Of a stretch of 64,000 nucleotides of DNA, positions 1 through 64,000 are shown in pieces. The stretch comes from an uncultured delta proteobacterium. Its GTDB lineage: Bacteria > Desulfobacterota > Binatia > Binatales > Binataceae. The notes below the pieces were generated by a model. The model had not been told where the DNA came from, made no database searches, and saw nothing but the letters and a program-made list of their open reading frames with translations. The position numbers and the translations under genes were made by a program. Numbering within the stretch: position 1 is the stretch's first letter; every line of letters starts with the position of its first letter. Where the stretch lies: contig CAVWMC010000003.1 of NCBI GenBank assembly GCA_963756005.1, positions 261,158-325,157 on the forward strand, read 5' to 3'.

Positions 1-1341
1 CGCGCGCTGGTTCTGATTATCGACAAATCAGGATCGATGGGCCGCAACGACAAACTCACCTACGCCAAGGCTGCCGCCGAGACCGTGACCAAGACTCTGA
101 AGGACAACGACCTGATCGGCGTGATCGGATTCGACTCGCAGCCGTTCGTCGTCATCCCGCTGCAGACCGTCGCTCAGAGCCGCCCGTATTTCGATCAGAT
201 GATCGACCGGCTCTCGGCACACGGCCAGACCTTCCTGATTCCCGCACTGCGCGAGGCCGAACGCACACTCGACAACAGCGCCGCGCAGGTCAAGCACGTC
301 GTAATCCTCACCGACGGTGAGACCGGCGGCACCGCCGATATGTACTACGACCTCGTCTCGCGGATGCATCATGACGCCGGCACTACGATCTCGACGATCG
401 CGGTCGGCAGCGAGGCCAACGTCGATTTGCTGCAGGCGATCGCGAAGTACGGCGGCGGTTCGTATTATCAGACCGACAGCGCGAGCAATCTGCCGCAGCT
501 TTTCGTTGACGACTTCAAAGCCCACGGCGGCGAGGTCACGATGGTCGAAAAAGAATTCACCCCGCGCACCGAAAGCCCCGACGCCGTTCTGAAAGATCTC
601 GCGTCACGCCAGATGCCGCCGCTCAAGGGCTACGTCTCGACCGAGATAAAACCGCGCGCCACCATGGACATGTACGTCGATCGCGGCGCCACTCGCGAGC
701 CCGTGATCGCAAGCTGGAAGTACGGCGCGGGCAAGGTGATGGCGGTGACGACGGACGCGAGCGGGCGCTGGTCGGGGCCGTGGGTCACCACCAATCTTTT
801 TGCGCCGCTCTGGGATCGCTTGCTCGCATGGATGACGCCGGAGATGCCGGCCGAACCGAAGATCGACGTCGCGCTCGGCTACAACGCGGGCCGCATCAAC
901 ATGAAGCTCACCGACTACAGCGCCGAGCCCGGCAGCGCGGCGCGCCTGGTGACTGTGCAGGTGACGCGGCCCGACGGCACGCATACTGAAACCGCGCTCA
1001 CCGAGGAAGTCGTCGGCGAGTTGTCGGGATCGATCGACGCGCCCGCACCCGGCAACTACTACTTCGAGGTGCGCTCGCCGTCGGGCAAGGACAAGAAGTT
1101 CCCGCCGCTCGCGTTCACCGTCAGTCCGAGTGTCAACGCCGAGCTGCCGCGCCCCGAGCCCAACTACGGCCTGCTCGAACAGCTCGCGTCCGCGACCGGC
1201 GGCCGTCTCAATCCGTCGCCCAGGGAAGTCTCGACCGAGCGCGCCACACTCGAGCGCCGCGTCTCGATGAATCCGTACCTGCTAGTCGCCGCGATGATCC
1301 TGCTGATCGCTGAAGCGCTCGTCCGCCGCCTGACCGCATGA
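1..1341 (+). CDS. vWA domain protein, BatB-like with C-terminal TM helix (5' end cut by the window edge)
   Basis: In frame from position 1. vWA MIDAS-like motif IIDKSGSMG and a DG..TD/ILTDGE region. Paralogous to the C-terminal half of the 33120..35705 protein (FDSQP, SW.YG.G motifs and a terminal TM helix). Confidence 0.8.
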   Translation, partial: RALVLIIDKSGSMGRNDKLTYAKAAAETVTKTLKDNDLIGVIGFDSQPFVVIPLQTVAQSRPYFDQMIDRLSAHGQTFLIPALREAERTLDNSAAQVKHVVILTDGETGGTADMYYDLVSRMHHDAGTTISTIAVGSEANVDLLQAIAKYGGGSYYQTDSASNLPQLFVDDFKAHGGEVTMVEKEFTPRTESPDAVLKDLASRQMPPLKGYVSTEIKPRATMDMYVDRGATREPVIASWKYGAGKVMAVTTDASGRWSGPWVTTNLFAPLWDRLLAWMTPEMPAEPKIDVALGYNAGRINMKLTDYSAEPGSAARLVTVQVTRPDGTHTETALTEEVVGELSGSIDAPAPGNYYFEVRSPSGKDKKFPPLAFTVSPSVNAELPRPEPNYGLLEQLASATGGRLNPSPREVSTERATLERRVSMNPYLLVAAMILLIAEALVRRLTA

Positions 1342-1901
1342 AGAAGCACGACTCAATCCACGCGAACCACCGCGTGCAGCGCGACTATCCGGCCAAAGTG
1401 AAATTCTGCCCGCTGTGCGGCGCCGCGATGGTCTCGCGCATGCTGATGCCGGAGAACGCCGAGCGCAAAGTCTGCACGCGATGCGGCTTCGTGCTGTTCC
1501 CGGGACCCAAACTGGTCGCCGGATGCTTCGTTATCGACGACGGCCGCGTGCTGCTGATCCGCCGCGGCATCGAGCCCGCAGTCGGCAAGTGGACGTTCCC
1601 CGGCGGCTACGTCGATTTCGGCGAGAACGCCGCCGAGGCCGCGATCCGCGAGACGCGCGAGGAAGTGGGGATGCGCGTCGCGCTCGGCCCTCTGCTCGGA
1701 GTCTTCAACGATTCGGCGATCACCGTCGTCGTCTATCTCGCGACACCCGGTATAGAAGCACCGTCGCTCACCGTCGAGGCGACTGAAGTCCGGTACTTCG
1801 CGCCCGACGAAATTCAATGGCACGATCTAGCCTTCCCGACGACCACCGACGCTCTGACGGCGTGGGTCGCTTCGACGCGAAAATCCCGCCAATCGCCTTA
1901 A
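1338..1901 (+). CDS. NUDIX hydrolase with N-terminal zinc ribbon (NudC-like architecture)
   Basis: CPLCG..CTRCG zinc ribbon followed by the Nudix box GKWTFPGGYVDFGENAAEAAIRETREEVG. ATGA start/stop overlap with the upstream gene. Confidence 0.85.
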   Translation: MKKHDSIHANHRVQRDYPAKVKFCPLCGAAMVSRMLMPENAERKVCTRCGFVLFPGPKLVAGCFVIDDGRVLLIRRGIEPAVGKWTFPGGYVDFGENAAEAAIRETREEVGMRVALGPLLGVFNDSAITVVVYLATPGIEAPSLTVEATEVRYFAPDEIQWHDLAFPTTTDALTAWVASTRKSRQSP

Positions 1902-1918
1902 ATTTCCCTCGTCGAGCA

Positions 1919-1945
1919 TTAGCGCTACTGACGCAAGTGTGCTAA
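1919..1945 (+). promoter_or_regulatory. CIRCE-like inverted repeat (candidate HrcA operator) TTAGCGCTA-N9-GTGTGCTAA
   Basis: Matches the CIRCE consensus TTAGCACTC-N9-GAGTGCTAA at 7/9 and 8/9 positions. Lies ~50 bp upstream of the small ORF 2005..2223 in an AT-rich promoter-like stretch. Confidence 0.45.
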
Positions 1946-2004
1946 ATAATTCATATTAACACTCCCGGCACCTGCGGCCATTCCAAGCAAGGAAGGTGGC
2001 TTTT

Positions 2005-2223
2005 ATGGAACGGGTTGAAGTAGTGGGCGGCAACGTTTTCGTCATCCGGACCCGCCAATTGAGTCCCGACTGGTGGTGCTGCGACCTTTACGAGCGCGTC
2101 GAGACCGACGCCGGCATCGAGGCCTTCGTGCTCGAGGATTTCGGTCAGTCGGAAATCGAGGCTATCGGGATGGCGCTGAGCGATGCGCACGATCCCGCGC
2201 ACATCCAGCATCACCATCACTGA
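2005..2223 (+). CDS. small hypothetical protein with C-terminal His tail (~72 aa)
   Basis: ORF with a strong RBS (aaggaaggtgg) 7-15 nt upstream of the ATG at 2005. The track start at 1996 is a GTG with no spacing to the RBS. No recognisable domain. Confidence 0.5.
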   Translation: MERVEVVGGNVFVIRTRQLSPDWWCCDLYERVETDAGIEAFVLEDFGQSEIEAIGMALSDAHDPAHIQHHHH

Positions 2224-2241
2224 TTCGCGGCGCGCCGAGTT

Positions 2242-3960
2242 TCAAACCTTACCTGCCGACGGCAGAATTTTTTGCCGCTCGTAGTCGGCCGTCACAGTCT
2301 CGATTGAATCCGCCTGTTCGGCCGACTTGTCGTCGCGGATGCGCACGATTCGCGCGAATCGCAGCGCCATCCCCGCGTCGTAATTCGGGCTGCGCTGGAT
2401 ATCATTATAAGCAACCTCGACGACGACCTCCGGGCGAACGGTCACGACGCCGTGCGACTCCGCGGTCTTGAGCGCGAGCAACCGTTCGGTCATCGCGCGG
2501 AATTGCTCGTCGTTCAGTCCCTTGAAGGTCTTGCCGAGCATCGCGAAGCCGCCGCTCTTGTCGCGCGCCGCCAGATGATAGTTCGATAACCAGCCGTGGC
2601 GTCGTCCGTAGCCCCACTCTGCCGCGACGATCACCAGGTCGAGCGTGCGCGTATGCTTTATCTTGAGCCATCCGCGGCCGCGCGCGCCGGGCGTGTACGC
2701 GCTCGCGAGCGACTTCGCCATCACGCCTTCGTACCCGGCGGCGACCGCGTCGGCATAAAATTTCTCGGCGACGGCGAGGTTCGGCTTGATGATTCGTTCG
2801 ACGATTTCCAGCCCGGCTGACGATTGCAGCTCCTCGAGCATGGAAATTCGATCCAGCCACGGATGATCAATCGTCAAGGCGCCGTCGAGCGCGAGCACGT
2901 CGAAGACGTAGAGCTTCAACGGCTGCTCGACGCGCGCTTTCTCGACCTCGCGCGTGCGCCCAAACCGGCGCATCAGATCCTGAAATGCGGCCGGCCGCCC
3001 CGACGCGTCAACGCCGATCACTTCACCGTCAAGAATCGCGTGGCGCGCGCCGATTCGATTTACAACTTCGACCACGTCGGGGATGCTCTCGGTGATCTCG
3101 TTGAGCCGGCGCGAAAAAATTCGCACGCCGCCGTCGCTCGCATGATGAATCTGCACGCGCGCGCCGTCGAGCTTGTGCTCGAACGACAGTTCCGCGCCCA
3201 GCGTCGCGAACGCCTCCGCGATATCCGCGACCGGAAACGCGAGCATCGGCTTGAGCGGTTTGACCGCGGCCGAAGATTTCTCTGCAACCGATTTCTCCGC
3301 GCCGGGAGTGCGGATCATTCGCACCACGCGCCCGAGGTCGGCCTCGAGCATGTGAATCCGGCGCACTTCGGCGACCGGCCGCGCGCCCATCCGCGCAATC
3401 GCCTCGAGCATCAGCCCTTCGCTCATGCCATGGCGCATCTCGCCGATCAGAATCTTCGCGATGTACTTGCCCTCGAACGCCGACGCTCGCGTGAACAGCT
3501 CGCGCAAGGCGTCGAGCTTGCGCTTGCGCGCGTGCCGCCCCTCGATCGCGGCAATCTCGGCAAACTTCTCGTTGAGCTCGCGAATCGTCAGCGTGGGTTC
3601 CGGGTCGGCGCCGCGAAGCTTGAGCGTCATCTCGATCGCCTCGCCAAAGTCTTCCGCGGCGGTGAAGATGTCCTCGCCCTGGTCGGCGCTGTCGGTCATC
3701 TCGGCAACGATTTTCCAAATCGCGCGCCCGCTAATCTGGAGCCGCTTCTCCTCGCCCTGCTCGACCGCCCGCCCGACCATGAACCGCGCCGCGATCTCAG
3801 CTTCGTCAATCTCGAGCGCGGCGAGAAACGTCCCGACCGTCTCTGCCATCTGCAACCGGCTCTGAGTCTGGCTGAGCGCCTGGCAAACCTCAGCGAAGTC
3901 ATAAAACGAAGGCACAACCGAGATTAATCCCGCCCACGGCGCATCGCGCAAGCACCCCAT
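2242..3960 (-). CDS. ATP-dependent DNA ligase (LigB/Lig I family)
   Basis: Adenylation motif EHKLDGAR (KxDG) plus an OB-fold C-terminal region. The N-terminus (FYDFAEVCQALSQTQSRL) resembles a ligase N-terminal domain. The exact start is uncertain; alternative GTG/TTG starts exist near 3900. Confidence 0.85.
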   Translation of the reverse strand: MGCLRDAPWAGLISVVPSFYDFAEVCQALSQTQSRLQMAETVGTFLAALEIDEAEIAARFMVGRAVEQGEEKRLQISGRAIWKIVAEMTDSADQGEDIFTAAEDFGEAIEMTLKLRGADPEPTLTIRELNEKFAEIAAIEGRHARKRKLDALRELFTRASAFEGKYIAKILIGEMRHGMSEGLMLEAIARMGARPVAEVRRIHMLEADLGRVVRMIRTPGAEKSVAEKSSAAVKPLKPMLAFPVADIAEAFATLGAELSFEHKLDGARVQIHHASDGGVRIFSRRLNEITESIPDVVEVVNRIGARHAILDGEVIGVDASGRPAAFQDLMRRFGRTREVEKARVEQPLKLYVFDVLALDGALTIDHPWLDRISMLEELQSSAGLEIVERIIKPNLAVAEKFYADAVAAGYEGVMAKSLASAYTPGARGRGWLKIKHTRTLDLVIVAAEWGYGRRHGWLSNYHLAARDKSGGFAMLGKTFKGLNDEQFRAMTERLLALKTAESHGVVTVRPEVVVEVAYNDIQRSPNYDAGMALRFARIVRIRDDKSAEQADSIETVTADYERQKILPSAGKV

Positions 3961-4119
3961 GTCATCCCGACGAAGCGAAGCAACACGAGCGGCATAAAGA
4001 ATCTCGGACAGCAGCGCGCAGTTCCTGCCATCCTGACGACGGGAGCGTAAGCGACGGGAGGAACGGATCTCGGACAGCTTCGCGTACGCGAAGCCGGTTC
4101 CGGTCTCTGAAATCGCGCA
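3961..4119. repeat. intergenic repeat family C, copy 1 (inverse orientation relative to copy 2)
   Basis: The 57-bp core CTGCGCGATTTCAGAGACCGGAACCGGCTTCGCGTACGCGAAGCTGTCCGAGATCC is present as its reverse complement, with GTCATCC(T/C)GAC motifs. It is near-identical to 30890..30946. Confidence 0.8.
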
Positions 4120-4132
4120 GCGCTCCTTATTC

Positions 4133-4948
4133 TCAGGCGCCGCCCATCGGGTGCGACTTTACGAACGGCACGAATACTTTCAGAAATTCGTCGCGCGCGT
4201 CCATGAAGGCGTGGCCAGCATCCGCGATGATGTGCAATTTCGCGCCGGGTATCTGCGACGCGATTATTTCCGAGTTCTTCGCCGGGATCAAAACGTCCTC
4301 GGCGCCGGTCACTACCAGCGTCGGCGCTTTGATTTGCGGCAGGCGCTCGTAAGTCTTCAGCGTGTAGGTCGCTTCGAGCTGGCGCTGGAACGCGAACGGC
4401 GGCGTCGGATATTTCAGCAGCCGCGGAATCGCGGCTTCGAGCTGGTCGCGATGCTCCGCGATGTACTTCGGCGTATGCCCGAGCGGCCATCCGCGGCGAA
4501 TCACGTCTTCGGGCGAAACGCCTTCGCGCGGCGCGGTCAGAATTTTCAGCGATTCGGGCGGCGGCGGCACGCCATGCGTCCCGCCCGCCGTGGTGCATCC
4601 GAGCGTGAGCGTCGCCGTCCGATTCGGATGCCGCAGCGCGAACTCCTGCGCGATCATCCCGCCCATCGACACGCCAAAAATATGCGCCCGCCGAACGTCG
4701 AGCTTGTCGAGTACGCCCGCCGCGTCATCCGCGAACATCTCGATCGAATACGGCGCGTCGGGCTTGTCGCTCTGCCCGGTGCCGCGATTGTCGAACGTGA
4801 TCACGCGAAATGTGCGCGCGAGTTCGGTGACCAGTTCCGGATCCCACTGCGCCGAGCTGGCGCCGAGACCCATGATCAACAGGAGCGGCTCGCCCTTTCC
4901 CGCAACGTCATAGTTGAGCTTCACATCGCCGACTTGAATCTTTGGCAT
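4133..4948 (-). CDS. alpha/beta hydrolase fold protein
   Basis: HG-box region LLLIMGLG, nucleophile elbow GVSMGG, and typical overall length. Confidence 0.85.
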   Translation of the reverse strand: MPKIQVGDVKLNYDVAGKGEPLLLIMGLGASSAQWDPELVTELARTFRVITFDNRGTGQSDKPDAPYSIEMFADDAAGVLDKLDVRRAHIFGVSMGGMIAQEFALRHPNRTATLTLGCTTAGGTHGVPPPPESLKILTAPREGVSPEDVIRRGWPLGHTPKYIAEHRDQLEAAIPRLLKYPTPPFAFQRQLEATYTLKTYERLPQIKAPTLVVTGAEDVLIPAKNSEIIASQIPGAKLHIIADAGHAFMDARDEFLKVFVPFVKSHPMGGA

Positions 4949-4958
4949 TTCGCTATCC

Positions 4959-5360
4959 TCACTTGTTAACGCAGAATCCCTGCTTCTTCATGTACTCGAC
5001 CGAGTTGTCGGTCAGCGGCGCGTCCGGCGTCGCGTCGGCCCGATAGACCGACGTATGCTGCGGATCGTAATAGCACATCAGCTTGATAGCCTGCCCTGCG
5101 GGAATCTGAAACTCGATCGACTCTGGCATGTTGGGCGGCCCATATGAATTCGTCATCGCCGGTTGCGGCGACGGCGATGCGGACCCGCCCTCGGCCTGGC
5201 ACATCTTGACCGCGTCGATCGGGCAACTGCCGGGCGCGGCGGTCGCCATCTGCATGCTTGCCAGATCCATTCCCGGCGGTGTCTCCTCCTTGCTCGAGCA
5301 CGCCGCAGTGCAAGCCGCGATCACCATGATAGTCAGCGCGCCGGCCAGTCTGATCATCAT
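4959..5360 (-). CDS. hypothetical Cys-rich lipoprotein
   Basis: Signal peptide with lipobox (IAACTAAC). No recognisable domain. Confidence 0.55.
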   Translation of the reverse strand: MMIRLAGALTIMVIAACTAACSSKEETPPGMDLASMQMATAAPGSCPIDAVKMCQAEGGSASPSPQPAMTNSYGPPNMPESIEFQIPAGQAIKLMCYYDPQHTSVYRADATPDAPLTDNSVEYMKKQGFCVNK

Positions 5361-5378
5361 ATCGGCTCGCTCGCCGCT

Positions 5379-6689
5379 TCAGGCCGCCGTCGATGCAACC
5401 GCGGCAACCTCGCCGCTCGCGCGCACGTCATTTCCAGCTTTGCGGCATTTGAGGATCAGCTCGCTGCGCGCGATGTAAGCGGTCTCCTCGATCACGATTC
5501 CATAGCGCGTAAGGATCTCGCGCAGCTGCTCGAGCGTGTAATGCGTGATGTGCTCGTCCTTGTATCCGCCCGGCATCAGGAAGCCGTAAATCGGTTCGAT
5601 AATCCGCCAGCCAATCGTCGCGTAGTCGGGCGTGCCGAGAATCAGCGTGCCGCCGGTCCGCAGCACCCGATTCATCTCGCTGAAAATCGATTCGTCGTAT
5701 CGAATATGTTCGATGACCTGTGAGCTCATCACGCAGTCGAACGAACCGTCCTTGAACGGCAGCGCGAAGGCCGATCCGTTGACCAGCGGGATTTCGTAGC
5801 GGCGCAGAAACCGCAGCTTGGCGTAGTTGAAGTCCATCCCGACGACGTTGTTGAGGCTCTGCACGATCAGGCTCGATCCGCAGCCCGCGTCGAGCACCCG
5901 ATCCGCGCCGCGCGCCCATAGCACGGTGATCCGATGGCGGCGGCGCTGCCAGTAGCGCTGCGGCGGAATCAGGCTGTAGAAGGCGCGTTCGTCGTAGTCG
6001 GCGGACGCGAGCGAGTTGCGGATTTTCCACAACGACAGCGATGAACGAAAAATTTTCCAGCCGAAGCTGAACAGCTTGGCGTGCGAGCGGCCGGCGCCGC
6101 GCGGAAAATACGTGAACGGAACTTCCACCACGCTGAATCCGTTGGCGTACGCCTTGACCAGGATTTCCTCCTGCACCTCGAAATTCGCCGACGTCAGTTT
6201 CAGGTCCGCGAATACCTCGCGCCGGTACAGGCGATAGCCGCTGGACATGTCGAGCACCGGGATCGACAGCATCCGCCGCAACGCCTGGTTCAGAAACCAG
6301 CTCGTCGATCGGCGGATGAAGTCGGAGTACGCGACGCCGCCGAGCACGTAGCGCGACGCCACCACGATGTCCGCGCGGGTGCGCGCCCGCCACATCTTGA
6401 GCACGAAATCCGGGTCGTGCGACTGATCGGCGTCGAGCGTCAGCAGGTAGTCGCCGCGCGCCTCGGCAATTCCGGTCTCCATCGCGCCCGCGTATCCGCG
6501 CTTGCGCTCCGCCATGACGCGCGCGCCGAGCGCCTCCGCCACTTCGCGGGTGCCGTCGGTGGACGGACCGTCGATCACGATGATCTCGTGAGTAATTCGC
6601 TCGCGGTCCAGCAGCGCGATGAGCCTGGGAATCAACACCCGCAGGTTTTCGGCCTCGTTCATGACCGGTAAAATTACGGAAATGTCCAT
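5379..6689 (-). CDS. bifunctional family 2 glycosyltransferase / class I SAM-dependent methyltransferase fusion
   Basis: N-terminal GT2 motifs (ILPVMNE, DGPSTDGT, LDADQSHDP) resembling dolichol-P-mannose synthase. C-terminal Rossmann MTase motifs VLDAGCGSS and FDCVMSSQVIEH. Confidence 0.8.
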   Translation of the reverse strand: MDISVILPVMNEAENLRVLIPRLIALLDRERITHEIIVIDGPSTDGTREVAEALGARVMAERKRGYAGAMETGIAEARGDYLLTLDADQSHDPDFVLKMWRARTRADIVVASRYVLGGVAYSDFIRRSTSWFLNQALRRMLSIPVLDMSSGYRLYRREVFADLKLTSANFEVQEEILVKAYANGFSVVEVPFTYFPRGAGRSHAKLFSFGWKIFRSSLSLWKIRNSLASADYDERAFYSLIPPQRYWQRRRHRITVLWARGADRVLDAGCGSSLIVQSLNNVVGMDFNYAKLRFLRRYEIPLVNGSAFALPFKDGSFDCVMSSQVIEHIRYDESIFSEMNRVLRTGGTLILGTPDYATIGWRIIEPIYGFLMPGGYKDEHITHYTLEQLREILTRYGIVIEETAYIARSELILKCRKAGNDVRASGEVAAVASTAA

Positions 6690-6801
6690 GCGGGCTCAGT
6701 TTCCTTTATGCCGTGACGCGAGAAAAGGGAATATGCGGGTTGCTGTGGCGGAAACGTCGCGCGCCGGGTCCTCGCGGAGTAATCTCTTGAAGCTGATGAG
6801 G

Positions 6802-8052
6802 ATGGGCGTGCGGAAAAAATCAATCCCGAAAATTATCGCGTTCGCAGTGATCGCTATGCTGGCGGCGGGTTCCAACACCTCGTTCGCGAAGGTCATTCAC
6901 CGGCATCCAGTCGCCGCGAAGCCGCATGAAGAGGTCCCGATCGTCCCGCTAACCTCGATTCACGTGCTCGGCGACCGCCCGGCGCCGTTCGCGCTCGACG
7001 CGAGAGCCGCCTTCATGATCGACGCCGACACCGGCGCCGTGCTCTACGCCTACAACGAGCACGAGAAAATGCAACCCGCCAGCCTCGCCAAGATCATGAC
7101 GTTCTACCTCACCCTCGACGCCTTGAAGGCCGGCAAGATCACGCCGACCACCGACATCACGATCAGCGAAAATGCCTGGCGGCTCTCGATGAACGACACC
7201 GTGTCGCGAATGTTTCTCGGCGTCGGGCAGAAGGTCGCGGTGAACGATTTGCTGTTCGGTCTGATGGTCTCGTCGGGCAACGACGCCGCCGTCGCGCTGG
7301 CGGAATACCTCGGCGGCAGCACCGACGCGTTCACCGGGATGATGAACGACAAGGCCAAAGCGATCGGGCTCACGGAGACTCACTTCGACAACCCCGATGG
7401 ATTGCCGGAGGCAGGCGAATTCACCACCGCGGCCGACATGGTCACGCTCGCGCACTCGCTCGTAACTCATCATCCCGAGGCGATCAAATACACCTCGGCC
7501 AAGCAATTCACTTTCGACAAAATCTCGCAGCCCAACTTCAACCGGCTCCTACTGCACGACGCGCGAGTGACCGGGATTAAAACCGGCCACGTTGACGAGG
7601 CCGGCTATCACCTCGTCGCGTCGGCGTCGTCCAACGGGATGAACCTGCTGTCGGCGGTGCTCGGCACGCCCTCCGAGACGCTACGCATGAATGAATCCGA
7701 AAAGCTGATCGATTGGGCGTTCCGCACTTTCGTCAGCTACCGCCCCGATCTGAAAAAATCGGTGCCCTCGACGATTCCGGTGCACGACGGCGTCGCCGAC
7801 ACGGTCGCGATCGGCCCCAACGGCGAAGCCGTCTTCACGCTCGGCCGCGGCGAAGAGAGCAAGGTGACCGTCCAGTTCGAGCCGTCTGTAAGATTTCTCG
7901 AGGCGCCGGTTCAGCCCGGAGTCTCAGTCGGCGATCTCACCGTGCTGCTCAACGGCAAGCCGCAGGCGACGATTCCGATCATAGCCAAGGCTGGCGTCGA
8001 ACGCGCGGGATTCTTCGGCCGCCTCCGTCAGAAGTTCAGCCGCATGCTCTAA
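6802..8052 (+). CDS. D-alanyl-D-alanine carboxypeptidase (S11 peptidase, PBP5/6-like)
   Basis: SxxK (ASLAKIMT), SGN (SSGNDAA) and KTG (GIKTGHVDEAG) motifs. Signal peptide begins at MGVRKK. The track ORF begins upstream at 6619, which would overlap the divergent gene. Confidence 0.85.
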   Translation: MGVRKKSIPKIIAFAVIAMLAAGSNTSFAKVIHRHPVAAKPHEEVPIVPLTSIHVLGDRPAPFALDARAAFMIDADTGAVLYAYNEHEKMQPASLAKIMTFYLTLDALKAGKITPTTDITISENAWRLSMNDTVSRMFLGVGQKVAVNDLLFGLMVSSGNDAAVALAEYLGGSTDAFTGMMNDKAKAIGLTETHFDNPDGLPEAGEFTTAADMVTLAHSLVTHHPEAIKYTSAKQFTFDKISQPNFNRLLLHDARVTGIKTGHVDEAGYHLVASASSNGMNLLSAVLGTPSETLRMNESEKLIDWAFRTFVSYRPDLKKSVPSTIPVHDGVADTVAIGPNGEAVFTLGRGEESKVTVQFEPSVRFLEAPVQPGVSVGDLTVLLNGKPQATIPIIAKAGVERAGFFGRLRQKFSRML

Positions 8053-8062
8053 GCGCGGCGCG

Positions 8063-11000
8063 CTAGACTTCCAATTCTTCGAGCAGCGCTTTCGCCTCGC
8101 GCAGATCGCCGGTCTCAAATCCCTCGGTGAATTGCGCGAACACTGGCGCCAGCGTCGCGCGCGCCTCGTCGCTCCTGCCGCTGCGGATCAACAGCCGCGC
8201 CAGGCTCGTCGCCGCGCGCAGTTCCCACGATCGCGCCTCTTGCCGCACTGCAATCTCGATCGCGCGCCTGAAGCATCGCTCGGCTTCGTCTTCGCCGTTC
8301 GGCAGCGTCAGCATCGTCTCCCCGCGCAGCCGATGAATTTCCGCCTCGAGCAGGCGATGTCCCATTTGGTCCGCGCGTTGCCTGGCCATTTCAAGCTCGC
8401 GCAGAGCTTCATCGGGACGCTTCATCATCAGGTACACTTCCGCCAGCAGCACGAACGAGAACGAGTAGATCAGGTCGGCGTTGGCGGCGGCCAGGTTTAC
8501 GATCGATTCTTTCATCATCGCGAGTCCGGCCTCGAGCGCGGGCTGGTCGCCGCGAATGTAGGCCTCGCCGGCAATCGTGCGCGCGAGACACATCTTGCCC
8601 GCCGTCAGCCAATAGGGAAATCCATATTCGGTCGACAGCTCGATCAATGTTTCCGACCGCGTTCGCACCTCCGCATACTCCTGCCGGAAGTGATTCAGCA
8701 CGATCGTGTGCAGATGGACAAACGCGATGCTGAAGGGCCGGCGCAGCTGCGAGGCCAGCTCTTCGGCCTCAGCCAGCCGCCGTTTCGCCTGCCCCAAGCG
8801 GCCGCCGATATGAAATGCCCACACGGCATTGCACCGCGACGGAATCACCGGCGCGTTCATCATCGGCAGGTAGCGCGGAATGTCGCGATCGAAAATTTTG
8901 ATCGTTTGCTCGGAGTTCTCTTGCGCCGCGGTGAATTCGCCCATCCAGAGCTGCGTCGCCGCCAGCGCGTTGTGCGCCGACGCCGTCGCCAGATCGCTGT
9001 CCACCCGTCCCGCCATCGCGAGCAACTGCTCCGCGATAGCCCGGCTCTCCGGCAACTGTCCGCTGGCGTGCTTGAAGCTCCACAGCGCAAACATCACGCC
9101 GAATATCTCGGGCGTCTCGCCGGCGCGGCGGCAAAGTTCCTGCGCACGCGCGATCGTGACGGAGACCTCCGGCGATGAAAGCCCCTGCGTCGATACGATC
9201 AGCGGCCCCAGCATCATCTGGATCTGCAGCTCCCTATGATCGCGCTCGCGCGCTTCAGGCATCGTCGCGATCACGCGCAACGCCTCGCGCGCATAGCCGA
9301 TCGCGTCGCTGTATGCCGATCGGATCGCCGCTTGCTCCGCCGCGTGGGTTAGATACTCGACCGCCTTCGGCGCGTTGGCGCTGCGGCTATAGTGATGCGC
9401 CAGCTCGGCCACGTGATCGTCGAGCGTCGCCGCGAACGTCTCTTCGAGCGCCGTCGCCGTGCGCTCGTGAATAATTCGGCGCCGTTGCATCAGCACCGAA
9501 TCGTACGCGACTTCCTGCGTCAGCGCGTGCTTGAAGGTGTATTCGTTTTCCGGAAACGCCGGCTGCTCGTAGATAAATTCCGCCGCCTGCAGGTTCGCCA
9601 GCATCGGCGCCAGCTCTTCATCCGATTTCCCGACCACCCGCCGCACCAGTCCCACCGGAAATTCCTTGCCGATCACCGCCAGCGATTGCAGCAGGTCCTT
9701 GTCCGCCGGCGCGAGCTTGTCGATACGCGCCGCAAGGATGCCTTTGACGGTTGATGGGATCTCGATCGACGTGAGCGGTTTCGCCATCGACACCGCCGCG
9801 CCGTCGCGCACCAGCACGCCCTGGTCGAACAGCACCTGCACCATCTCTTCCATGAAAAACGGATTGCCCTGCGTGCGCTCGATGATCGCTGCCTTCAACG
9901 AATCGATCGCGCGGTCATCGCCAATCATCGCCGACAGCAATTCCGCGGCGTTGTCTCGCCCCAGCGGATCGAGCCGCATCTGCGTGTAGTAGGTTTTGTT
10001 GCCCCAGTTGTGGCGATACTCGGGCCGGTAATTGACCATCATCAGGATTTGCGCGGTGCCGATCGAGTCAGCCATCAGGTTCAGCAGCGCTTCCGACTCG
10101 GCATCGACCCAGTGCAGGTCCTCGAAAATCAGAATCAGCGGCTGGTTCAGGCTCTCGCGCACGATCAGACTCTTGACCGCCTCGCGCGTGCGCCGCCGCC
10201 GGATCGAAGCATCCATTTCGTCCAAACGCGCGTCGCCCGCCGGAATTCCGAGCAGCGCAAACAGATGCGGCAGCGTATCCTCCAGCGCGCGATCGAGCGC
10301 CAGCACCTTGCCGGTGACCTTCTCGCGCCGCGTCCGCGCGTCGTCGCGATCGGCAATCCGGAAATAACTCTTGAGCAGATCGACCACCGGCAGATACGCC
10401 GACGCCTTGCCATGCGAGAACGAAAACGCCTCGAGCACCAGGCATTCCGCCTGCCGGCGCATCTTGAATTCGTGGAACAGGCGCGACTTGCCGACGCCCG
10501 CCTCCGCCATCGCCGCCACGATCTGCCCATGCCCGCCGCGCGCCAGCTCGAGCGCCTGGTCGAGCTGCTCCAACTCGGCGCGCCGTCCCACGAACTTCGA
10601 CAACCCGCGCGACGCCGACATCTGCAGCCGCGTCCGCAGCGGGCCGATCCCCAGCACCTCGTACACATTGATCGGCTCGCTGACACCCTTGATTCGCGCC
10701 GGGCCGAGCGCCTTCAACTCGAAGTAGCCGGCCGTGAGTTTCTGCGTCTGCTCCGTGATTACGATCGATCCGGTCGGCGCCAGCGTTTGCATCCGCGCCG
10801 CCAGGCTCATCGAATGGCCGATCGGCGTGTACTCGGTGTGCGCATCGTCGGTCCGAATCGATCGCACCACCACCTCGCCGGTGTTGAGCCCGACGCGAAT
10901 TTCGACCGGCGGACTTCCCTGTGCGCGCAACCCGGCCGAATAACGCGCCATGTCCTCCTGCACGCGCAGCGCCGCATAGAGTCCGCGCTGCGCATGATCC

Positions 11001-11455
11001 TCATGCGCGACCGGCGCGCCGAACAGCGCGAAAATCCCGTCGCCGGTGGACTGCACGATGTAACCGTCGTAGCGATGCATCGCGTCGATCATCAGCTTCA
11101 GCGCCGGATCGACAATCGCCCGCGCCTCTTCCGGATCGAGCCTCTCCATCAGGTCCATCGATCCCTTGATATCCGCGAACAGCGCCGTCACCGTCTTGCG
11201 CTCACCGCCCGACGCGTCCGCCGCGTCCTGCTCCATCCGCACGCGCACCGCCGGCTCGACCACAGCCGCGGGAGCTCTGACGCTCGCGACGGCTTCCCGA
11301 GCCACCGTCAACGCCGCCCCGCATTCCCCGCAAAATTTAAACTCGGGCGAATTTTCCAACCCGCAGCGCGAACACCGATTCCGCAGCGCAGCCCCACACC
11401 CGCCACAAAACTTCATCCCCCCCGGATTTTCGGTCCCGCAACTCGAACATCGCAT
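8063..11455 (-). CDS. signal-transduction STAND protein: double zinc ribbon, class III adenylyl/guanylyl cyclase domain, AAA(AAA_16-like) NTPase and TPR repeats (1130 aa)
   Basis: Two N-terminal CxxC..CxxC ribbons. Cyclase homology domain (TALFADIKGS...GDGIFALFGAP). Walker A GVGKSR. C-terminal TPR-like helical repeats. Confidence 0.85.
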   Translation of the reverse strand: MRCSSCGTENPGGMKFCGGCGAALRNRCSRCGLENSPEFKFCGECGAALTVAREAVASVRAPAAVVEPAVRVRMEQDAADASGGERKTVTALFADIKGSMDLMERLDPEEARAIVDPALKLMIDAMHRYDGYIVQSTGDGIFALFGAPVAHEDHAQRGLYAALRVQEDMARYSAGLRAQGSPPVEIRVGLNTGEVVVRSIRTDDAHTEYTPIGHSMSLAARMQTLAPTGSIVITEQTQKLTAGYFELKALGPARIKGVSEPINVYEVLGIGPLRTRLQMSASRGLSKFVGRRAELEQLDQALELARGGHGQIVAAMAEAGVGKSRLFHEFKMRRQAECLVLEAFSFSHGKASAYLPVVDLLKSYFRIADRDDARTRREKVTGKVLALDRALEDTLPHLFALLGIPAGDARLDEMDASIRRRRTREAVKSLIVRESLNQPLILIFEDLHWVDAESEALLNLMADSIGTAQILMMVNYRPEYRHNWGNKTYYTQMRLDPLGRDNAAELLSAMIGDDRAIDSLKAAIIERTQGNPFFMEEMVQVLFDQGVLVRDGAAVSMAKPLTSIEIPSTVKGILAARIDKLAPADKDLLQSLAVIGKEFPVGLVRRVVGKSDEELAPMLANLQAAEFIYEQPAFPENEYTFKHALTQEVAYDSVLMQRRRIIHERTATALEETFAATLDDHVAELAHHYSRSANAPKAVEYLTHAAEQAAIRSAYSDAIGYAREALRVIATMPEARERDHRELQIQMMLGPLIVSTQGLSSPEVSVTIARAQELCRRAGETPEIFGVMFALWSFKHASGQLPESRAIAEQLLAMAGRVDSDLATASAHNALAATQLWMGEFTAAQENSEQTIKIFDRDIPRYLPMMNAPVIPSRCNAVWAFHIGGRLGQAKRRLAEAEELASQLRRPFSIAFVHLHTIVLNHFRQEYAEVRTRSETLIELSTEYGFPYWLTAGKMCLARTIAGEAYIRGDQPALEAGLAMMKESIVNLAAANADLIYSFSFVLLAEVYLMMKRPDEALRELEMARQRADQMGHRLLEAEIHRLRGETMLTLPNGEDEAERCFRRAIEIAVRQEARSWELRAATSLARLLIRSGRSDEARATLAPVFAQFTEGFETGDLREAKALLEELEV

Positions 11456-11516
11456 AGCAAATGAGTTTATCCCGCCGCTTCGGTTAGACCCAACCGGCCA
11501 AATTCGAACGCGCGAA

Positions 11517-11752
11517 TCCTAACCTCTCCTTGTCCGAGGAGAGGTCGGCGAAAGCCGCGCAGCGGTGTCGCCGGGAGAGGTGCAACGCCGGACACTCTAG
11601 TTACCTCAACTCGTCTAACCGCAATTGCACGATACTGGTCCGGCGCTCGACAGCGGCACAACTACGCGCAGTTGCGACTGCCAGCGTCGTACCTCTCCCG
11701 TCGTTCGCCTTCGGCTCGCGCCGACCTCTCCTCGGACAAGGAGAGGTTAGGA
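11517..11752. repeat. TIR-flanked palindromic element, family A, copy 1 (MITE-like)
   Basis: 34-bp terminal inverted repeats TCCTAACCTCTCCTTGTCCGAGGAGAGGTCGGCG / CGCCGACCTCTCCTCGGACAAGGAGAGGTTAGGA. Internal complementary arms GGGAGAGGTGCAACG / CGTTGCACCTC. About 85-90% identical to the copies at 14365 and 48568. Confidence 0.85.
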
Positions 11753-11769
11753 ATCAAGATACTGCGAGC

Positions 11770-12456
11770 TCACCACTTCAACCCCATCGCTTCGGTCAGG
11801 AACTTCATGAACGGCGCCGACGACGCGCACGCCTTCGAAAACAAATCCATGAACTCCGCCGAGCAGACTTCCTTGCGCGTGAACTCCGTGCCGCCGATGA
11901 AGTCCTTGCGCTTGAGATCTTCGATCAGCGGATGCGCCGGGTCGTAGCCCTTCGGCGGACGCGACAGCATGTCGCCCATCAGCTCGAATCGCGCCTTGAA
12001 TTTGCGATCGTTCACCGCGCTCTTCCACTTCGATGGGTGCGCGACGATCGCGGCGCGAATCTTCGCGGTCGTGTCCGCCTGCGGATGCCACACGCCAACG
12101 CCCGCGAACGCTTCCGCCGGCGACAGCGACAGGTAGAACGACGGCGAATTGAAATGCATTCCGTCGCGATGCCCGAACGCCGCCGACGCGTTGATGTGAT
12201 ACGGCGTCTTGTCGCGCGAGAAGCGCAGATTGCGGTAGATACGCATCATCGATCCGCCGCTCGGCCGCGGATCGGCGACGTAGCGCGCACTGATTTTGCG
12301 CAAGCGCGGCGCGAAATCCGCGATAAACGCCAGCATCGGCTCGCGCACGTCGCGTTCGTAGCGCGGCTTGTTCGGCATAAACCAGTCGCGATTGTTGTTG
12401 CGGCTCAGCTCCTCGAAGAACTCGAAAAATCGCGGAGTGAAATAACCCTGCGCCAT
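11770..12456 (-). CDS. DUF2461 / TIGR02453 family conserved hypothetical protein
   Basis: Motifs RIYRNLRFSRDKTPY and FYLSLSP are characteristic of DUF2461. Start chosen at MAQGYF; the track ORF extends to 12654. Confidence 0.65.
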   Translation of the reverse strand: MAQGYFTPRFFEFFEELSRNNNRDWFMPNKPRYERDVREPMLAFIADFAPRLRKISARYVADPRPSGGSMMRIYRNLRFSRDKTPYHINASAAFGHRDGMHFNSPSFYLSLSPAEAFAGVGVWHPQADTTAKIRAAIVAHPSKWKSAVNDRKFKARFELMGDMLSRPPKGYDPAHPLIEDLKRKDFIGGTEFTRKEVCSAEFMDLFSKACASSAPFMKFLTEAMGLKW

Positions 12457-12467
12457 CGCCCGCGAAC

Positions 12468-13310
12468 TCACGCCTGGATGAATTCGTTGAAAATTTTGAA
12501 GAAGCGCTCCGGCTGATCGCGATGCACCCCGTGGCCGGCGTTCGCGAACACTTCGAGCCGCGCCACACCCGGCGTCATCGCCGCCGCAATATCCTTCGAG
12601 TCGGCCACCGGCAGAATTGGATCGAGTTCGCCCGCGGTAATCAGCGTCGGGCATTTTATTTTTTTAAGCTCGGGCAGCAAGTTGAAGGTGTGCGATTCGT
12701 GCAGAAAAAAATCCGCCGTCAGCTTCGGGTTCATCACCGCCCGCTGCATGAACTCGGGCGGCGACGGCGTCCGGTTGTACAGCGGCAGACACTTCTTCTG
12801 ATATTCGGCCATCGCCTCCGGCCCCGGACTCTCGAAAAATCGCCGCGCCATTTCGCGCACTTCCGCCCCGCCCAGCTTCTCGAACATCTCGAGCGATCGC
12901 TCCTGCCGCGACACCGCCGCCGTGCTGCTCAACACCAGCTTGCCCGGATGCTCCGGATGACGCGTCGCGTACGACATCGCAACCATCCCGCCGAACGACA
13001 CGCCGAGCACGACCGGGTGCTCGATCTCGAGCGCCTCGCAAAACGCGCGCACGTCGTCGCCCCATTGCGGCAGATTCCATTTCGCCGGATCGCCGTGATC
13101 GCTGCGCCCGTTCCCGCGATGGTCGAGATACACAACTTGCGCGTTCTCCGCGAGGCGCGAGAAATCGGGCTTGAAGTTGGAATGATCGAAGCCGGGGCCG
13201 CCGTGCAGCAGGATGACCGTCGGCACCTCGCGCATCTTCGCGCCGTCGGGCCGCAGCTTCGCGCCTTCCACGTCGAAGAACAATCGAACGTCGCCAATTT
13301 TTACGCGCAT
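12468..13310 (-). CDS. alpha/beta hydrolase (prolyl aminopeptidase-like)
   Basis: LLHGGPG HG-box and the GVSFGG nucleophile elbow. Confidence 0.85.
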   Translation of the reverse strand: MRVKIGDVRLFFDVEGAKLRPDGAKMREVPTVILLHGGPGFDHSNFKPDFSRLAENAQVVYLDHRGNGRSDHGDPAKWNLPQWGDDVRAFCEALEIEHPVVLGVSFGGMVAMSYATRHPEHPGKLVLSSTAAVSRQERSLEMFEKLGGAEVREMARRFFESPGPEAMAEYQKKCLPLYNRTPSPPEFMQRAVMNPKLTADFFLHESHTFNLLPELKKIKCPTLITAGELDPILPVADSKDIAAAMTPGVARLEVFANAGHGVHRDQPERFFKIFNEFIQA

Positions 13311-13346
13311 CGGCGGATTCTAACGCGAACCTTCGCGCGGTGCAAA

Positions 13347-13577
13347 CTACCTTTCGATGCGCAAATGGAAGACGCCGTCGCGCGCCGTTGCTTCGAGCAC
13401 CACGTAGCCTTCGGCCTCCGCGGCCCCGGGAATGTCGCGAGCGCCGCGCGGATCGTCGAGCGTCAAGTCGAGCACCTCGCCGCGCGCCATCTGCTCGAGT
13501 CGCACCTTCGCCCGCGCCCAGTTGAGCGGACACTTGACCCCTCGCAGGTCGAGGCGAACAGTTTCGCGCGCTTTCAT
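13347..13577 (-). CDS. TusA-like sulfurtransferase (SirA/YedF/YeeD family)
   Basis: LDLRGVKCP conserved Cys motif, ~76 aa two-layer alpha/beta size. Start chosen at MKARETV. Confidence 0.7.
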   Translation of the reverse strand: MKARETVRLDLRGVKCPLNWARAKVRLEQMARGEVLDLTLDDPRGARDIPGAAEAEGYVVLEATARDGVFHLRIER

Positions 13578-13643
13578 CCCAACCAGATTCTTACCACATC
13601 GCGCGCCCGTGAATCCGCCGCGCCAAATCGCTATGCTGGCGCG

Positions 13644-14345
13644 ATGTTCCTCGAAAGTCCCGAGCTCTACGACGCCATCTACCACTTCAAGAATTACAAG
13701 CATGAGTGCGAGATTCTGCGCGCCGTGATCGCGGTCGCCGCACCGGGCGCGCGCACGATTCTCGACGTCGCCTGCGGCACCGGCGAGCACGACAAATTTC
13801 TCAAGGATCATTACTCAGTTGACGGCGTCGATCTCAACGAAAATTATCTGCGCGCCGCGCGCGTCAAAAATCCCGCCGGCCGCTACACGCATGCCGACAT
13901 GACCGAGTTCGATTTGGCGACAACTTACGACGCCGTGACCTGCCTCTTCAGCGCGATCGGCTACGTCCGCACCGTCGCTCGCATGACTCGCGCGGTCGCA
14001 TGCATGGCGCGCCACGTCAAGCCGGGCGGCGTGCTCATCATCGAGCCGTGGATTACTCCGGAAAATTGGAAGCCCGGCAACTCCTTCATTCACCCCGGCG
14101 AAATCGGCGCCGACAAAGTCGTCCGCATGAGCCTGAGCGGCCGCGAAGGCAACCTGTCGTTCACGCTCATGCACTATCTAAGGAGCACGCCCACTGGCAT
14201 CGAGCATTACAGCGAACGCCTCGAGCTCGGCTTGTTCACCCGCGAAGAAATGACGCACGCCTTCGACTCCGCGAACATGAACGTGCGCTACGACACCGAA
14301 GGCCTGATGGGCCGCGGCCTCTACATCGCCCACAAGCGCCCGTAG
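13644..14345 (+). CDS. class I SAM-dependent methyltransferase (TylM1/DesVI-like sugar N-methyltransferase fold)
   Basis: YDAIYHF, ILDVACGTGEH (motif I) and VKPGGVLIIEPW motifs. The upstream part of track ORF 12522.. is antisense noise. Confidence 0.8.
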   Translation: MFLESPELYDAIYHFKNYKHECEILRAVIAVAAPGARTILDVACGTGEHDKFLKDHYSVDGVDLNENYLRAARVKNPAGRYTHADMTEFDLATTYDAVTCLFSAIGYVRTVARMTRAVACMARHVKPGGVLIIEPWITPENWKPGNSFIHPGEIGADKVVRMSLSGREGNLSFTLMHYLRSTPTGIEHYSERLELGLFTREEMTHAFDSANMNVRYDTEGLMGRGLYIAHKRP

Positions 14346-14364
14346 AAATTCGGCCTCGCCTGGA

Positions 14365-14558
14365 TCCTAACCTCTCCTTGTCCGAGGAGAGGTCGGCGTA
14401 AGCCGCGTAGCGGTGTCGCCGGGAGAGGTACCACGCCAGGCACTGCACCAATCCCAACTCGTTTAACCCCAATGCGCAGACACTGGTCCGCGTTGCACCT
14501 CGCCCGTCGCTCACCTTCGGCTCGCGCCGACCTCTCCTCGGACAAGGAGACGTTAGGA
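14365..14558. repeat. TIR-flanked palindromic element, family A, copy 2 (shorter; internal ~40-bp deletion)
   Basis: Same 34-bp TIRs as copy 1. Sits between convergent gene ends. Confidence 0.85.
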
Positions 14559-14599
14559 TCAGGGCGCCTCGCAATTTCTTTTGGCGCCGGACGTGACCG

Positions 14600-15070
14600 T
14601 TACACCTTGCGGCTTTGACCCTTCGCTTCCGCCCACCCCTGCTTCAGCGGGACCACGTGATGGAAAAATAATTTGCGCTCGACAAAGCGCCAGCGGCCGC
14701 GCTCGCGCCGATATTTGTCTTCGTAGTAGCCCGCCGCCGTGACGCTTTCGCCGTTGCGCGCGAAGCGCGCCTCGATCGCGCAGGTGCCGTGCGCTTCGTC
14801 GCCTTTCAGCTCGATGATGTGATTCTGGATAAACGGCAACGCCACTTCCGGTTCGCGCACCGACGCGCGATAAAACTTCAGGATCGCCTCGCGCCCGCGC
14901 ACCGCCTTGAAGTCGCCGCCGGTCACGTCGAGCACGCCGTCGTCGGCGAACAGATTCGCGACAGCCTCGCCCTCGCCGTGCGCGACGTGCCAGCAGTAGC
15001 GCGCGGTCAGCTCCTTGATTTCGTCGCGATCCTCCAGTTCCTGAACGCGTTGCTCGATTGATTTGGCCAT
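14600..15070 (-). CDS. NTF2-like / SnoaL-like domain protein
   Basis: Size and sequence pattern of the nuclear-transport-factor-2-like superfamily (DUF4440/SnoaL_2-like). Confidence 0.6.
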   Translation of the reverse strand: MAKSIEQRVQELEDRDEIKELTARYCWHVAHGEGEAVANLFADDGVLDVTGGDFKAVRGREAILKFYRASVREPEVALPFIQNHIIELKGDEAHGTCAIEARFARNGESVTAAGYYEDKYRRERGRWRFVERKLFFHHVVPLKQGWAEAKGQSRKV

Positions 15071-15075
15071 GGTCG

Positions 15076-15711
15076 TCAGCTCGCGAACCGTTCGGTTGCT
15101 CGTTTCAGAATCGCGCGCATCGCGTCGAGGTTCTGCGCGCCCACCAGCGGGAATTCGCCGATGAAAAACGTCGGCACGCCGCTGACTCCGCGCTGATGCG
15201 CCGCGAGCGAATTATTCTTCAGCCGCATTTCGTACTTCGGCGATTTTATCGCCTCCGCCACCTCGCCGGCGTCGAGTCCCGCTTCCGCCGCCAGCCGCGC
15301 GACCACGCCCGCGTCGCCGATATTCTCACCCTCGTTGAAATACGCGCGGTAGATTCGCTCCTCGAGCAGCTCGTCGCGGCCCGACTCGCGCGCGAACTCG
15401 GTAGCCGCCAGCGCCGCGCGCGAGTTGGTCAGCATCGTGGGCGGCTTCATCGAAAATCCCGTCGCCTCGGCCATCGCGCTGATCCGCTTCCAGAGCGCCT
15501 GGCGCGATTCGGCGTCGCCCGGCCCGCGCATCTTCTCGACTGGAATTCCCGCCGCCGGCCAGTCGGGATGAATCTGAAAGCCGCGCCATTCGATCTGAAA
15601 ATCAAACTCCGGCTTCAGCTTCCGGATCGTTTCGAAGCCGACGTAGCAGAACGGACAGATGTAATCCGAGAACATCACGATTTTCAGCGCCATTTCGTAA
15701 TCCTCTGCCAC
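15076..15711 (-). CDS. DsbA-family thiol:disulfide oxidoreductase (FrnE-like)
   Basis: CPFC active site in an N-terminal thioredoxin fold (MFSDYICPFCY). Confidence 0.8.
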   Translation of the reverse strand: MAEDYEMALKIVMFSDYICPFCYVGFETIRKLKPEFDFQIEWRGFQIHPDWPAAGIPVEKMRGPGDAESRQALWKRISAMAEATGFSMKPPTMLTNSRAALAATEFARESGRDELLEERIYRAYFNEGENIGDAGVVARLAAEAGLDAGEVAEAIKSPKYEMRLKNNSLAAHQRGVSGVPTFFIGEFPLVGAQNLDAMRAILKRATERFAS

Positions 15712-15821
15712 TCAATATAGGACCGGCCTTCGGTCGCCGTCAAAACCGGATTTTCCGCAAGCGCGCAGACTATGTTATTGAGCTAGCAGCGCTGCATTTC
15801 GTTTCTGATCGAGGTGACGCA

Positions 15822-16616
15822 ATGATTCTCGATTCGCTCAAGCTCGACGGCAAAGTCGCAATCATCACCGGCGCCGGCCGCGGACTCGGCCGCGCGATGG
15901 CGGTGAAGTTCGCAATGGCGGGCGCCGACATCGTCGCCGCCGCGCGCACCCAGTCGCAGCTCGACGAAACCGCCGACGCCGTCAAACAGACCGGGCGCAA
16001 ATGCCTGATCGTGCCGACCGACGTCACCGTCTCGGCGCAGGTCAACGCGCTCGCCGAAGCCACGCTCAAGGAGTTCGGTAAAATCGACATCCTCATCAAC
16101 AACGCCGGCGGCGGCGACGGCACCCTCGGCAAGCAACTGCCGGAAATCACCGACGAAGAATGGCGCCGCGGCATCGACACCAATCTCAGCAGCCAGTTCT
16201 ACGCATGCCGCGCCGTGATCACGCAGATGGTCAAGCAGCAGCGCGGTAAGATTATCAACATCGCGTCGGGCTACGGCCTGCGCGGCGGCAAGCACAACTT
16301 TATGTACACCTGCTCGAAGGGCGGCACGATCCAGTTAACGCGCTCGATGGCGCTGACCTACGCCCAGTTCAACATCCAGACCAACTGCATCGTGCCCGGC
16401 ATCTTCCCGCACAACGAAGAGATGATGCGGTTTTTCAAGGGCGGCAAATTTATTCCGATCGGCCGCGTCGGCGACGACAGCGAGCTCGGCCCGCTCGCCG
16501 TATTCCTCGCGTCGGACGCATCCAACCACATCAACGGCGAGTTCATCGCGATCGACGGCGGCGGACTCGCCGGCGGCATCACGCCGACCGGAGTGTCGCC
16601 GGAGAGTTCAAACTAA
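15822..16616 (+). CDS. SDR family oxidoreductase
   Basis: TGAGRGLGRA glycine-rich motif, NNAG, and the YxxxK catalytic region. Confidence 0.9.
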   Translation: MILDSLKLDGKVAIITGAGRGLGRAMAVKFAMAGADIVAAARTQSQLDETADAVKQTGRKCLIVPTDVTVSAQVNALAEATLKEFGKIDILINNAGGGDGTLGKQLPEITDEEWRRGIDTNLSSQFYACRAVITQMVKQQRGKIINIASGYGLRGGKHNFMYTCSKGGTIQLTRSMALTYAQFNIQTNCIVPGIFPHNEEMMRFFKGGKFIPIGRVGDDSELGPLAVFLASDASNHINGEFIAIDGGGLAGGITPTGVSPESSN

Positions 16617-16617
16617 A

Positions 16618-17403
16618 ATGGCAACCTCCAACTCATCGAATGATTTCTCGCTCGAAGGCAAAAGCGCTCTGGTCGTCGGCGCCGAGCATTCCGTCGGCCG
16701 CGCCGCCGCCGTCACGCTGGCCGAGGCCGGCGCGAAAATCGTCATCGCTTCGCAGGAGCCCGGCACCGACAAGCAACTGAAGGAAGTCGCCAAGCTGGTG
16801 ACCGCTGCAGGAGCCAAGCCGGTGATTCGCATCCAGGACGCGGCGACGCGCGCCGACGTGTCCGCTACCGCCGACTTCGCCGCCAAACAGCTCGGCCGCC
16901 TCGACATCGTCGTCAACGCGCTCGACACGCCCGCCTACGGACCGGCCGAAGCGAGCGACGACACCGCGTTCGACAAAATCATGGAGAACAATCTCAAGAC
17001 GGTCTGGATGTCGTGCCAGGAAGGCGCGCGCGTGATGCTGCGCCAGGGCGGCGGCGTCATCGTCAATATCACGTCGGTGATGGCGGAACGCGGCGTCCCC
17101 AACGCGGCGCTCTACTGCGCGGCGAAAGCGGCGGTGTTGAATCTGACGCGCGCGCTCGCGCTCGAATGGGCGCGCAAAGGAATCCGCGTCAACGCGATCG
17201 AGGCCGGATGGCTCGACGACGAATCGAGTCCCGCCAACAAGGACGACGAGTTCAGCAAGAATCTGCTGAAGTACCTGCCGTACAATCGTCTGGTAAAGCC
17301 CGAAGAACTCGGCGGCGCCCTGCTCTACCTGTGCTCGCCCGCGGCCGGCTTCGTGACGGGAGAATCAATCGCGGTGGACGGCGGCCTCCGCGCCCGCGTG
17401 TGA
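16618..17403 (+). CDS. SDR family oxidoreductase
   Basis: VVGAEHSVGRA, NAL, YCAAK (YxxxK) motifs. 1-bp spacing to the upstream SDR gene. Confidence 0.85.
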   Translation: MATSNSSNDFSLEGKSALVVGAEHSVGRAAAVTLAEAGAKIVIASQEPGTDKQLKEVAKLVTAAGAKPVIRIQDAATRADVSATADFAAKQLGRLDIVVNALDTPAYGPAEASDDTAFDKIMENNLKTVWMSCQEGARVMLRQGGGVIVNITSVMAERGVPNAALYCAAKAAVLNLTRALALEWARKGIRVNAIEAGWLDDESSPANKDDEFSKNLLKYLPYNRLVKPEELGGALLYLCSPAAGFVTGESIAVDGGLRARV

Positions 17404-17430
17404 GAATCGAAGGTCTAGTTAGACTTAGAT

Positions 17431-18018
17431 ATGCCGACAATTCCGGAACTATCTTTCGATTGGTCGTTTCCGCACGAATATGAAATCGAACCAATAGAAT
17501 TGCCACCGGGCCCGTCGTCAGTACCCGTCTTCTATCTGCCGATGCACCAGATCCACGACACCAACGGGGTCCTTATCAAGATCTCACCGAAAGGTTCGGG
17601 CCCCTGGATCGGAATGTTCGCCTTTGGACATGACCTACAGCGAGGCAGACCCTCGGGTATATTTTCGTGCCCGGATGAAAAAATGGTCTGTATAGTTGCG
17701 GGCGACCGAGCCTACGCGGTTGATTCGAGAGACCCTTCAACCTGCGCGATCATTCCTTGCACTCCGATTCTAGGAGTCCGCGCGATACCGAATACTCAGC
17801 TGATTGTATTTTGGAACTTCATCCAAATTGTGGCTCTGGGAGAGCGAGGGCTTCGCTGGAAGAGCGAAAAACTTTGTTCGGATGACCTGAAGATCGAAGA
17901 GGTCACGACTAGATCAATCAAGGGCAAAGGTTGGAGCGCCCCGAAGAGAGCATTTGTCGAATTTGAGCTAGACCTAGCTACCGGGAAGGAACGACGGATT
18001 GGGTACAGGTTAAGGTCG
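17431..18018 (+). CDS. low-GC hypothetical ORF (~195 aa) with no in-frame stop before running antisense through the next gene; candidate horizontally acquired gene or pseudogene
   Basis: Local GC ~52% against a ~65% background. Codon usage is atypical (ata/tta/cta), yet the amino-acid composition is protein-like. The frame continues to 18936 as Arg-rich antisense noise. Stops occur in both other frames near 18000. Confidence 0.35.
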
Positions 18019-18819
18019 CTAGCGCTCCGCGATCGTGAACATGTAATCGCCGCCGTCCCACGCGTACTTGCGAATCACGTCCTTGATGCGTCCCGACTCG
18101 ATGTCCTCGGCGATGCGCTGCACGCCGCGCTCGACTTCTGCCTGATCCGGAGCGTCGGCAAAGCTCGAGATGCCGCCGCGGATGCGCGGGTCGAGATAGC
18201 GCTCGGGCTGATGCTTGCCGCAGTAGAGAAAAAGATCCTTGAGGTCGGGCGCGACGTCGTATTTTTCTTCGCACACGTTTCGAAATCCCGCCGCATTGAG
18301 CACCTCCACCGTCACGAATCGCTCGTATGGCGCGGTCGCTTTTTCGATCATCATGCGCGGAAAATATTCGTTCAACCAGCAATGCCGCATCTGCTCGGCG
18401 GTGCAGTTGAAAATCACGAAGCGCGCGTGCGGCGTCAGCACGCGATGAACTTCCTTGAACGCCGCGAGCGGGTCCGCCATATGATGATGCACGAAGGTGC
18501 AGGTCGCGCCGTCGAAACTGCCCGACGCGAACGGGATCGCCTCGGCGCGCGCGTTGTGCCACGCGATCGCCGGCGCTTTTTGCTTCGCCCGCGCGAGCAT
18601 CGTCGCCGACAGTTCGAGCCCGCGAATCGGCACGCCCGCCTGATACATCGCGATCGTGTAATTCCCGGTCCCCGATCCGACATCGAGATAGCGGCCCTTC
18701 GCGCGCGGACGCAGATGATGAATCAGGCGCGACAGCAAATACGGATCGGCCTGCCGCGTCGTGTCGTAACCCACTCCAATCCGGTCGTAGAGCGCCACGC
18801 TACATCTGCTCTCCGCCAA
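18019..18819 (-). CDS. class I SAM-dependent methyltransferase (Methyltransf_11-like)
   Basis: LDVGSGTGNY motif I, acidic motif II, motif III region. Confidence 0.85.
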   Translation of the reverse strand: MAESRCSVALYDRIGVGYDTTRQADPYLLSRLIHHLRPRAKGRYLDVGSGTGNYTIAMYQAGVPIRGLELSATMLARAKQKAPAIAWHNARAEAIPFASGSFDGATCTFVHHHMADPLAAFKEVHRVLTPHARFVIFNCTAEQMRHCWLNEYFPRMMIEKATAPYERFVTVEVLNAAGFRNVCEEKYDVAPDLKDLFLYCGKHQPERYLDPRIRGGISSFADAPDQAEVERGVQRIAEDIESGRIKDVIRKYAWDGGDYMFTIAER

Positions 18820-19234
18820 CGGTCAGCACGATCGCGCTCTCCTCGAGCGCCTCGACTGAATGCTCGATTGCACGATCGAGCGCGACCAGCATCCCGGCCG
18901 TCACGACCTGGGTCTTGCCCTTGGCGACGAAATTGATCTTGCCCTCGATCACCTGCACCGTAATAGGCGCGCGCGTGTGATGCTCCTGCAGCTTGGCGCC
19001 CTTCTTCAGCACCATCAGCGCCACGTTGATCCCGTCGCCCTTGACCAGCGAGCTGCCGTGCCGATCGTTGTCGGCCCATGCGGGCTCGGTCCTGAGCCGC
19101 GCAATCTCCGCGCGCACATCGATCGCGATCGAGCCGCCCTGCGCCAGAAAATTTTCGTTATGAGGATGCCGCGCCTGATGCTTCGCCTGATCGGCCTGCC
19201 GCGCCCGATCGGAATCTTTAATTTCTTGCGCCAT
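18800..19234 (-). CDS. cupin domain protein
   Basis: Cupin beta-barrel motifs (HHTRAPITVQVIEGKINF...G). RBS ggagg upstream of MAQEIK. The track ORF extends upstream as noise. Confidence 0.7.
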   Translation of the reverse strand: MAQEIKDSDRARQADQAKHQARHPHNENFLAQGGSIAIDVRAEIARLRTEPAWADNDRHGSSLVKGDGINVALMVLKKGAKLQEHHTRAPITVQVIEGKINFVAKGKTQVVTAGMLVALDRAIEHSVEALEESAIVLTVGGEQM

Positions 19235-19375
19235 TGAAAACCTCCGCGATGAAAACCGACTACCACCATTCTTTCGCCACGCGCAAATCCGCACAATCAC
19301 CTGCGTGGTATGGACACTGGGTTGCAAGGGGTCACCCCTTGCCGCCCACCGCGCAGGTGATTCATCATCTCTCGC

Positions 19376-20143
19376 ATGAGTAAGTCCGCGGCTCCATCGG
19401 CTAACCAAATCATCGAATACTCGAACTTCGCGTCGGTCGTCACCGGCGAGGGCGACTGGATGCCCGCCGGGTTCCCGCTGCCCGACGGCGGCTTCTGGCA
19501 ATATCGCGAGCCCGACGCCGTCGTGATCGTGCAGGACGGATTCCTGCGCGTCGCCGCGGTGCCGTACACGCGCGGCCACGACAAGATCCAGTTTCTCGAC
19601 AACGCCAAGCACATGTACTTCAGCACGCGCACGTTCGCATGCCCCGACGGCGGCACGATCACGTTTTCGATCGACCTCGCCGCCACCATCATCGACGGCG
19701 CGCCCGGCGATCTGTACGACGGCTTCGTGTCGTTCAACGTGCTCGATTTCTCGACCGGCGCCGCGCTCGATTTTTTCGTCGGCAATGAAACGATCGCGAC
19801 GGTGTACGGCAAGCTGCCGTTTCCCGGCGTGCCGATCGTCGATCCGGCGCACGGCCCGCGCCATTTCTGCCTGTTCGAGGAAATTCGCGACGCGACCGCG
19901 CCCGGCCGGCTCCATCATTTTGAAATCGCGTACGACTCGGCCGCCGACCGCGTGACCTTCTCGGTCGATGGCAAGCAGGTGCGCCAATATTCCAACGTCC
20001 CGTTCAAGCTCGGGCCGTGCACGCTCGCGCTCGGCCTGATGAGCGAAAAAGATATCGCAGTCGGCAAGGGCAGCGTCTCATGCCACGGCCAGGGCGCCGT
20101 CGGCAAATGGGGCAATATCAAAATCACCACAACCGCTCGCTAA
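19376..20143 (+). CDS. conserved hypothetical protein (beta-sandwich-like; possibly a DUF6081-type family)
   Basis: Well-formed 255-aa ORF with protein-like composition. The family assignment is from memory and unverified. Confidence 0.6.
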   Translation: MSKSAAPSANQIIEYSNFASVVTGEGDWMPAGFPLPDGGFWQYREPDAVVIVQDGFLRVAAVPYTRGHDKIQFLDNAKHMYFSTRTFACPDGGTITFSIDLAATIIDGAPGDLYDGFVSFNVLDFSTGAALDFFVGNETIATVYGKLPFPGVPIVDPAHGPRHFCLFEEIRDATAPGRLHHFEIAYDSAADRVTFSVDGKQVRQYSNVPFKLGPCTLALGLMSEKDIAVGKGSVSCHGQGAVGKWGNIKITTTAR

Positions 20144-20169
20144 CCACCTAAACTCAGGACACTGAAAAA

Positions 20170-20621
20170 ATGGAGTTCGCCGGTTTTGGGCATATCACGC
20201 TGACGGTCAGCAACTACGAAGCTTGCCTGAAGTTTTACGATCGCCTGATGACGCATATCGGGATGCGCCGTTACTTCGAGTCGCCGCTCGGCGTCGGATG
20301 GTACGCCGACGAGTACATGTTCGTGATGGGACATGCGGCGCCGGCGGGCGATCGATTCTCGCAATGGCGCACGGGACTCCATCACCTGTCGTTCCGCGCG
20401 CGCAGCCGCGCCGAGGTCGATTCGTGCTACGCGATGCTCAAAGAGATCGGCGCGAAGATTATTTTCCCGCCGAGCCCGGCCCATTCTGGCCCGGCTACTA
20501 TTCGGTGGTGTTCGAGGATCCCGACGGCACGCGGCTCGAGATGAACTACATTCCCGAGGACGGCTGGAAGGCAGTCGCCGCCGCCGCCGACGCAATCGCG
20601 CAGCGCAAGTCGGCATCGTGA
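20170..20621 (+). pseudogene. VOC/glyoxalase-family gene with an apparent +1 frameshift
   Basis: N-terminal beta-alpha-beta-beta-beta module in the frame of 20170 ends at IIFPP. The C-terminal hallmark GYYSVVFEDPDGTRLE continues in the frame of 20223..20621. Compare the intact paralog at 60963..61373 (LPGYYAVFFTDPDG). Confidence 0.7.
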
Positions 20622-20690
20622 AAATCGTCGCAAACGCGAGTCGGGCAAAGTTTCGGTCGAAAATCGCGTTATTTCCCAGGATCCAGCCCC

Positions 20691-20712
20691 AAACGTTTCA
20701 CGTGAAACGTTT
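20691..20712. repeat. perfect 22-bp palindrome AAACGTTTCACGTGAAACGTTT
   Basis: Read directly from the sequence. First of four AAACGTTT-containing sites in the 20690-21100 non-coding stretch. Confidence 0.9.
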
Positions 20713-21253
20713 TTAGTTCAGGAGAACGAAACGCGAATCTGGAAACGGTAACTGAAAGGTATGTGTCGAGAAGACGAGGTAATCCCGAAAGCAGTGAAAG
20801 AAAGTCAGGATGAACGAGGTGGAGGGGACGAGGAGGCGGTATCCGGCAATGCTTAGGTCGGCATCACGATGAAAGTCTGAGAGAAGGTCTCTTTACGAAG
20901 ATAAAAAGAGAGATGAATAAGACATCTAAAATAAAAAGACAGAAAAAGTTTCCCTTCCGGCTCACGACCCCGATAACAAACGTTTTGCCTACCGCGACGA
21001 GCATGACACTCCACGTGCACAGGAGCTACTGCTTTCAGCTCTAGCGAACCAAGAATCGTCGGCCTCGATTTCACTGATCGACTTTTCAAACGTTTATTCT
21101 TCATCGCGACGCGAATCCGTGCACATATATCACGCGTTTTCAGCTCGCTAGCGATCTGCCGGTGAATCTGTAGCGCGCTCAATGCCTGCTTGGTCTGGCA
21201 CATCGGTAGGCGACCAGAATTCAGGTAAGGAGCGGAAATTAGGTATTTGTGTC

Positions 21254-22126
21254 TCAGATGCGGCCGTAGGCGCGGAGGCAGAGGAGCGCCTCGAGTGTCA
21301 TGCGACCGCGCCATTCGATTGCCGCGCCGGGTCCGGGCGCCTGCCACGTAATCGGCCATCCGCCGTCGGGTTGTTGGCGAGACGCCAGATCGTCAAGGTG
21401 CGCGGCGATCAGATCGTCTGAAAAAGCTGGACGCGCGATCGATGTGGGCGTCGGGCAGAGTCCCAGCGGCGTCACGCCGTAGTCTGGAGTTCCGGCTCGC
21501 TCGAGGAACCACTTGCTGCGCGGCGCTTCGGCGGCGAGGCGGATTGCCAACTTGGCCGCGCGTGCGCGATCGGGCGCGTACTCGAGAAATCGCAGCGCGG
21601 TTGCGATCTCGTGGGCGTCGGCGAGCGGACGCTCCAGCCGTTGCCAGCACCATTCGCTGGCGCGCGTCAGCCACGGATGATCCGCACCCTGGTAGTGAAG
21701 CAATCCGACAATACCCGCCGTCGGATTGGGCGAGTCTGATCCGAACGATGGAGAATTCCAGTGAGCGGCGCGTGGATAGTCGAGAATATGCGGCAGCGCG
21801 ATTTCAACCCGGCCGTTCGGTTCCGCGACCGAGGATAAAAACTGGCACATGCCAGAGGCTAGCGCGCGGTCGCGGATATCGGCCTCGTGAAGCGCGCGGA
21901 GCGCGCACTCGCACGCGAGCGGCGTGCTCGCAGGCGCGCGGATGTCCGCTTCGAGCGCATTGCCGAATCCGCCGTCAAAATTGCGGTAAGCAGTGAGCGC
22001 ATTGACGACAGCTTCGGACGAGCCATTTGAAAATACGTGCGCGAAGATCGCCCGTTCCAACAATCGCGCGTTGCGCCAAATGAAATCCGCCGCGCGATCT
22101 ACCACGGCCGAACTCTTTTTGCTCAT
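21254..22126 (-). CDS. prenyltransferase/squalene-oxidase-repeat-like (alpha/alpha toroid) protein
   Basis: QxxDGGW-type repeat (QQPDGGWPITW) and a helical repeat composition. Confidence 0.6.
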   Translation of the reverse strand: MSKKSSAVVDRAADFIWRNARLLERAIFAHVFSNGSSEAVVNALTAYRNFDGGFGNALEADIRAPASTPLACECALRALHEADIRDRALASGMCQFLSSVAEPNGRVEIALPHILDYPRAAHWNSPSFGSDSPNPTAGIVGLLHYQGADHPWLTRASEWCWQRLERPLADAHEIATALRFLEYAPDRARAAKLAIRLAAEAPRSKWFLERAGTPDYGVTPLGLCPTPTSIARPAFSDDLIAAHLDDLASRQQPDGGWPITWQAPGPGAAIEWRGRMTLEALLCLRAYGRI

Positions 22127-23154
22127 GCGCGATCTTCCAGCTGCCCGCGCTCGACACTCGAGCGATTAATTCCGAAGTTCAGTTCTGGGCGCGCGCTGGC
22201 GATACATATGGATCACTTAACGCGGGAGAGAGGTCCAGTAGAGGTCGCGCTAATCGCTCTCGCACATGAAGTAGGCCTTCGGGCTTCGCGAAATGCGATC
22301 TGCATGATACCGCAATCCAGTTCCTCAAGGCTGCATCGGGCTATCGAGATTTGCTGCCGCGATCTTCTCTTCGTACGTGCTGATCTTCAGCGATCATCCG
22401 ACCGATCACATCTGCGCTGAACTCGATAGCTGCAAAGGACGCGATCTCATATGAGCCATCGATTCGGACTCGGTGGTCACGGCTGGCCGACAGGAGGGTG
22501 TGTTCTCCACCGGTCAGAGGCGGATCAACCCAAAATGTAATCCCGCTCGGCTGTCGACACCAAGCGTTGTCGGACAACCTTCTGCGTCACTCGGCATTTG
22601 TACGACTCACGGCCAAATCCAAGGCCCTCCGTCTGATTGAGTATGCTATCGAGAGGCTATTTCTCGGTTGTTCAAAAATAAGTTTGAACGCGGTGACGGT
22701 TCGTCGGGATGCGCGATTCTGAAACAAATCTGCGTGCGACTGGTCAGACGACGTCAACCGCGCGTCATTTGAATTCAACGAGATAGATTATTCGCTAATC
22801 CTTTTCTGCGGGGGTACGAACGGAACAGGTTCTGAGTATCTGCAGAATCCACTCCCGCAGATAACCACAGCTTTGCCGCATTGGCGGTTCTCAGTGCTGA
22901 GATTCGACCAAGCGGAAACCGAATCGATCCTCGGTAACCCAGGATCCACAGAAGCGAACCAGCCAGCCGATATGAATTTGAAGCGCACAAATTTGTCGCG
23001 GTGAAACACGAGAAACCTGAGGATTGGGTAATTTCCGGCAACGTCGAGCTCATTTTTTCAAATCACCGGCTCACGTACTTGGCTGTCTCTCGGTCTGAGG
23101 TCTTTTAAGAACTGCCTCGCACCTAGCGATCGCTATCCGCTGCTCAGAACCAAA

Positions 23155-23937
23155 TCACTTAACGCCGGGGAAACTTAGGGTGAAGCCGCCGTCTACCATT
23201 ATTGTTTGGGCGGTTAGGTAGCTGCCGGCGGGCATACAAATCAGGCAGGCGACGGCGGCGATCTCATCCAGCGTTGGCAGGCGTTTCAGGGCCGAGCGCT
23301 CAGCGCATCGGCGCTGGAAGTCTTCGTAGTTGTCGCCGAGGTAGTTGGCGTAGAAACGGGCGGAGTCGGTGTCGATGTAGCCGACGTTGAGACCGTTGAC
23401 CGTGATGCCGCGCGGGCCGAGCTCGAAGGCGAAGTCGCGCACCAGGCTCTCGAGCGCGGCCTTGGCGGCGCCGAGCACGCCGTGGCCGGGCAGGTTGCGA
23501 ATCGAGTCGATGCCGGAAATCATCAGCACGCGCCCGCCATCGCGCATCACCTTGTTCGCTTCCTGCACCGCGGCGACGAAGCCGTTGACGCTCAGCGCAA
23601 AGGTACGCGCGAGATTGTGCGGCTTGGTTTCGAGCAGCGGTTTGAACGCGGTCGCGGCGGCGTTGGCGATCAGGATGTCGAGGCCGCCAAGCTCGGCGGC
23701 CGCCCGCGTGACCATCGCACGCACCTGCGCGTCGTCTTCGAGGTCGGCCTTGATGAGAATCGAGCGCGGCGCGATGGCGCGGACGTCGGCGAGCGTTTTC
23801 TCGGCGCTCGCTTCGTCGCGCCGATAGTTCATCGCGACCGTCGCGCCGAGGCGCGCGAGGTTAAGCGCGATGGCGCGGCCTAGTCCGCGCGTGCCGCCGG
23901 TGACGAGCGCGATTTTGTGGTCAAGGTCGTGCGTCAT
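23155..23937 (-). CDS. SDR family oxidoreductase (FabG/FabL-like)
   Basis: VTGGTRGLGRA, NAA, YGAAK motifs. Confidence 0.9.
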   Translation of the reverse strand: MTHDLDHKIALVTGGTRGLGRAIALNLARLGATVAMNYRRDEASAEKTLADVRAIAPRSILIKADLEDDAQVRAMVTRAAAELGGLDILIANAAATAFKPLLETKPHNLARTFALSVNGFVAAVQEANKVMRDGGRVLMISGIDSIRNLPGHGVLGAAKAALESLVRDFAFELGPRGITVNGLNVGYIDTDSARFYANYLGDNYEDFQRRCAERSALKRLPTLDEIAAVACLICMPAGSYLTAQTIMVDGGFTLSFPGVK

Positions 23938-23947
23938 GCTGGCAATC

Positions 23948-24059
23948 CACTTTATTTAATGTGAAACCCGCGGTGGGTTTCACGCTTCCTTCGGCAGGGC
24001 TAAGCCCTGCACCTTAGCGAATAAAGAAATCGCGGAATGTCGAGGACGACATTTCGCTC
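23948..24059. repeat. triple-hairpin intergenic element, family B, copy 1
   Basis: Three stem-loops: GAAACCC-gcggt-GGGTTTC; GCAGGG-ctaa-CCCTGC; AATGTCG-agga-CGACATT. Shared with 26582 and, for the first two hairpins, 56694. Confidence 0.8.
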
Positions 24060-24126
24060 TCAGGTTTGGGGGTAGAGATAGAAGGTTCTCCTGAACCACA
24101 AATCGATTTGGGTTTACCATTCGCTT

Positions 24127-26050
24127 CTATGGATTCAGATTTGGGTAGAGGATTTGGCGGATGTCTTTTGCGAGCGAGGTGCCGTCGGCGCGCAGGGTGC
24201 GCGGGTTGTAGGCTTTCAGCTCGACGCTTACCGTTAGTTCGGCGTCTGAAAGATCCGCCGGCGTTGCGAATGCGACGCGGCCGCTTTCGGATGTGCGCGT
24301 TTCGGCGATGACTGCGTTGCCGCGGCCGTGGAGCGTGACGCGGGCGCCGGCGAGTGGGGGATGCTCGCCGTCCGGCAGCGCGTCGTTGTCGAGCACGGTG
24401 ACGGCGAGGCTGCGGTGATCGCGGGCGCGCGCGATTTCGACGCGCAGATCGCGCAGATAGATCATCGCCTCGGCATACACGGCCTCGATTCCCGCAAGCT
24501 GTGCACCGCGCAGCGGATTTGCTTTGAGTTCGACCCGTTGCGCCGCCATCCCATGGTCCGACGTCACGACGAACAGCGTCGAATCGAGCAGGCCGCGCGC
24601 GCGGAACAAGCTCGAGCACCGCGCCGATTCTTTTGTCGGTGCGATAGAGCGCCTCGCGCGTGCCCTCGTGATGCGGGCCGTAGTCGTGGCCGGCGCCGTC
24701 AGTCAGCACGAACTCGTGCGCGACGAAGGTCGGCGCCTTGCCGTTGTCGCCGCAATGTTCGAGCAAGGCGATCAATTGCGCCATCCCGCGGATATCGACG
24801 ATTTCCTCGCGCGTCATCGCCGGAATGTTGTCGTCGGCCCATCGCGGGCTGACGTCCGACGCCATCTCGGCCGTCAGCGCCTTGAGCCGCGCCTTATCGC
24901 CGACGATACGCCGCTCGAACACCGCGTGCTCGGCGCCGCGTCCCTGCGGTTCGTGAATCGACGCGGTGAGCGTGCCCTCGCCGCCGGCGCGTTTGAAGGC
25001 CTCGTACAGCGTCTCGACGTCCGGGCTCAGGTAGCGCTCGCCATCGTAGATGTTGCCCTGAATCGGCACGGTCTCGCGATGCTCGCGCAGATGGAAGGTC
25101 GGATTCACGACGTCGTGATGCCCGCACCATGCGCCGGTGAGAATCGTCGAGTGGCTGGGCCACGTGATGCTGGGGAAGTTGACGATCGAGCCGTGCGAAA
25201 GCATCGCGCCGCGAGCGACGAGGCCGGCGAGATTCGGAATCGCCGCGGGATTGTTGTCGAGCTGATGGCGCAATTCGGAATGCGTCTGGCCGTCGAGCAG
25301 AATCAGGTACACGCGCCGCGGGCGCTCGGCGTTATCGTCAATAATTTCGTCGAGCGGCCGGCCGTCCTGGCGCTTGAGATAAACTTGGGCGGGCGCGCCG
25401 GACGCGTCGAAGCCGGCGATTTTCGGCATACCGGCGATGCGCGCGATGGTCGGCGCGACGTCAACGTGGCGCGCGTTCAGCTTGAACAGCCCGCGGCGCA
25501 CGCCCGGACCGCTGAATATCAGCGGCGCGCGGCATTGCACGACGTCGAGCGCGCCGTGCTGCCCCGGCTGGATTCCCCACGCGTAGGCCTTGGGGCTGAC
25601 GACGAGGTCGGGCGCGCGCGGACTGTCGAAGAGTTGCGCGATGCGCTCGTAAGCGTAGGGATGGCTCAGCACGTGGGGCTCGAAGTACGCGCGATTGGGA
25701 TCGTCGGTATGATTGCCGCTGCGCGCGGCGGCGTCGAGTTCGTCGGCGATGGTGGAGACGAGGAACGGATCCTGATTGGCGATAGGATTCTCGCCGATTT
25801 GCTCCACCACCTGAAAGGAGAGCGTGCCGCGTGCGTCGGCGAAGCGCTTGAAGCGAATCATCCCGCGGCGCGACCACACTTCGTAGGCGTCGGCGCGCCA
25901 GGTGATCGCGAGATCGACGTTGTCGGCCTCGGACTCGGTGAGCATCGCGAGGATGGCGGCGTCGCCGGAATCGTACTGATGCGGATCGAGCCCATTGCCG
26001 GCGAGCCGTTCGGGTCCGAGTTCGCGCGGCTTATCGGAATCGGGATTCAT
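24127..26050 (-). pseudogene. nucleotide pyrophosphatase/phosphodiesterase (alkaline phosphatase superfamily) gene with an apparent frameshift in a (CG)n run
   Basis: LILLDG, FPSITWPSHSTILTG and HDYGPH motifs in the frame of 24014..26050. The hallmark LFVVTSDHGM and a carboxypeptidase-regulatory-like C-terminus continue in the frame of 24127..24609. The frames switch at ccgcgcgcgcggcc (~24590). Confidence 0.7.
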
Positions 26051-26225
26051 CTTTTTTCAGAATCTCCTTGTCAAAAAACCTTGCTCCATGCGGCATGACG
26101 CGTGCAAGCCAGTTAACGCGCACTACTTAATGTTTCGTTCAGGTTCACCGGCAGGCCGGCGCGTTTGCGTGTGCGCGCGCATTCCCGCAATAGTGAAACC
26201 CCAAACCGGGAAAGGCAATCAGTAT

Positions 26226-26567
26226 ATGGCGCTCAACGAAGAATTCGAATCGAGAATCGGCAAAGGCACCAAGGCTTCAGGCAAGCTGAACTTTCGCGGC
26301 CCGGTGAAAATCGAAGGCGAAGCGGAAGGCGAGATCACCGGAGAGGAAGTCGTAATCGCGGCCGGCGCGGTGGTGAGCGCGCGGATTTCGGCGAGCAAGG
26401 TGACAATTGCGGGCGCGTTCAGCGGCGAAGTCACGGCGCGCGAGCGCGTCGAGCTGATGGCGACGGCGCGGGTGCAATGCACGATCAACACACCCAGCTT
26501 CATACTCAACGAGGGCGCGCAATTCGACGGCGACTGCAAGATGCCGACGAAGAAGCTGGCGGCGTAG
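26226..26567 (+). CDS. bactofilin family cytoskeletal protein
   Basis: DUF583/bactofilin beta-helical repeat pattern (KIEGEAEGEITGEEVVIAAGAVVSARISASKVTIAGAFSGEV). Start at MALNEEF with an RBS. Confidence 0.8.
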   Translation: MALNEEFESRIGKGTKASGKLNFRGPVKIEGEAEGEITGEEVVIAAGAVVSARISASKVTIAGAFSGEVTARERVELMATARVQCTINTPSFILNEGAQFDGDCKMPTKKLAA

Positions 26568-26581
26568 GGAAACACTAAATT

Positions 26582-26690
26582 CACTTTATTTTATGTGAAA
26601 CCCTCCGCGGGTTTCACGCTTCCGCGGCATGGGTGACCCCTGCACCCAGTGATAAGAAAATCGCGAAGTGGCGAGGACGCCATTTCGCTC
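26582..26690. repeat. triple-hairpin intergenic element, family B, copy 2
   Basis: Stems are conserved but loops and some stem pairs differ (AAGTGGCG..CGCCATTT vs AATGTCG..CGACATT). Followed by further hairpins at 26708..26760 and a GGGTTAGG palindrome at 26805..26838. Confidence 0.8.
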
Positions 26691-26833
26691 AAAGGTTCTT
26701 TTCCTGTGTCATTCAGAGCGCAGCGAAGAATCCCGGTGCCGATTCTTTCTCCGCGTGACTGTTCCCGTTCCCGCTCAGGAAGTGATCACTCCAAATGACC
26801 GGTTCCCCTTCCCGCGCGGGAAGGGGTTAGGGG

Positions 26834-27424
26834 TTAGGTTGTCTTCGACATCAGTACGGTTTCGACGCCGCGCGAGTCGCGGCGGCGCACGACGATGCCT
26901 GAATCGTCGAGCTCGATTTCTTCCGCATCACCCATGCGCGGCTCGTAAATCCACAGATGCGGATCGTTACCGCGCTGGCGGCATGACTGCTTGCTGGTGG
27001 CGGCGACGAGGGTGTTCGGATCGATTGCGGCGATGCGCCCGGTCCATCGCGTCTGCCCGCGATCGCGAATGTGCGCGATCGTCAGCGCGCGGAAGATGAC
27101 GAGGTCGGCATCGACTTCGCCGTAGCGGCCGAGTTTGGTCGTAAGGTCATTGCGGCTGCCGCCGGTGCTGATGTTGCCGCGCAGGAAGCTGTCGATCGAT
27201 TCGTAACTGGCGTGGCGGGTGAACGGGCCGCGATTGTAGCTGGCGGTGACGCTGCGCACGAGGCCGGCGTCGTCGAGCCACGCTTCGACTTCGTACACAT
27301 TGGAGCCGCTGGCAGGACGGCGGCTGCCGTGAATCCTGCCCCATGCGAGCGTTTCAGTTTCGACCGCAAGCAACTCGCCGGCGCGGCGGATGTCGTAGCG
27401 GAACTCGCCGTCGGCGATCAGCAT
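26834..27424 (-). CDS. hypothetical protein
   Basis: 196-aa ORF with protein-like composition. The opposing ORF is Ala/Gly-rich antisense noise. No domain recognised. Confidence 0.45.
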   Translation of the reverse strand: MLIADGEFRYDIRRAGELLAVETETLAWGRIHGSRRPASGSNVYEVEAWLDDAGLVRSVTASYNRGPFTRHASYESIDSFLRGNISTGGSRNDLTTKLGRYGEVDADLVIFRALTIAHIRDRGQTRWTGRIAAIDPNTLVAATSKQSCRQRGNDPHLWIYEPRMGDAEEIELDDSGIVVRRRDSRGVETVLMSKTT

Positions 27425-27530
27425 GATCGAAAGCTAACCGCTCGGGTGGGGGCGGACAAGTTTGCCAGCGCCGGCGGATTTGGGCCATTGTGGCGGCTCG
27501 AAGACCCTACTTGCCGAGAGGAAACGCGGA

Positions 27531-28992
27531 ATGAACTGGCAGGAGTATTATCGAGCGCGCACGATTCCGGCGGATGAAGCGGCGGCGATGGTGAAGGCCG
27601 GGATGCGAGTGGATTTTCCGTTCGCGTCCGGAACTGTGATGCAGCGGGCGCTGGCGGCGCGGGGCAAGAATCTCGACGGCGTGGTGGATCTCAGGATGTC
27701 GTCGCCGTTGATCGACGCGGGCTGGCTGGGCGGAGACGTCGCCGCGCGGTTCCGGGTCGAGTTCGAGCTGTTCATCGGCAACGTTGGGCGGCCGGCGCAC
27801 GACCGGCAGCAGGCAACCTACCTGCCGAATTTATTTTCGACCAGCTTCAAGGCGCATGACGAGCGGCCGGCCGAAGACAAGCCGATCGATTTCACTTTCG
27901 TCAGTGTCACCAAACCCAACGCGAAGGGATTCGTAAGCTTCGGGCCGCATCAGTGGAACAAGCGGATGTATGCGCGGCGCGCGCGGCATGCAGATCGCGG
28001 AAGTCGATGCGACGATGACGCGGACCTACGGCGACGTGTACATGCACGTCTCGGAGTTCGAGTATTTCGTCGATGGCACGCCGCCGCCGCCCGACCTGGC
28101 GGTGATCGAGGCGGCGCTGGCGACGCTCGACGCCGAGAAGCGCGCGGGCCTCCGCGCGATCATCGCGGAAGTGGGCGTCGAGCGGATCTGGCCGCTGGTG
28201 CAGTACCTGCAACGGGTTGCGCTTTCCGATCTGCGCGTGTTGCTCGGAATTACGCCGCCGCCCGCGGAGTTCAAGGCGGTCGCCGGGCATTTGAGCGAAC
28301 TGATCGACGACGGCGTGACGATTCAGATTGGCGTCGGCGATCCCAGCTCGCAGATGCCGCGGATGGGCGCGTTCGACGGCAAGCATGACCTCGGGCTGCA
28401 TACCGAGATGTGTGCGCCGGGGATCGCGCGGCTGGTCGATGCGGGAGTAATCAACGGGCGGCGCAAGACGATCCATCGCGGCAAGGCGGTGGCGGTGGCG
28501 TGGTCGGGATCCGATCCCGACGATTTGAAAATAATCGACGACAACCCGGCCTTCGAGCTTTACGATCCCGAGTACACGCTCAAGCTCGCGACGGTCTCGG
28601 CGAATTACCGGCAGACGTCGATAAACAATGCGCTCGCGATCGATCTTACGGGACAGATCAACTCGGAGAGCGTGATCGGCGCGCGGATGATGAACGGGAC
28701 CGGGGGGCAGCCGGAGACTCATATCGGCGCGTTCCTATGCCCCGGCGGACGGGCGATCACGCTGCTGCAATCGACGGCGGTCGGCGGAGCGATATCGCGG
28801 ATCGTGCCGCAACTGGAAGCGGGGGCGCTGGTGACGATGCCGCGCTACTTCGCCGATACGGTGGTGACGGAATACGGAATCGCGCGGCTGCTCGGCAAGA
28901 ACCATCGCGAGCGGGCGGCGGAATTGATCGCGATAGCGCATCCGGACCATCGCGCGGAACTGCGGGAAGCGGCGAATCGGTTATTCGGGTAA
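27531..28992 (+). pseudogene. acetyl-CoA hydrolase/transferase family (4-hydroxybutyrate CoA-transferase-like) gene with an apparent frameshift
   Basis: N-terminal domain in the frame of 27462.. and the C-terminal domain (MTRTYGDVYMHVSEFEYFVDG ... GGQPETHIGA) in the frame of 27970..28992. The frames switch inside gcgcggcgcgcgcggc (~27985). Confidence 0.7.
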
Positions 28993-29272
28993 ATTTTTCC
29001 GATTTGCTTTGCCGAGATAACCTCTGCGGCCTTGTGATTAACTAAAGCCAACGAGAGCGGTGAATCGATCTGCGTGGCTGGGCATGTTCGGAAGGCGCAA
29101 GGATTTCACCGATTTAGGGCTGAATAGCACAATGTCGCGTCGCATACCCCAATAAGGCTTGACGTTTGACCGGAAATAGTCCAATAAGAGGGTCTATAGC
29201 GTAGGTCAGGTTTTATGATAGTCTGTTTGCCAGCCTAAGAATGGGTAGGCGCATTAAAGAGGAATTGAACGG

Positions 29273-29476
29273 ATGCCATCGTCAACGAAAGTCCTGACCG
29301 TAAATGAGTTGGCCGAGTATCTTCGAGTGCATCGCTCGACGATTTACCGCTTGCTCAAGAAGGGACAGCTGCCCGGTTTCAAGATCGGGAGCGACTGGCG
29401 CTTCAACGTCGAGGTGATCGACGAATGGCGCCTGCGCCAGGGGCCGGGCGTGCTGGAAGAAGAAGCGGCTGAGTAG
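29273..29476 (+). CDS. excisionase-family helix-turn-helix DNA-binding protein (67 aa)
   Basis: LTVNELAEYLRVHRSTIYRLLKKGQLPGFKIGSDWRF matches the TIGR01764/MerR-like excisionase HTH. AT-rich promoter-like region upstream. Confidence 0.75.
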   Translation: MPSSTKVLTVNELAEYLRVHRSTIYRLLKKGQLPGFKIGSDWRFNVEVIDEWRLRQGPGVLEEEAAE

Positions 29477-29684
29477 CTGACGCTGTTCAAACGCGACTCG
29501 GCGCTTCCGTCGAATTTTCAAGACGCCCGATTGAGCGCTGACCCAATCTCTGTCTCAAGTCACGTCGGTTTGTAATTTTCACCAGTTTTTTTCCGGACTC
29601 AGGCGGGCGCTCAATTTTACCAAGTTGTCGCGCGCACTCGTCCGCGGCTAAACTGCGACTTCGCGCTCGTAATCGCGCAGAGTC

Positions 29685-30878
29685 ATGCCGACTGATATTT
29701 CCGCCAAGACCCGACTGTTCACCGAATCCGTAATCCGCGAGATGACGCGGCGGGCGCTCAAGTGCGGGGCGGTGAACCTGGCGCAAGGGTTTCCGGATTT
29801 TGCGGCGCCCGCGGAGATCAAGGAAGCGGCCAAGCGCGCGATCGACGAGGAATACAACCAGTACGCGATCACGCATGGATCGCCGAACTTCCGGCGCGCA
29901 ATCGCGGACAAGGTCCGCAGCTACAACGGCATCGCATGCGACCCCGATCGCAACATCACGGTGACCTGCGGCGCGACCGAGGCGATGATCGCGACGATGC
30001 TGGCGGTGATCAATCCGGGCGACGAGGTGATCATCTTCGAGCCGTTTTACGAGAACTACGGGCCCGACGTGATCCTGGCCGGGGCGACGCCGCGCTACGT
30101 GGCGCTGCGCGATCCGGATTTTTCGATCGATCGCGCGGAGCTGGAAGCGGCGTTCGGGCCGCGGACCAAGGCGATCGTGATCAACACGCCGCACAATCCG
30201 AGCGGCAAGGTGTTCACGCGCGCCGAGCTCGAAACGATCGCCGCGCTATGCCAGCGGCACGACACGCTGGCGATCACGGACGAAATTTACGAGCACATCA
30301 TTTACGGCGGTGCGCGGCACGTCTCGATCGCGAGCATGCCGGAGATGGCGGAGCGGACGGTGACGATTAGCGGGCTGTCGAAGACCTATTCGATCACGGG
30401 ATGGCGGCTGGCGTACGCGATCGCGAGCGAACGGCTGACGGCGGCGATTCGCAAGGTGCATGATTTCCTGACGGTCGGCGCGCCGCATCCACTGCAGGAA
30501 GCCGGCGCGGTCGCGCTGCGATTGCCGGAGTCGTTTTACGCGGAACTGACCGCGATGTACGAGCGCAAGCGCGGCGCGCTGTACGCGGCGCTGACGCGGG
30601 CGGGCCTCAAATGCAGCAATCCGGACGGCGCTTACTACATCGTGGCGGAGATTGGGGGTTTAGGATTCAAGGACGACTTTGCGGCGGCGGATTTTCTGCT
30701 GGACGAGGTGGGCGTCGCGGCGGTGCCGGGTTCGAGCTTTTACCATCGCGCCGAATTGGGGCATCGGAAGATTCGATTTACGTTCTCGAAGAGTGACGAG
30801 ACGATCGCGGCGGCGGCCGAGCGGCTGGGGCATTTGCAGGAAAAGTTGGCGGCGCGGGTGAAGCGCGAATCGCGGTAG
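29685..30878 (+). CDS. pyridoxal-phosphate-dependent aminotransferase, class I/II (YbdL/kynurenine aminotransferase-like)
   Basis: NLAQGFPDF, NPSGKVF and SKTYSITGWRLAY (PLP-Lys) motifs. Confidence 0.9.
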   Translation: MPTDISAKTRLFTESVIREMTRRALKCGAVNLAQGFPDFAAPAEIKEAAKRAIDEEYNQYAITHGSPNFRRAIADKVRSYNGIACDPDRNITVTCGATEAMIATMLAVINPGDEVIIFEPFYENYGPDVILAGATPRYVALRDPDFSIDRAELEAAFGPRTKAIVINTPHNPSGKVFTRAELETIAALCQRHDTLAITDEIYEHIIYGGARHVSIASMPEMAERTVTISGLSKTYSITGWRLAYAIASERLTAAIRKVHDFLTVGAPHPLQEAGAVALRLPESFYAELTAMYERKRGALYAALTRAGLKCSNPDGAYYIVAEIGGLGFKDDFAAADFLLDEVGVAAVPGSSFYHRAELGHRKIRFTFSKSDETIAAAAERLGHLQEKLAARVKRESR

Positions 30879-30889
30879 GGGATCGGACC

Positions 30890-31088
30890 GCTGCGCGATT
30901 TCAGAGACCGGAACCGGCTTCGCGTGCGCGAAGCTGTCCGAGATCCTTCCTGCCGCTCGCGATGCTCGCTCTGTCAGGATGACACACGCGCTCGCGCTTC
31001 TGCTTCGTCAGGATGACACACAGACGCTCGCGCTTCTGGTTCGTCAGGGTGACACGCATACGCTCGCGCTGCTGCTTGGTCAGGATTA
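30890..31088. repeat. intergenic repeat family C, copy 2, with 3.5 tandem ~37-bp units
   Basis: 57-bp core shared with 3961..4119, followed by tandem CGTCAGGATGACACAC(G)CGCTCGCGCTTCTGCTT units. Confidence 0.8.
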
Positions 31089-31107
31089 GAGAGAGGGCGC
31101 CGGAACT

Positions 31108-31506
31108 TCAGGCGGATTTTTTGCCGCCCTGGATTGTGCGGAGGCGCGGGCGTTCGATGCCGCCTGAGAGATAGACCAGCACGGTCCATGCGCTGCGCGT
31201 CAGCGGGTAGCAGAGCAGCACGCTGCCGCATGAGATGGCGCACAGAATAAAAATCTGGACGGGATCGGAGAGGTGGGTGGCGAACGCGAGAATCGCCCAG
31301 CAGACCAGGAACGAGGCGGCGGCCACTGCGAAGTCGAGATACATCGCGCCGAGCGTCTCGCCGGGATCTTTCCAGAACACGACGTGGCATCGCGGGCATT
31401 CGCGATTCATTTTGAAGTGCGACTGGAAGATCGCGCCGTTGCGGCACACCGGGCATCGGCAGTTAAGCGCGCATTTGATCAGCGCAGATGCGGAATCGTT
31501 CGCCAC
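31108..31506 (-). CDS. DUF983 family protein (zinc ribbon plus transmembrane helices)
   Basis: CPVCRNG..CPRCH zinc ribbon followed by two TM helices. Confidence 0.7.
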   Translation of the reverse strand: MANDSASALIKCALNCRCPVCRNGAIFQSHFKMNRECPRCHVVFWKDPGETLGAMYLDFAVAAASFLVCWAILAFATHLSDPVQIFILCAISCGSVLLCYPLTRSAWTVLVYLSGGIERPRLRTIQGGKKSA

Positions 31507-31562
31507 GATCTTGATATTACTCCGCGGCGCGCATGAGGCCAGCGACGATCTTTACGAAAGCG

Positions 31563-32504
31563 TCAGATGCTCCAGTTAAAGCCGACCTCGGGACCGAACA
31601 ACTGCACGCGCAGCAAATTGCCGACGCCCGACGAAGTCTGCGTGTACTTGGTGTAGTTGTAGTTGAAGCCGGCGAACGGGGCGAAGCCGCGCCAGTTGGG
31701 GCTCGCGTAGAGGACGCGCCAATGAGTCTCGAAGCCGGACTGCGAGTCGTAAACCGTGCCGCCCTCGCTGCGGCCGGAGTCCCACTTGTTGGCCCAGTAG
31801 CCCTGCCCGGTTATCTCGACGGCGAAGTTGTAACCAAGCTGATGACGCTCTTCGAGTCCGATCACCGGTATCGGCAAGCCCTTATCGTGGAAACGGATGC
31901 GAGCCTCGTACTGCGAGAACTGGCTGAAAAGCGGTGAGCCGTCATTGATTCGAAAATCGTTGTAGGTGAATTCGAGTCCGATCTTTGCGCGCGAATCCCA
32001 TCCCTGGAGAAACTCCGGCAGGTTAGCTTCGTAGTCCTGGTAGAGCGGTGTCAGGCGGCGCTCGTAGTATCCGCCGAACGTGTACCATCGCGTGCCGCCG
32101 GGATTCAGCTTCTGATTCGGTGAGATGATGGTGCCGCCGAATGCCAGCGGCTGAGATTCGAATTTGCTGCCGTAGATGCCGTAGTACCTGAATTGAAACT
32201 GCACCGCGTTGACGCTGTCGAACCAATAGCTGAGCAGCGTCTCGGTCAACTGCAACTGCGAGACGCCGAGGTCGTGCTGCAGACTGATGGCGCTGTCGGG
32301 AAACGAGTTGATGCGGCGGCGCAGCGTGTTGGAGCCGACCGTGAACATGTAGGCGTCGTCGGCTTCGATGTCGATTTGATGCGGCGCGGGCGTAAGCAAA
32401 TCGTAGCCCGGGTCGCGCAGGGAGAAGAAGTCGTCGGCAAAGCAGTTCGCGCTGAACAGCAGCGTGGTGACGACTATAGCCATAGCCAGCCTGACTGTAC
32501 GCAT
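31563..32504 (-). CDS. outer-membrane beta-barrel protein, hypothetical
   Basis: Signal peptide, alternating aromatic/hydrophilic beta-strand pattern, C-terminal GFNWSI. Confidence 0.65.
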   Translation of the reverse strand: MRTVRLAMAIVVTTLLFSANCFADDFFSLRDPGYDLLTPAPHQIDIEADDAYMFTVGSNTLRRRINSFPDSAISLQHDLGVSQLQLTETLLSYWFDSVNAVQFQFRYYGIYGSKFESQPLAFGGTIISPNQKLNPGGTRWYTFGGYYERRLTPLYQDYEANLPEFLQGWDSRAKIGLEFTYNDFRINDGSPLFSQFSQYEARIRFHDKGLPIPVIGLEERHQLGYNFAVEITGQGYWANKWDSGRSEGGTVYDSQSGFETHWRVLYASPNWRGFAPFAGFNYNYTKYTQTSSGVGNLLRVQLFGPEVGFNWSI

Positions 32505-32549
32505 AGGGCGCGATGCTGGCCTAATGGCGACCCAATTTCAAGACACGTT

Positions 32550-33098
32550 CTATTTGGCGTTGGCGGACTTTGCTTTCTCGTCGAGCTGGGGCGCAGGAGT
32601 GCCGGGTGCGGACTGGAATCCGTCGGCGAGATCGCGCGTCGGGGAAATTCGGATGACGACGATTTGGCCGCGATCGAGCTTGGCGCGCGACGGACGCGCA
32701 AAGCCGATTCGGGCGAGCAGGTATTTCCTGGGATATTCGGCGATCACCTCGTCCTGCAGCTTCTTGTCGGTGACAATTTCCGCCTTGCCGATAAACGCGG
32801 GGCCGGTGCGCGTGCCGATCCAGATCATCGCGGGGCTGCCGCGCTTGATGCGCTTGGCCTTCCAACTGGTCGGCGAGGTTTCGATGAGAATCTGCTTGTC
32901 GGCGGTGGTGATGAACCAGACGGGTGCGGCTTTGCTTTGGTTGCCGTCTTTGCGGACCGTCGCAATATAGATGTAGGTGGCTTTGGCGAGAGCGTCGGCG
33001 TCGCGCGATGAGGTGGCGGCAATCGCGGGCGCGGCGATAGCGGCGAGGAATGCGGCGGCGGCGAGGAGCTGAGTCAGGTTGGCAGTGGAAATTTTCAT
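32550..33098 (-). CDS. pyridoxamine 5'-phosphate oxidase family (FMN-binding split barrel) protein with signal peptide
   Basis: YIATVRKDGNQSKAAPVWF split-barrel motif. Confidence 0.65.
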   Translation of the reverse strand: MKISTANLTQLLAAAAFLAAIAAPAIAATSSRDADALAKATYIYIATVRKDGNQSKAAPVWFITTADKQILIETSPTSWKAKRIKRGSPAMIWIGTRTGPAFIGKAEIVTDKKLQDEVIAEYPRKYLLARIGFARPSRAKLDRGQIVVIRISPTRDLADGFQSAPGTPAPQLDEKAKSANAK

Positions 33099-33119
33099 GA
33101 GCTGCTCCATCGTCAATTT

Positions 33120-35705
33120 TCAATCGCCGAGATAGCGGCGCCGCACGAAGACTTCACCCAGGAACAGCATGATTACAAGCGGAATCAGCCACCGGTCGGC
33201 GCTGCGGCGAAACGCCACGGTCTGGCCGGTGTGGCGGGCGATGATCGCGGGCGTCGCGTCGAAGGCGCCGTGGGTCGCGGCCGACAGGCGTCGCAACAAT
33301 TCGAGATTGGGCGGCTTGATGCGCAACTCGGCGCTGTCGGCGGGAATCGAGCCGGCGGTCGCGAATTCGCGCTGCTCGATGACCTTCTCCGAATCGCCAG
33401 CCTTGAACATCAGCGTGGCGACGTACTTGCCGCGCGGCAGCGGTCCAACTTCGCCGCGGTAGATCGAAGCGCCGGCCTCGGTCATCGCAACGTCGATGGC
33501 GCGGCCGGGGCCGGTGATTCGGCAGACCAGGTTGCTCACCGGATCGGGATCGGCCTTTTCCGCCTCGACCGCGATCGAGCCGTCAGGCGCGCTGTGAACC
33601 CGCGTGGTGAAGGCGCCGGAGTCGCCCTGGCGCATCGTCCAGTTCGCGAGCTGCGACCAGAATTCGACGTAGCGGTTCCATCGAATCCAGCTGAGCGTCG
33701 CCAGTGAATCGGGATCGCCGGCGAAAATCGCGGCGCGGCCGAGGCCGTATTGCCACGACGCGAGCAACGGCGCGGTCTTGTCGGCGCGTTCGACCTTGAG
33801 CGTTACTTGCGCGCCGTCCTTGGCCTCGGTCGCGGCAAAAAAATCGATCGGCGGAATGTCCTTGATGCCGATACCGGAGAGCATTGCCGACGGCTCGCCG
33901 GCCTCGACCGTGGTGCGGTCGGACTTGCGCCGGTTCATCGCCTCGCGCGTCAGGCCGACCAGCAGCAGCGGCAGCTTCTCGATATCCTGCACGCGATAGA
34001 AGATACCGCCGGTCGCGTTGGCGAAGTCCTGCAGCAGCTCGAGGTTGGCGAGGTCGGGGCCGATGCGGATGGTCGAGACGGGGATGTGCTGACGCGCGAA
34101 TTCGGCGATCAGATCGTCGTGGTCGTGATACTGGCGATTGGTGTCGCCGTCGGTCAGCAGGATCACCTGGCGCACCGGGATGTTGCTCTGCAGAATCTCG
34201 CGTTCGGCGATTTCGAGCGCGTCCTTGAAGTCGGTGCCGCCGCCCGGCTGGAGGCGGTCGATGCGGTTTTCGAGCTCGGTGCGATCGTCGCCGAGTTGCT
34301 GCAGATGCGCGAGCACATACGGCTGCGAATCGAACGCGATCACGCCGGCGAAGTCAGTGTCGTCGAGCTGGCGCAGAAGTGCGATGGCGGCTTGCTTGGC
34401 GTAGCGAATGCGCTCGCCGTCGCGGACCGCCGGATAGCGCGAGTCGTAGCTCATCGAGTTCGAGCGATCGATGCACAGATAAACCGCGATCGGTTCGCGC
34501 GACGGCGGCGGCGGCTGCGGCACGAACTTCACCGGCAGCGCTTTTTCGAGATCGCCGCCGGCCAGGCTCTCTTCGCGCAAGGTGTCTCCGGTGGCGACCA
34601 GTCCGCCGCCGTAGTCGGCGACGTAGCGATTGAGCGCGTGTTGCGAGGCGGGCGTCAGCGAGCCCGCGGGCACGTCGTCGAGAATCACGAGCTGGTACGG
34701 CAGGTAGTCGGCCGGATGCTCGCTCAGGCTGCGCGGCGAGACGAAATCGATTTTGTAGTTGCGCAGCTTGAGCGCGGTGACGAGGCTTTCCGGCATCGAG
34801 TTCGAGACGATCAGAATCCGCGGCGCGCCGGTCACCGAAATCGGGGCCTCGACGCGGGTGTTGAGCGCGACGCGCGGAGGCGCAATCGAGACTTCCGCGC
34901 TCATCAGGTACGCGCCCGGTTGTTCGAGGCGATAGGGCAGCTCGAAGTCGTTCATGCCGGGCTTGAGCACGATCGATTCGCCGCCGACGGCAGTGTCGTC
35001 GCGGTAAAGCTTGAGGGTGGCGGCAACCGGCGACTGCGATTCACTTTCGACGCCGATTCTGAAGGCAAAGCGCTGATCGGAGCGCACCGTATCGGGAGAA
35101 TAAAAGTTGGTGACCGCGATTCGTTCGGTCGCCGACGGCGGCGGCGCGGCGGCGAAGATTCGCACGCCGTCCTCGAGCATCGCCGGCACCTCGGTCATCG
35201 CGGAGTCCTCGGTTTCGTTGCCGTCGCTCAGCAACACGATTCGCTTGTCGGCTTCGGGCGCGAACAGGCTCTCGGCCGCGGTCAGCGCGCTCGCGATATT
35301 GGTCGCGCCACCGTCGATGCCGTCGCCGAAATTGCCGAGCAGGCGGGGATCGGTCAGCGGCGCGAGCAGCCGCGCGTCGCGGCCGAAGCCGACAATCCCA
35401 AGCTGGTCGTTCGGCGCCATCGCGGTTTTCAAATTTGCGATCTGACGGCGCATCCAATCCTGTTGATCAGGCGAGACCGAGCGCGATTCGTCCATAACCG
35501 CGACTACCGCAACGCTTTGCGCGGCGATACGACCCGGAATGCGCAAGCCCGCGAGCATCGCGACCAGCGCCACGACGCACAGCGCGCGGAGTGTCGCCGA
35601 CGCGGCGCCCGCGGCTCGCAGTCCACTGCGCATCGCGAGAATTCCCGGCGTCGCGGCAAGCGGCGCCAGCACGAGCAGCCACAGCAGATGCGGCCGATCA
35701 AACAT
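33120..35705 (-). CDS. BatB-like tandem-vWA membrane protein
   Basis: Bat N-terminal TM domain, two vWA MIDAS regions (VMDESRS..., LCIDRSNSMS...LTDGDTN), C-terminal TM. Last gene of the MoxR operon. Confidence 0.85.
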   Translation of the reverse strand: MFDRPHLLWLLVLAPLAATPGILAMRSGLRAAGAASATLRALCVVALVAMLAGLRIPGRIAAQSVAVVAVMDESRSVSPDQQDWMRRQIANLKTAMAPNDQLGIVGFGRDARLLAPLTDPRLLGNFGDGIDGGATNIASALTAAESLFAPEADKRIVLLSDGNETEDSAMTEVPAMLEDGVRIFAAAPPPSATERIAVTNFYSPDTVRSDQRFAFRIGVESESQSPVAATLKLYRDDTAVGGESIVLKPGMNDFELPYRLEQPGAYLMSAEVSIAPPRVALNTRVEAPISVTGAPRILIVSNSMPESLVTALKLRNYKIDFVSPRSLSEHPADYLPYQLVILDDVPAGSLTPASQHALNRYVADYGGGLVATGDTLREESLAGGDLEKALPVKFVPQPPPPSREPIAVYLCIDRSNSMSYDSRYPAVRDGERIRYAKQAAIALLRQLDDTDFAGVIAFDSQPYVLAHLQQLGDDRTELENRIDRLQPGGGTDFKDALEIAEREILQSNIPVRQVILLTDGDTNRQYHDHDDLIAEFARQHIPVSTIRIGPDLANLELLQDFANATGGIFYRVQDIEKLPLLLVGLTREAMNRRKSDRTTVEAGEPSAMLSGIGIKDIPPIDFFAATEAKDGAQVTLKVERADKTAPLLASWQYGLGRAAIFAGDPDSLATLSWIRWNRYVEFWSQLANWTMRQGDSGAFTTRVHSAPDGSIAVEAEKADPDPVSNLVCRITGPGRAIDVAMTEAGASIYRGEVGPLPRGKYVATLMFKAGDSEKVIEQREFATAGSIPADSAELRIKPPNLELLRRLSAATHGAFDATPAIIARHTGQTVAFRRSADRWLIPLVIMLFLGEVFVRRRYLGD

Positions 35706-35821
35706 GACGCATCCCCCAGCGGCCGGCGTGGCCAATCAGCATCGCGGATTCAACCATCAGCGCGAGCAACGCCAGCGCGATCAAAACGAAAACCAACGGC
35801 TGCACTTGCCGCGCGGATTGA

Positions 35822-37672
35822 TCACTCGCGCGGGCGGCGGCCCGGCCGACGGGCGCGCGGCGCTTCGGCCTGTGGTTTTGACACAAGATCAGACTCGGCC
35901 GCGTCGTAATAGTTGGCCAGCACCTGCGTCGTCGCGCCAGCCGACTCGACGGTGTAGCGCCCGGCCTGCATCGGACGGATTCGCACGCGGCCCCAATTGT
36001 CGGCGGTAACCGTGTGCACAGTCGCGTCGGGATAGGTGATGCGCGCGGTTGCAGTCGCGGGCACGCTCACATCGGCGCCGGTCGGCACGATCAGAACATC
36101 GCGCGGCGCGGTCAGTTGCTTCATCAGATCGACGGTCATCACCAGCGAGTCGAGGTGATCGGGCGCGAGCAGCAGATGATTGCGCACGTCGAAGGCGAGC
36201 ACACCGGCGGGACCGGCCGCGGCGCGTCCGAAGGCGGCAATCGGAATCGACGGATGGCCCGGAGCGGCCGCGGTCGCGAGCAGATCCATCCATTCAGGGA
36301 TCGCGATAATGCGCGTCGCGCCGAGCGTCAGAGATTCGAACGCCGGCGATTCTCCCGCCGCGTCGTCGCGAATGTCGGCGCTCGCGACTGTACCATCGAC
36401 GGAAATTCCAATTCCGTTCTTCGCGGCCTGCGGCGGATAAATAAGCAACGTGGACGCCGCCTTGACCGCGGGCAGATAGCAGTCGTGCATCACTGCCAGT
36501 TCGAGCGGCTGCGCATTCGCCGCGGATGGCGCGACGTACTTTGCGGGATCGGCGGTCTCGATCTGGAAATTCGCGTTGACCGCGAGCAGCACGCGCGCGA
36601 GGTCGTCGCGCACCGCGGCATCGGGCGACAGCACCAGCACGCGCGCCGGGAGATCGAACGGCGCATACGCATAGCGGCTGTTGTCGGCGGCGATCGCGTC
36701 GGGAGTCAGAATTCGCGCTTGCAGCAGACCGCCGGTCTTGAGCGGACCGAACGCCGCAATCACCTGTTCGCGCGGCGCCAACATCATCGTCTGATGGAAC
36801 TGCTCGCTGTCGCCGAGATCGAGCGCGAGTTCGGCGGCATGGGGCCGCGCGGAGAAATTACGAATCACCACGCGGCCGCGGGTCGAGCCCGGGATTCCCG
36901 GATCGAGCGAGACGATCGCGAGGTTCGCGTCGTCGGCGCCGACCTGATGAAACTTCATGCGCGAGGTCGCGGCGACGTCGGCCAGCAGGATCGGCGCGGG
37001 CGGCCGATCGGCAAACAGATCGATCTCCGACGCGCCATGCGCTCGAATCAGCGCGGCTCTGAGAGCCGCCGTCCGCGCCGGCACCGCCATCGGAACCAGA
37101 TCGGCGAGCGACCGGCGCAAGTCGGTCAGGTTCGCCGTCGGCGGATGGCGCACCTGCGCTTCGAGGGCGTACGCGATGACGCTGAACTCGTCGCCAACCG
37201 GCGCTTGATTGATTACTTCCAGCGCCGCGCGACGCGCCAGCTCGATTCGCGTAGTCGAACCGTCGCGCGCGCTCATCCCGGCGCCCAGATCGAACACCAG
37301 CGCATGAATGCGGCCATGACCGGGCGACGGCGGCCGCATCACGTAGAGTCCCGCGATCGCAAATGTAAGCGCGGCCAGCGTCGCCATCTCGAGCCAGAAC
37401 AGCGGGTCGATCCGCACGTGGCGGACGCTCGCCACCGGCGCCGGCGCTTCGTCGAACAGCATCAGGCTCGACACTTCGATCGTCGGACGCGAGCGCGAGC
37501 GCAGATAAATCAGCACCAGCAGCGCGAGGCTGAGTCCGTAAATGATGTTGTGCGGATTCAGCAGACCCACGGCTATCTCACAATTCCGAGCAGCGGCAGT
37601 TCGCGTTCCATAAAACTGTCGAGATTGTCCGCGCCGAAAGCCTGCGCATAGGCAATCGCGTGCGCGGTGCAA
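35822..37672 (-). CDS. BatA-like vWA protein with aerotolerance-regulator N-terminal TM domain
   Basis: LLNPHNIIYGLSLALLVLIYL (Bat N-terminal domain) and vWA ALVFDLGAGMSARDG. The true start is probably internal (GTG/TTG). Confidence 0.75.
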   Translation of the reverse strand: MHRARDCLCAGFRRGQSRQFYGTRTAAARNCEIAVGLLNPHNIIYGLSLALLVLIYLRSRSRPTIEVSSLMLFDEAPAPVASVRHVRIDPLFWLEMATLAALTFAIAGLYVMRPPSPGHGRIHALVFDLGAGMSARDGSTTRIELARRAALEVINQAPVGDEFSVIAYALEAQVRHPPTANLTDLRRSLADLVPMAVPARTAALRAALIRAHGASEIDLFADRPPAPILLADVAATSRMKFHQVGADDANLAIVSLDPGIPGSTRGRVVIRNFSARPHAAELALDLGDSEQFHQTMMLAPREQVIAAFGPLKTGGLLQARILTPDAIAADNSRYAYAPFDLPARVLVLSPDAAVRDDLARVLLAVNANFQIETADPAKYVAPSAANAQPLELAVMHDCYLPAVKAASTLLIYPPQAAKNGIGISVDGTVASADIRDDAAGESPAFESLTLGATRIIAIPEWMDLLATAAAPGHPSIPIAAFGRAAAGPAGVLAFDVRNHLLLAPDHLDSLVMTVDLMKQLTAPRDVLIVPTGADVSVPATATARITYPDATVHTVTADNWGRVRIRPMQAGRYTVESAGATTQVLANYYDAAESDLVSKPQAEAPRARRPGRRPRE

Positions 37673-38478
37673 ATCTCGCGGACGCGCGCCGCGATCTTTT
37701 CGACTTTGCGCCGAATCGCGGCGACGGTGGTCGAGTCGAGCGCGGTCTCGCGCACTTCACCGGTCTCGGCGTCGCGGATTCGATACAATCCCGGCGGATA
37801 GGCGGCGGTGCTCTCCTGCTCGCCCATTACGTGGACAACTTTTACGTCGTGCCGCGCCGCGACCAGCCGCTCGAGCGCATCTTCGAGGTCGCCCTCGTTG
37901 ACCAGAAAATCCGAGATGACGACGACCGTGCCGGCCGGCCGGCGCTGCAGCAGCAGTTCATCGACGGCGGCGCCAAGCCGGGTCTCGCCGCTCGCGCGCA
38001 CCGAGGTCACGAACGGCTTGAAGTTGAGATACGACTCGCGGCGGCGATGGAACGGCGTCGCTTCGAGCCGCATCGACCCGCGATGCATCGCGAACGCGCC
38101 GATTCGCACCGCGTCGTTGTCGGCCATCCCGATGTACGCCAGCGACGCGCCGATCGCGAGCGCGAGGCCGAGCTTGTCGTCGCGCTCGGGCAATCCCATC
38201 GAAGCGCTCGCGTCGATTAGCGAGGTGACCTCGACCTGCCGATCGGCGCGATAGGTGCGCAGCATCAACTCGTCGAGCCGCGCAAAGGCGTTCCAGTCGA
38301 GGAAGCGCAAATCGTCGCCGGGCGCGTATTCCTTGTAATTTTCCGGCTCGATTCCGAGTCCCTGCACGCGGCCCAGCGCGCGCTGGCCGGCGCGTACAGT
38401 GCGCGCGCGCTTGATGCCCAACACCAAGCGGTCGAGCTTGCGCAAATATTCGGGCTCGAACGCGCGCGTCTCGAGCAT
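37573..38478 (-). CDS. DUF58 domain protein (MoxR-associated)
   Basis: DUF58 core (GDDLRFLDWNAFARLDELMLRTY) and a vWA-like fold. Start chosen at MLETRAF. Confidence 0.85.
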   Translation of the reverse strand: MLETRAFEPEYLRKLDRLVLGIKRARTVRAGQRALGRVQGLGIEPENYKEYAPGDDLRFLDWNAFARLDELMLRTYRADRQVEVTSLIDASASMGLPERDDKLGLALAIGASLAYIGMADNDAVRIGAFAMHRGSMRLEATPFHRRRESYLNFKPFVTSVRASGETRLGAAVDELLLQRRPAGTVVVISDFLVNEGDLEDALERLVAARHDVKVVHVMGEQESTAAYPPGLYRIRDAETGEVRETALDSTTVAAIRRKVEKIAARVREICTAHAIAYAQAFGADNLDSFMERELPLLGIVR

Positions 38479-38488
38479 CGTCGCTAAC

Positions 38489-39529
38489 CTATACTTTCGC
38501 GGCGCGAACCGACTTGATGACGCGCTCGACAATGTGCGCGGCGTCGATTCCGTCGGAGAGCGCGGCGTAGTTGAGCATTATGCGATGGGCCAGCGCGGCG
38601 ACCGCCACGTGATCGATATCCTCGCGCGCGATGTTGGCGCGGCCGTCGAGCAGCGCACGCACCTTGGCGCCCAGGATCAGAGCCTGCGCGCCGCGCGGAC
38701 TCGAGCCGAACATCACGTAGCGATTGACCATCTCGTCATGCACGGCCCTGGCCTCGTCGGTCACGAAGCGCGAATTCTGCGGCTGCGTCGCGCGCACCAA
38801 TCGCGCCGCGTAAATCTCCATCGCGGGCGCCGCCATCACTTCGCGCACCAATTTTTTCAGCCCCTCGACTCGTTCGGCCGCTTCGTCGGCGTGGAATATC
38901 GGCTCGATGCCCGCATCTTCAGGCCCGGTGGTTGAAGAGATGATTCGCGTCAATTCGCCTTCGTCAGGATAGTTCAAGCGGACTTTAAACAGGAAGCGAT
39001 CGAGCTGCGCCTCGGGCAGCGGATAGGTGCCTTCCATCTCGATCGGATTCAGCGTCGCCATCACGAAGTACGGCGGCTTGAGGCGATAAGTCGTGCCCGA
39101 CACCGTGACCTGCAACTCGGCCATCGCCTCGAGCAGCGCCGACTGCGTCTTGGGCGTCGCGCGATTGATCTCGTCGCCGAGCAGGATATGGCAGAACGCC
39201 GGCCCCGGCTGGAAGGTGAATTCGCGGCGGCCGTCGTCGCCCGACAGGATCACGCGCGTGCCGGTGATATCCGCCGGCATCAGATCGACGGTGAATTGAA
39301 TTCGATTGAAGCTCAGGTTGAGCGCGAGCCCCAGCGTCTTGACCAGCGTGGTCTTGCCGGTGCCGGGGACGCCTTCGATCAGCACGTGACCGCCGGCGAA
39401 GAGCGCCGAAAGCAACTCCTCGACGGCCTGCTCATGGCCGATGATCAGCTTGTGAATCTCGGCCTGGATACGCCGGAACGTCCGGGCGAAATCCGCCACC
39501 GTCGGCGTTTCCGCCTGTACCTCGTTCAT
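38489..39529 (-). CDS. MoxR-family AAA+ ATPase
   Basis: Walker A GVPGTGKT. Overall MoxR architecture and length. Confidence 0.95.
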   Translation of the reverse strand: MNEVQAETPTVADFARTFRRIQAEIHKLIIGHEQAVEELLSALFAGGHVLIEGVPGTGKTTLVKTLGLALNLSFNRIQFTVDLMPADITGTRVILSGDDGRREFTFQPGPAFCHILLGDEINRATPKTQSALLEAMAELQVTVSGTTYRLKPPYFVMATLNPIEMEGTYPLPEAQLDRFLFKVRLNYPDEGELTRIISSTTGPEDAGIEPIFHADEAAERVEGLKKLVREVMAAPAMEIYAARLVRATQPQNSRFVTDEARAVHDEMVNRYVMFGSSPRGAQALILGAKVRALLDGRANIAREDIDHVAVAALAHRIMLNYAALSDGIDAAHIVERVIKSVRAAKV

Positions 39530-40896
39530 CGTTCGAACACCCGCTTGATCGTAGTTCGGTCGTCGGCCGGCACCGCCGCGCGCGCCACCGGCTCGTCCGG
39601 CGCCTGGTTCGTGCTCAGCGGAGTGCGCACTTTGGGCGGCACGTAGGCGCGGCCGGCGCCCTTCGCGCCGTGATCGACGGGCCGCGCTTCGATTGCAATC
39701 TCGAAGCCCTCGCTGCCGAGCTTCGAGGCCGCCGGCGCGCCGAACAGGCTGTCGGGATCGGCGCCGATTCCATGCGCCGCGCCGCCGTTGCTGCTGTTCT
39801 CGCCGCTTTGCTGGATGCTGCGATCGGAGGGGCTGTCGTCCTTGTTGAGACTGTCCCTGCCGGCGTTGGACTCGATGCTCGCGTCACCGTTGCCGGCCGG
39901 TGACGGCTGCGAATTCGGCTCGCGCGAATCATCTTCGGGCGGCAGGTCTATCGCGGGATTGGACTTCGGTTGATCCTGCGTGAACTGTCCGGCGGTTTCG
40001 CCGTGCCGATTCTTCGGCGCATCGGGCGCGCGATGGATTTCATTTTGATCCTGATCGCGGCCCTCATCGGCCAGCCGCAAGTTGAGCCGCTGCTTCGAGG
40101 CCGTCTGCTGCCCGGTAAGTTTGTTCTGTAGATTCCCGGCCATGTCGCGCGCGCGATTCATCAGTTGATTGAGCGAATTGCCGTTCACGTCGCCGCCGCC
40201 GGCACCTTCACGGGCAAGCTTGTCCTCAAGGCGGCGCATGGTCGCCGGATCGGCGGTGACCTGCATCCCCGACTGATCGCCCGGATCAGCGGGCCGCAGA
40301 TGCAGGTCGTCGAGATCGACAGTCAGGTCGTCCTGGCCGTTGCTTTGGGCGATTTGCGGCGCGCGCCTGATTTTCGATAGCGGGAACGCCAGCGCCGCCA
40401 GCACGATTGCGGCCGCCAGCGGATAGATCGCACGCGATACGCGCCGGCGCTCGATCTTCGACGCGGCGAACTCGTCATGATGGCCGAGAGTATCTTCAAC
40501 CAGGTACGACCACAGCGGGCCGCGCGTTTCGGTGTCGGCGAGCGCGACGATGGTCGAGAGACGCCCCTTGAGCTCGGCACGATCATCGGCAATCGCCGCC
40601 GCTCGGGTCGCACTGGCGCGCATTTGCCAGCCAGCCGAGAACGCGCTCACGATTCCGCTGATCGCGATAACGACCAGCACCGATCCGCCGACAAGGAAAG
40701 TGAGCGGCGGCAGCATGAAGGCACCGGCGAAAATAGCGGCGCCGCATGCGATCGCGATCGCGAGCGTGTAGAAAATCGCATGCTGCAACGCCAGCGAGTT
40801 GATCCGCATGCGAACGGATCCGACCCGGCCCAGGATTTGCCCGAGTTTCTCGTCCGCCCGCTTGTCTGATGAGGAAAACGACATCGATGGCGCCAA
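39526..40896 (-). CDS. hypothetical membrane protein with a long disordered Ser/Asp/Asn/Gln-rich C-terminus (first gene of the MoxR operon)
   Basis: TM helices in the N-terminal 180 aa. 4-bp overlap with moxR. Confidence 0.6.
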   Translation of the reverse strand: MAPSMSFSSSDKRADEKLGQILGRVGSVRMRINSLALQHAIFYTLAIAIACGAAIFAGAFMLPPLTFLVGGSVLVVIAISGIVSAFSAGWQMRASATRAAAIADDRAELKGRLSTIVALADTETRGPLWSYLVEDTLGHHDEFAASKIERRRVSRAIYPLAAAIVLAALAFPLSKIRRAPQIAQSNGQDDLTVDLDDLHLRPADPGDQSGMQVTADPATMRRLEDKLAREGAGGGDVNGNSLNQLMNRARDMAGNLQNKLTGQQTASKQRLNLRLADEGRDQDQNEIHRAPDAPKNRHGETAGQFTQDQPKSNPAIDLPPEDDSREPNSQPSPAGNGDASIESNAGRDSLNKDDSPSDRSIQQSGENSSNGGAAHGIGADPDSLFGAPAASKLGSEGFEIAIEARPVDHGAKGAGRAYVPPKVRTPLSTNQAPDEPVARAAVPADDRTTIKRVFER

Positions 40897-40989
40897 GCGC
40901 GAGAGTCTAGGTTAGTTTAGCTCCACAAGTGGCGCAACGATAAATCTCGCGCCGCCGATGGTTGCCGTTCCCGCGCTGGAAGCGGTCAG

Positions 40990-41160
40990 GTCAGAACGTC
41001 CAGCCGACGATCGATTTCAGAAATATCCCGTTGCTCGCCCGCGTCAGCCCAATGCCAACGCCGAGATTCAGCTCGAGCTGCGGCAGAAGATAAAAATTCA
41101 GCGCCGGCACAATGTAACGCTGCTGCTCATCCACCTTCGCCAGCGGCTGGATCAAGCCCA
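40990..41160 (-). pseudogene. orphan C-terminal fragment of an outer-membrane beta-barrel gene
   Basis: Minus-strand translation ...MGLIQPLAKVDEQQRYIVPALNFYLLPQLELNLGVGIGLTRASNGIFLKSIVGWTF* has an OMP-like C-terminal strand ending in Phe. Only ~56 codons; no upstream gene body. Confidence 0.4.
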
Positions 41161-41274
41161 TGTCGCCGTAGGATCGCGTGCGACGGACCCGCCGTCGCGA
41201 GCATCGCGGATATACATATAAGGAGCGCGCAAATCTGGCGGACGTATTTGATTACGCGCGCCTCGCGGATTCCC

Positions 41275-42171
41275 TCAGTGCGATTCCTTGAGCCCGGCGT
41301 CGTCGGCCGCTCCCAGAGCGATCGCGGACCAGTCCAGATCGGCGCGCCCCTTGGCAATCGCCGAGATGAATCGATCGCGCAGCAGGCTCGCCGTCGGCAT
41401 CGGTGCGTTGGCCGCCAATGCGGTCTGCAGCACGAGGTCAATGTCTTTCATTCCGAGCGGCAGCCGAAAGCCCGCCGGCGTAAAGCGTCCATGCGCGATG
41501 ATTGGACCGTAACCCTGGTACACCGGCGCCGCAAAGATCGTTTTCGCGAGCATCTCGAGCGCCGCCGACGCATCGACCCCGCTCTTGCGCATCATCGCGA
41601 CCGCCTCGCCCATCGCTTCGAGCGCCGCCGCTATCATGAAGTTGCCGGCGAGCTTGACCACGTTCGCCGCGCCGACGTTATCGCCAAAGTCGAAGACCTC
41701 CGGCCCCATCGCGTCGAGGATCGGCTTGACCTTCGCTTTCGCTTCCGCGGATCCCGAAACGCAAATCCGCAACTGCTTCGCCTGCGCCGCGTTGGGCCGC
41801 CCGAACACCGGCGCCGCGATCATCACGCTGCCGTGCGACGCGTGATACTCGGCCAGCTCGCGCGTGGTCGCCGGCGACACCGTGCTCATCGAGATGTGAA
41901 TCCCGTCGGGCGCAAGATGCTCGGCGAGCGCATCCTCGCCAGTCACCAGCGCCTTGAGCGAGGCGTCGTCGGCCAGCATCGAGACGACGACTCCGCCCGG
42001 ATGCGCGACGTCGCCGGCGCGCACCGCGCGATGCGCGCCCTTCGCGACGAGCGGCTCCGCCTTCGACGCCGTGCGGTTGTAAACCGTCAGATTGAATCCC
42101 GCGGCGAGCAGGTTCGCCGCCATCGGCAAACCCATCGCACCCAGCCCGACGAATCCGATTTTCTGTGTCAT
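41275..42171 (-). CDS. NAD(P)-dependent 3-hydroxyisobutyrate dehydrogenase family oxidoreductase
   Basis: GFVGLGAMGLPMA Rossmann motif and a 6-phosphogluconate-dehydrogenase-like C-terminal domain. Confidence 0.9.
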   Translation of the reverse strand: MTQKIGFVGLGAMGLPMAANLLAAGFNLTVYNRTASKAEPLVAKGAHRAVRAGDVAHPGGVVVSMLADDASLKALVTGEDALAEHLAPDGIHISMSTVSPATTRELAEYHASHGSVMIAAPVFGRPNAAQAKQLRICVSGSAEAKAKVKPILDAMGPEVFDFGDNVGAANVVKLAGNFMIAAALEAMGEAVAMMRKSGVDASAALEMLAKTIFAAPVYQGYGPIIAHGRFTPAGFRLPLGMKDIDLVLQTALAANAPMPTASLLRDRFISAIAKGRADLDWSAIALGAADDAGLKESH

Positions 42172-42213
42172 AAAATTCAACCTACCACGCGCGGCGAATG
42201 TGGCAATGAAGTC

Positions 42214-42912
42214 TCAGCGCGAGTGAATGACTCCGATGCGAGGGCACACCGACGCGATTTTGCATCGCGAGCACCACGGCGACGTCGGATGGCAAATCGT
42301 CTGCCCGAACGCGACCAGGATTCCGTTGTATTCAAGCCAGTGCCGCGCCGGCAACACCGCGCGTAAGGCAATCTCGGTCTTGTCGGGAGTCTTGGTGCGC
42401 ACGAGGCCCCATCGATTCGAGATGCGATGCACGTGAGTATCGACGCAGATGCCCGGCTTCCGGTACGCCTCGGTCACGACCAGGTTGGCAGTCTTGCGGC
42501 CCACACCTTTTAATGTCAGCAGCGCGTCGATCTCGTCGGGCACGCGTCCGCCGAATTTGTCGATCAGGTCGCGGCAAATTCCGCGGATGACGCGCGCCTT
42601 GGTGCGATAGAAACCCACCGGAAAAATCAGCCGCTCGACTGTCTTCGGCGACAGCGCAAGCATCGCGTCGGGCGTATGCGCCTTCTCGAACAGCCTGCTC
42701 GACGCCGCCGCCGTTGTCGCGTCCTTGGTGCGCAGACTCAGGATGCACGAGATGAGCGTGCGGAACGGATCGCGATGCTGAATCGCGATGAATCCCACGA
42801 TCGGCGCATTCCACGACGGCGCCTCGCGCCTGAGCACTCGCAGCACGCGGCTGACCCCGCGCGCATCGAGCGCCGCGCGCCCCGTCGTTTCAGGTTTCGT
42901 CCGTGATGCCAT
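42214..42912 (-). CDS. nth: endonuclease III
   Basis: HhH-GPD motif LKGVGRKTANLV and the 4Fe-4S cluster ligands C-x6-C-x2-C-x5-C. Confidence 0.9.
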   Translation of the reverse strand: MASRTKPETTGRAALDARGVSRVLRVLRREAPSWNAPIVGFIAIQHRDPFRTLISCILSLRTKDATTAAASSRLFEKAHTPDAMLALSPKTVERLIFPVGFYRTKARVIRGICRDLIDKFGGRVPDEIDALLTLKGVGRKTANLVVTEAYRKPGICVDTHVHRISNRWGLVRTKTPDKTEIALRAVLPARHWLEYNGILVAFGQTICHPTSPWCSRCKIASVCPRIGVIHSR

Positions 42913-43047
42913 CTCGATCGCTCAGGTAGTGAAGCTCCTGATGAGGAGAGCAACGCTACTGCCCCAACTAATCACTTTTCGCAAGCGTTGTTTGGCCCTG
43001 TTGCTTTTAGCCGCCGTATGGTAAATTAATCGCACTTGGTGAATAGC

Positions 43048-43441
43048 ATGAAGCAGACAAAATTACTGGTCACAGCAATGTTTGCAGCTATAGCGCTCGC
43101 GACTCGCTAGTCCCGTCTTCGCCAGCGGCGCCAATCGCGCATCTGCCGTGCGCGGCGCAAACTACGTCGCCCGCAACGGCGCCATGGGAAATCGCGCGGG
43201 TATGAGAGCCGGCAACCGCCGATTCTTCAACAACCAGTATCCCTATTACTCGCCCTACGGATACGGCTATGGCTACGGATACGGCAACCAGGTTTACCTG
43301 AATCCCGATGAGGCCGACTGGTCCGAACAATGGGGTTCGCTCTACCAGGACAACAACGGCCCCTACGCAAGATCCGCCCAACGTGGAAACCCGCTAGGCC
43401 CGTCGCGCGTTTGGAATATTCCGGACGGGCCGGACAAGTAG
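43048..43441 (+). pseudogene. small secreted Tyr/Gly-repeat protein, split by a frameshift between the signal peptide and mature region
   Basis: ATG at 43048 encodes MKQTKLLVTAMFAAIALATR then a stop. The adjacent frame continues (R)LASPVFASGANRASA... into the 43148..43441 ORF (YGYGYGYG repeat). A 1-nt shift near 43100 joins them. Confidence 0.5.
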
Positions 43442-43593
43442 GGTTCACTAGATCGATCAAGCTCGGAGCATCGCGACGGCGAACGCGCGCGATGTTCCGG
43501 TTAAAGTCTGATCTTCGCACCTCGGATGGTTGACGGCGCGCTCGCGACCGTGTTCCTTCATGGCGTGATCGAAATCTTCGACCTCGGCCTGCG

Positions 43594-45066
43594 ATGACCC
43601 GCGCTATTGCCGCCGCATACCTGTTGGCGTCGCTGGCGCTCCCCCGCCCCGCTCTCGCCGCATCGCCGTCGGCTACGCCCAACGTCCTGCCTGCGGAGTC
43701 CATCGGCGTCAGGCCGGCGCCGCCGCCGCAGCCGATCAATTGGGACCGCGTCACGCAGGAAGCGACCGAGCTGCTGTCGAAGTACATCCAGCTCGACACG
43801 ACCAATCCGCCCGGCAACGAACGCGACGCGGCGCGGATGCTCAAGGAAAAATTTCTTACCGACGGCATTCCCGCCACCACCTGGGAGCCGCTGAAAGGCC
43901 GCGGTATCGTCGCCGCTCGCCTGCGCGGCATCGGCAAGCATACCAAGTCGATCATTTTGTTGAGTCACATGGACGTGGTGCCCGCCAATCCCAAGGAATG
44001 GGAGGTGCCGCCGTTCTCGGGCCTCGTCAAGAACGGCGAAATATGGGGCCGCGGCGCGCTCGACGACAAGGGCCCCGGCGTGATCGAGCTGATGGCGATG
44101 CTCGCGATCAAGCGCGCGGGCATCCTGCTCAACCGCGACGTGCTGTTTGTCGCCACCGGCGACGAGGAAGAAGGCGGCCGAAACGGCGCGGGATGGTTCG
44201 TCGATCACGAGGCGAGCGTCTTCGCCGACGCCGGCTTCCTGCTCAACGAGGGCGGCGGGATTCACGCGCTGGCGGACAACAAGCGCAAAGTTTACGTGGT
44301 GTCCGTCACCGAGAAGACGCCGCTGTGGCTGAAGCTCACCGCCAGCGGCCCAGCGGGGCACGCGTCCGATCCGCCGGCCGAGACCGCGGTCACGCGGCTG
44401 GTGCGCGCACTCGATAAATTGAGCCAGTACAAAACGGCGATCCACGTGATCGGCCCGGTGCAGGATTACTATCATACGATGGCGATGCTCGATCACGGGC
44501 CGAAGGAGCAGCTCGATCTCGCCGCCGCGCTGAAGGACCCCGCTTATCAGAACAAGTTCCTTTCCGATCCCAGCCAGAATGCGCGCGTGCGCGACACCAT
44601 CACGCCCACCGTGCTCTCCGCCAGCCAGAAGACCAACGTGATTTCCGAGACGGCGTACGCTGAAGTCGATTGCCGGCTGCTGCCGGGCAGCGATCCCAAG
44701 GCGGTCATGAACGACATCAAGAAAGCGCTCGGCGACGACTCGATCAAGATCGACACGATCCTGAACTTTCCGCCGATCTCGTCGCCCTCGCGATCGCCAC
44801 TGATGACTGCGATCGATTCGCTGGCCCGCGTGCACGACCAGGCCGGCGTGGTGCCGTCGATGGTCATCGGGTTCACCGACAGCCATTACTTCCGCCAGAA
44901 AAAAATCGTCTCTTACGGATTTATTCCAATCGAAGTTCTCCCGGCCGAGGGCAAAGGCATTCACGGCATCAACGAACGAATCGGGGTGTCGGAACTCGCC
45001 GACGGAATCCAGCGGATGGTACAGTTGCTCAGGATTTTCGGAGGGCAGAAACAGGTGTCGCGATGA
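43594..45066 (+). CDS. M20 family metallopeptidase (dipeptidase-like), secreted
   Basis: Signal peptide. SHMDVVP, GRGALDDKG and EEEGG metal-binding motifs. Confidence 0.9.
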   Translation: MTRAIAAAYLLASLALPRPALAASPSATPNVLPAESIGVRPAPPPQPINWDRVTQEATELLSKYIQLDTTNPPGNERDAARMLKEKFLTDGIPATTWEPLKGRGIVAARLRGIGKHTKSIILLSHMDVVPANPKEWEVPPFSGLVKNGEIWGRGALDDKGPGVIELMAMLAIKRAGILLNRDVLFVATGDEEEGGRNGAGWFVDHEASVFADAGFLLNEGGGIHALADNKRKVYVVSVTEKTPLWLKLTASGPAGHASDPPAETAVTRLVRALDKLSQYKTAIHVIGPVQDYYHTMAMLDHGPKEQLDLAAALKDPAYQNKFLSDPSQNARVRDTITPTVLSASQKTNVISETAYAEVDCRLLPGSDPKAVMNDIKKALGDDSIKIDTILNFPPISSPSRSPLMTAIDSLARVHDQAGVVPSMVIGFTDSHYFRQKKIVSYGFIPIEVLPAEGKGIHGINERIGVSELADGIQRMVQLLRIFGGQKQVSR

Positions 45067-46244
45067 TTCGAGCCGGCGTCGGTTTCTCGACCGCGCGCAA
45101 TCCGCGCAGCGCCGCCAGTGAGGCGACCGCCGCCGCGCTCGCACAGGCAGGCATCAGCCGCGCGACCGGCGCGCTGTGTTTCGCGACTACCGCCTACGGC
45201 GCCGCGTATCCGATGATCCTGCGCGCGGTGGCTTCCGAAGCGGGCACCCGCGAAGTCGCCGGATGCTCGAGCGTCGGCGTCATCGCCGGCGAAACCGAAA
45301 TCGAATCGGGCCACGCGCTCGCGGTGCTGGTGTTCGGCGGCGAGGAGATTCACGCGACCCGGTTCTTCGTGCCGACCCTGCGCGGGCGCGCCGCAGGTGT
45401 TGCGGCTGACGTGGCGACGAAGGTTCGGCCGAAGCTCGGCAAATCCAATCTGCTGATCCTGTGTGCCGATACTTACAACTTCGAGGCCGAGGCAACGCTC
45501 AAATCTCTAGGTCAGGAACTGCCGGGCGTGACTATCGCCGGCGGCGGCGCGAGCGAGGACGGCTCAATCGGCGAGACCTTCGTTTTCTGCGGCGACACGA
45601 TCAGCTCTAACGCGGTGTCCGGGATGCTGTTGTCGGGCGACTTCGATCTGACAGTCGCCAACACCATCGCGTGCGGGCTGATCGGCACGGCGCATCGCGT
45701 AACCGCCGCGCGCGACAATATCGTGATCGAACTCGACGGCCGCCCCGCTTACGAAGTCTTCGCCGAGGCTGCCGGCCCACTCGCCGAGGACCTGCGCCGC
45801 GCGCTGGGCTACGTCTTCGTCGCGATTCCGGTCTATGAAAACGCGGCGACGATCGAGCGCGGACAATTTGTCGTGCGCAATATCGTCGGCGCCAGCGAGG
45901 AGCATGGCGTCATCGCGGTCGCCTTCCAGCCGCAGGTGGGCGACACGCTCGGCTTCGTGCTGCGCGACGCCGAGCGCTCGCGCCAGGACCTGAAGGCGAC
46001 GCTCGACGACGTGAACGATCGCCTCCACGAACCGCCCGCGTTCGGCCTGTACTTCAATTGCGTCTCGCGCGGCGCGGGCCTCTACAACATCCCGGGCCAC
46101 GATTCCGCCTATATCAGGCGCGCGCTCGGCCCGGTCCCCATCGCCGGCTTCTTCACCGGCTTCGAAATCGGCCCCCTCGCCGAGCAAACCTCGCTGCTCC
46201 AGTACTCCGGCGTCCTCGCGCTGATCTCAGCAAAGAAAAGCTAG
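45063..46244 (+). CDS. FIST domain protein (FIST_N + FIST_C)
   Basis: Two-domain FIST pattern. ATGA overlap with the M20 peptidase stop. Confidence 0.7.
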   Translation: MIRAGVGFSTARNPRSAASEATAAALAQAGISRATGALCFATTAYGAAYPMILRAVASEAGTREVAGCSSVGVIAGETEIESGHALAVLVFGGEEIHATRFFVPTLRGRAAGVAADVATKVRPKLGKSNLLILCADTYNFEAEATLKSLGQELPGVTIAGGGASEDGSIGETFVFCGDTISSNAVSGMLLSGDFDLTVANTIACGLIGTAHRVTAARDNIVIELDGRPAYEVFAEAAGPLAEDLRRALGYVFVAIPVYENAATIERGQFVVRNIVGASEEHGVIAVAFQPQVGDTLGFVLRDAERSRQDLKATLDDVNDRLHEPPAFGLYFNCVSRGAGLYNIPGHDSAYIRRALGPVPIAGFFTGFEIGPLAEQTSLLQYSGVLALISAKKS

Positions 46245-47260
46245 CGCCGCTCCGTCATCCTTCTGATTCCCTCCTCCCACGTTGGAGGAGGGTTAGGGTG
46301 GAGGACCAAACCGTTCGATTGTCCGTCGCCGCACATCGGAATACCAGAAACTTTGGTCCTCCACCCGACGCTCGAAGACGAGCGTCGGCCTCCCCCATCG
46401 AAAGGGGAGGCAAAGATCGAAAAGATCAGCGGAGCTTGCGCGTCACCAGCATCGCGATGCGATACGTGAAATACATCTCGCCATCGATTCTTGCTGGACG
46501 CGCGCCGCTCAGATCTTCCACCGCGTCCCGCTCGACCATCGCAATCGCCTTCGCAGCCCGCTCCGGCGACGCATTCGCCGCCTTTGATCCATTGCGACAC
46601 CGGCGTGCGGTAGCCGTGCGACGTGAATCGCACAATCTCCAGCCCAGCGTCGCCCATCATCTTGATCAACTCGCTCATCGCGAGCGCGCTGGTATGCGAG
46701 GTGTCGCGCAGCCGCTCGAACTCGTTGTAGTACGCGGCGCGCTCCGGCTGTTCGCTCGCAATCAAATCCTCGATCGCCACCAATCCGTCAGCCCGGCACA
46801 CGCGCGCCATCTCGGCAATCACCTTCCGCGGCTCTGCGAAATGATGGACCGCGAAACGGCACACGACGACATCGAATTCGTGATCCTTGAACGGCAGCCG
46901 CGACTCGACGTCGCCCTTCTGGAAACTGACGTTGGTGATTCCCCGCTCCGCGCGCATATTCTCGGCAATAGCGAGCGGCGCGTCGGTCAAGTCGATACCG
47001 ACGACTTCGCGGCAGACCTGTGCAAACGCCATCGCGACATGCCCCGGCCCGGTCGCGACTTCGAGCACGCGCGCCTCGCGCGGCGGCGCGACAATCTCGA
47101 CCAGCTTGCGCAGATGATCGGCGTCGCGAATCGCGGGCGCGGTCGCGTAGTCGTTGGCCTGCCGGGTGAATTCTTCGCGGACCAGATTTTTGTGCTCGAT
47201 ATGTTCCATTGCGGCCATTGTCGCGGTTCCCGCGCACGAATCAAGCGCGCGCGGCCGCAC
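46241..47260 (-). CDS. class I SAM-dependent methyltransferase (UbiE/COQ5-like) with an unusual ~100-aa C-terminal extension
   Basis: VLEVATGPGH motif I, FDVVVCRFAVHH. The last ~50 codons run through the hairpin cluster 46262..46412. Confidence 0.75.
   Translation of the reverse strand: MRPRALDSCAGTATMAAMEHIEHKNLVREEFTRQANDYATAPAIRDADHLRKLVEIVAPPREARVLEVATGPGHVAMAFAQVCREVVGIDLTDAPLAIAENMRAERGITNVSFQKGDVESRLPFKDHEFDVVVCRFAVHHFAEPRKVIAEMARVCRADGLVAIEDLIASEQPERAAYYNEFERLRDTSHTSALAMSELIKMMGDAGLEIVRFTSHGYRTPVSQWIKGGECVAGAGCEGDCDGRAGRGGRSERRASSKNRWRDVFHVSHRDAGDAQAPLIFSIFASPFDGGGRRSSSSVGWRTKVSGIPMCGDGQSNGLVLHPNPPPTWEEGIRRMTERR
46262..46412. repeat. cluster of four consecutive perfect hairpins including a GGGTTAGGGTG motif
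   Basis: CCCTCCTCC-cacgtt-GGAGGAGGG. A 14-bp stem GGTGGAGGACCAAA...TTTGGTCCTCCACC. CGACGCTCG-aaga-CGAGCGTCG. GCCTCCCC...GGGGAGGC. Confidence 0.8.
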
Positions 47261-47364
47261 CTTCGCGGCGCTTGCGCGGCTGAAAGCCTTAATGGTACCT
47301 GAAACATGGATCTGAGCGGTTTCAGGCCGCAGGATTCCCCATCGACAAAACGGAGGAACGTAAG

Positions 47365-48492
47365 TTGGATTTCGGATTTTCTGAAGAACAAGAGATGCTT
47401 CGGGACGCGGCCAAGCGCTTTCTGGCCGACAACTGCCCGACCAAGTTTGTCCGCCAGCAAATGGCGGACGCCACTGCGCACGACGCCGGCTTCTGGAAAA
47501 AGCTGGTCGAACTCGGATGGCCCGGCTTGCTCATCCCCGAAGAATACGGCGGCCAGGGCGGCAGCTTCCTCGACATGACGGTGATCGTCGAAGAGGCGGG
47601 CAAGGCGCTGGTGCCGGGACCGCTGTTCACCTCCGCCCTGCTCGCGGCGCCGCTGTTGATTGAAGGCGGCTCCGACCAGCAGAAGAAAGACATCCTGCCG
47701 CGGATGGCGAAGGGCGAGTTTATCGGTACCGTCGCAATCGCCGAGGCCGCCGGCCGCTTCGACGCCGAGGGAATCCAGCTCAAGGCGACCAAGTCCGGCA
47801 AGGAATACACCATTACCGGCGAGAAATTCTTCGTGCCCGATGCGCACGTCGCCAACGGGATGGCGGTCGCGGTCCGCACCGGCGGTAGCGGCGAAAAGGG
47901 CATCACGATCCTGGCGATGAACGCCAAGGCGCCGGGCATCACGATCACTCAGCTCAAGACCGTCGATATGACGCGGCGGCTATGCCACGTGAAATTCGAC
48001 AATGTGAAAACCTCGGAAGTCATCGGCAAGGAAAGCGAGGGATGGCCGATTCTGCGGCGCACGCTCGACATCGCAACCGCGGGGCTCGCGGCCGAGATGG
48101 TTGGGACGGCGCAGAAGGCGCTCGACATGTCGGTCGATTACGCCAAGACCCGCGTGCAATTCGGCAAGCCGATCGGATCGTTCCAGGCCGTCAAGCACAA
48201 GTGCGTCGATATGATGGTCGCGGTCGAGAACGCGCGCTCGCTGACCTACTACGCGTGCTGGACGGTAGATACCAAAGGCGCGGAAGCACAGACCGCGGTG
48301 CCGATGGCGAAAGCGTACGCGTCGGACATGGCGAAGAACGTCACGTCGGAAGCAATCCAGGTCCACGGCGGCATCGGCTTCACCTGGGAGCACGACATGC
48401 ACCTGTACCATCGCCGCGCCCTGGCCGGCGAAGCAAACTTCGGCAACGCCCCGGTGCATAGAGAGACGGTCGCAAAGTCGCTGCTCGGCTGA
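47365..48492 (+). CDS. acyl-CoA dehydrogenase family protein
   Basis: Three-domain ACAD pattern. FAD/substrate region IPEEYGGQG. Confidence 0.9.
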   Translation: MDFGFSEEQEMLRDAAKRFLADNCPTKFVRQQMADATAHDAGFWKKLVELGWPGLLIPEEYGGQGGSFLDMTVIVEEAGKALVPGPLFTSALLAAPLLIEGGSDQQKKDILPRMAKGEFIGTVAIAEAAGRFDAEGIQLKATKSGKEYTITGEKFFVPDAHVANGMAVAVRTGGSGEKGITILAMNAKAPGITITQLKTVDMTRRLCHVKFDNVKTSEVIGKESEGWPILRRTLDIATAGLAAEMVGTAQKALDMSVDYAKTRVQFGKPIGSFQAVKHKCVDMMVAVENARSLTYYACWTVDTKGAEAQTAVPMAKAYASDMAKNVTSEAIQVHGGIGFTWEHDMHLYHRRALAGEANFGNAPVHRETVAKSLLG

Positions 48493-48567
48493 TCGCGACG
48501 AGTTGAAGATCGATAGAGGGCCGCGGGCGATTAACCCGCGGCCCTCGATTTTTCTCTTCGCGCGTTC

Positions 48568-48806
48568 TCCTAACCTCCCTTGTCCGAGGGGAGGTCGGCG
48601 TAAGCCGCTTGAAAAGCGGTGTTGCCGGGAGAGGTGCAACGCCTGACACCGCACCGACCCCGACTCGTTTAATCGCAATTGAGAGAAACTATTCCGCCGC
48701 CCGACGGCAGCACAACTACGCGCAGTTGTAGCGGCGCGCGTTGCACCTCGCCCGTCGCGCCCCTTCGGCGCGCGCCGACCTCTCCTCGGACAAGGAGAGG
48801 TTAGGA
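48568..48806. repeat. TIR-flanked palindromic element, family A, copy 3
   Basis: Same TIRs with minor variants (CTCCC / GGGGAG). Sits between convergent gene ends. Confidence 0.85.
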
Positions 48807-48839
48807 ATCTCGCTGCGACCAAGAACTATCGCGACGAAC

Positions 48840-50222
48840 CTACGCGATGGCTTTTGATTTTTCTGCTTCGGCGGCGGCGCTCCGCGCCGCTAGGCGGTCG
48901 CGCATGGCGCGGTGGCTTTCGCGCGTGATTGGGTAGCGTGAGAAGACCAGCGCGCTCATCAGGTAGATCGACGCGGGGCCGATTGCGAACAGCGCGCGCA
49001 GATGTTCGCCCGCTTGCGGCGTGATTGCGCCGCCGCCCGGCTTGTAACCGACCCAGCTCAGGACCGGACCGACCAGCAGCAGCGAGACTGCGATCGCCAG
49101 CTTGATCGACATCGAAGTTATTCCGCCGTACGCGCCTTCCTGGCGCTGGCCGGTGCGCTCCTCGTCCCATTCGATCACGTCGGCCGCCGCCGAGATTTGC
49201 GTGACCCAGATTCCGATCGCCGAGAAGCCGCTGAACGCGAACAGCAGGTAAAGGCCAAGCGCGCTCTGCACGCTCATCAGCATGAACCCGAGCGAGCCGA
49301 TCGCGTTGCAGATAATCGCGGCCACGAAGGCCGGCTTCTTTTCAAACCTGACGGTCATCCTGAACCAGAACGGATACGAGATGACCGAGCCGGCGAAGTA
49401 TGCCATCAGCCATCGCGCCGCCGCGTTCTCGTCGTGATACCAGTACTTGGCCAGGAAGCGGATCAGCACGGTCGGAATGTTGATCGCCATCACGGCCAGG
49501 GTCGTGGCGATCAGCAGGATGACGAACGGCCGGTTGCCGGCGACTGATTTGAGCGAGGCCCACAGCTTCGAGCGCTCGAGCGTCGAAAACTCAGCGCGCT
49601 CGCGCAGTCCCGCGTACGCGACCATCGCGCCGCCGGCGACGACCAACCCGCAAATAGCGCCCGTCACTTTGAAGTCGGTGCCGCGCGCGAACAGGTAGGT
49701 CGCCGCAAACGGCAGCAGCGCGCCGCTGATGTCGCCGACGGTGCCGAGCAACTGCCGAAAGGTCGAGAGCCTGGTGCGTTCGTCGTAGTCGAGCGTAAGT
49801 TCAGGCATCAGCGCGCCGTACGCGGTCTCGTAAAACTTGCGCGACGTGAGCATCAGGAAGTAGAAGCCGAAGAACCAAACGAACAGGCCGGCGTGCAGCC
49901 GCGGCGGCGACAGCAGCAGGTAGTAGCAGACCGCCATCGGAATCGACGCGAAGAAAAACGGCCGGCGGCGGCCCGATTTGAAGCGCGCGCGATCGGAAAT
50001 ATTGCCGACCAGCGGGTCGGTCACCGCGTCGAGCACCAGCGCGAGAAAGAAAGCAAGCCCGGCCAGCGATGGAGAGAGGCCCATCCGATCGCTATAAAAA
50101 TAGAGCAGGTGAAGCCCGAGCAGGGTCGCGCAAAGGTTGAGGCCGGTCTGCGCCTGCGCGTAGATTAGCAGGGGACGAAGGCCAATCTTCTCGCTTGAAT
50201 CCCGGATTGCCACAGTCCGCAA
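48840..50222 (-). CDS. MFS transporter, glycoside-pentoside-hexuronide (GPH) family-like
   Basis: 12-TM pattern and the GPH-type motif DAVTDPLVGNISDR. Confidence 0.85.
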   Translation of the reverse strand: MRTVAIRDSSEKIGLRPLLIYAQAQTGLNLCATLLGLHLLYFYSDRMGLSPSLAGLAFFLALVLDAVTDPLVGNISDRARFKSGRRRPFFFASIPMAVCYYLLLSPPRLHAGLFVWFFGFYFLMLTSRKFYETAYGALMPELTLDYDERTRLSTFRQLLGTVGDISGALLPFAATYLFARGTDFKVTGAICGLVVAGGAMVAYAGLRERAEFSTLERSKLWASLKSVAGNRPFVILLIATTLAVMAINIPTVLIRFLAKYWYHDENAAARWLMAYFAGSVISYPFWFRMTVRFEKKPAFVAAIICNAIGSLGFMLMSVQSALGLYLLFAFSGFSAIGIWVTQISAAADVIEWDEERTGQRQEGAYGGITSMSIKLAIAVSLLLVGPVLSWVGYKPGGGAITPQAGEHLRALFAIGPASIYLMSALVFSRYPITRESHRAMRDRLAARSAAAEAEKSKAIA

Positions 50223-50318
50223 ACACTACTCGATGGACATGCCGATATACAAAGCATTTGCGATTCCCGGCCCGATTCGGCTATCGGGATGGCGATGAGA
50301 ATTTTCGAGCGCTCCCCG

Positions 50319-51092
50319 ATGCGTGACCGCCGATGGCTGTGGCTGGTCGCGCTGATGCTGTCATTGGCGCTGGCGACCTCGGGATGCGCGCAGATCAAGG
50401 CGTGGTGGAGTCCCGACGACGACTCGACCGATCTCGACGACGCCGCCAACGCCAACGAAGGCGAGCCGCTGCCGCCACCGGTCGCCAACGTCGCGATCAG
50501 TTACCGCCGCCCGGGCGACGCGCTCGCACGCGCCACCGTGATCAAGTTCTTCGGCGCCGAAGTGATCGCCAACCATCAGCGCGACGCGACGCGTACGGAG
50601 TCGGTGGTGCGATTCGACGGCGGCGTGCCGATTTGGGAGTTCAAGGCCGACGAAGGCACTTTCGGCTCGATCACCGGCGTCGGCGCGTCGAAGTATTCGC
50701 TCAAGAGTATCGACTACTCGAAAGTGCCGGCACACTTCACCCAGGTTCTCCCGGAGGAGGGACCGCCTGAGCCGCTCGATCGCGGCGCTTACTACGTCTT
50801 TCAGATCGAGCGCTCGTCCGGATCGACCAGTTACCAGGCGGTCAAAGTGCTCGCCGACGGTTCGCTCCAGGCCTACAACGCGCAACCGCGGGCCGGCAGC
50901 AGTTACATGCTGTGCTGTAACGTGACATCGGACTTCCCCGAGCCGGTGATTCTGCCCGATACCAGCCAGGATGCGGGAGCCGAAAATCCGCCGCCGCCCG
51001 ACGAAAATCCCGATCAATCCGGCGCTCCTCCAGAGCAATCTGCTCCTCCGCCGGAGGAATCTCCCCCGTCCCTTGATCCCACTGCGCCGTAG
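50319..51092 (+). CDS. hypothetical lipoprotein with Pro-rich C-terminal tail
   Basis: Lipobox LATSGC after an N-terminal signal peptide. Confidence 0.6.
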   Translation: MRDRRWLWLVALMLSLALATSGCAQIKAWWSPDDDSTDLDDAANANEGEPLPPPVANVAISYRRPGDALARATVIKFFGAEVIANHQRDATRTESVVRFDGGVPIWEFKADEGTFGSITGVGASKYSLKSIDYSKVPAHFTQVLPEEGPPEPLDRGAYYVFQIERSSGSTSYQAVKVLADGSLQAYNAQPRAGSSYMLCCNVTSDFPEPVILPDTSQDAGAENPPPPDENPDQSGAPPEQSAPPPEESPPSLDPTAP

Positions 51093-51202
51093 GGCATTTG
51101 CCGCGCTTTCTCGGCCTTCGGCGAGCTGATCAGCCTGCCTGGCGATTTTTAAATTCCGCAACAGATTGGCATTGTTACGCCAGTTCGACATTGCGCTCAG
51201 TG

Positions 51203-51218
51203 ATGAATATAGATTCAT
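51203..51218. promoter_or_regulatory. perfect palindrome ATGAATatagATTCAT (candidate TetR operator)
   Basis: 6-4-6 inverted repeat in an AT-rich region ~55 bp upstream of the tetR-family gene. Confidence 0.4.
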
Positions 51219-51275
51219 AATTGAATAGAGAGTCGAGATTGACACACGATTCATTTTCCAATAAAAACGCCTATC

Positions 51276-51887
51276 GTGGGTCAAGCAGCTCGACAAACTT
51301 CCGATGTGCCAAATCGATTCGATCGCCGTCGCGAGAAAACGCGCGTCGATCTGATCCAGGCGGCCGAACGCGTCATCTCGAGCAAGGGCTACCATCAGAC
51401 GCGCATCGCCGACATCGCGACCGAAGCCGACGTCGGCCTCGGCACCTTCTACCTGCATTTCAAAACCAAGAACGAGATTTTTATCGAGCTGATCGAGCAT
51501 GGCGCCGCGGAGTTGCGCAAGAATCTCGCCGAAGCGAAGGCAGGCGTCCATACGCCGGCCGAGAAGCTCAAGATCACGATCGATACGATTCTCGACGCGG
51601 CCGCCGAAGCGCCTGAACTTTTCCGAATTGTGTTCGGCCACAGTCCCGCGTTTCTCGATCTGATGGTCCGCGTCCACGAAGTGTTCATCGACGACTTGCG
51701 CGACGACCTCGCGCCGGCGGTCGGCGAGCGCGCCGACGCGATTGCGCATCTGACGATCGGGATGCTGTCGCAGGCTATTTCGTGGCTGCTCGCGAGCCGC
51801 GATCTTTCTCACGCGGAGCTCAAAAATATCACCGTGAATTTTGCCTTGGGCGGTCTCGAGCGCGCAGCACAGCTCGGCGCCCCATGA
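51276..51887 (+). CDS. TetR/AcrR family transcriptional regulator
   Basis: TetR HTH signature (KGYHQTRIADIATEADVGLGTFYLHFKTKNEIF). Confidence 0.9.
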   Translation: MGQAARQTSDVPNRFDRRREKTRVDLIQAAERVISSKGYHQTRIADIATEADVGLGTFYLHFKTKNEIFIELIEHGAAELRKNLAEAKAGVHTPAEKLKITIDTILDAAAEAPELFRIVFGHSPAFLDLMVRVHEVFIDDLRDDLAPAVGERADAIAHLTIGMLSQAISWLLASRDLSHAELKNITVNFALGGLERAAQLGAP

Positions 51888-51926
51888 AAAGTTAAAAAGT
51901 GAAAATGAATCTGGAGGATTCCCGCA

Positions 51927-52925
51927 ATGGCCCACGATCACACGATTGTTAACACCGACCTGGAAAGCGTTTTCCACTGGGACTACAGCGTCAAGTTCCC
52001 GCAGATGGACCGCCTGTACGAGAACGCCAAGCGCGATCAGTGGAACGTCTCGACCACTATCAACTGGGACCGGCCGATTGAGAACGAAGTGCTGGACATG
52101 ACGATGATGCCGATGTTCCAGACCGAGCTCTATCGATCGCTCAGCGAAGAGAACAAGTATCAGCTCGGGCGCAAGTTCGCGGCATGGCGGCTGTCGCAGT
52201 TCCTGCACGGCGAGCAGGGGGCGCTGATGGTTTGCGGGCAGTTGGTTGACGCCGTGCCGGACCTCGACGCCAAGATGAATGCGGCGGCGCAGGTGTTCGA
52301 CGAGGCGCGCCACGTCGAAGGCTTCCGCAAGTACATCACCAAGCTCGATCGCATCTACCCGATCGATCCGACGCTCGAGCGCCTGCTGACCACCGTGATG
52401 GCGCACGATCGATGGGAGCCCAAGTACGTCGGGATGCAGGTGGTGGCCGAGGGGCTGGCGATCGCGGCGTTCCGCTTCATGCAGCGCGAGACCAAGGACG
52501 AGCTGCTGAAGGAGTTGCTCGAGTACATCATGAAGGACGAGGCGCGTCACGTCGGCTTCGGGATGCTGGCGCTGCGCGACGCCGTGACCAAGCTCAAGGG
52601 CAAGGACAAGAAGGACCTCGAGGAGTTCGCCTTCGCCGCATGCGACATGATGGTGACGAAGGTGGTTGACGGCGTGCCCAAGGACGGCTTCCTGTCGGGC
52701 GCGGCAGTGTTCGAGGAAGTGGGCATCTCGATGAAGGACATCGAGGACGAGATGCATCGCAACCCGGCGTGGGCGGCGGCGGAGAACGATATGGAAAAGC
52801 AGTTCAACTCGTTCCTGTTCGTCGATACGATCATCCCATGCCTGCGGCAAATCGACCTGATCAACGACCGCACCGAGTCGTGGTACCAGCAGCTAGGCGT
52901 GATGCAGATGGCGTCGGCGGCGTAG
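51927..52925 (+). CDS. ferritin-like diiron-carboxylate protein (AurF-like diiron oxygenase family)
   Basis: Two E..H motifs (FDEARHVEGF and KDEARHVGFG) within a four-helix-bundle-like repeat. Confidence 0.65.
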   Translation: MAHDHTIVNTDLESVFHWDYSVKFPQMDRLYENAKRDQWNVSTTINWDRPIENEVLDMTMMPMFQTELYRSLSEENKYQLGRKFAAWRLSQFLHGEQGALMVCGQLVDAVPDLDAKMNAAAQVFDEARHVEGFRKYITKLDRIYPIDPTLERLLTTVMAHDRWEPKYVGMQVVAEGLAIAAFRFMQRETKDELLKELLEYIMKDEARHVGFGMLALRDAVTKLKGKDKKDLEEFAFAACDMMVTKVVDGVPKDGFLSGAAVFEEVGISMKDIEDEMHRNPAWAAAENDMEKQFNSFLFVDTIIPCLRQIDLINDRTESWYQQLGVMQMASAA

Positions 52926-53011
52926 TCAGAAATCAGCACAGTAAGAATGATGAAGGGCCGGTCGTCAGAACGACCGGCCCTTTTCTTTGTAGCCGAACTT
53001 GGAGATGCAGA

Positions 53012-53391
53012 ACCCTAACCCCTAACCCCTTCCCCAGGAAGAATGGGGAAGGGGAACAAAGTCAGGGAAATCGGTCCCGTCCTATCCCCCTAACCCCCTT
53101 TCCAGCATGGAAAGGGAGAACAGAAAATCCGGTCCCGAAGGCCTTTCCAATATCGAACGGGGGAACGGAAAAATCAGTCCCGAAGGACCTTTCCAGCAGA
53201 AGGCGGAACAGAGATGTCCTATCTCGCCAACTCGCTTTGCAGAATGGATAGGAGCGACCCGAAGCTCTTGTGCGTGTTCCCCCTTTCCGAACCGGAAAGG
53301 GGGTGAGCGGGATAGGACGGCGTGCGCCCGGATGTTTCTCCTAGTTCCCCTTCCCCAGTTTTTCCTGGGGAAGGGGTCAGGGGTTAGGGTG
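53012..53391. repeat. ~380-bp nested palindromic element, family D
   Basis: Termini CCCTAACCCCTAACCCCTTCCCCAGG / CCTGGGGAAGGGGTCAGGGGTTAGGG. Three internal ~50-bp tandem units (CCTTTCCAG...GGAAAGGG hairpins). Confidence 0.8.
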
Positions 53392-53404
53392 ATTGAGATG
53401 GGCC

Positions 53405-53910
53405 CTACTTTCTGAATTTCTCGAGCGCTTCGCCCGTGAGCTTGTAGTTCGGCTCGCCGAATTCTTCATCGACGGTGCCTGTTGGCCGGAAGCCTAGGCT
53501 TACGTATAAAGCGGCGGCGTTGACGTTGGTGCGGAAGCAGGTTAGCTGGACGGCTTCGCATCGCGGGTAACGCGCGGCGATCATTTTGAGCACCTCGACC
53601 ATTGCGGCGCGGCCGTAGCCCATCCCCTGATGCTCCGCGGCGATCATGATGTCGTCGATCCAGTAGTTGTCGCGACTGTTCGCGTTGCATACGGTCGTCG
53701 CGTAGCCCACCACTTCATCGCCGGCGCGAATCAGATGCGGCAGATGCTCGAAGTTGTCGCCGAATAGGCGCACATAGCATCGCGCGAGCGTCCATCGCGG
53801 CGGCGTGACGAACGTGACCTGCTCGGGCCGAAGCTCCATCCGGAACAGCTTGTAGAAAATTGCTGCCGATCGATCGGCTCGAGAATTATTTTGTGTTCGG
53901 TCTTCTTCAT
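53405..53910 (-). pseudogene. GNAT family N-acetyltransferase with an apparent frameshift at a T4/T5 homopolymer
   Basis: GNAT motifs (VVGYATT, QGMGYGRAAM) in one frame. An upstream MKKTEHKIILEPIDRQQF in an adjacent frame has its ATG in an ATGA overlap with the stop of the vWA gene. Confidence 0.6.
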
Positions 53911-55520
53911 GATTGCACGTGCAGGAAAATGTCGCGGGCGTGCTCGTCGCTGATGCGCTTGACCGACGTGATTCGATCGGCGAATTGCGCCAGCGACGAG
54001 GTCTCGGCCGAGCCCACGTCAACTAGCACCGCGAAGATCGAAAAATCCAGTTCGTCTTTGCGCTCGCGCAGCCGCGCCAGCCAATCCGGACTGACCTGCG
54101 ACTCGCCGTCGGTGATGATCACGATGTCGCCGCGCTTGAGTTTCTTTTCGCCTAGCAGTTCGACCGCCGCGTCGATTGGAGTCTCGAAGTCGGTGCCGCC
54201 GCCGGGAAAGTACTCGGCCATCTCGACGACCTTGTTCAAGTCGGGCTGGTAGCGCCGCTCACGATTGAGGTCGAGCACCTTGAGGCTAACGTCGCCGGAC
54301 GAAAACATGACGGCGCGGAACAGCCGGCGCTGGCGCCGCGCAATATCCATCAGCGTCAGCGCGACCGCCTTCGACCACATCTCCTTGTCGCCCTGCATCG
54401 AGGAGCTCACGTCGATACACACGACCATCGGGCCCTTGCCCTTCTGCTCGTCGTCGCGCAGGCGGTACTGAAGCACGGTGCCTTCGAGCACGCGGCGATG
54501 GAAATCACGCTTGAGCACGGGATGATGCATCGCGAGCAGCTCGGCGGGAATCAGGCGTCCGAGCTCGGAGCCGAGCTCGATGTCGTAGGCCTCGGCGACG
54601 CCGCGCTCGAGCGTCTTGCGCTTGAGCGCGCGCGCGTCCTGCTTGAACCGCCCGACCATCCGCGCCAACTCGCCGAGTTTCTTGTTGCGCGCGAGGCGTC
54701 GGCCGAGCTCGAGGCGCGCGCCGGCCGCGACGCGTCCGCCCTGCCCGAACTCGCGGCTGAAGTCGTGACTATCTTCGGCGGCTTGATCGATTTCCGCGGC
54801 CAGCTCGCCGGTCTTTAGCTGCATCCGCTTGAGCGCGCTTTGATCCGCGCCCTTGAGTTGAGTCTCGAACTGCCGCGACTTCTGATTGAGCCGCGCCTCG
54901 GAGACTTTCGCCGCGCGCTCGGCTGCATCGGCCATCTCGGCGAGTTCTTTTTTCGTCTTTTGATCTTTTCCTTCGCCGGATTCTTGCTCGCCCTCTTTCG
55001 ATTCCTGGATTTCGTTGACAACGAAAGCCTTTACCGCCTCGGCGCGCGCTTCGAGGTCCTGTTCCTGGCGCGCGAGGTCCCACAGGTCGAGCATCTCGCT
55101 GCGATTGATGAGCTTCTCGGATTTCACCATCTCGAGCGCATGCTCGCTCATCACGATTGCGGCGATCGCAGCCTTGTCTTCTTCGAGTGCGGTGCGCGAG
55201 CGCAGCGCCTGGAACGGCGCCGACGGCACGATTTGCTCGAGGATGGTGCGGTTGAGCGCAGCGGCGAGGCGCACGTCGCCGGACTTGCGCATCACCGGGT
55301 TCATCTTGAACAGCGCTAAGAAGAGATCCTGCACCAGCGCGCCGAAATGCGGGACCAGCCGCTCGCCGGTTTCGGCGAGGTCGGCGAGCGACGGCGCGTC
55401 GGCGACGATTTCATTCCACGTGCGCCGGTCGTAGCTGTCGCTCTCGAACCACGACGCGTTGGTGGGCACGACCGGAATATAAAGGCGTCGCGGCTTGACG
55501 ATTTTGGGTTTGCGCGCCAT
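53907..55520 (-). CDS. CoxE-like vWA domain protein
   Basis: C-terminal vWA (VVCIDVSSSM ... ITDGES). Coiled-coil N-terminal region, as in PF05762 proteins. Confidence 0.8.
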   Translation of the reverse strand: MARKPKIVKPRRLYIPVVPTNASWFESDSYDRRTWNEIVADAPSLADLAETGERLVPHFGALVQDLFLALFKMNPVMRKSGDVRLAAALNRTILEQIVPSAPFQALRSRTALEEDKAAIAAIVMSEHALEMVKSEKLINRSEMLDLWDLARQEQDLEARAEAVKAFVVNEIQESKEGEQESGEGKDQKTKKELAEMADAAERAAKVSEARLNQKSRQFETQLKGADQSALKRMQLKTGELAAEIDQAAEDSHDFSREFGQGGRVAAGARLELGRRLARNKKLGELARMVGRFKQDARALKRKTLERGVAEAYDIELGSELGRLIPAELLAMHHPVLKRDFHRRVLEGTVLQYRLRDDEQKGKGPMVVCIDVSSSMQGDKEMWSKAVALTLMDIARRQRRLFRAVMFSSGDVSLKVLDLNRERRYQPDLNKVVEMAEYFPGGGTDFETPIDAAVELLGEKKLKRGDIVIITDGESQVSPDWLARLRERKDELDFSIFAVLVDVGSAETSSLAQFADRITSVKRISDEHARDIFLHVQS

Positions 55521-55637
55521 CGGGATCGATCCTACGTCACCAAATACCGGCTCGCCATGACCTCGATTCCCGCCATTGCCCTACGATGTCCCTTGAACTT
55601 GTCGGTCAATGCGTAACAGAATTGAAACAAGCACGAG

Positions 55638-56684
55638 ATGACACAGGAATCTTCAGGCACCACGCTATCGAACCGGCAGCATTCGCTGGTGCTCGCGGCG
55701 GTGCAGGAGTTTATCGCGACCGCCGAGCCGGTCGGATCGGCGCAGATCGTCGCGCGGCATCAGCTGGGCGTACGCGGCGCGATGGTGCGCAACATGATGG
55801 CCGAGCTCGAGGACGGCGGTTACCTGCGCCAGCCCCACACCTCTGCAGGGCGGGTCCCTACTGAAAAAGCGTTCCGCTACTACGTCGATCATCTGGCGGC
55901 GGCGACGCGAATCGGCTTCGAGGATCGCGCGCAAATCGAGCTCCATTACTCGAGCGCCGTGCGCAATCTCGGCGAAGTCCTGCGCGACACGCCACGCCTG
56001 CTGTCGATTTTGACGGGACAGGCGGCGCTGGTGATGGCGCCGCGGCTGGAGGCCTCGATCATCGAGCGCGTCAACTTCGTGCGGCTGCGCGACAACCAGG
56101 TGCTGGCGGTTTTCGTGGCGTCGAAGGGCGCGATGCAGAATCGAATCGTCGATACCGATCGCGACCATTCGCAGGACGAGCTCGATCGGATGGCGCGCTA
56201 TCTCAACCAGTCGCTCGAAGGACGCACGCTCGACGAAGCGCGGCGGTGGATCGAAACGCAGCTTCGTGAAGAGCGCGCAAGCTACGATCGCTTCATGCAC
56301 GACGCGCTCGCGCTCGGCGAGGCGCTGGCCGATTACATCGGGCGCCCCGAGATGTACGTCGAGGGCAGCCTGCAGGCGCTCGAACAGCCGGAGTTTTCCG
56401 ATCGCGGCAAGATGCGCGAGCTGTTGCGCGCGCTCGACGACAAAACCGCGCTGCTCGAATTGCTCGAGCGCAGCCTGACCAACGCCGGCCTGACCGTGTC
56501 GATCGGGTCCGAGAACTACGACCCGCGGCTGGCGTCGTTGAGCGTGGTCGCGGCTTCGTACGCGAGCGGTTCGAGCGCGCTCGGCAGTCTCGCGATCGTC
56601 GGGCCGGTGCGGATGGACTACGACCGGGTCATCCCGCTGGTCGAGTACACGGCGCGGGCGCTGTCGCGGCTGATGGAATATTGA
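55638..56684 (+). CDS. hrcA: heat-inducible transcription repressor HrcA
   Basis: Winged-helix N-terminus (AEPVGSAQIV) and overall HrcA similarity. Followed by grpE-dnaK-dnaJ. Confidence 0.9.
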   Translation: MTQESSGTTLSNRQHSLVLAAVQEFIATAEPVGSAQIVARHQLGVRGAMVRNMMAELEDGGYLRQPHTSAGRVPTEKAFRYYVDHLAAATRIGFEDRAQIELHYSSAVRNLGEVLRDTPRLLSILTGQAALVMAPRLEASIIERVNFVRLRDNQVLAVFVASKGAMQNRIVDTDRDHSQDELDRMARYLNQSLEGRTLDEARRWIETQLREERASYDRFMHDALALGEALADYIGRPEMYVEGSLQALEQPEFSDRGKMRELLRALDDKTALLELLERSLTNAGLTVSIGSENYDPRLASLSVVAASYASGSSALGSLAIVGPVRMDYDRVIPLVEYTARALSRLMEY

Positions 56685-56693
56685 AGAATTGAA

Positions 56694-56756
56694 ATGAAAC
56701 CCACGGTGGGTTTCAAACTTCCTTCGGCAGGGGTGACCCCTGCACCCGGTACTTCT
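56694..56756. repeat. family B element, copy 3 (first two hairpins only)
   Basis: GAAACCC-acggt-GGGTTTC and GCAGGGG-tga-CCCCTGC. Confidence 0.75.
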
Positions 56757-56856
56757 GCTCCCTAAAGTCTGCGAATAATTCAACGATTTCGGGCTTGCGG
56801 GCAGTGGCGCGGGTGGAAATCGTGCTTACGTTTAGCGTTGGTTCGGTCTGGCAAAC

Positions 56857-57480
56857 ATGAACAAACGACACAAGCATCCTCAGGACGGAAATCCCGGTAT
56901 GGATGGTGAGTTCGATCAGACGGACGCCGCGCCGCAGGCGGAACATGCCGATGCGGAAGCGTTGCGCGCGCAGATCGCCGAAAAAGACAAGGAAATCGCC
57001 GAGCTGAAGGACAAGTATCTGCGCACGCTCGCCGACTCCGAGAATGCGCGCAAGCGAATCCGCCAGCAGAGCGAGGAATCCGTGCGTATCCAGCGCGAGA
57101 GTATCCTGCGCGACCTGCTGCCGATTATCGACAACCTCGAACGCGCGCTTGCAGCCGCTCGCAACGGCACCGACGCCAAGACGATCGTCGATGGCGTCGA
57201 GATGACGGTGCGGGCGCTGATCGATTTCCTGCGCGCGCAGGGCGTGACGCCGTTGCAGGCGGTCGGACAGACATTCGATCCCAATCGGCATGAGGCGGTC
57301 GATCACGTGGCGTCTGCAGCGCACGCGCCGAACACGGTCGTCGATGAGTTCCATCGGGGGTATCTGATTGGCGAGCGGGTCCTGCGGCCGGCGCGAGTGT
57401 CGGTTGCCAAGGGAAATGGGACCGATTCGGGAAAGCGAAACGGAGGCGAAAGCGACGCCTCCGACGTTGAAAATAACTGA
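56857..57480 (+). CDS. grpE: nucleotide exchange factor GrpE
   Basis: GrpE coiled coil and C-terminal beta domain. Confidence 0.95.
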   Translation: MNKRHKHPQDGNPGMDGEFDQTDAAPQAEHADAEALRAQIAEKDKEIAELKDKYLRTLADSENARKRIRQQSEESVRIQRESILRDLLPIIDNLERALAAARNGTDAKTIVDGVEMTVRALIDFLRAQGVTPLQAVGQTFDPNRHEAVDHVASAAHAPNTVVDEFHRGYLIGERVLRPARVSVAKGNGTDSGKRNGGESDASDVENN

Positions 57481-57529
57481 AGCGTGATTATCTCTATCTT
57501 AAGTTCTATATCAGGGGACCTTTAGGAAA

Positions 57530-59473
57530 ATGGCAAAAGTTATCGGTATCGATCTGGGCACGACCAACAGTTGCGTCGCGATCATGGAGGGTGGCGACCC
57601 CGTTGTTATCGCCAACTCCGAAGGCAGTCGCACGACGCCGTCGGTGGTCGCGTTCACGGAAGCGGGCGAGCGGCTGGTTGGCCAGATCGCCAAGCGCCAG
57701 TCGATCACCAATCCGACCAACACAGTTTTCGCGATCAAACGCCTGATGGGCCGGCGTTTCGACGACGGCGAAGTTCAGAAGGCGCTCAAGGTGCTGCCGT
57801 ACAAGGTCGTGAAGGCCGACGACGGCGCGGCGTGGGTGGAAATCCGCGGCAAGAAATACAGCCCGCCGGAGATTTCGGCGTTCATCCTGCAGAAGATGAA
57901 GCAGACGGCTGAGGATTATCTCGGCGAGAAAGTCACCGAGGCCGTTATCACCGTGCCCGCGTACTTCAACGACAGCCAGCGCCAGGCGACCAAGGATGCG
58001 GGCCGGATCGCGGGCCTGAACGTGCTGCGAATTATCAACGAGCCGACGGCGGCGTCGCTGGCCTACGGTCTCGACAAGAAGAAAGACGAAAAGATCGCCG
58101 TGTTCGATCTCGGCGGCGGCACTTTTGACATTTCAATTCTCGAGCTGGGCGAAGGCGTGTTCGAGGTCAAATCGACCAACGGCGACACCTTCCTCGGCGG
58201 CGAAGATTTCGATCAGCGCGTAATCGACTACCTGGCCGACGAGTTCCACAAGGACCAGGGATTCGATCTGCGCAAAGATCGGATGGCGCTGCAGCGGCTG
58301 AAGGAAGCCGCCGAGAAGGCCAAGACCGAACTGTCCACGGTGACCGAGACCGATATCAACCTGCCGTTCATCACGGCCGATCAGTCGGGCCCCAAGCATC
58401 TCAATATCAAGCTGACGCGCGCGAAGCTCGAAGCGCTGTGCGCCGACCTGCTCGACCGGCTCGATGCGCCGTGCGTGACCGCATTGCGCGACGCCGGACT
58501 GAAGGCGAGCGAGATCAATGAGATAGTGCTGGTCGGCGGCATGACGCGGATGCCGGCGGTGCAGGAGCGCGTCAAGCGCCTGTTCGGCAAGGAAGGGCAC
58601 AAGGGCGTCAACCCGGACGAGGTGGTCGCGATTGGTGCGGCAATCCAGGCGGGCGTGCTCAAGGGCGAAGTCAAAGACGTGCTGCTGCTCGACGTGACTC
58701 CGCTGTCGCTGGGAATCGAAACGCTCGGCGGCGTGTTCACCAAGCTTATCGAAAAGAACACGACGATTCCGACGCGCAAGAGTCAGACGTTTTCGACCGC
58801 GCAGGACAATCAGACTGCGGTCACGATTCGCGTGTTCCAGGGCGAGCGTGACATGGCGGCGGACAACAAGCTGCTCGGGCAGTTCGACTTGATTGGAATT
58901 CCGCCGGCGCCGCGCGGAATGCCGCAGGTCGAGGTCACCTTCGACATCGATGCGAACGGAATCGTGAACGTGCATGCGAAGGACTTGGGCACCAACAAGG
59001 AGCAGTCGATCAAGATTACAGCGTCGTCGGGACTCAACGAGGACGAGATCAAGAAGATGGTGCGCGAGGCCGAAGCGCATGCGGCGGACGACCATGCCCG
59101 CCGTCAGCAGGCCGAGGCGCGCAACAAACTCGACAACCTGATCTACACGAGTGAGAAGACGCTCAAGGATCACGGCGCCGGCGTTGACGAGGCCGGGCGC
59201 AAGGCGGTCGAGGACGCGCTGGCGGAGGCGCGGACCAAGCTCGAATCGAAGGACGCCGACGAGATCAATCGCGCGGCCGAGGCGCTGCAGAACGCGTCGC
59301 ACAAGCTGGCGGAGGCGATGTACAGCAAGACCAAGGCTGAAGCCGGACCGCAGGCGGGCGCGGGTCCGCAGGATGGCGCCGGCGCGCAGAGTGGCTCCCA
59401 GAGCGGGAATGGCGAAGCGGGCGCGAAAGAAGACGTGGTCGATGCGGACTACAAAGAAGTCAAAGATCAATAA
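57530..59473 (+). CDS. dnaK: molecular chaperone DnaK (Hsp70)
   Basis: [18 protein letters not shown], and the C-terminal lid. Confidence 0.98.
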
Positions 59474-59558
59474 CGGAAGACGGGGCCGCGCAAGCGGCCC
59501 CTCTCGTATGAAGCGCACAATGGCATCCGCGACTGTGTTCGCATAGAATCTTTGCGCG

Positions 59559-60695
59559 ATGCCGTCAGCACAAAAACGCGACTACTACGAAGTCCTCGGC
59601 GTCAATCGCGGCTGCGGCGAAGTCGATCTGAAGAAGGCCTATCGCAGTCTCGCGATTCAGTTTCATCCCGATCGCAATCCCGGCAATAAAGACGCCGAGG
59701 AGCGCTTCAAGGAACTCAACGAGGCCTACCAGGTCCTGTCCGATCCCGAGCGGCGGGCGCAGTACGATCGCTTCGGGCATGCCGCGTTCCAGGGGCCGCA
59801 AGGTGGTCCGGGCGGATTTGGCGGCTTCGATTTCAGCCAGGGCTTCGAGGAAGTTTTCTCCGACATCTTCGGCGATTTTTTCGGCACCGGCCGCGGACGC
59901 TCGCGCTCGCGCACGCGGCGCGGCGACGACCTGCGCTACGATCTCGAAATTGAATTCGAAGAAGCGGCGCGCGGGATCGAAAAAGTCGTAAAGTTCCAGC
60001 GCCTCACGCAATGCGAATCCTGCAACGGCACGCGCGCACGCGGCGGCTCCAGTGGCGCACGGCAATGTCCCAATTGCCGCGGCAGCGGCCAGGTGCGCAC
60101 GCAGCAGGGATTCTTCTCGATCTCGACCACCTGCGGGCAATGCCGCGGCGAGGGCATGATCATCTCCGACCCGTGCCCCAAGTGCCAGGGACAGGGGCGA
60201 ATTCGCAAAGCCGAATCGCTCGCGGTGAAGATTCCGCCGGGCGTCGATAACGGATCGCGCCTCAAGCTGCGCGGCGAGGGCGAGGCCGGCTACGGCGGCG
60301 GACCGCAAGGCGATCTCTACGTCGTCATCCACGTCAAGGAGCACGAGATGTTCGTGCGCCAGGACAACGACGTGATTATCGAGGCGCCGATCAGCTTTCC
60401 ACAGGCGGCGGTCGGCACCGAGATCGAAGTGCCGACGCTCGAAGGCAAAGTGAAGCTCAAGATTCCGCCGGGCACGCAATCGGGAAAAATCCTGCGCCTC
60501 AAGGGCAAGGGCATCGTCGATCTTCACGGCTACGGACGCGGCGATCAGCTGATCAAGGTGATCGTCGAGACGCCGCGCAGCCTGACCGCGCGCCAGCGCG
60601 AACTACTCGAGGAATTCGCCAAGCTCGACGGCAAGGCCGTCAATCATCCACTCTCCAAGGGCTTCGTGGACAAGCTCAAGGAGATGTTCGGCTAG
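59559..60695 (+). CDS. dnaJ: molecular chaperone DnaJ
   Basis: J domain with HPD, G/F region, four CxxCxGxG zinc-finger repeats. Confidence 0.98.
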
Positions 60696-60738
60696 CCTGT
60701 GATTGCGAAAGCGCCGTCGGGCGAAGGAGCGTAACGCT

Positions 60739-60948
60739 ATGGCCTGCAATTCGTGCGAGAGCAGCGGAAGATTCCGGGCGAGCTATTGCGATGATTGCGA
60801 GCGCTGGACCTTCCACGTCGATAAGCGCGACCTCTTGATCGCGGCGGGACTCATGGCGGTGGCCGCGGTGATCGTCCTTCAGCCGGAGTTGCTGGTCGCG
60901 CCCGCCGGCATCATGTTCGCGCGGCGCGCAATCGGCGCACTCGTCTAA
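60739..60948 (+). CDS. small zinc-ribbon membrane protein (69 aa)
   Basis: CNSC..CDDC Cys4 motif and one TM helix. RBS aaggag upstream. Confidence 0.5.
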   Translation: MACNSCESSGRFRASYCDDCERWTFHVDKRDLLIAAGLMAVAAVIVLQPELLVAPAGIMFARRAIGALV

Positions 60949-60962
60949 ACAATTCCGCGCGC

Positions 60963-61373
60963 TCAGCGCGGGACGTGCACCAGTTCCAGCTTCAGGCCGT
61001 CGGGATCGGTGAAAAACACCGCGTAGTATCCCGGCAGGTAGTCGTACTCCTTCGGCGGATCGGTGACCTTGCCACCGTTGGCCGGAATCTGTTTCGCGAG
61101 ATCGTCGATGAGCTCGCGGCTGTCGGCGGCGAATGCAATCTCGCACAGTCCAACCCGATGGCGATGAAACTTGTCGGCGCGGAATTCCGGATCTGACGGC
61201 CGGATCCACAGCGATCCGTGGTCGCCGAAGTAGCCGGTGGTGACGTCGGTGTCGGGCTGATCGTAGGACATCGCCTGCGGATAGCCAATTTGCGGCATCA
61301 GCCACGAGTAGAACTTTTTCGCCGCCGCGTAATCGTTCACATTGACGATGATATGGTCAACTCCAGCGCGCAT
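60963..61373 (-). CDS. VOC family protein (glyoxalase/bleomycin-resistance fold)
   Basis: Intact paralog of the frameshifted 20170 gene (GYYAVFFTDPDGLKLE). Confidence 0.85.
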   Translation of the reverse strand: MRAGVDHIIVNVNDYAAAKKFYSWLMPQIGYPQAMSYDQPDTDVTTGYFGDHGSLWIRPSDPEFRADKFHRHRVGLCEIAFAADSRELIDDLAKQIPANGGKVTDPPKEYDYLPGYYAVFFTDPDGLKLELVHVPR

Positions 61374-61394
61374 AACGACACCTCCGTGCAGTAA

Positions 61395-62264
61395 CTAACT
61401 TTGTGCGCGGCCCAGCGCGTCGAACAACGCCGCGCGCATCACGCCGGCCGGCGGCGCGATTCGATTGAACAGCTTGAACGCGAGCTCGCCCTGGTTCACC
61501 AGCATCCCGGCGCCGTCGGCCGCGCGCCGTCCGGCGGCCACGGCGGGCTTCACGAACTCGGTCGGCTCGCCGGAATAGATCAGATCGTAGAACAGGCAAT
61601 CGGCGGCGGTTGAGCTGTAATCGAGGCGCGCGAATCGGCCCGTCGTCAGACCCATCGAGGTCGCGTTGACGATCAGTCGCGCGTCGGCCAGCAGCGCCGA
61701 GTCCATCAGGGCGTCAAGCCCGCGCGGTTCACTCGCCGCGCGCACGATGCCCCTGGCAGAAAAGCGGCGGGCGAGCGCCGCGGCGCGCGCAGGCGTACGA
61801 TTCACGATCACGACGCGGTTTGCGCCCAGCCGGAAACACGCGAGCACCGATGACGCCGCGCCGCCGCCCGCGCCGATCACGATGGCGAGCCGTCCGCGCA
61901 GCTCGCATCCGAGGTCGCGCAAGTCGCGCTCGAGGCCGCGCGCATCGGTGTTGTCGCCGCGCAGCACGCCGCGCCGATTGACGACGCAGTTGACCGCGCC
62001 GAGCATCCGCGCTTCTCCGCTCAGATCCTTGATCAGCCGCGCCGCCGCCTGCTTGTGCGGCACGGTCAGATTCACGCCGATGATTCCGAGCGCGGGAATC
62101 GCGCGAAGGGCTGGCGCGAGATTGCCGGCCGTCACGCGAAACGCCGCGTACGTCCGGCTCATGCCGAGCGCGGCGTAGGCGGCGTTGTGCATCGCGGGCG
62201 ATTTGGAATGTTCTATCGGATCGCCGAAAATCGCCGCGACCACGATATCGCCGATGGCAGCCAA
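61395..62264 (-). CDS. aroE: shikimate dehydrogenase
   Basis: GDPIEHSKSP, VTVPHK-like LTVPHKQ, and the GAGGA Rossmann motif. Confidence 0.9.
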   Translation of the reverse strand: MAAIGDIVVAAIFGDPIEHSKSPAMHNAAYAALGMSRTYAAFRVTAGNLAPALRAIPALGIIGVNLTVPHKQAAARLIKDLSGEARMLGAVNCVVNRRGVLRGDNTDARGLERDLRDLGCELRGRLAIVIGAGGGAASSVLACFRLGANRVVIVNRTPARAAALARRFSARGIVRAASEPRGLDALMDSALLADARLIVNATSMGLTTGRFARLDYSSTAADCLFYDLIYSGEPTEFVKPAVAAGRRAADGAGMLVNQGELAFKLFNRIAPPAGVMRAALFDALGRAQS

Positions 62265-62270
62265 GTGAAA

Positions 62271-62843
62271 TCAGCCCGCGAGCGGATGAGCGGCGCGCTC
62301 GGCGCGCACCTCTTCCGCGGTGAAGACCCAGCTGTATTTCAGACCCGCGCGCGCGAACGCTTCGACCGCGCCCTCGCCGCGCTCGACCAGCGCGATGGCC
62401 GCGATTACGTTGCCGCCCACCGCGCGCATCGCATCCACCGCCTGCAGACTCGAACCGCCGGTGGTGATCGTGTCGTCGATCACCGCGGTCTTGAGGCCCG
62501 GCTTGAACGCGCCCTCGACCATCTGCTGCAGGCCGTGCTGCTTGGTTTCCTTGCGCACGAAGAATCCGCGAACATCGACGCCGTTGCGATGCGCCGCGGC
62601 CATCACCGCGTCCGTCACCGGCAGCGCTCCGGCCGCCATCCCGCCGATTTGCTCGACACCCGCCGCCTGCACGAGTTCAAGCACCAGCTCCCCGGCGAGG
62701 TAGGCGCCGCGCGGCAGGTACAGCGTGCGTTTGCAATCGACGTAGTAACTGGACGCGCGGCCGGACGAGAGCGTGAGTTCGCGCTCGAAATACGACTCCC
62801 GCGCCAGCATCGCCAACAATTCGCTGCGTTCTTGAGATTTCAT
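62271..62843 (-). CDS. pyrE: orotate phosphoribosyltransferase
   Basis: PRPP-binding motif VIDDTITTGGS. Confidence 0.9.
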   Translation of the reverse strand: MKSQERSELLAMLARESYFERELTLSSGRASSYYVDCKRTLYLPRGAYLAGELVLELVQAAGVEQIGGMAAGALPVTDAVMAAAHRNGVDVRGFFVRKETKQHGLQQMVEGAFKPGLKTAVIDDTITTGGSSLQAVDAMRAVGGNVIAAIALVERGEGAVEAFARAGLKYSWVFTAEEVRAERAAHPLAG

Positions 62844-63027
62844 AGTTGACCGGTGATCTTAGTGGATGCAGCGCGGGGCACAAGAGCGATATAATATTGA
62901 CCGCGCGGGTGATAGCGTCAAAGATGCCCCGGGGGAAGAATGGACCGTGCGTTACGGTCCGCCGGGCACGAAAAAGGAGAATAGCGATTCGCCACGAGTC
63001 CCGCGACTCGAGCGCCACGCGATATAA

Positions 63028-64000
63028 GTGATTAGCAACGATTCGCCCCGTGTGATCGGAACCGGCACTGCGTTACCAGCCAACTACGTCGATCAGGAAC
63101 AACTGACCTCGCGCCTGCGGGAGCTATGGGAGAAGCGCTGGTCGGATCTGCGCCGCTTCGATAAAATCCAGAGCGCGCTCGGAATCACCGGGCGTCATCT
63201 CGCCTTGCCGATCGAGCAATACATCCCGCTCGACACTTTCGCCAAGACCAACGACGCGTGGATGCGGGTGGCGCCCGAAGTCGGCACCGCGGCCGCTGAA
63301 ATCGCGCTCGAACGCGCCGGCTTGAAGCCGCGCGACGTCGATCATTTGTTCTTCGTCACCGTCACCGGCATCGCCGTTCCGAGCATCGATACTCGCGTGA
63401 TCAGCGCGCTCGGGATGCGCAAGGAAATCAAGCGCACGCCAATCTTCGGACTGGGATGCGTCGCGGGCGCGGCGGGGACGGCGCGCGCCGCCGACTACAT
63501 CCGTGCGTATCCGTCGGAAGTCGCGATGCTGCTGTCGGTCGAGCTGTGCTCGCTCACGCTGCAGCGCGAGGATTTGTCGATCGCGAATATTATTGCGTCG
63601 GGCCTCTTCGGCGACGGCGCCGCGGCGATGCTAATCGGCGGCCATGCAAGCGCGGAGGACGGACCGCAGGTAGTCGCGACGCAATCGCTGGTTTTCCCGA
63701 ACACCGAAGAAATCCTCGGTTGGGAAATCGTCGATAGCGGCTTCAAAATCGTTCTGTCGTCGAAACTCACCGAACTCGTCCGCGCCAACATCCTCGACGA
63801 AGTTGATTCGTTCCTCGCCAGACAAAATATCGGCCGCGCGGACATCAAGCACTGGATCGCGCACGCCGGCGGCCCCAAAGTGCTCGAGACCCTCGAAGGC
63901 GCGCTCGCTCTGCCCGAGGGCGCGCTGGCGCGTTCGTGGAGCTCGCTGCAATCGGTTGGCAATCTCTCGTCGGCGTCCGTGATGTTCATCCTCGACGAAT
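63028..64000 (+). CDS. type III polyketide synthase (chalcone/stilbene synthase family), 3' end beyond the window
   Basis: Read from the frame starting with GTG at 63028. Active-site Cys (GLGCVAG) and GDGAAA. The ORF is absent from the supplied track because it has no stop inside the window. Confidence 0.8.
   Translation, partial: MISNDSPRVIGTGTALPANYVDQEQLTSRLRELWEKRWSDLRRFDKIQSALGITGRHLALPIEQYIPLDTFAKTNDAWMRVAPEVGTAAAEIALERAGLKPRDVDHLFFVTVTGIAVPSIDTRVISALGMRKEIKRTPIFGLGCVAGAAGTARAADYIRAYPSEVAMLLSVELCSLTLQREDLSIANIIASGLFGDGAAAMLIGGHASAEDGPQVVATQSLVFPNTEEILGWEIVDSGFKIVLSSKLTELVRANILDEVDSFLARQNIGRADIKHWIAHAGGPKVLETLEGALALPEGALARSWSSLQSVGNLSSASVMFILDE

Follow-up and report, generated by a model that had tools for sequence, protein, structure and literature searches.

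BoxC-type repeats of Escherichia coli and other bacteria, reportedly the subject of work by Bergler in 1992 and by Bachellier in 1999, belong to a group of hairpin repeats, called BoxC, PIT (potential intrastrand triplex) and TMECO, that have been catalogued since the 1990s. The group has been described in E. coli and in other bacteria (Hoyne & Maher 2000; Holder et al. 2015, PMC4666352). In E. coli K-12, TMECO is present in 23 copies, which are always intergenic and show no strand bias, and the copies include five inverted pairs, each composed of one type A and one type B unit (Holder et al., PMC4666352). No mobility gene is associated with TMECO, and those who have studied BoxC, PIT and TMECO found no origin, mobility gene, or function for them (PMC4666352).

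The DUF559 protein family is very large; a structure has been solved (3HRL), and its members have no known role. A survey of PD-(D/E)XK proteins places DUF559 in a clade together with Vsr and a group I intron homing endonuclease, and assigns it no role (PMC3424549). Our literature searches, the coverage of which is incomplete, returned no paper tying DUF559 or its E. coli representative YcjD to repeats, a result that is not proof of novelty.

Here, we examine family A, a hairpin-ended repeat that is present three times in the window, i.e., the entire 64,000-nucleotide stretch of Binatia DNA under analysis. We consider it likely that family A is a dispersed, evolutionarily mobile, non-autonomous repeat, that its gene-bearing relatives encode only a DUF559 protein that is under selection, and that its ends are BoxC-like hairpins, each of which is conserved. 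With moderate confidence, we further interpret family A as the non-autonomous version, lacking the gene, of a small selfish Binatia element. In its full form, this element would consist of two long inverted arms around one DUF559 nuclease gene, whose product is a candidate mobilizer.

Architecture, distribution and gene context of family A

An earlier note on this DNA had reported three copies with near-identical inverted ends, and all three are confirmed. Copy 1 (11517..11752, 236 nt), copy 2 (14365..14558, 194 nt) and copy 3 (48568..48806, 239 nt) all lie on the + strand and share near-identical 34-nt inverted ends. Copy 1 is a gene-less, full-length element that matches positions 1-266 of the family profile with 228 bits on the + strand versus 111 bits on the - strand. 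Copy 3 is likewise full-length (profile 1-266, 234 bits). Copy 2 possesses both ends and both arms, and its profile match is split into 1-130 and 194-266: the internal deletion proposed earlier removes approximately 42 nt, the central hairpin among them. The 33-nt end CCTAACCTCTCCTTGTCCGAGGAGAGGTCGGCG has five matches in the window at three or fewer mismatches, versus zero expected. The sixth end, which is the left end of copy 3, carries a 1-nt deletion and a compensating A>G change that together keep the hairpin. The inverted ends span 34-44 nt and are 93% complementary in copy 1. In their interior, copies 1 and 3 both contain the complementary boxes (GGGAGAGGTGCAACGC / GCGTTGCACCTC.CCC) and, at the center, the CACAACTACGCGCAGTTG hairpin, as the note had described. 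Finally, as it had also suggested, the whole element can form one long stem from either strand (z = -12.5 and -11.0 versus shuffled sequence).

Copy 1 illustrates the architecture. Its left end, TCCTAACC, is followed by the terminal hairpin ACCTCTCCTT-GTCC-GAGGAGAGGT (together 11517..11545, +), the stem of which covaries within each end. Next is the left arm hairpin, GGCGAAAGCCGC-GCA-GCGGTGTCGCC (11546..11572, +), whose sequence varies across the family while a hairpin is always kept. Elsewhere in the family, hairpins at the left-arm position include GGCGCCAACCGAAGGTGGCGCC, GCCGCGCGCCGGAGGAGCGCGGC and GGCGCGATTCCTATCGCGCC, and at least five different hairpin sequences occur at the second-hairpin position, with pairing retained. 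The inner purine box GGGAGAGGTGCAACGC (11573..11588, +) pairs with 11684-11699, occupies nearly invariant alignment columns, and could represent the third block of a BoxC-like motif. It is succeeded by a conserved non-palindromic segment, GACA..CA..ACTCGTCTAA (11591..11620, +), the columns of which are nearly invariant in 76 copies. In the gene-bearing relatives, 35-65 nt separate this segment from the DUF559 start codon downstream. A promoter role for the segment is only a guess: GACA..TCTAAT matches the promoter layout only with a 19-nt spacer, and a sigma-70 consensus scan of 48300-49000 flagged nothing inside copy 3. The central hairpin, CACAACT-ACGC-GCAGTTG (11657..11674, +), is the family's most variable part, and it is this place that the gene occupies in gene-bearing relatives. 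The right half of copy 1 comprises the inner pyrimidine box GCGTCGTACCTCTCCC (11684..11699, +), complementary to 11573-11588; the right arm hairpin with its CTTCGG loop (11700..11723, +); and the right end, a terminal hairpin and then GGTTAGGA (11724..11752, +), which is an inverted copy of 11517-11545.

Across the family, the order from left to right is TCCTAACC, an invariant terminal hairpin, a variable second hairpin, the GGGAGAGGTGCAAC box, the GACA..ACTCGTCTAA stretch, and a variable central hairpin. The right half continues with the complementary box, the CTTCGG-loop hairpin, the terminal hairpin, and GGTTAGGA. An arm of the full form consists of TCCTAACC, the invariant 9-10-bp terminal hairpin, the variable second hairpin, and the GGGAGAGGT box. 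Because the profile scores approximately 230 bits in the forward direction versus approximately 110 in reverse, the element has polarity.

The note had proposed counting copies by searching related MAGs with the ends. We scanned species-representative genomes with the end core CTTGTCCGAGGRGAGGTCGG and examined 8-kb blocks around the matches. At least 103 loci match, nearly all of them in Candidatus Binatus/Binataceae MAGs, which assigns the window itself to Binatia; chance or mis-binning would suffice to explain the few matches in other phyla. Exact + and - end matches are spaced 190-240 nt apart, and pairs of such matches were used to build the family profile. A search with that profile identified at least 77 non-redundant full-length copies across 17 genomes, along with many partial copies.

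The gene contexts previously described for the three copies hold. Copy 1 has the stop of a DUF2461 gene on one side and the start of a guanylate-cyclase/AAA_16/TPR gene on the other, and copies 2 and 3 each lie between convergent ORFs. The 607-aa ORF upstream of copy 2 has only two partial homologue matches and may be miscalled, and a homologue search with it yielded no orthologous copy 2 site. For the family as a whole, gene-context statistics rest on crude codon-position gene calls. On these calls, 66 copies are intergenic (20 convergent, 38 tandem and 8 divergent; background 19%, 64% and 17%, respectively). Convergent regions are enriched (30% versus 19%), and 88% of the 66 copies face at least one gene 3' end, versus 83% expected from adjacent gene pairs. 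The assertion that copies all sit at gene 3' ends is consequently retained in part: stop codons are close, with a median distance of 32 nt, but the family-wide enrichment is weak.

Could the host be the beneficiary? If family A were a host-selected structured element, i.e., a bidirectional terminator, an mRNA 3'-end stabilizer or an ncRNA that benefits neighboring genes, then the short distance to stop codons, the excess of convergent regions, the very stable folding, and the retention of copies at orthologous sites, with ends better conserved than the surrounding intergenic DNA, would be in keeping with that role. We regard this interpretation as quite improbable on several grounds. Despite the asymmetric interior, copies show no preferred orientation with respect to the upstream gene (36 co-directional, 42 opposite). 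G-U and A-C mispairs are equally frequent (31 versus 28), so there is no sign that one strand matters in the way an RNA would show, and no T run follows the terminal hairpins. Rfam contributes no match at the gathering threshold in the whole window, nor at E<=1 in 11400-14700, which covers copies 1 and 2. Copy 3 begins 21 nt after an intrinsic terminator of the upstream gene (48516..48546, +), a GC stem with a T run that lies outside the element and is conserved, independently of the element, in the relatives L027 and L095 and at the empty site L193. Syntenic sites that lack the element exist (L193 and L196, below). Finally, PIT/BoxC repeats are without promoter or terminator activity in E. 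coli, according to earlier work from the Maher group cited in PMC4666352. Context, orientation, and the adjacent conserved terminator are thus more readily reconciled with a selfish insertion that the host tolerates than with a terminator or an oriented RNA, and we set aside the suggestion of a structured bidirectional terminator or ncRNA family.

The DUF559 gene of longer relatives

Family A has longer relatives. Among the matches listed, all 11 longer relatives with family A arms carry a gene encoding a 112-120-aa DUF559/Vsr-like PD-(D/E)XK nuclease. Specifically, the ends in L051 are 565 nt apart and surround a frameshifted ORF, while in L068 and L080 an intact homologue lies directly downstream of a family A left arm. 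A metagenome scan with the DUF559 protein added eight closer relatives (L104-L111, 69-85% identity), and arms adjoin the gene in all eight. Standard family A ends surround the DUF559 ORF in L051/L107, L109 and L111, and a left arm is located upstream of the gene in L068, L080, L104, L106, L108 and L110; the L110 sequence ends within the gene, leaving the left arm alone visible. The right end in L104, L106 and L108 is CCTCTCCC-TAA-CCCTCTCC-loop-GGAGAGGG, in which TAA doubles as the stop codon. In L105, the family A arm is only downstream, and CCTCTCCC-TAA-CCCTCTCC-loop-GGAGAGGG is the right end of a gene-less element after the gene. The arms of L051/L107 are inverted repeats of approximately 125 nt.

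The protein is a clear DUF559 member (Pfam E = 4e-32 to 7e-41). Its best NCBIfam model is E. coli YcjD, its sole solved relative is 3HRL, an uncharacterized "endonuclease-like protein", and the Binatia nucleases and E. coli YcjD have the D/E-x-D/H motif residues in common. ORFs are intact in 10 of the 11 relatives, L051 being the frameshifted one. In pairwise comparisons of nine intact genes, the median dN/dS is 0.13, with dS above 1, i.e., synonymous sites are saturated. Given that the end core is invariant while those sites are saturated, the ends are constrained more than the silent sites of the gene they enclose. PADLOC returned weak matches only, to methyl-directed restriction enzymes, and hence provides no evidence of a defense system.

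The earlier note had advised looking for a full-length partner that has the same ends and carries a transposase. Longer relatives with the same arms do exist. No transposase or RAYT was seen between or beside family A ends in the approximately 110 loci examined, where the sole internal gene is DUF559; a RAYT or DDE transposase flanked by such ends may occur beyond those loci.

The main rival to a gene-bearing selfish element is that DUF559 is a free-standing, homing-type gene that invaded a pre-existing hairpin repeat, which served as its homing site, with the repeat having spread by other means. We judge this possibility to be rather unlikely. One orthologous site, a single case, indeed displays the gene-plus and gene-minus alleles that homing would produce: it is gene-less in L002 (3060-3321) and gene-bearing, in the opposite orientation, in L051/L107. 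The gene, where present, always occupies the apex of the arms; a homing endonuclease from a group I intron belongs to the Vsr/DUF559 clade (PMC3424549); and gene-bearing copies are rare (3 of approximately 100 genome loci among the matches listed), all of which speaks for an invader. The rarity of gene-bearing copies also counts against the DUF559-element reading. However, the center of the gene-less element, which would be the homing site, is the least conserved part, and the junction between arm and gene varies by lineage, falling at profile position ~124 in L107 versus ~147-159 in L068/L104. An invading gene also leaves the dispersal of the repeat unexplained. We continue with the reading in which arms and nuclease gene together constitute the full form of the element.

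Ends, empty sites and exchange among copies

Several phenomena are observed among family A copies, including gene-bearing and gene-less forms at the same site, presence or absence at syntenic sites, homogenization within a genome, and flips in place. At the ends themselves, it is each end's own hairpin that is preserved, not the complementarity between left and right. Specifically, a variable stem position (T/C with A/G) is paired inside its own end in 156 of 165 cases (T-A 122, C-G 34, other 9). Between the left end and the right end, just 57 of 76 elements retain Watson-Crick pairing at that position, and an element often carries one variant at its left end and another at its right. The contrast between within-end and between-end pairing favors the local hairpin. 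Consensus folding, which the note had recommended as a covariation check, finds stems that are almost invariant; covariation is uninformative save at one position, and that position backs the local hairpins rather than the long left-right stem.

No target-site duplication accompanies the element. Among 51 copies, with offsets from -20 to -4, symmetric and asymmetric boundaries, and k = 2-8, there is no excess over permutations, and no target duplication is visible in the pair of empty and filled copy 3 sites. The target-site duplications that had been suggested as a mark of mobility are accordingly missing at every boundary tested.

Conservation fades outward over approximately 10 bases at the ends (TAACC 95%, TCC ~75%, GA ~50%, CC ~45%). 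Such gradual decay is unusual for a terminus cut by an enzyme, and it counts against the DUF559-element reading.

These features bear on whether family A could be a MITE in the classical sense, moved by cut and paste through a DDE transposase that recognizes the 34-bp terminal inverted repeats. MITE-like properties are present: long, near-perfect terminal inverted repeats, small size, many copies, and insertion polymorphism, with empty sites at L193 and L196. What a DDE transposase would be expected to leave behind is not: no duplication of 2-8 bp occurs at any symmetric or asymmetric boundary in the 51 copies, the outward decay of conservation is the opposite of a sharp, cleaved terminus, many elements have left and right ends of different variants, and no transposase with these ends was seen among the loci listed. 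We consider the classical MITE the least probable of the readings discussed here.

Empty sites, another proposed indicator of mobility, do exist in relatives, for copies 1 and 3. L193 is a syntenic empty site for copy 3. It shares with copy 3 the convergent gene pair (protein identities of 87% and 91-94%) and the terminator hairpin, and its 100-nt spacer contains no element; the element is present in the window, in L027 and in L095. The copy 3 insertion point is just past the terminator T run, with a few extra bases on one side. L196 is a syntenic empty site for copy 1, with DUF2461 and cyclase genes separated by a 51-nt spacer with no element; this site is filled in the window and in L049, where the positional orthologue is 675-914. 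Presence or absence at the copy 1 and copy 3 sites could in principle reflect precise deletions. Other relatives are uninformative: synteny is lost around more distant orthologues of the MFS gene beside copy 3 (L185-L192), and the DUF2461 orthologues of L194 and L195 have, respectively, a different neighbor and an IS1595 insertion.

The copy 3 orthologues L027:2842-3104 and L095:1674-1937 lie in the opposite orientation with respect to their flanks and differ in the interior. Among the matches listed, 39 of 77 copies have their nearest relative in their own genome, versus approximately 8 expected, an estimate made from per-genome copy counts, and positional orthologues are not each other's nearest relatives. 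Conversion or replacement among copies would account for this pattern.

Approximately 10 orthologous sites, in species whose flanks are 79-93% identical, are all occupied, indicating that most copies are old and stable. The age of most copies counts against the DUF559-element reading.

Another system known for within-genome homogenization invites consideration. Family A could be a REPIN-like doublet of REP-type hairpins mobilized by a RAYT (an HUH Y1 transposase) encoded elsewhere in the genome. Family A has two inverted hairpins that form a larger hairpin, no target-site duplication, intergenic locations, homogenized copies within genomes, and ends that each conserve their own hairpin, all consistent with this idea. 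We nonetheless deem it very improbable, since no RAYT occurs between or beside family A ends in the ~110 loci, DUF559 is the sole gene inside, and the conserved GTAG-type 5' tetranucleotide is missing.

Returning to the small selfish element with a DUF559 gene, we tentatively put forward DUF559 as a candidate for the enzyme that mobilizes family A. The notion is that the nuclease would recognize the end motif, i.e., a hairpin plus G/C block of the BoxC/PIT type, which is probably extruded as a hairpin or cruciform, and would nick there. Repair or recombination might then copy the element to new intergenic sites or over resident copies, with no target duplication, so that spread would be closer to homing or to REPINs than to cut-and-paste transposition. 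Gene-less copies would be served in trans; these short copies keep the arms, with a small hairpin in place of the gene. Landing just past stop codons or terminators would do little harm, and no host function would be needed. Nicking followed by repair or recombination would explain why target-site duplications are missing, why elements invert in place, and why copies are homogenized.

Relation to BoxC repeats and other known systems

The earlier note had not recognized family A as a named family, a statement that needs qualifying, as the end motif belongs to the BoxC/PIT/TMECO repeat type of E. coli. Every end contains a pyrimidine-loop-purine hairpin, CCTCTCC-TTGTCCGA-GGAGAGG. Regarding the third block, which in BoxC-type motifs follows a 3-nt TTA or CCG loop and would allow an intrastrand triplex, the outer side of family A has TTA with a block of just GGA, while the inner GGGAGAGGT box lies approximately 28 nt away, across the second hairpin. 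The complete arrangement, CCTCTCCC-TAA-CCCTCTCC..GGAGAGGG, occurs at the right end of gene-bearing copies. More canonical examples occur elsewhere in the window. Specifically, there is a canonical BoxC-like motif at 26805-26838, a canonical BoxC-like pair at 46268-46412, and a set of nested BoxC-like motifs at 53012-53390. One end of the 46268-46412 pair has the TTA loop. At its other end, as in a family A arm, an additional hairpin separates the third block from the main hairpin.

Inverted motifs of this type accompany DUF559 genes well beyond family A. We surveyed 70 DUF559 genes from diverse metagenomes (46-89% identity), comparing the 300 nt upstream with the 300 nt downstream at an inverted repeat score of at least 16. 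Inverted motifs frame 46 of the 70 genes (66%), versus 0 of 53 shifted controls, and the framing repeats always consist of a hairpin and a GGGTGAGGG- or GGTTAGGG-type block. The reading frame of ycjD, the DUF559 gene of E. coli K-12, ends inside such a hairpin. It is followed by the remnant of a second DUF559 3' end and then by a TMECO repeat just upstream of fabI. The first description of BoxC reportedly concerned this ycjD-fabI region. Of 5426 complete E. coli genomes, only 3378 carry the ycjD 3' end.

Decayed ycjD 3' ends were not found at other TMECO sites in the E. coli genomes, where such ends occupy only one or two places per genome. This lack of dispersed remnants counts against the DUF559-element reading.

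The arms around DUF559 genes, the site shared by both forms, and the framing of 66% of DUF559 genes lead us to a broader hypothesis, which we offer more speculatively than the role of DUF559 in family A. DUF559 proteins may be the missing enzymes behind BoxC, PIT, and "triplex-motif" repeats. If so, these repeats would belong to a widespread and unrecognized selfish class, in which a Vsr-like nuclease gene is framed by hairpin and G-block motifs, generates no target duplication, and sheds non-autonomous derivatives such as Binatia family A and the E. coli TMECO pairs. The tie between BoxC/"triplex-motif" repeats and DUF559 is drawn from sequence comparison, with DUF559 as a candidate enzyme. 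Should the nuclease mobilize the repeats, they would represent a class of mobile elements whose enzyme has a restriction-endonuclease fold, in place of a DDE, HUH or serine/tyrosine recombinase. E. coli, in which ycjD is variably present and abuts a TMECO, offers a setting for testing the hypothesis. For genome annotation, such a class would account for much of the conserved intergenic hairpin content of Binatia and of other soil phyla, and for the spurious "PSPxGRG"-type ORF ends to which these hairpins give rise.

How, then, does family A compare with described systems? Its motif follows the BoxC/PIT/TMECO grammar, in which a hairpin composed of a pyrimidine block, a loop, and a purine block precedes a TTA (type A) and a further G-rich block; like BoxC/PIT/TMECO, it is intergenic, exhibits no strand bias, and frequently forms inverted pairs of differing type. 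The right end of the gene-bearing copies reads as a type A motif on the C-rich strand. The BoxC/PIT/TMECO motif measures 37 nt, whereas family A is a composite of 190-270 nt whose arms and interior are conserved; only TCC/GGA is left of its outer third block, and its inner third block lies beyond the second hairpin rather than beyond a 3-nt loop. The DUF559 gene inside related copies likewise sets family A apart from published BoxC/PIT/TMECO repeats.

Family A resembles the MITEs Correia/CREE, RUP and ERIC in size, terminal inverted repeats, whole-element hairpin, intergenic dispersal, and insertion polymorphism. It differs from MITEs in having no target-site duplication, ends that are not sharply bounded, and no known transposase-bearing parent. 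With REPINs and REP sequences it shares inverted doublets of hairpin units, intergenic locations, the absence of target-site duplication, within-genome populations, and non-autonomous copies that a single-copy gene would serve. In contrast to the REPIN/RAYT system, the family A gene encodes a PD-(D/E)XK DUF559 protein and not an HUH Y1 transposase, and the family, lacking the tetranucleotide, has a spacer that is long and conserved.

Finally, homing endonuclease genes, including the Vsr-like I-Bth0305I family, are without long inverted hairpin arms and without hundreds of gene-less derivatives at unrelated intergenic sites, which sets them apart from family A. Like those genes, family A involves a small nuclease gene of the same structural clade; the gene can be there or missing while the rest of the site is conserved, no target-site duplication arises, and spread would be mediated by repair.

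Gene-less elements and DUF559 lineages

Gene-bearing copies of family A, in which the arms of this ~240-bp hairpin-ended repeat enclose a gene for a DUF559 (Vsr-like) nuclease, can be accompanied by a shorter relative. Specifically, at loci L106 and L108, the gene-bearing element has a short, gene-less tandem neighbour on the downstream side of its DUF559 gene. This neighbour has the left arm of family A and the right end CCTCTCCC-TAA. These tandem elements suggest a second gene-less subfamily of ~190 nt, which may be the source of many of the "half" matches to the family A profile.

A Binatia genome harbors a distant second DUF559 gene (L027:5329-5634; 37% identity), flanked by an inverted pair of its own (CCCCTCGCCATTTATGGAGAGGG plus TTAGGGGAGAGGTC). 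Thus, several DUF559/hairpin lineages exist within one genome. In E. coli K-12 (L184; NC_000913 1351040-1351830), the reading frame of the DUF559 gene ycjD stops within a CCCTCTCCC hairpin. Between ycjD and fabI lie a TMECO repeat (CCCCTCTGGGGAGAGGGTTAGGGTGAGGGG) and a remnant of another DUF559 3' end. Among complete E. coli genomes, just 62% possess the ycjD 3' end.

Surroundings of family A

The family A end pattern was found on two IMG/VR contigs labelled "viral" (L197:5406-5618 and L198:11657-11676), one of which carries a complete pair of ends. The position that copy 1 holds in the window (11517-11752) is, in one relative, taken by an IS1595-family transposase (L195:2350-3381), inserted immediately after the DUF2461 orthologue. 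Upstream of copy 2 (14365-14558), a 607-aa ORF (12522-14345) has only two homologues in a very large protein database; both are partial and methyltransferase-like, with 38% coverage. This ORF may be miscalled or fused.

Other inverted repeats of the window

Nested inverted pairs occupy 53012-53390. The outer ends are telomere-like (ACCCTAACCCCTAACCCC plus a CCCCTTCCCC hairpin), and a second pair (CCCCCTAACC plus a CCCTTTCC hairpin) sits inside them; a hairpin element has probably inserted within a second such element. A 76-nt inverted repeat has arms at 4051-4126 and 30885-30960, 89% complementary and separated by 26.8 kb, and three tandem 36-nt units (30982-31089) adjoin its second arm.

The sequence at 26805-26838, CCCCTTCCC-GCGC-GGGAAGGGG-TTA-GGGGTTAGG, is a canonical motif of type A. 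A separate kind of repeat, a 52-nt double hairpin (TGAAACCC..GGGTTTCA plus GCAGGG..CCCTGC), has one copy ~160 nt from this motif and further copies at 23962 and 56695. The motif and the nearby copy may be the two ends of a single ~243-nt element (26596-26838).

The window contains an additional inverted pair of BoxC/PIT-like motifs, at 46268-46412. Its left end is CCCTCCTCC-CACGTT-GGAGGAGGG-TTA-GGGTGGAGG; its right end begins with CCTCCACCC, continues with a hairpin (GACGCTCGAAGACGAGCGTC), and finishes with CCTCCCC-CATCGAAA-GGGGAGG. This layout, one TTA-loop end and one hairpin-loop end, is that of the gene-bearing family A copies.

Follow-up and report, generated by a model that had tools for sequence, protein, structure and literature searches.

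BOX elements of Streptococcus pneumoniae are built from boxA, boxB and boxC sub-units in variable combinations, lie in intergenic regions near genes and are predicted to form stable RNA structures. MIRUs of Mycobacterium tuberculosis are tandem direct repeats with small ORFs that overlap the flanking stop and start codons, and the Correia elements of Neisseria and the ERIC/IRU sequences are MITEs of ∼100–150 nt, non-autonomous, dispersed, transcribed with neighbouring genes and polymorphic with respect to presence or absence. At IS200/IS605 ends, in PATEs and in REP-RAYT substrates, a guide at the foot of a hairpin pairs with the cleavage site, and a RAYT (Y1 transposase) gene flanked by the repeats is a REP feature. 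To our knowledge, no non-coding element has been described from Binatota, an uncultured phylum occurring worldwide in soil and peat. A substantial proportion of E. coli REPs lies 1–20 nt past stop codons, and REPs stabilise transcripts (PMC12306157); that REPs are homogenised by gene conversion is indicated by the title of Higgins et al. 1988 in the reference list of PMC12306157.

Here we describe family B, a previously undescribed, lineage-specific repeat that is dispersed at high copy number in the genomes of Candidatus Binatus/Binataceae, which are soil bacteria. Family B resembles the REP/BIME sequences of E. coli and other Proteobacteria in consisting of high-copy extragenic imperfect palindromes in mosaics with other motifs, in its location in 3′ UTRs and intercistronic regions, where it is probably also transcribed, and in its proximity to stop codons, many E. 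coli REPs lying within ∼20 nt of one (PMC12306157). An earlier, sequence-only reading of this DNA had proposed a REP-like, protein-bound or RNA-stabilising element; as a strict label, REP does not hold on the defining features of REPs, and protein binding and RNA stabilisation are candidate roles. In contrast to REPs, the family B unit is asymmetric and longer (60–130 nt with three unlike hairpins, versus a palindrome of 20–40 nt), its copies are singletons, with inverted pairs only at convergent gene ends at variable spacing and no fixed-spacing inverted REPIN doublets, and its predicted loop-linker pseudoknot has no REP counterpart. REPs also have a conserved tetranucleotide of the GT(A/G)G type where the palindrome begins on the 5′ side, for which family B has no equivalent, the bases preceding the first hairpin (H1) being (A/T)AT followed by GTGAAACCC, with no GTAG.

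Like BOX elements, family B is modular and intergenic with a predicted stable RNA fold, although sequence and lineage are unrelated, and the family B core is constant with an alternating 3′ module and no tandem amplification of a middle module. Like MIRUs, it is intercistronic within operons, co-oriented with flanking genes and abuts the upstream stop codon, whereas the unit is a single, non-coding hairpin cluster. Family B shares with MITEs its dispersal, similar size and presence/absence polymorphism between related genomes, but its two ends are unrelated, terminal inverted repeats are absent, the 5′ arm (CACTTTATTTAATG) not being complementary to the 3′ ends (TCTCAGGTTC or TGTTAGAAC), and target-site duplications were not seen. 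Strand-specific single-stranded hairpins accompanied by short pairing sequences are common to family B, IS200/IS605 ends, PATEs and REP-RAYT substrates. Unlike IS200/IS605, however, the family B hairpin loop is predicted to pair with a linker 7–10 nt downstream, a strict replication-strand orientation is lacking, and tblastn of 1.57 Mb of flanks with an IS200 TnpA query, a weak negative, gave no Y1 transposase match. GC-rich hairpins shortly past stop codons, mostly in sense, are reminiscent of Rho-independent terminators, from which family B differs in having no adjacent U-tract and in occurring within operons and antisense to its neighbours in many copies. The sequence-only reading was therefore right to doubt a classical intrinsic terminator, and no terminator was called on the sense strand of the three copies studied here. 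Family B does not qualify as a classical terminator, as a typical MITE or as a canonical REP.

Copies in the window

In the window, the whole 64-kb stretch of DNA analysed, family B consists of three plus-strand copies at about 23943–24067, 26578–26704 and 56685–56753. The triple-hairpin repeat with three copies proposed from the sequence is confirmed by pattern count, alignment and covariance model. GAAACCC-N5-GGGTTTC occurs 3 times on the plus strand of the window compared with 0.16 expected, the three copies align with one another, and covariance model R1, run over 64 kb, returns these three alone as full copies. R1 E-values of the three are partly a result of construction, as all three are in the model-building alignment; the informative part is thus that R1 detects no additional copy in the 64-kb window. 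The sequence common to the copies runs past the coordinates given earlier, with CACTTTATTTwATG on the 5′ side and TCTCAGGTT on the 3′ side. Sense-strand folding is far better than that of shuffled sequences for copy 1 (z −5.2) and copy 2 (z −4.1), and copy 3 shows a modest excess (z −2.5). Positions of the copies, their parts and the neighbouring genes are as follows.

23155–23937, minus strand: short-chain dehydrogenase gene (Pfam adh_short_C2, E 3e-55)
23943–24067, plus strand: copy 1, full form (core and 3′ module a); R1 match 23938–24030, E 4e-34; module a nhmmer match 24026–24068
23943–23960, plus strand: copy 1 AT-rich 5′ arm (CAATCCACTTTATTTAAT), with the conserved CACTTTATTKAATG block of alignment A2
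23961–23983, plus strand: copy 1 H1, GTGAAACCC-gcggt-GGGTTTCAC, 9 bp, 5-nt loop
23984–23993, plus strand: copy 1 GCTTCC and linker TTCG; 23991–23993 complementary to H1 loop bases 23971–23973 (proposed pseudoknot)
23994–24010, plus strand: copy 1 H2, GCAGGGC-taa-GCCCTGC, 7 bp, 3-nt loop
24011–24031, plus strand: copy 1 tail ACCTTAG and A-rich spacer
24032–24057, plus strand: copy 1 H3 (module a), GCGGAATGTCG-agga-CGACATTTCGC, 11 bp including one G.T (pair counts from alignment A3)
24058–24067, plus strand: copy 1 module a trailer TCTCAGGTTT, with TCTCAGGTTC conserved in A3
24127–26050, minus strand: alkaline-phosphatase/phosphodiesterase-family gene (Pfam Phosphodiest), frame change near 24600
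25995–26567, plus strand: bactofilin gene, upstream of copy 2 (Pfam Bactofilin, E 1e-24)
26578–26704, plus strand: copy 2, full form; R1 match 26572–26663, E 8e-32; module a match 26657–26699
26595–26617, plus strand: copy 2 H1
26618–26627, plus strand: copy 2 CTTCC and linker GCGG
26627–26643, plus strand: copy 2 H2
26663–26688, plus strand: copy 2 H3
26689–26704, plus strand: copy 2 trailer
55638–56684, plus strand: hrcA gene, upstream of copy 3 (Pfam HrcA, E 2e-59)
56685–56753, plus strand: copy 3, core only; R1 match 56672–56763, E 4e-29
56695–56715, plus strand: copy 3 H1
56716–56726, plus strand: copy 3 CTTCC and linker
56727–56743, plus strand: copy 3 H2
56744–56753, plus strand: copy 3 tail
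56857–57480, plus strand: grpE gene, downstream of copy 3 (Pfam GrpE, E 8e-50)

Every copy had been taken to sit immediately after a stop codon, which is the case for copies 2 and 3 but not for copy 1. Copy 2 is in sense, 11 nt past the bactofilin stop (TAG at 26565–26567, H1 starting 27 nt later). Copy 3 is in sense between hrcA and grpE, inside the hrcA-grpE-dnaK operon (hrcA TGA at 56682–56684, H1 starting 10 nt later). The genes on either side of copy 1 are both on the minus strand, so that the copy is antisense to each; the start codon of the short-chain dehydrogenase gene (ATG, 23937) is ∼6 nt from the 5′ end of the copy, and the true stop of the alkaline-phosphatase-family gene, at 24127–24129, is ∼60 nt past the 3′ end of the copy. 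The mechanical ORF of the latter gene running to 24014 is an artefact of the frame change near 24600, which is seen as a GC3 phase switch and in the translation ...VVTSDHGM.... The related claim that no U-tract follows the copies is right for copies 1 and 3, whereas a TTCTTTT run is present in copy 2, yet 7 nt past the stem.

Stems, modules and the proposed loop-linker pairing

The core of family B, 60–75 nt in length, begins with a purine/AT-rich 5′ arm, of which two types exist; the 9-bp H1 comes next and is joined through an invariant CTTCC and a linker to the 7-bp H2, and a tail completes the core. The core is followed on the 3′ side by one of two alternative hairpin modules, a and b, or by none, such that the whole unit measures 60–130 nt, and the modules are essentially confined to core-attached sites. 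Subfamilies differ by 1-nt indels in linker and loop, indicating that the element is non-coding. A small ORF was rejected on the same grounds and because copies differ in whether H1 has ATG/GTG at its foot, with ACG, AAG and TAG among the variants.

All three hairpins of the sequence-only reading are real, with altered dimensions. H1, described as a 7-bp GAAACCC/GGGTTTC stem, extends over 9 bp in copies 1 and 2 (GTGAAACCC/GGGTTTCAC), copy 3 being one pair shorter at 8 bp. The corrected H2 stem has 7 bp and closes a loop of 3 nt; copy 1 has C-G as its top pair where the other two copies have G-C, and copy 2 has one T.C mismatch. H3, read as AATGTCG-agga-CGACATT, has a true stem of 11 bp, GCG(G/A)A(A/G)TG(T/G)CG-AGGA-CG(A/C)CATTTCGC, at 24032–24057 and 26663–26688. 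The compensatory stem changes seen between the window copies are upheld for H1, H2 and H3 in the larger copy set, and the T-A versus G-C exchange in H3 recurs across 34 copies outside the window. In H1, 98.1% of cells are paired and 3 pairs have changed on both sides; the corresponding values for H3 in A3 are 94.7% and 4 pairs, and the top pair of H2 is GC in 123 copies, CG in 13 and UA in 3. The true pairing register pairs 92.7% of cells compared with 28–53% in slid registers. Among copies sampled without a condition on H1, the H1 hairpin was kept in 117/117, new paired variants included, and the stem variants GTG/CAC, GCG/CGC, ATG/CAT and GGAAC/GTTCC coexist. The stems are maintained by compensatory change. 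A strand signal in the stems is absent, G.U versus A.C mispairs numbering 3:6 and 5:7 in H1 and 2:5 in H2.

The H1 loops, previously considered variable, are not free but co-vary with the linker that follows CTTCC. At pair 40–62 between loop and linker, 63 copies have G-C and 55 have C-G; pair 41–61 is GU in 104, AU in 10 and GC in 4, and pair 39–63 is CG in 127 and UG in 8. This complementarity is asymmetric with a predominant G.T pair, is found in no fewer than 8 haplotypes, each data set containing ∼5 discordant copies, and was replicated in an independent sample; in copy 2, the loop TCCGC and linker GCGG match by 4 Watson-Crick pairs. The covariation indicates a pseudoknot, and the H1 loop thus likely pairs with the linker in a predicted structure able to form on the plus strand only. 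The predicted pseudoknot comprises 3–4 bp, and its connecting loop of 6–7 nt would have to cross the 9-bp H1, which is plausible; an alternative 7-bp helix may form from GGG and TCC. The covariation is unusually clean for a repeat family and the structural prediction is directly testable. Beyond the earlier reading, the analysis adds this loop-linker pairing, the modular 3′ hairpins, the full length of H3 and the Binatota lineage.

Other candidate features were rejected. The 5′ arm and the A-rich spacer are predicted to pair as a closing helix in copy 1 (CTTTATT/AATAAAG), which other copies do not support. For pairing of the purine-rich 5′ arm with CTTCC no covariation was found, the complementarity being −7.3 kcal/mol versus −5.2 in control post-stop windows, with an uninformative reversed-target control. 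In H2, G75/C87 and A75/T87 (loop/tail) are almost perfectly linked; as only 2–3 nt would join the strands, this is treated as linkage or as unexplained rather than as pairing. An outward minus-strand promoter (GTGAAA-18-TAAAAT) passed the scan in copy 2 only.

Abundance, placement and turnover

A genome scan detected family B in at least 118 stretches from at least 36 Binatus/Binataceae assemblies, and nhmmer identified at least 171 core copies in 0.96 Mb among the matches listed from at least 36 assemblies. Separate soil and peat metagenome contigs contributed 120 stretches with 146 copies in 0.61 Mb. The family is therefore not limited to the three copies known initially, with stems uncompensated elsewhere, but has hundreds of members. 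It is extragenic, 1 of 171 copies being inside a called gene. The whole window had no Rfam match at gathering score, and the three element regions at permissive E (≤5–10) gave chance-level matches only (E 2.5–8.6). A blastn search of plasmid and phage collections with family B found nothing, and nothing relevant was found in the literature on Binatota repeats or family B sequence strings.

Slightly more than half of the copies (88/162, ∼54%) start within 25 nt past a sense stop codon, and in a separate set of 152 pattern-matched copies, a stop codon lies 0–40 nt before H1 in 80 of the 89 having a co-oriented upstream gene. The adjacent stop codons are TGA, TAG and TAA with the usage of other genes. 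No nucleotide target motif is therefore evident, and a stop codon supplied by the element itself was rejected because usage equals the genomic background. After-stop placement whatever the stop codon raises the question of how such repeats choose their sites. At convergent gene pairs, each gene has its own sense copy, and between co-directional genes 46 of 77 copies are in sense and 31 (∼40%) antisense. Conservation is equal for copies after and away from stop codons (p = 0.79) and in either orientation; equal conservation away from stops favours recent spread or gene conversion over selection acting per mRNA. The plus strand of the copy is on the G-rich strand in 63%, a weak bias. A replication-strand bias was rejected, as gene orientation confounds this figure and single loci contain copies in both orientations; the latter also excludes a strict rule of the IS200/IS605 type.

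Orthologous sites with 85–94% identical flanks carry differing haplotypes, arm types and 3′ modules. The copy 2 site has module a in the window and module b in the related stretch L065, while at the copy 3 site the absence of a module in the window contrasts with core and module a in stretch L039. The different subtypes at orthologous sites show that copies turn over, being exchanged between subtypes and sometimes deleted. The element was missing from the matching site in ∼20 of 68 syntenic comparisons. Three filled-versus-empty comparisons revealed no target-site duplication, and 'empty' sites keep fragments of the element and thus look like deletions. Clustering of the proteins encoded in 0.96 Mb of flanks returned housekeeping paralogues only and no transposase-like or multi-copy protein.

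Candidate roles

We tentatively favour, at somewhat less than an even chance, a reading in which family B is a modular REP/BIME- or BOX-like extragenic repeat that provides stable RNA structure in 3′ UTRs. The element would be transcribed within 3′ UTRs and intercistronic regions, where its hairpins would fold into a compact, very stable RNA block, to which copies in sense may add an H-type pseudoknot stacked on H2. Such a block would halt 3′-to-5′ exonucleolytic decay, so that messages upstream would have their 3′ ends defined and stabilised. For antisense copies, copy 1 among them, the hairpins would still form and the pseudoknot alone would be lost, and uniformity of the family would be kept by gene conversion or re-insertion among copies. 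Abundance, structure, modularity, after-stop position, the REP parallel and the rarity of canonical terminators count in favour, canonical hairpin-plus-T-tract sites following 25 of 570 control genes, while among the 88 after-stop copies 3 have such a site within 255 nt. Counted against it are the ∼40% antisense copies between co-directional genes, the context-independent conservation, the missing G.U strand signal and the shortness of the predicted pseudoknot, whose connecting loop has a 9-bp helix to span.

The context-independent conservation and the missing G.U signal are in keeping with a non-autonomous mobile element that is purely selfish, of REPIN, PATE or MITE type, which we consider possible if doubtful. 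Here, hairpins and loop-linker pairing would serve recognition of an ssDNA or RNA transposition intermediate by an enzyme encoded elsewhere, and copies would lie after stops because these are chosen as targets or tolerate insertion, with no function for the host. High copy number, variable presence between species, the mixture of haplotypes, arms and modules at orthologous sites and the weak excess of the plus strand on the G-rich strand (63%) also speak for it, as does the complementarity kept by each subfamily, which is expected if structure is needed for propagation. Counted against such an element are the lack of terminal inverted repeats, of target-site duplications in the three comparisons and of a target motif near stop codons used in genomic proportions, deletion-like 'empty' sites, both orientations inside single loci, and flanks that encode no transposase-like or multi-copy protein (0.96 Mb) and give no match to the Y1 query (1.57 Mb), the last a weak negative. 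Duplex DNA as the functional form, a site for a nucleoid-associated, gyrase/IHF-like or ParB-like protein as in E. coli BIMEs, would also explain stems free of strand asymmetry and conservation that is equal in either orientation. The H1 arms GTGAAAC/GTTTCAC correspond to the two half-sites of the parS consensus, but in swapped order and 9 bp apart. Binding of IHF, gyrase and Pol I by BIMEs is indicated by the reference list of PMC12306157. Stem variants nevertheless preserve pairing rather than a fixed half-site sequence, and the asymmetric loop-linker complementarity with its predominant G.T is unexplained by duplex DNA, making this role very unlikely.

Position past stop codons bears on a lineage-specific, non-canonical terminator or attenuator, in which the hairpins would stop RNA polymerase without a U-tract, possibly with NusA or NusG. 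About half of the copies are in sense directly past stop codons in genomes where canonical terminators are rare, and a T-rich run lies 7–10 nt past the 3′ module in a subset. We nonetheless regard this as quite unlikely, as a U-tract adjoins no stem, an antisense orientation is seen in ∼40% of the copies lying between co-directional genes, and full termination at copy 3 would be harmful within the hrcA-grpE-dnaK operon. At locus L003, moreover, two convergent copies are followed downstream by a textbook bidirectional terminator, placing the element there upstream of the real terminator. A compact fold with covarying tertiary-type pairing and an A/G-rich, ARN-like spacer ahead of the last hairpin could also suggest independent small-RNA genes or a riboswitch-like or ribozyme-like cis-regulatory RNA. 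This is extremely unlikely for hundreds of copies beside unrelated genes, lacking a conserved promoter, with interchangeable or absent 3′ modules and no Rfam match even at E ≤ 5–10.

A bolder proposal, which we hold to be unlikely, is that the core adopts a defined three-dimensional RNA fold (H1, the pseudoknot stacked on H2 and possibly a CUUCC base triple). It would act as a Binatota 3′-end device after the stops of hundreds of genes, exonuclease-resistant or controlling termination or decay, and would do the work of canonical terminators; as another possibility, this fold, adopted by ssDNA, would be the substrate of a mobilisation system targeting ORF ends. Because classical terminators are rare, family B may be the main 3′-end structure of Binatota messages, and, if so, a whole lineage would have swapped the textbook terminator hairpin for a repeat-borne structure. 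At about one copy per 20 kb, the repeat affects annotation of Binatota genomes, as mechanical ORFs enter it and false "conserved intergenic RNAs" arise. Copies of family B often adjoin two other repeat families.

Family B copies and the anatomy of the element

Three copies of Family B, the intergenic hairpin repeat proposed in the sequence-only reading, are present in the window, with hairpin sequences as described there. The pattern GAAACCC-N5-GGGTTTC occurs at three sites, all on the + strand, against a chance expectation of 0.16, and the same sites were grouped together by the repeat search (family D6). Copies 1 and 2 are alignable over ~125 nt, copy 3 sharing with them only the central 60–70 nt. 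A covariance model built from 141 members detected exactly three full copies in the 64-kb window, with E-values of 4e-34 to 4e-29 that arise partly by construction, copies 1–3 being included in the training alignment. No further full copy was detected by this model, the remaining matches being palindromic stems read on the opposite strand. Sense-strand folding was better than that of shuffled sequences for each copy (z = -5.2, -4.1 and -2.5 for copies 1, 2 and 3, respectively).

Family B copies and neighbouring genes (genes assigned by Pfam)
23155–23937, - strand, short-chain dehydrogenase
23943–24067, + strand, Family B copy 1
24014–26050, - strand, phosphodiesterase/alkaline-phosphatase family (mechanical ORF, 678 aa)
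25995–26567, + strand, bactofilin
26578–26704, + strand, Family B copy 2
55638–56684, + strand, hrcA
56685–56753, + strand, Family B copy 3
56857–57480, + strand, grpE

The element is modular. Two types of 5' arm are observed, either (stop)GGGAAGGGKAAATCACTTTATTKAATG or a purine run followed by GGAACTTAATTGAATG. The core consists, in order, of hairpin H1, a nearly invariant R-CTTCC, a linker of 4–5 nt (TTCGG, TTGGG, CTGGG or GCGG), hairpin H2, a tail (CACCC(A/G)GT or CACCTTAGT) and an A/G-rich spacer. The 3' module exists in three states: module a (hairpin H3 followed by TCTCAGGTTC; 34 matches), module b (GATGCGGGAC-TTC-GTCCCTGTTAGAAC; 47 matches) or none, with both modules essentially always attached to a core. 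In copies 1 and 2 the H1 stem comprises 9 bp, GTGAAACCC/GGGTTTCAC, against 8 bp in copy 3. The H2 stem has 7 bp and a loop of 3 nt, its top pair being C-G in copy 1 but G-C in the other two. The H3 stem (24032–24057 and 26663–26688) has 11 bp capped by an AGGA loop; only its upper part had been recognised previously.

Repeat modules are stacked in the intergenic regions here. Two other families, TGTGTCATTCAGAGCGCAGCGAAGAATCCCGG and CCGGTTCCCCTTCCCGCGCGGGAAGGGGTTAGGGGTTAGG, directly follow copy 2 (26700–26735 and 26797–26832) and recur in many Binatus loci, again right behind Family B. A further family of 130–195 nt (82–97% identity; 11509–11755, 14357–14558 and 48578–48809) carries the inverted motif CCTTGTCCGAGGAGAGGTCGGCG...CGCCGACCTCTCCTCGGACAAGG, which adjoins Family B elsewhere (e.g. 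scanned loci L099 and L113), and one of its window copies occupies a site at which L087 and L076 have Family B. H2 is common to more than one repeat family, since H2 plus tail also appears without H1, preceded by another 5' partner, GCGCGGYGGGCGG-CAGGGGTGACCCCTGCACCCAGT (L090 169–199, L114 5318–5347, L106 1880–1910 and L050 861–891). In an enlarged-H2 subfamily (L005, L019, L023 and L087), independent loci share an identical 26-nt insertion within H2, CCTCCTTCGGCTTCGCTCAGGACAGGCT. At 30982–31089 a 36-nt unit, ACACACGCGCTCGCGCTTCTGCTTCGTCAGGATGAC, is repeated three times in tandem (81–100% identity) and may be a coding repeat.

Abundance and covariation

A scan for GAAACCC-N5-GGGTTTCANNCTTCC in one genome per species returned at least 118 stretches from at least 36 assemblies, and Family B is thus not limited to the three copies first noted. 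The stretches listed bear the labels Candidatus Binatus, Binataceae or 'delta proteobacterium' (soil/peat bins), except for two loci (L045 and L059) of a single assembly labelled Candidatus Acidiferrales. Several flanks are 85–94% identical to the window, which can therefore be assigned to a Binatus-like genome. In the listed loci and the window combined (0.96 Mb), a profile search detected 171 core copies. A further scan, this time of metagenome contigs and anchored on CTTCC plus H2, hence blind to H1, yielded at least 120 stretches holding 146 core copies in 0.61 Mb. Extrapolation from the window density of 3 copies per 64 kb gives ~200 copies per 4–5 Mb genome. No Rfam match was obtained at the gathering score for the whole window or at permissive E-values for the element regions, plasmid and phage collections contained no match, and literature searches found no published description. 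Family B is real and much larger than could be seen from the window, and it represents a repeat family, so far undescribed, in an uncultured phylum.

Pair counts in these larger copy sets confirm and extend the earlier proposal that the stems are under selection. In the core alignment (A2, 141 copies), 92.7% of cells are paired, against 28–53% with partner columns slid 1–3 positions, and the covariation score was reached by no shuffle. Pair types change on both sides in H1 (G-C 117/A-U 8/U-A 4; U-A 130/C-G 5; A-U 133/G-C 7) and in the top pair of H2 (G-C 123/C-G 13/U-A 3). Because most A2 sequences had been selected with H1 fixed, the count was repeated on the H1-blind metagenome sample, in which all 117 unique copies have a hairpin with at least 7 of 9 H1 pairs, and new paired variants appear (ATG/CAT, TTG/CAA, GCG/CGC and a symmetric one-pair shortening). 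The compensatory change noted in H3 proved general: across 34 copies of the module a stem, 94.7% of cells are paired and four pairs are altered on both sides (e.g. A-U 21/G-C 12 and G-C 23/U-A 7). Counts of wobble versus A.C combinations (3:6 and 5:7 in H1, 2:5 in H2, ~6:1 in H3) show no asymmetry, and the stems alone do not indicate RNA. Two linkages outside the pairing scheme are also observed in A2: the H1 pair A-U changes to G-C together with unpaired CTTCC to CCTCC (columns 30/48/54; 132 copies vs 7), the CCTCCTT variant being identical to the anti-Shine-Dalgarno sequence of 16S rRNA, and an H2 loop base of G or A accompanies a tail C or TT (columns 75/87; 113/116 and 22/24).

The H1 loops, previously regarded as variable, co-vary with the linker, a pairing that had been overlooked. 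Loop positions 2–4 are complementary to linker positions 4–2 in a single register; at the middle pair, A2 has 63 copies with G-C and 55 with C-G.

H1 loop and linker combinations (loop; linker; copies; pairing)
GCGGT or ACGGT; TTCGG; 51; 3 bp, one G.U
GCCGT or ACCGT; TTGGG or CTGGG; 40; 3 bp, one G.U
TCCGC or TTCGC; GCGG; 11; 4 pairs (TCCGC, as in copy 2, all Watson-Crick; TTCGC, one U.G)
GCGAT; TTCGG; 6; A-U in place of G.U
ACCAT; TTGGG; 3; A-U in place of G.U

The same combinations were reproduced in the metagenome sample, ~5 of 117 copies being discordant. The changes are complementary rather than identical, and the two segments are therefore not a direct repeat. As the commonest form includes a G.U (G.T) pair, pairing is possible only on the + strand. 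The predicted topology is that of an H-type pseudoknot, in which RCUUCC would be the connecting loop and the short second helix, adjoining H2, could stack on it; alternatively, a 7-bp helix using GGG of H1 and TCC of CTTCC could form instead. The stems would form in either orientation, the predicted pseudoknot alone being strand-specific.

Position, terminators and turnover

Genes were called with a codon-usage ORF caller of our own making. In 88 of 162 copies, Family B begins no more than 25 nt from the stop codon of an upstream gene in the same orientation, and among 152 relaxed-pattern matches a stop codon lies 0–40 nt before H1 in 80 of the 89 with such a gene. The proportions of TGA, TAG and TAA equal those of other genes (p = 0.94), indicating that the stop codons belong to the genes themselves, and in 3/3 comparisons with orthologous sites lacking the element Family B starts immediately behind the stop codon already there. 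Orientation varies: of the copies between co-directional genes, 46 are in sense and 31 in antisense, and a further 40 and 26 lie between convergent and divergent pairs, respectively. Conservation is equal for copies after and away from stop codons (p = 0.79). Single loci can contain copies in both orientations, which excludes a strict replication-strand rule.

In the window, immediate placement after stop codons, earlier claimed for all copies, holds in sense for copies 2 and 3, in which H1 begins 27 nt after the bactofilin stop and 10 nt after that of hrcA. It does not hold for copy 1, which is flanked by, and antisense to, two minus-strand genes, its 5' end ~6 nt from the dehydrogenase start codon. 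The phosphatase ORF runs on through H3 to 24014 as an artefact, the real gene end being 24127, because the third-codon-position GC phase shifts at about 24600 and a separate ORF (24127–24609; ...VVTSDHGM...) encodes the C-terminal part; the split over two frames reflects either a frameshift in the assembly or a pseudogene.

Canonical hairpin-plus-T-tract terminators follow 25 of 570 control genes without Family B in the scanned loci (L001–L118) and 3 of 88 Family B copies located after stop codons; the Binatus lineage seems to make little use of them. Window scans called no sense-strand terminator at copies 1–3. The element lacks a U-tract and is therefore not an intrinsic terminator, a class that the sequence-only reading had considered unlikely.

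In 30 orthologous pairs with Family B in both species, core identity (78%) is no higher than for random pairs (75%), while flanks average 88%. Loop-linker haplotype, H1 stem variant, arm type and 3' module frequently change from one orthologous copy to the other (module a in copy 2, module b at the matching site of L065; none in copy 3, module a in L039), yet each copy keeps its own loop-linker complementarity. The uniformity of Family B is probably kept by exchange among copies. Sites without the element look like deletions, since fragments remain (AATCCGCGGC in L079, TGCGGGAC in L025). Flanks of Family B loci encode no transposase-like or multi-copy proteins, and a Y1 transposase query had no match in 1.57 Mb, a weak negative. 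Neither terminal inverted repeats nor, in three comparisons of filled with empty sites, target-site duplications are visible; Family B is not a typical MITE.

Affinity and candidate function

As a high-copy, modular and palindrome-rich extragenic repeat, presumably co-transcribed with genes, Family B behaves like the REP/BIME or BOX class. The earlier suggestion of a REP-like element is upheld in this behaviour but not as strict membership, as Family B lacks the GTAG motif and REPIN doublets. Two features go beyond ordinary REP-like repeats, the clean loop-linker covariation and the placement directly after stop codons. For the latter, the closest documented parallel is in E. coli, in which a large share of REPs are located 1–20 nt downstream of a stop codon and the upstream mRNA is stabilised by REPs (PMC12306157).

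The function we tentatively favour is an RNA structure block in 3'-UTR or intercistronic regions, which would delimit 3' ends and protect them in a lineage where classical terminators are few, the predicted sense-strand pseudoknot adding stability. The main rival, a purely selfish element whose structure serves its mobilisation as single-stranded nucleic acid, seems less likely to us, although the even conservation of copies whatever their context and the turnover seen at orthologous sites agree with it as well as with the RNA block, or better. Under the RNA-block reading, the position of copy 3 between hrcA and grpE would be consistent with transcript segments of unequal stability in the operon; the Bacillus subtilis dnaK operon transcript, which is processed, offers an analogy.

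Two sequence resemblances concern H1. On the - strand, H1 and the 5' arm of copy 2 (26588–26617) resemble a sigma-70 promoter (GTGAAA, 18 nt, TAAAAT), with weaker minus-strand -10 hexamers in other copies; antisense copies could carry an outward promoter, one candidate being copy 1, which immediately precedes the dehydrogenase gene. GTGAAAC and GTTTCAC, the arms of H1 (23961–23983), correspond to both parS consensus half-sites in swapped order, and a true parS-like palindrome, GTTTCACGTGAAAC, lies ~110 nt 3' of the Family B copy in L114; the resemblance is probably coincidental.
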